Of a stretch of DNA of 13,806 nt, positions 1 to 13,806 are shown one piece after another. Where the stretch lies: contig JBKPAK010000180.1 of NCBI GenBank assembly GCA_046726415.1, positions 1-13,806 on the forward strand, read 5' to 3'. A program made the position numbers and the translations under genes. The DNA comes from Candidatus Methylomirabilota bacterium (lineage in GTDB: Bacteria > Methylomirabilota > Methylomirabilia > Rokubacteriales > CSP1-6). Position 1 is the stretch's first letter; every line of letters begins with the position of its first letter. The notes below the pieces were generated by a model. That model did no database searches. It was given only the letters and a program-made list of their open reading frames with translations, and had not been told where the DNA came from.

Positions 1-41
1 GCCAATGCTGAGTGAAGCGCGAGTGGAGCCAATGCTGAGTG
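1..41. repeat. 14-bp direct repeat GCCAATGCTGAGTG (copies at 1-14 and 28-41, period 27 bp)
   Basis: Exact copies read directly from the sequence. GAGTGGAG also recurs at 21-28 and 37-44. The repeat may extend left of the window. Confidence 0.75.
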
Positions 42-54
42 GAGGGAGAAGCCG

Positions 55-1110
55 ATGAGACATCGCGTCGCGGTCATTCCCGGTGACGGGATCGGCAAAG
101 AGGTCGTCCCCGAGGGAATCCGGGTGCTCGAGGCCGCCGGACGGCGGTTCGGCGTTGAGTTCGCGTGGACGCACTTCGACTGGAGCTGTGAGACGTACCT
201 CAAGACGGGCCGGATGATGCCCGAGGATGGTCTCGATCACCTCCGCGCGTTCGAGGGTATCTTCCTGGGAGCGGTGGGCTTTCCCGGCGTGGCCGACCAC
301 GTATCGCTCTGGGGGCTGCTCATCCCCATCCGCCGCAACTTCCGGCAGTACGTGAACCTGAGACCGGTGCGGCTGCTCAAGGGCGCGCGCTCGCCGCTGG
401 CCGGGCGCGGGCCGGCCGACATCGACATGGTGATCGTGCGGGAGAACAACGAGGGGGAGTACTCGGAGATCGGTGGTCGGCTCTACAAAGACACGCCGGA
501 AGAGCTAGCCGTCCAGCAGGCCGTCTTCACACGGCGAGGATGCGACCGGATCATGCGCTACGCCTTCGAGCTCGCGCGGCGGCGCCCGCGCCGCCATGTC
601 ACCTCGGCCACCAAGTCCAACGGCATCATCCACAGTATGCCGTACTGGGACGAGCGGTTTGCGACCATGGCCCGAGAGTACCCCGACGTGAAGACCGCCC
701 AGTACCACATCGACATCCTGACCGCCCACTTCGTGCAACATCCCGACTGGTTCGACGTCGTGGTGGGTTCGAACCTGTTCGGCGACATTCTCTCGGATCT
801 CGGCCCGGCCATCGCCGGCTCCATCGGTTTGGCCCCCGGCGCCAACATCAATCCTGAGAAGGAATACCCGTCGATGTTCGAGCCGGTGCACGGCTCGGCT
901 CCCGACATCGCGGGCAAGGGGCTGGCGAATCCCATCGCCCAGATCTGGACGGGGGCCCTGATGCTCGAGCACCTCGGTCACCCCGAGGCCGCGGCGGCCG
1001 TGGTCAGAGCCATCGAGCGCGTGGTAGAGGAGGGCAAAGTCCTCACGCGCGACCTCGGTGGAAGGGCCGCCACCGCCGACGTTGGCCAGGCCATCGCCGG
1101 GCTGGTTTGA
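55..1110 (+). CDS. Tartrate dehydrogenase / D-malate dehydrogenase (decarboxylating), isocitrate/isopropylmalate dehydrogenase family
   Basis: 351 aa. Motifs IPGDGIGKEV, DHVSLWGLLIPIRR, YVNLRPVRL, RENNEGEYS, ATKSNGI..SMPYWD, NLFGDILSDL and FEPVHGSAPDIAGKG match the TtuC/DmlA(YeaU) subfamily. GGAGGGAG RBS lies upstream of the ATG. Confidence 0.9.
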   Translation: MRHRVAVIPGDGIGKEVVPEGIRVLEAAGRRFGVEFAWTHFDWSCETYLKTGRMMPEDGLDHLRAFEGIFLGAVGFPGVADHVSLWGLLIPIRRNFRQYVNLRPVRLLKGARSPLAGRGPADIDMVIVRENNEGEYSEIGGRLYKDTPEELAVQQAVFTRRGCDRIMRYAFELARRRPRRHVTSATKSNGIIHSMPYWDERFATMAREYPDVKTAQYHIDILTAHFVQHPDWFDVVVGSNLFGDILSDLGPAIAGSIGLAPGANINPEKEYPSMFEPVHGSAPDIAGKGLANPIAQIWTGALMLEHLGHPEAAAAVVRAIERVVEEGKVLTRDLGGRAATADVGQAIAGLV

Positions 1111-1166
1111 AGGGCGAAGGAGCGCCGATCGGATTCGCGCACTGCGTCGATGGAATGCTCGGCGCG

Positions 1167-1360
1167 CTACCAGATGGTGATCGCCCCCAATGCCCTCAGG
1201 GCTGGGTCGGCGCTCACGAGGTGGCCGTTCTCGATGGCGCTCGGGGCGGCCAGCATTCGCTTGAACGGGTCGCGATGGCCGTGAACGAGGCGCCCGGCTT
1301 TCTGGACGTGGGCGAGCCTGATGGGAGTTCCCGGAACCCTGCGCGCTCGACGTATCCGGG
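1167..1360 (-). pseudogene. vapC: Remnant of a type II toxin-antitoxin VapC (PIN-domain) toxin, C-terminal half only
   Basis: Manual minus-strand translation: PGYVERAGFREL-(1-nt loss at ~1323-1325)-IRLAHVQKAGRLVHGHRDPFKRMLAAPSAIENGHLVSADPALRALGAITIW-TAG(1167-1169). This matches the PIN C-terminal pattern HRDPFDRxLxAQA..E...LV(S/T)xD.....W-stop. No N-terminal LLDTH segment is visible. Confidence 0.75.
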
Positions 1361-1388
1361 CTCAAAGATGGCCGCGCCCACGTGGCCC

Positions 1389-1418
1389 TTGGGGCAACCA
1401 CGGCACGAGTGCTATGTT
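1389..1418 (+). promoter_or_regulatory. Candidate sigma70 promoter for the orphan Mo-hydroxylase gene (extended -10 TGcTATGTT)
   Basis: TG at 1410-1411 plus TATGTT at 1413-1418, with a weak -35 TTGGGG at 1389-1394 (18-bp spacer). About 100 nt upstream of the ATG at 1522. Confidence 0.35.
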
Positions 1419-1521
1419 TCCTGCGCGCCCCGCGCGGGGTTGGTGGATCGGGTCGCAGGGCGGCGCGCGTGGGGCGCGGACACGATCCTTCTTTGACCAA
1501 CCGTCGGGAGGTGCCAGATCG

Positions 1522-3807
1522 ATGATCGGAGTGGCCCATCCTCGCCTCGGTGGCGACCGGCTCGTCTTGGGAGCGGGCCAGTTCGTGGCCGACGTGCATC
1601 CTCCAGGGATGCTGGAGGCCGCGGTGTTGCGCTCCCGCCATGCGCACGCGCGCGTGGTGGCCATCGACGCCAAGCGGGCGTTGGAGCTGGGGGGCGTGCG
1701 CGCCGTCCTGATGGCCCCCGACGTCCCGGAGGCGGCCATCATTCCCAATCGGGTGCCCGCGCCACCGGGGACCGCGCGTTATCTGCAGCCGGCCATCGCG
1801 CGCGGGGTCGCGCGCTACGTGGGCGAGCCGCTCGCTCTGGTGGTCGCCGACGATCGCTACATCGCCGAGGATGCCTTGTCGCTGATCGACGTCACCTACG
1901 AGGCGCACCCCGCCTGCACGTCGGTGGCCGAGGCCTTGGCACCGGGCGCCCCACGCCTCTTCGCCGGCACGGAGTCGAACAACGTCGCCGTCATCCAGAT
2001 GCGCGTCGGCGACGCCGACGCCGCGCTGACCGGCGCCCCGCTCATCGTCCGCGAGCATTTCCGCCATCCGCGGCAGACCGGGGCGGCCCTCGAGACACGT
2101 GGGCTCGTGGCGGTGCCCCCCGATCCCCGCGGCGGGGAGCTCCACCTGATCGGCTCCACGAAGTGCATTCACATCAACCGGACTATTCTGGGGCCGATCT
2201 TCGGCATTCCACCGGGCGCACTCCGCCTCACCGAGATCGACGTGGGGGGCGGCTTCGGGCCCCGCGGCGAGCTGTACCCGGAGGACATTCTGGTGCCACT
2301 CGCGGCCATGAAGCTCGGTCGACCGGTGCGCTGGATCGAGAGCCGGCGCGAGAGTCTGATGGCCACCAACCACGCGCGTGACGCCGAGTACGAAATCGAG
2401 ATGGCCTTCGAGGCCGACGGGCGCATCCGCGGCATGCGCGTGGTCATTCGCGCCGACATCGGCGCCTACGTGCGCACGGCCGCCCTCGTACCCTCGGAAT
2501 TCGGGGCCGCGTTGCTCCCGGGCCCGTATCGCGTTCCGCACTATACCTGCGATCTGTGGTCAGTGGTGACCAACAAGACGCCGGTGGGCACCCTGCGCTC
2601 GCCAGGCCGCCCCGAGTGCAACTTCGCTCGCGAGCGCTTGATGGACATGGCGTCCGCGCGTCTCGAGCTCGATGCCGCCGAGATCCGGCGCCGCAACCTC
2701 ATCCGCCCCGAGGAGATGCCGTACGACTGCGGGACGAAGTCATTCGGCGCGACGACGGTGTACGACTCCGGCGACTTCCCCGCCCTGTTCGACGAGATGC
2801 TGCGCCGGCTCGACTACCACCGGGCGCGGGCCGAGCAGCGGGCTCTCAACAAGGGCTCGGGGCTCCGGCGCGGCATCGGGCTCGCCGCGTATGTCGAGAA
2901 GACAGGGCTCGGCCCCTTCGAGACGACGCATGTCGAGGCGCGGCCCGACGGGCGGTTCACCGTCGACACGGGTGCGGCCTCGATGGGGCCAGGGCTGGAG
3001 ACGGTACTCGCGCAGATCCTGGGCGACGCGCTCGGCCTTCCCGCCGATCGCTTCGATGTCCGGCATGCCGACACCGCCACGGTGGAGAGCGGCGTGGGGA
3101 CGTACGGCTCGCGCGGCACGGTGACTGCCGGCAATGCGGCCCACATGGCGGCGGCCAAACTCGTGGCCGATGCCCGCGCGCGCGCCGCGGAGCTGTGGAA
3201 CGTGCCAGTGGACACCATCGCCTACGCGGCCGGCGTTCTCTCCACCAATGGCCGGCGAATCAGCCTGGCCGAGCTGGCCGCACGCGGCAAGCTCGCGGCG
3301 GGAACGTCGTTCAATGTCACCAAGCTGACCTATGCCGGATGTGCGGCGGCCGTCGTGCTGGATGCGGATCCCGAGACCGGGGCGATCAGATTGCGGCGGG
3401 TCGTCGTGGGTGCCGACGTGGGTCGCGCGGTGAACCCGGCTCTGATCGACGGGCAGCTCATCGGCGGCGTGGCCTTCGGTATAGGCAACGCACAGCTCGA
3501 GAGCCTGGAGTACGACGGCGCGGGCCAGCTCCTCGCCGGGACGTTCATGGACTATGCGCTGCCATACGCGCCAGACGTGCCAGCGGTCGAGGGCTTCTAC
3601 CAGGAGGTTCGCGCCACCACCAACCCTCTCGGGCTTCGCGGACTCGGAGAGTGCGGCAACCCGGGGCTCGGCGCAGCCATCGCCAACGCGGTCTGCGACG
3701 CCTTCGCTGACCTCGGCGTTTCGCTCACCGCGCTGCCGGTGTCGCCCCAACGGGTCTACCAGGCCATCCGTCGGGCTCGCCCCGCGGCCGTTGGCCTCGC
3801 ACCGTGA
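1522..3807 (+). CDS. Xanthine dehydrogenase family molybdopterin-binding large subunit (CoxL/CutL-like, not form I CODH); substrate unknown
   Basis: Start moved from 1321 to ATG 1522, which follows RBS GGGAGGTG; 761 aa. Motifs LRSRHAHARV, RYVGEPLALVVA, ALETRG, DVGGGFGPRGE, GRPVRWIESRRESL, YDSGDFP, GTYGSRG, DVGRAVNP..IDGQLIGG and NPLGLRGLGECG. The active-site loop reads TLRSPGR. Confidence 0.9.
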   Translation: MIGVAHPRLGGDRLVLGAGQFVADVHPPGMLEAAVLRSRHAHARVVAIDAKRALELGGVRAVLMAPDVPEAAIIPNRVPAPPGTARYLQPAIARGVARYVGEPLALVVADDRYIAEDALSLIDVTYEAHPACTSVAEALAPGAPRLFAGTESNNVAVIQMRVGDADAALTGAPLIVREHFRHPRQTGAALETRGLVAVPPDPRGGELHLIGSTKCIHINRTILGPIFGIPPGALRLTEIDVGGGFGPRGELYPEDILVPLAAMKLGRPVRWIESRRESLMATNHARDAEYEIEMAFEADGRIRGMRVVIRADIGAYVRTAALVPSEFGAALLPGPYRVPHYTCDLWSVVTNKTPVGTLRSPGRPECNFARERLMDMASARLELDAAEIRRRNLIRPEEMPYDCGTKSFGATTVYDSGDFPALFDEMLRRLDYHRARAEQRALNKGSGLRRGIGLAAYVEKTGLGPFETTHVEARPDGRFTVDTGAASMGPGLETVLAQILGDALGLPADRFDVRHADTATVESGVGTYGSRGTVTAGNAAHMAAAKLVADARARAAELWNVPVDTIAYAAGVLSTNGRRISLAELAARGKLAAGTSFNVTKLTYAGCAAAVVLDADPETGAIRLRRVVVGADVGRAVNPALIDGQLIGGVAFGIGNAQLESLEYDGAGQLLAGTFMDYALPYAPDVPAVEGFYQEVRATTNPLGLRGLGECGNPGLGAAIANAVCDAFADLGVSLTALPVSPQRVYQAIRRARPAAVGLAP

Positions 3808-3892
3808 CAGCACCGCCAGGGGGAGGGGTTTGTCGTGTTGAATTGCGCGGCGCGAATGCCCGGACTCGTCGACTGACAAGGGGGCCAGCGCG

Positions 3893-4765
3893 ATGATCCC
3901 GGCCGCATTCGAGTATCACGCCCCAGGCTCGATCAATGAGGCAACCGCGCTGCTCGCGACGCTCGGTGAGGACGCGAAGGTGCTCTCGGGAGGCCAGAGC
4001 CTCATCCCGCTCATGAAGCTCCGCCTCGCCAGTCCGCGCCATCTGGTCGATATCAACGGGATCCCCGGTCTGGCTCACATTCGCGAAGCCGATGGCGGCC
4101 TCCACATCGGCGCCCTCACCCGCGAGGCGGAGTTGGAGGAGTCCGATCTCATCCGGACCCGCTATCCGCTCCTCCACGACGCGTGCCGGGTGATCGCCGA
4201 TCCTCTGGTGCGGAGCCTCGCCACCGTCGGGGGCAATCTCGCCCACGGCGACCCGGCCAACGATCACCCCGCGGTCATGCTGGCGCTCGGCGCCGAGATT
4301 GTCGCCATTGGTACCCGGGGCGAGCGCCGTATTCCCATCGCCTCGTTCTTCACCGGCCCCTTCGCGACGGCGCTCGGTCCCGACGAGATTTTGGTGGAGA
4401 TCCGAATTCCTGCGCCCGCGGCACGCAGCGCGGGCGCTTACCTCAAGCTCGAGCGAAAGGTCGGTGACTTCGCCACGGCTGCCGTGGCGGTGCAACTCAC
4501 GGTGAGCGCGGGCCGGTGCGAACGCGTGGGCATCGGCCTCACCAATGTGGGGTTGACGCCCATCAAGGCCGAGCAGGCGGAGTCGTCGTTGGTGGGCCAG
4601 CGGCCGGATGCGGCGCGCATCAGGCACGCCGCGCAGCTTGCCGCCGAGGCGTCGCAGCCCACCGCCGATCTCCGAGGCCCCGTGGAGTACAAAAAGGACC
4701 TCGTGAGAGTCTTGACGGCTCGCGCACTCTACCGCGCCCTCGAGCGCGCCGGCGTAGAAAGGTGA
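3893..4765 (+). CDS. coxM: Aerobic CO dehydrogenase medium (FAD-binding) subunit
   Basis: 290 aa. [11 protein letters not shown] start, [43 protein letters not shown] and [10 protein letters not shown]. It is the first gene of the M-S-L order typical of form I. Confidence 0.92.
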
Positions 4766-4770
4766 CGCAC

Positions 4771-5261
4771 ATGCGGATCGCCCTGTCGATCAACGGCGAG
4801 AAGCACGAGGCCGACGTCGAGCCGCGCCTCTTGCTCGTTCACCTGATTCGGGACGTGCTGCGGCTCACCGGCACCCACATCGGGTGCGACACGACCCACT
4901 GCGGCGCCTGCGCGGTCATCATGTCTGGACGCCCGGTGAAGTCATGCACGGTGTTCGCCGTACAGGCCCGCGGCAAGGACATCATGACGGTGGAAGGCCT
5001 CGAACGCGATGGCCAGCTCCATCCGCTCCAGGAGGGGTTCATGGCGAAGCACGGCTTGCAGTGCGGGTACTGCACGCCGGGCATGCTGATGACCAGCTAC
5101 GCCCTCCTCGCGAAGCATCCGGCCCCGAGCGAGGATGAGATCCGCTGGGCGATCTCCGGCAACCTCTGCCGTTGCACCGGCTACATGAACATCGTCAAGG
5201 CCATCCGGCACGCGGCGGAGAAGATGCAGGGAGATGGGCGAGCGAGACAAGGAGGGGCGTG

Positions 5262-5262
<1 letters not shown>
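4771..5262 (+). CDS. coxS: Aerobic CO dehydrogenase small ([2Fe-2S]) subunit
   Basis: Start at ATG 4771 after GAAAGGTG (not 4516); 163 aa. [10 protein letters not shown]...KSC and QCGYCTPG...GNLCRCTGY supply the ligands for two [2Fe-2S] clusters. Confidence 0.93.
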
Positions 5263-7628
<2,366 letters not shown>

Positions 7629-7674
7629 TGAACGCGTGGTGTCTCGACTCGTCGATTTGGTCAGTTGCAGCGCG

Positions 7675-8601
7675 GTGGCTGACGATCTCCTCGAACTAGC
7701 ATCGGAGCTCCGGCGCTGCGGCGAACCCTTCGCGCTGGCCACGGTCGTGCGGTGCGAACCACCGACCTCGGCCAAGCCGGGTGCCAAGGCGCTGGTCCGC
7801 GCCGACGGCAGCGTTTCCGGCTGGGTCGGCGGTGCCTGCGCCGAGCCGGTGGTCGTGCGGGAGGCCCTCAGCGCCCTCCGCGACGGGCGGCCGCGCCTCG
7901 TCGGGCTCATCGGAGAGGGTCGCCGCGGTCCGGGCCGGACAGAAGGGTTGCTCGAGTACCCGATGAGCTGCCACAGTGGCGGCACCCTGGAGATCTACGT
8001 GGAGCCCTACCTTCCCAAGCGCCGGCTGGTGATCGTGGGACAGGGTCCGGTGGTCGAAACCCTGGCAACTCTCGCCGGCGCCGTGGAGCACTCGGTGGTG
8101 GTGCTCCGTGAAGGTGCCGTCCCGTCGGGGCTCGACCGGCTGGACCTCGCGGGCGCTGCCGTGGTCGTGGCGACTCACGGAAACTTTGACGAAGACGCGC
8201 TGGCGCGGGTCCTCACGAGCCAGGCTGGGTACGTGAGCCTGGTCGCCAGTCGCCGTAGGGCCGCTGCCATCGTCGAGAGTCTCCGGCAGAGGGGCGTGCC
8301 ATCCGAACATCTGGCCCGACTCAAGGCCCCGGCGGGCGTGGACATCGGTGCCTCCACCCCCGAGGAGATCGCCGTGAGCATTCTCGCCGAGATCATCCAG
8401 CACCACCGAAGCGCCAAGAGCTTGCCGGGAGTCGCCGCTGAGCCGTCCGGTAGGGATCCGATCTGCGGGATGCTCGTCCCCCTCGCCACCGCGAAGTACG
8501 GCTCGCAGGCGCGTGGACATCGGGTGTACTTCTGCAGCCGTCACTGCCAGGAAACCTTCGACCATGACCCCGAGCGTTACCTCGCGGGGGCCGGCGGATG
8601 A
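7675..8601 (+). CDS. XdhC/CoxF(CoxI)-family Moco chaperone/maturase fused to a C-terminal YHS/TRASH domain
   Basis: FALATVVR..PTSAKPGAKA, GWVGGAC, MSCHSGG.LEIYVEP, VVATHG..DE.AL, YVSLVAS and APAGVDIGASTPEEIAVSILAEI, followed by DPICGM...YFCSRHC..TF..DPERYL at ~8452-8583. The start is uncertain (in-frame GTG at 7636, 7639 or 7675). Confidence 0.85.
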   Translation: MADDLLELASELRRCGEPFALATVVRCEPPTSAKPGAKALVRADGSVSGWVGGACAEPVVVREALSALRDGRPRLVGLIGEGRRGPGRTEGLLEYPMSCHSGGTLEIYVEPYLPKRRLVIVGQGPVVETLATLAGAVEHSVVVLREGAVPSGLDRLDLAGAAVVVATHGNFDEDALARVLTSQAGYVSLVASRRRAAAIVESLRQRGVPSEHLARLKAPAGVDIGASTPEEIAVSILAEIIQHHRSAKSLPGVAAEPSGRDPICGMLVPLATAKYGSQARGHRVYFCSRHCQETFDHDPERYLAGAGG

Positions 8602-9218
8602 GGCCATTCGTCTCCGGCCTCGTCCTCGCGGCTGGCTCCTCCACGCGCCTCGGCCAGCCCAAGCAGCTCCTCCCGTTCGGCGCCACCACGCTCCTCGACC
8701 GCGTGGTGGGCGAGGCGAATTCCGCCTCGGCGCTGGACGAGGTCGTCGTGGTCATCGGAGGCGCCGCCGCCGAGGTCCGCGATCGCGTCGATTTCGGCGG
8801 GGCCAAGGTCATCGAGAATCCGGAGTTCGCCCGGGGATGCTCGGCCTCGTACCGCGCGGGAATCGGCGGGCTCGACGCGGACTCTGCCGCCGTCGTCGTG
8901 CTGCTCGGGGACGAGCCGGGTGTCGACCGAGACGTCATCGACCTTATGGCCCTGGCCTGGCGCGCCACCTCCGCGCCCATCATGCTGGCCGCCTACTGCG
9001 ACGCGGAGGGTCACCCGCTCGTCTTCGCTCGCGGGCTCTTCGATCAGCTCATCGCTCTGCAGGGCGACAAGGCGGCCTGGAAGATCGTCGATGCGCATCG
9101 GGATTGGATCCAGCCGGTTTCGATCGACCGTCCCCGGCCGCGGGGCGTCAACACCCGGGAGGAGTACGAAGCGCTCGTCGGCCGCCGCTTCCCGAGAACA
9201 CCTTACGAAATCACTTGA
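8598..9218 (+). CDS. mocA: Molybdenum cofactor cytidylyltransferase (MocA-like nucleotidyltransferase)
   Basis: 206 aa with an ATGA overlap to the upstream gene. LAAGSSTRLGQPKQLL (LAAG type, not MobA LAGG), LLGDEP, GHPLVF and GDKAA. CODH uses MCD, which fits the context. Confidence 0.8.
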   Translation: MRPFVSGLVLAAGSSTRLGQPKQLLPFGATTLLDRVVGEANSASALDEVVVVIGGAAAEVRDRVDFGGAKVIENPEFARGCSASYRAGIGGLDADSAAVVVLLGDEPGVDRDVIDLMALAWRATSAPIMLAAYCDAEGHPLVFARGLFDQLIALQGDKAAWKIVDAHRDWIQPVSIDRPRPRGVNTREEYEALVGRRFPRTPYEIT

Positions 9219-9255
9219 AGGCTCCGAGGGCAGCGGCGCGCCCGGAAGCACCCTG

Positions 9256-10239
9256 ATGATGAGGCGGATCGTCGTCAGCGCCGTGCTCCTCGGGGTCGCG
9301 AGCCTGGTCCTGCCGACCGGGGCGCAGGAGGCATATCCGAACCGGCCGATCACCATCGTGGCTCCGTTTCCGCCGGGTGGCGTGGCCGATCTCACCGCTC
9401 GCCCGGTGGCGGCGGCCCTCGAGAAGATTCTCAAGAATCCCGTGGTAGTCGTGAACAAGACGGGCGCAGCAGGGGCGGTAGGGATGCAGTTCGCGGCGGC
9501 GAGCCGGCCCGACGGCTACACGCTGCTCCTGGCGCTGTCGTCGATGTCGATCATTCCCGAGGCCGACAAGCTCTTCGGCCGCGCTCCCGCTTTCACCGTG
9601 GACCAGTTCGAGCCCATCGCCCTCATCTCGGCCGACCCGACGATCCTGGTCGTGCGCACGGAGAGCCCCTGGAAGACCGCCCGGGAGTTCATCGAGGACG
9701 CGCGGAAGCGACCGGACCAGATCACATATAGCTCGTCGGGGGTCTACGGCACGCTTCACATGGCGATGGAGCTCCTGCAGCAGGCGGCCGGCATCACCTT
9801 GCGCCACGTGCCCTATCCAGGCGGAGGTCCGGCCGTCACCGCCCTTCTGGGAGGCCACGTGGATGCCCTCGCCTCCGGGCCGTCGGTGGTGCTGCCCCAC
9901 ATCAAGGCGGGCAAACTGCGTCCCCTCGCCGGCTGGGGCGATCAGCGCATTGCCGCGCTGGCAGAGGTTCCAACCTTCAAGGACCTCGGGTATCCCGGCG
10001 CCGAGTTCTACATCTGGGCCGGGCTGTTTGCCCCTCGGGGGACGCCCGAGCCGGTGCTGGCCAAGCTGCGCGAGTCCATGCGCGCGGTCGTCAACGACTC
10101 GGATTTCAAGGCGGCCATGGCCAAGCTGGAGACGCCCATCGCGTTCAAGCAAGGGGAGGATTTTCGGAGGTTCTTCGACGCGGACGCCCGGCGCCTGGCC
10201 GAAGGCGTGCGCCGGGTGGGGAAGATCGAGGCAAAGTGA
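9256..10239 (+). CDS. Tripartite tricarboxylate transporter substrate-binding protein (Bug/TctC family)
   Basis: Start at ATG 9256 or 9259. Signal peptide MMRRIVVSAVLLGVASLVLPTGAQEA, then YPNRPITIVAPFPPGGVAD..AR, NKTGAAG, PDGYTLL, HVPYPGGGPAVTALLGGHVD and WAGLFAPRGTP. Confidence 0.92.
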   Translation: MMRRIVVSAVLLGVASLVLPTGAQEAYPNRPITIVAPFPPGGVADLTARPVAAALEKILKNPVVVVNKTGAAGAVGMQFAAASRPDGYTLLLALSSMSIIPEADKLFGRAPAFTVDQFEPIALISADPTILVVRTESPWKTAREFIEDARKRPDQITYSSSGVYGTLHMAMELLQQAAGITLRHVPYPGGGPAVTALLGGHVDALASGPSVVLPHIKAGKLRPLAGWGDQRIAALAEVPTFKDLGYPGAEFYIWAGLFAPRGTPEPVLAKLRESMRAVVNDSDFKAAMAKLETPIAFKQGEDFRRFFDADARRLAEGVRRVGKIEAK

Positions 10240-10272
10240 GCGTGAGAGCCGGCGCGGAGCGTGGCGGCGTTG

Positions 10273-10640
10273 TCAGGCCAGGGCGAAGCCTTGCCGGCGA
10301 ACGAAGGGCCCGAAATTGTGGCGCTCGGGCACGGAGTACTGGCGCGCTTTGTCCTCCGACCATCCGTAGGGCTCGGTGTAGCCGTAGCGATCCGCGTAGC
10401 GCTGGCTCTCGCGCGGCGTGGCATGGCGGCCTTCGCGGCGACGATCGTACGCCTCGAGCTCATCGGGCAGGTGGCTGTCGTCGTAGCGATCCGTGTGCAC
10501 GGTGACTGCGGGCGGCAGGCGCATGCTGATCCAGCCCGGCTGGCTGGGATAGCCCACGCCAAGCTGCGCCCGCCGTGGGTAGGCAGCCCAAACCGATCCT
10601 CGATGAGGTCGGCAATCGTCTTGGTCCCGGCGGTGCTCAT
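10273..10640 (-). pseudogene. NfsA/Frp-like nitroreductase (flavin oxidoreductase) with a large internal deletion and frameshift
   Basis: ATG at 10640 after GAGGGG gives MSTAGTKTIADLIEDRFGLPTHGGRSL. At ~10558-10559 this is joined out of frame to VGYPSQPGWISMRLPPAVTVHTDRYDD...AYDRRR...YGWSEDKARQYS...GFALA-stop, which resembles the NfsA-family C-terminus (GYP....RLP...H.x.Y). The FMN-binding core is absent. Confidence 0.7.
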
Positions 10641-10892
10641 GACGTCATGGCCCCTCGCTCGGCCGGGAGCGCCGCTCCCGGGCTGGTCGCTCACGGCAAC
10701 CCGGGCGCATAGCGTCTTCGAGAGAGCGCCCGGAGGCGGTCAGTGTAGCGCGTGCGGTGGAGCGGCTGAAGTGCGAGAACGCGGGCGAAGGCGGGGCGGC
10801 CTGAGGCATGACGATGCGACGTATGGCCGTCGCACGCGATATGCCGAGTGCTCGAGGAATCTCCTGAACGGGCGGCGCCCGAGGGGATCGCC

Positions 10893-12020
10893 ATGTCGAT
10901 AATTTGCGCGCGGTGCGGCCGCCGCTACGACGCGATGGAGCGCGTCTGGCGCTGCACCTGCGGAGGCCCGCTCGATCTCGAGCCGGGGGCGTCCCTCGAT
11001 CCGCGGCGCGTGCGCGAGGGTCCACCGACGATGTGGCGCTACGCCGACGCCCTGCACCTCATGGGCGAGCCCGTCTCGCTTGGTGAACCGATGACGCCCC
11101 TGGTGACCGCGGACCACGATGGGGGTCGCGTCGAGCTGAAGTGCGACTATCTCATGCCGTCGGGATCGTACAAGGACCGCGGAACGGCCCTCCTCATGAC
11201 CCATCTGCGCGCCCTGGGCATTCATCGCGCGGTCGAGGACTCGTCGGGCAATGCCGGCGCCTCGACCGCGGCCTACGCGGCTCGCGCGGGCATCGAGCTG
11301 ACGGTGTTCTGTCCGGCCTCGGCGTCGCCTGGCAAGCTTGCCCAGATCCGGCTCCACGGCGCGCGGCTCCGCCCGATCGAGGGGCCGCGGCCGCGTGCCA
11401 CCGAGGCGCTGCAGGCGCACATAGCGGCCAGTGGCGAGTTCTACGCCTCTCACCTCTGGCATCCGTTCTTCATCGAGGGCCTGAAGACGCTGGCCTTCGA
11501 GATCGCCGAGCAGCGCGGCTGGCGCGCCCCCGCGGCCATCCTGTGCCCGGTGGGAGCGGGCAGCATCCTGCTGGGCCTCTGGCGGGGCTTCGGGGAGCTG
11601 CAGAAGGCTGGTCTTGTCGATCGGCTGCCGCGGCTCTTCGCCGTGCAGTCCGAGCGCATCTGCCCCGTGTACCTCGCCCACGCGCGCGGTGCCTCGGACG
11701 TGGAGGCAGTGGTCTCACAGCCCACCGTGGCAGAGGGTATCGCGCTGCCGCGCCCGGTGCGCGGACGGGAGGTTCTTCGTGCCCTGCGCGAGACGCGAGG
11801 CGGCGTCGTCTGCGTCAGCGAAGACGACATCCGGTGGGGATTGCTGGCTCTTGGCAAACACGGCCTCGCCGTCGAGCCGACCTCCGCCGTGGTCCTGCCC
11901 GCGCTGGACCGTCTGCGAGGTGAGGGGGCCATTGTGGGAACCGAGGACGTGGTGCTCGTGCTCTCGGGCTCCGCCCTTAAGGCCGGTGCGCTGCTACCCC
12001 AGCTCATCGGCGCGGAGTAA
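10893..12020 (+). CDS. Threonine synthase-like PLP-dependent enzyme (fold type II) with N-terminal Zn-ribbon
   Basis: Start at ATG 10893 after GAGGGG; 375 aa. CARC...CTCGG ribbon, SLGEPMTPL, PSGSYKDRG (PLP lysine), EDSSGNAGAS, EGLKTLAFEI, PVGAGSIL, TVAEGI and VEPTSA. Confidence 0.85.
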   Translation: MSIICARCGRRYDAMERVWRCTCGGPLDLEPGASLDPRRVREGPPTMWRYADALHLMGEPVSLGEPMTPLVTADHDGGRVELKCDYLMPSGSYKDRGTALLMTHLRALGIHRAVEDSSGNAGASTAAYAARAGIELTVFCPASASPGKLAQIRLHGARLRPIEGPRPRATEALQAHIAASGEFYASHLWHPFFIEGLKTLAFEIAEQRGWRAPAAILCPVGAGSILLGLWRGFGELQKAGLVDRLPRLFAVQSERICPVYLAHARGASDVEAVVSQPTVAEGIALPRPVRGREVLRALRETRGGVVCVSEDDIRWGLLALGKHGLAVEPTSAVVLPALDRLRGEGAIVGTEDVVLVLSGSALKAGALLPQLIGAE

Positions 12021-12053
12021 GTCTGTGTGGTGTGCCCCGAGCCGGCCGAGTTG

Positions 12054-12082
12054 TTGACGGGCACGGAGCGGCCGTCTACGTT
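12054..12082 (+). promoter_or_regulatory. Sigma70-type promoter TTGACG-N17-TACGTT upstream of the hydantoinase gene
   Basis: TTGACG at 12054-12059, a 17-bp spacer, and TACGTT at 12077-12082. It is followed by RBS-like GAGGAGAAAGGA and ATG 12119. Confidence 0.6.
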
Positions 12083-12118
12083 GATCCGGACGATCCCCGA
12101 GGAGAAAGGAACGCTCGA

Positions 12119-13806
12119 ATGAGCAACGTGCGCGTCGGCGTCGACATCGGCGGCACCTTCACGGACATCGTCTTCCTGGACGCCGATGGGCACCTCCACA
12201 CGAAGAAAGTGTCCTCCAGCGTGGACGATTACGCCCGCGCCATCGTCGATGGCCTCCGCGAGGTGTTCGAGGAGACCGGACTGAGGGGGCGCGATGTCGT
12301 CGAGGTCTTGCACGGCACGACGGTCGCTTCCAACGCCATTCTCGAGCTGCGGGGCGCGCGTACCGGCCTGGTGACGACCAAGGGCTTCCGCGACGTTTTG
12401 GAGATCCGTCGGCTGCGCATGCCCCGGCTCTACGACCTTACCTGGGAGAAGCCCACGCCTCTGGTCGAGCGCTACCTCCGCCTCGTGGTCGACGAGAGGA
12501 TCGACGCCCGCGGCCGGGTGCAGCAGCCGCTCGACCCGGCCGAGGTCGATCGGGCCATCGATCGATTGCTGGCCGAGGGCGTCGAGGCCGTCGCCGTGTG
12601 CTTGCTGAACTCCTACGCGAATCCCGTCCACGAGGAGGTCATCCGCGACGCCGTTCGGCGGAAAGCCCCCAGCCTCGCCCTCTCGGTCAGCTCGGAGGTG
12701 CTCCCCGAGATCAAGGAGTACGAGCGCACCTCCACCACTGTGATCAACGCCTACGTCATGCCCGTCGTGCGCCGGTACCTCTCCACACTGCGGAGCGGCC
12801 TCCAGGACATCGACCTCCGCGCCCCGCTGATGATCATGCAGTCGAACGGCGGGCTGATGACCGCGGAGGCGGCGGCCGCCAGCCCGATGCACATCATCGA
12901 ATCAGGGCCGGCGGCCGGCGTGGTGGGCGCCCAGGTGCTCGCGCGGCGCATGGCGCTCGGCAAGGCCATCACCTTCGACATGGGAGGAACCACGGCCAAG
13001 GCCTCCATCATCGAGGACGGCGAGATCAACCGGGCCGCGGAGTACCAGGTGGGCGGCGGCCTCATGCTCGGCTCGCGCCTGCTCACCGGCGCCGGCTATC
13101 TGTTGCGGGTGCCGTCGATCGACCTCGCCGAGGTCGGCGCGGGCGGAGGCTCGCTGGTGTGGGTGGATGCCGGCGAAGCGCTTCAGGTCGGCCCGCGCAG
13201 CGCGGGCGCCTCCCCGGGTCCGCTCTGCTACGACCTCGGGGGGACCGAGCCGACCATCACGGATGCCAACGTGATCCTGGGCTACCTGAATCCCCGGGCC
13301 CTGGCCGGCGGCGCGGTGAAGCTCAACGCGGCCCGGGCCCGCGAGGTCTTCGAGGACAAGGTGGCCCGGCGCATCGGTCTGCCGCTGGACCGCGCCGCTT
13401 ACGGGGCGCACCTCATCGCGGCCTCCAACATGATGCGAGCCATCCGCGCCGTCTCGAGCGAGCGCGGGCGGGATCCCCGCGAGTATGCGCTCTTCGCCTT
13501 CGGCGGCAACGGGCCGCTCTTCGCCGCCGGGATGGCCGCGGCCCTCGAGATGAGGCGCATCGTCGTACCACCGGCGCCGGGGCTCTTCTCGTCCTTCGGC
13601 CTCCTCTATTCGGAGGTCGAACACCACTACGTCCGCTCGTACCGTCGCCTCCTCCGCAAGGTGGCGCCTGCTGAGCTCGGTACGATCTGGGCGCGCATCA
13701 CGGACGAGGCCCGCGCCCAGCTCGAGCGCGAGGGCTTCCGCGGCCCAGCCGCGCGCTTTCGTCGTCTGGCCGACCTGCGCTACCAGGGGCAGTCGTTCGA
13801 GCTGAC
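12119..13806 (+). CDS. Hydantoinase/oxoprolinase family A subunit (N-methylhydantoinase A-like), 3'-truncated by the window edge
   Basis: Not in the ORF track because it has no stop in the window. Manual translation: MSNVRVGVDIGGTFTD...HGTTVASNAILE..GARTGLVTTKGFRDVLEIRR...EYERTSTTVINAYV...MQSNGG...ESGPAAG...FDMGGTTAKAS...GAGGGS...GPRSAGASPGP...FGGNGP...DLRYQGQSFEL. Confidence 0.92.
   Translation, partial: MSNVRVGVDIGGTFTDIVFLDADGHLHTKKVSSSVDDYARAIVDGLREVFEETGLRGRDVVEVLHGTTVASNAILELRGARTGLVTTKGFRDVLEIRRLRMPRLYDLTWEKPTPLVERYLRLVVDERIDARGRVQQPLDPAEVDRAIDRLLAEGVEAVAVCLLNSYANPVHEEVIRDAVRRKAPSLALSVSSEVLPEIKEYERTSTTVINAYVMPVVRRYLSTLRSGLQDIDLRAPLMIMQSNGGLMTAEAAAASPMHIIESGPAAGVVGAQVLARRMALGKAITFDMGGTTAKASIIEDGEINRAAEYQVGGGLMLGSRLLTGAGYLLRVPSIDLAEVGAGGGSLVWVDAGEALQVGPRSAGASPGPLCYDLGGTEPTITDANVILGYLNPRALAGGAVKLNAARAREVFEDKVARRIGLPLDRAAYGAHLIAASNMMRAIRAVSSERGRDPREYALFAFGGNGPLFAAGMAAALEMRRIVVPPAPGLFSSFGLLYSEVEHHYVRSYRRLLRKVAPAELGTIWARITDEARAQLEREGFRGPAARFRRLADLRYQGQSFEL

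Follow-up and report, generated by a model that had tools for sequence, protein, structure and literature searches.

A CoxF-type XdhC family protein with a C-terminal YHS domain, a candidate copper-binding module, in form I CO dehydrogenase operons

A form I aerobic CO dehydrogenase operon of a Rokubacteria-type genome, with the gene order coxM-S-L-F-mocA, encodes an XdhC family maturation factor that carries a YHS domain at its C-terminal end. It was found in a contig of 13,806 nucleotides that was analyzed at full length (in the following, the window). We favor, on balance, the reading that this protein is the CoxF of the operon and that its YHS domain is a Cu(I)-binding module which hands copper to apo-CoxL. 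To our knowledge, the sole model of how copper reaches the buried [CuSMoO2] site draws on mutants of a single alphaproteobacterium, together with short motifs in protein sequences. The idea of an XdhC-family CoxF as a copper escort has already been published (Pelzmann 2014); the YHS fusion on CoxF did not turn up in the literature searched.

Results

All genes of the operon lie on the forward strand. The FAD-binding medium subunit CoxM (3893..4765; FAD_binding_5 and CO_deh_flav_C) is followed by the 2x[2Fe-2S] small subunit CoxS (4771..5262; Fer2_2 and Fer2; start MRIALSING) and by the form I (Mo-Cu) CO dehydrogenase large subunit CoxL (5262..7628), which has three Pfam domains and scores 1255.4 bits with TIGR02416 (cut-off 991). 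A motif search located the active-site loop AYRCSFR at CoxL residues 370-376 (6369..6389, forward strand), and AY.CSFR matches nowhere else when the whole genome is translated in six frames. A370, Y371, C373, S374 and R376 are invariant across 19 form I CoxL sequences, and we take the Cys of the loop to be a Cu ligand. A gap of 47 nt separates the end of coxL from the coxF-type gene downstream of it (7675..8601), the stop codon of which overlaps, as ATGA, with the ATG at 8598 of a mocA-like gene for a molybdenum cofactor cytidylyltransferase (8598..9218; NTP_transf_3, 115 bits; TIGR03310, 124 bits, under the cut-off of 186). MocA is found downstream of XdhC-YHS in many related loci, and single-chain MocA-XdhC-YHS fusions exist.

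The stretch from 7675 to 8601 translates without a stop into 308 residues. Its start is ambiguous, with GTG 7675 agreeing with the N-termini of relatives and an alternative GTG at 7636 used in the public gene call of its 90% cluster (321 aa). Three Pfam domains were found in the one protein, each above its gathering score, namely the N-terminal XdhC_CoxI (PF02625; residues 14-76, 7714..7902; 72.4 bits, cut-off 24.3), the Rossmann-like XdhC_C (PF13478; residues 118-240, 8026..8394; 103.8 bits, cut-off 29.7) and YHS (PF04945; residues 261-304, 8455..8586; 35.2 bits, E 1.2e-8, cut-off 30.3). An earlier note, made from the letters of the window, had described an XdhC/CoxF maturase fused to a YHS/TRASH domain, and this description holds, down to the string RDPICGM...YFCSRHC. 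With PF02625 and PF13478 both above their gathering scores, the protein belongs to the XdhC family, and neither model has another match in the 7.6 Mb genome. Scanning the whole genome with the YHS model returned the same match at 8455-8586 (39 bits). The linker between XdhC core and YHS domain (residues 241-260, 8395..8454) has no Pfam match, differs in length among relatives and is the least confident part of an AlphaFold2 model of the whole chain (block means 77-84 versus 90-98 elsewhere; pTM 0.83). The modeled structure matches 2we8 and 3on5.

The YHS domain is a module of about 45 residues with the pattern D/C-x2-C ... C-x3-C, and it contains D261, C264, C287 and C291 together with the Y-F-C-S signature. 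These four residues are the Asp and three Cys that have been proposed as metal ligands of YHS domains in PMC4626032. When 58 diverse fusions were aligned, no variation was seen at C264, M266, F286, C287 and C291, and conservation was at least 90% for D261 and P262. Compared with the YHS domain of the P1B-type ATPase of the same genome, 18 of 46 residues are identical. A complex prediction that paired CoxL (788 aa, 19-row alignment) with residues 252-308 (58-row alignment) scored 0.00, where the mark is 0.32, and has no bearing either way.

The earlier note had suspected that the fusion might already be present in databases, which is the case. XdhC-YHS was found in 115 of the best 120 database relatives and in 111 of the best 150 representatives of 50%-identity clusters. 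Judged from these sequences, the YHS fusion is not rare but the usual form of CoxF in nature. The XdhC-YHS fusion was not found in the literature searched (subscription journals were outside its scope), and the YHS-tailed design of CoxF has apparently been undiscussed so far.

We then asked which genes accompany the fusion. For typing of large subunits, the form I loop motif was widened from AY.CSFR to [AS]Y.CS[FL], as the narrower form misses the variants AYRCSFM of Caballeronia, SYRCSFR of Roseivivax and AYRCSLR of one metagenome locus (L138). In the Chloroflexota (251 genomes), XdhC-YHS and a TIGR02416 match above cut-off occur in one and the same set of 29 genomes. The fusion is full-length in 28 of these and cut at a contig end in one, and in 27 of the 29 its gene and that of CoxL are at most about 700 nt apart on one contig. 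A YHS-less XdhC relative (E <= 1e-35) is present in 87 further Chloroflexota genomes. Within 7 kb on either side of the best 20 of these 87, form-I-like CoxL was found in none, and other large subunits (29-36% identity) were found in five.

The 151 Methylomirabilota genomes gave a similarly paired distribution, with the fusion in 50 and CoxL (E <= 1e-250) in 45 (both in 43, fusion only in 7, CoxL only in 2, neither in 99), where CoxL is undercounted because, as for the Chloroflexota, few first-look candidates (3-6) were scored per genome. On inspection, CoxL was adjacent in three of the seven fusion-only genomes, and just coxL remnants were seen in two. In both CoxL-only genomes, the genes lie at contig ends.

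Plasmids and metagenomes agree with the genome counts. An XdhC homologue is present in 161 plasmid records, and the match covers the YHS part in six of them (five species from three bacterial phyla and one archaeal phylum); a form I cox cluster surrounds XdhC-YHS in all six. Plasmid matches in Sphingobium xenophagum and Cupriavidus pinatubonensis, for which the tblastn range appeared to extend into YHS, are no counter-examples, the open reading frames being without YHS; the Cupriavidus gene sits in a non-CODH Mo-hydroxylase cluster. The 59 metagenome loci with YHS comprise 43 with form-I-like CoxL, 12 with coxD/E/G-type neighbors alone and four that are uninformative. Thus, form I is the type in all 43 loci that show a large subunit, and a full-length non-form-I large subunit adjoins none of the 59. 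One locus (L131) had been a candidate for an "other large subunit" neighbor; the open reading frame in question, which lies between a VWA gene and XdhC-YHS, is MoCoBD_2-like and has 159 aa, and the locus was counted as accessory-gene context.

In every sample drawn, XdhC-YHS is tied to form I CoxL and absent beside other Mo hydroxylases. The enrichment beside AYRCSFR-type coxL that the earlier note had proposed as a check is therefore strongly positive throughout, with the counts overstating independence because genomes within one phylum are kin.

A tree of the XdhC core (IQ-TREE "quick", 91 rows, YHS columns excluded) contains a clade of 76 rows (SH-aLRT 95) that unites CoxF of Oligotropha (Afipia) carboxidovorans OM5, the window protein and all rows with YHS. 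CoxI of OM5 and the non-cox XdhC proteins fall outside. The window protein is thus a member of the CoxF clade, in agreement with its assignment in the earlier note, and loss of the O. carboxidovorans member leaves CO dehydrogenase without Cu (PMC4240915). One subclade comprises 69 rows, of which 66 have YHS. On this tree, the association of YHS with form I appears as one ancient fusion with retention rather than as many independent fusions, and for this reason the enrichment is partly a statement about one subfamily.

The CoxF that has been studied by experiment, that of O. carboxidovorans, functions without YHS, as do CoxF-clade genes of Roseivivax and Nonomuraea, and the YHS domain of Deinococcus AJ005 has lost its first Cys, so that the domain is dispensable in some lineages. 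A regular-expression search picked out short Cys/His-rich tails on three YHS-less genes of the clade (L126, L138 and L158), to which we attach no weight. In an XdhC family protein of Rhodothermus marinus, a close relative analyzed at the protein level, an HMA domain (Pfam, 40.9 bits), the fold classically associated with Cu(I) chaperones, takes the position of YHS.

OM5 CoxF (plasmid pHCG3, 280 aa) shares with the window protein the XdhC_CoxI and XdhC_C core (37% identity over 277 columns, E 1e-40) and the location in a form I cox cluster. It stops about 30 residues past the Rossmann domain, whereas the window protein has its YHS domain there. The Cys of the proposed copper motif of OM5 CoxF (M107CPSHGTM) aligns with C99 of the window protein, but conservation does not extend to the Met and His around it, nor to the C-terminal, RHGxRxP-like "phytase" motif RHGQRQS, which aligns with QHHRSAK. 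Both motifs characterize a single protein and not the CoxF clade. An RGD motif has also been reported for OM5 CoxF (PMC4240915). Closer in design is WP_143714800.1 from the megaplasmid of Thermomicrobium roseum DSM 5159, which combines XdhC and YHS (44% identity over residues 1-304) in the same minimal order coxM-S-L-XdhC/YHS, with AYRCSFR as loop motif and no adjacent coxD/E. It belongs to another phylum, and its mocA lies upstream instead of overlapping downstream.

XdhC proteins generally act in Moco sulfuration and insertion, not in copper delivery. The proteins of this type with known structure (XdhC of Rhodobacter capsulatus / mycobacterial Rv0376c homologue; PDB 2we7, 2we8) are of the same fold family (phmmer E 1.8e-17), and the model of the window protein resembles them (Foldseek E 1e-16, TM 0.51). 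These XdhC/CoxI-type proteins are longer, consist of two modules and have no metal-binding tail. P1B-type Cu-ATPases and the Mycobacterium phlei adenylyl cyclase have domains of the same Pfam family with the same Asp and three Cys pattern, fused there to a transporter or a cyclase and in the window to a Mo-enzyme maturation factor.

In OM5, coxD and coxE lie directly upstream of coxF, whereas neither coxD (MoxR AAA+) nor coxE (VWA) was found on the 13.8 kb contig of the window. They were also not in view in any of 40 Rokubacteria-type loci. The earlier note had suggested that the fusion might explain the missing coxDE. This idea fails because the majority of fusions adjoin both genes, as in Natronorubrum, Deinococcus, Paraburkholderia, Caballeronia and about 20 metagenome loci with MoxR (CoxD) and VWA (CoxE) genes. 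Moreover, the genome of the window itself has CoxD-like genes on two other contigs (C96 and C80), with a VWA_CoxE gene on C80 forming a MoxR and VWA_CoxE pair; a CoxD-like gene of this genome is 54-62% identical to three reference CoxD proteins. Replacement of CoxD or CoxE is therefore not a general property of the fusion. From the earlier reading, the architecture, the form I link and the kinship to CoxF stand, and the coxDE explanation is given up.

Discussion

Mutants of O. carboxidovorans in coxF and coxE make CO dehydrogenase without Cu, and CoxF has been proposed as a copper escort (PMC4240915). As the enzyme of the coxF mutants still holds Mo, together with near-stoichiometric cyanolysable sulfur (PMC4240915), a role of this CoxF in Moco insertion is disfavored, which bears on the suggestion of the earlier note that one protein could supply CoxL with MCD as well as Cu(I). 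In the window protein, the XdhC core is the part common to it and O. carboxidovorans CoxF, and we infer that the YHS domain, on its linker of about 20 residues, would form a Cu(I) module with the ligands D261, C264, C287 and C291 and with M266 nearby. This module would take up copper and keep it near the CoxF core, from where it would be handed on to folded apo-CoxL at its sulfurated Mo site.

YHS domains are not uniformly copper domains. In PMC4626032, the adenylyl cyclase of M. phlei is described as activated by Cu specifically through its YHS domain. The same paper notes that Cu-ATPases have yet to be shown to bind Cu by their YHS, that the YHS of toluene-4-monooxygenase is metal-free in the crystal, and that the TRASH domain of ribosomal protein L24e holds a structural metal (Cd/Zn). 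Such structural or metal-free folds (PMC4626032) are what would be expected if the domain were a Zn-ribbon-like docking module that attaches CoxF to CoxL, CoxE or membrane machinery and is not the carrier of the copper found in the enzyme. In the PDB, the YHS part has just one sequence similarity, with phenol hydroxylase PHN, and this weak match (E 0.76) points the same way; with a pTM of this height for the whole chain, the domain may have a fixed place in the fold instead of being mobile. We nevertheless consider docking unlikely, in view of the confinement of YHS to the sole enzyme of a large family that depends on Cu, its resemblance to the YHS that a P1B ATPase of the same genome carries, the exchange for HMA in Rhodothermus, and Met266, which is invariant beside the first Cys. 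A Met beside a Cys is a pattern typical of Cu(I) sites. Copper could also be sensed instead of donated, with the YHS domain gating CoxF activity or cluster assembly by Cu availability; the M. phlei cyclase, in which YHS regulates the fused catalytic domain in a Cu-specific manner (PMC4626032), has the same architecture, a C-terminal YHS on a short linker. Sensor and donor are hard to distinguish by sequence. We know of no enzymatic activity of CoxF that could be regulated, and regard a sensor as improbable.

Two further explanations leave copper aside. The protein could be the general XdhC Moco chaperone for the approximately 38 xanthine-oxidase-family enzymes of the genome, with a YHS domain unrelated to the copper of CO dehydrogenase, as its XdhC_CoxI and XdhC_C matches are the only ones in a 98%-complete genome with 41 MoCoBD_1 matches. 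However, related genomes without form I CoxL, such as G132 of the same genus, are also without the fusion gene, although XdhC paralogues of other kinds persist in them along with large subunits by the dozen, and the missing second XdhC may be an assembly gap (352 contigs), which makes this explanation very improbable. The three invariant cysteines could otherwise pass on, as persulfide, the sulfur that bridges Cu and Mo (mu-sulfido) in [CuSMoO2], since cooperation of XdhC proteins with a cysteine desulfurase has been reported (PMC4240915). This we hardly believe, because the O. carboxidovorans coxF mutants lose Cu alone and keep their cyanolysable sulfur (PMC4240915), and because the geometry Asp-Cys...Cys-x3-Cys is that of a metal site.

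Coming back to the copper module that we favor, a wider scenario may be sketched, which we offer tentatively and with more doubt than conviction. YHS-CoxF would be the predominant and possibly ancestral copper insertase of Mo-Cu CO dehydrogenase. In lineages such as Rokubacteria and Thermomicrobium, a minimal set of coxMSL and coxF (with or without mocA) would suffice for Cu loading without dedicated CoxD or CoxE next to it, and the YHS-less proteobacterial system would be derived, its CoxE-dependent route compensating for the lost domain.

Most CoxF proteins in nature bear a discrete, putatively metal-binding domain of the type found on copper pumps, and this domain follows the Cu-dependent enzyme gene for gene across phyla, in an association that is partly that of one subfamily. 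This lends independent support, at the level of sequence, to CoxF as the copper donor. A single small domain with three cysteines also offers a clean experimental handle. The association is of relevance, too, for the heterologous production of active Mo-Cu CO dehydrogenase and for the annotation of these genes, which now bear just the names "XdhC family protein" or "xanthine dehydrogenase accessory factor".

Domain architecture and genomic setting of the XdhC-YHS protein

The open frame at 7675-8601 on the forward strand (start codon at 7675 or 7636) was translated into 308 residues, in which the Pfam scan found three domains: XdhC_CoxI (residues 14-76), XdhC_C (118-240) and YHS (261-304; 35.2 bits versus a cut-off of 30.3, E 1.2e-8). 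The gene thus encodes, as the earlier note had read it, an XdhC maturase fused to a YHS domain. D261, C264, C287 and C291 match the set of one Asp and three Cys discussed for YHS domains in PMC4626032, and C264, M266, F286, C287 and C291 are invariant in an alignment of 58 diverse fusions. The AlphaFold2 model built on this alignment was confident (mean pLDDT 92.7, pTM 0.83; 90-97 in the YHS part, 77-84 in the linker), and in fold it resembles two XdhC-like proteins of solved structure, 2we8 and 3on5. The YHS domain is 39% identical (18/46) to the N-terminal YHS domain of an HMBD-bearing P1B ATPase encoded in the same genome.

The window is a full contig (C180, 13,806 bases) of a 7.6 Mb genome (67.5% G+C, 352 contigs, 98% complete), and its nearest protein relatives are named Rokuibacteriota or Methylomirabilota. 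All its genes discussed here lie on the forward strand. An Iso_dh family gene (55-1110) and an orphan xanthine-oxidase-family large subunit (about 1522-3807) precede coxM (3893-4765), coxS (4771-5262) and coxL (5262-7628); the XdhC-YHS gene is followed by a mocA-like cytidylyltransferase gene (8598-9218), the ATG of which overlaps the XdhC-YHS stop codon, and then by genes for a TctC-family binding protein, a PLP enzyme and hydantoinase A. CoxL is of form I (1255 bits on TIGR02416 versus the curated cut-off of 991), and the six-frame translation of the genome contains AYRCSFR only once, in this coxL. The orphan large subunit has no M and S genes of its own and lies directly upstream of coxM; related loci do not conserve it at this position.

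Association of the fusion with form I CO dehydrogenase

The enrichment of the fusion beside AYRCSFR-type coxL relative to Cu-free enzymes, raised in the earlier note, was found both in genome tallies and at individual loci. The genome-level tests covered 251 Chloroflexota and 151 Methylomirabilota genomes, which are kin within each phylum, with 3-6 first-look CoxL candidates scored per genome; six unpublished genomes (G029, G058, G101, G047, G192, G381) were counted. Full-length XdhC-YHS was present in 28/251 Chloroflexota genomes, with one more cut by a contig end, and the same 29 genomes were those with a TIGR02416 match above cut-off. In 27 of them, fusion and coxL shared a contig and were at most about 700 nt apart. 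A YHS-less XdhC relative (E<=1e-35) was found in a further 87 Chloroflexota genomes, and sub-cut-off CoxL-like genes in 62. None of the 20 best YHS-less matches had a form-I-like CoxL within +/-7 kb; large subunits of another kind (29-36% identity) were near five of them, and the other 15 had no large subunit in view.

Among the 151 Methylomirabilota genomes, 50 had the fusion (E<=1e-50) and 45 had CoxL (E<=1e-250): 43 had both, two CoxL only, seven the fusion only and 99 neither. CoxL abuts the contig end in both CoxL-only genomes. For the fusion-only genomes, CoxL proved to be adjacent after all in G116, G130 and G094 (frameshifted or cut by a contig end), only coxM and coxL remnants remain beside the intact fusion gene in G015 and G025, G110 begins at a contig end, and G058 is the seventh.

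The genome-contig loci (n=42) included 40 of the Rokubacteria type, 38 of them with sequence upstream of the fusion gene. A coxL of about 92% identity lies directly upstream in all 38, with only its C-terminal part remaining in L042 and L045; L070 and L071 start inside the fusion gene and carry no coxL. Two Chloroflexia XdhC genes without YHS, also among the 42, adjoin non-form-I subunits. In plasmid records, an XdhC homologue was found in 161, with the YHS part covered in only six (Thermomicrobium roseum, Caballeronia SBC1 and SBC2, Paraburkholderia aromaticivorans, Natronorubrum bangense and Deinococcus sp. AJ005, whose YHS has lost its first Cys). All six belong to clusters with a large subunit annotated as aerobic CODH or bearing AYRCSF[RM].

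YHS was present in 59 of the 80 metagenome loci, which were the best of 552 from a 14-row alignment and are biased to the query's relatives (L144 and L087, outside the script table because of short HSPs, were read by eye). A CoxL at least 55% identical to that of the window was found in 43/59, the motif being seen wherever its region was on the contig; 12/59 had only coxD/E/G-type neighbours and four were too short to judge. A full-length non-form-I large subunit beside the fusion was seen in none of the 59.

Some loci have unusual arrangements. In L173 (G015:C346), L174 (G025:C89), L042 and L045, the intact fusion gene is preceded only by cox remnants (either CoxM residues 1-35 together with CoxL residues 687-788, or a junction of CoxM with CoxL), which could reflect an internal coxMSL deletion or an assembly collapse. 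L131 has, between a VWA (CoxE-like) gene and XdhC-YHS, a free-standing 159-aa ORF (1082-1561) similar to CoxL residues 481-629, which cover part of MoCoBD_2. L103 and L112 contain two form-I-type coxMSL clusters back to back, about 3 kb apart (4568 to 6081 in L103), one with AYRCSFR and the other with AYSCSFR; the lone XdhC-YHS gene follows the AYRCSFR copy.

Distribution and phylogeny of XdhC-YHS proteins

The fusion is not rare, and it does already sit in databases, as the earlier note had supposed: all three Pfam domains were found in 115 of the 120 best matches from a 5.8-billion-protein collection, whose names are no more specific than 'XdhC family protein' or 'xanthine dehydrogenase accessory factor'. 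Among 50%-identity cluster representatives, there were 16,639 matches at E<=1e-3. By regular expression, 111 of the best 150 of these have the canonical DP[VI]CGM...YFC.x2-4C end and five more an NPVC.[IV]P variant (confirmed by Pfam in P0153, 35.5 bits); the rest are mostly fragments. Named carriers include Thermoprotei archaea and Verrucomicrobiota, and Acidobacteriota and Actinomycetota are commonest in the ESM Atlas clusters. Four representatives (P0145, P0162, P0175, P0204; 533-565 aa) are MocA(NTP_transf_3)-XdhC-YHS triple fusions and P0208 is an XdhC-MocA fusion, so that in some lineages the cytidylyltransferase is physically linked to CoxF. In P0180, which bears the name Rhodothermus marinus XdhC family protein, the place of YHS is taken by an HMA domain (residues 277-336; 40.9 bits versus a cut-off of 24.8), and the XdhC core shares 51% identity with the window protein.

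A tree of 91 rows was built from the XdhC core only, with columns past the last Rossmann helix removed; sequences shorter than 230 aa, those truncated at the 5' end and two with frameshifts were left out. A 76-row clade (SH-aLRT 95) unites the window protein with every YHS-bearing protein and with CoxF of Oligotropha carboxidovorans OM5, and excludes both OM5 CoxI and non-cox XdhC proteins. It splits into two sister groups. One has 7 rows and no YHS (OM5 CoxF, Roseivivax and metagenomic relatives; support 85). The other has 69 rows, 66 of them with YHS; of the remaining three, one has the domain truncated by a contig end, Deinococcus has a degenerate copy and Nonomuraea has lost it. The tree, which is unrooted, requires four YHS changes versus a mean of 22 in shuffles. 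The association is therefore best described as a single ancient fusion or as an ancestral state, kept in either case wherever form I CODH was kept, and not as many convergent fusions.

Relation to known CoxF and to coxD and coxE

OM5 CoxF is 37% identical to the window protein, and the Cys of its M107CPSHGTM motif aligns with C99; the motif flanks and the C-terminal 'phytase' motif are not conserved, and the window protein continues into YHS where OM5 CoxF ends. In the non-subscription literature searched, no paper was found that joins XdhC or CoxF with YHS or TRASH or, from 2015 on, CoxF and XdhC with copper, and YHS combined with 'carbon monoxide dehydrogenase' gave nothing related, judged by title and abstract. 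The Thermogemmatispora gene after coxL is called 'coxI' in passages of Islam et al. (2019, PMC6776052) that do not mention a YHS domain.

The earlier note had suggested that the fusion might explain the missing coxDE. At the locus level this stood for the present lineage, since no CoxD or CoxE homologue was in view in any of the 40 Rokubacteria-type loci, including loci with 10 kb on each side; the T. roseum cluster likewise lacks both. It did not stand in general: MoxR and VWA genes are clustered with the fusion, in several gene orders, in Natronorubrum, Deinococcus, Paraburkholderia, Caballeronia and about 20 metagenome loci, and the fusion is therefore not a general substitute for coxD/coxE.

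Elsewhere in the window's genome, a CoxD-like MoxR ATPase gene (product 54-62% identical to three reference CoxD proteins) lies at the end of contig C96, after a form-II-like coxS-L(AYRGAGR)-M cluster and a second mocA (G000:C96:85497-91522; L172 2497-8523); the contig stops about 600 nt further on, inside a 229-aa open frame without Pfam match. In the related locus L053, a form-II-like cluster directly follows coxF-mocA. Contig C80 carries a MoxR (AAA_5) and VWA_CoxE pair, followed by genes for a DUF3047 protein and a 373-aa ORF without Pfam match (G000:C80:28208-32431; L077), and no Mo-hydroxylase gene. The genome has two COXG-family genes.

Proposed role

The XdhC-YHS gene is the sole XdhC-family match in the window's genome, beside 41 MoCoBD_1 matches that correspond to about 38 xanthine-oxidase-family large subunits (AYRCSFR in one only, AYRGAGR in five), and may therefore have a wider role there. 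Such a dual Moco and Cu role, as the earlier note envisaged, is unproven: additional XdhC paralogues are usual in relatives and the assembly is split over 352 contigs. The O. carboxidovorans data also argue against a need for CoxF in Mo insertion, as CODH of coxE and coxF mutants is reported by Pelzmann et al. (2014, PMC4240915) to be complete in Mo and to contain sulfane sulfur, but no Cu. Nor is the fusion a general Moco chaperone, because the 99 Methylomirabilota genomes with neither fusion nor CoxL still encode dozens of large subunits as well as XdhC paralogues other than the fusion.

Pelzmann et al. propose the XdhC-family CoxF as a copper escort acting via M107CPSHGTM (PMC4240915). Biochemical evidence that a YHS domain responds specifically to copper is described by Linder (2015, PMC4626032), who also stresses that no such proof of binding exists for the YHS domains of ATPases.

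Together, the above observations identify the window gene as a YHS-bearing CoxF, the type to which most CoxF proteins in nature belong, and associate the fusion with the Cu enzyme. On the metal chemistry that we infer for the YHS domain of CoxF, the tethered domain would most likely capture Cu(I), which would then be handed over via the CoxF core to sulfurated apo-CoxL.
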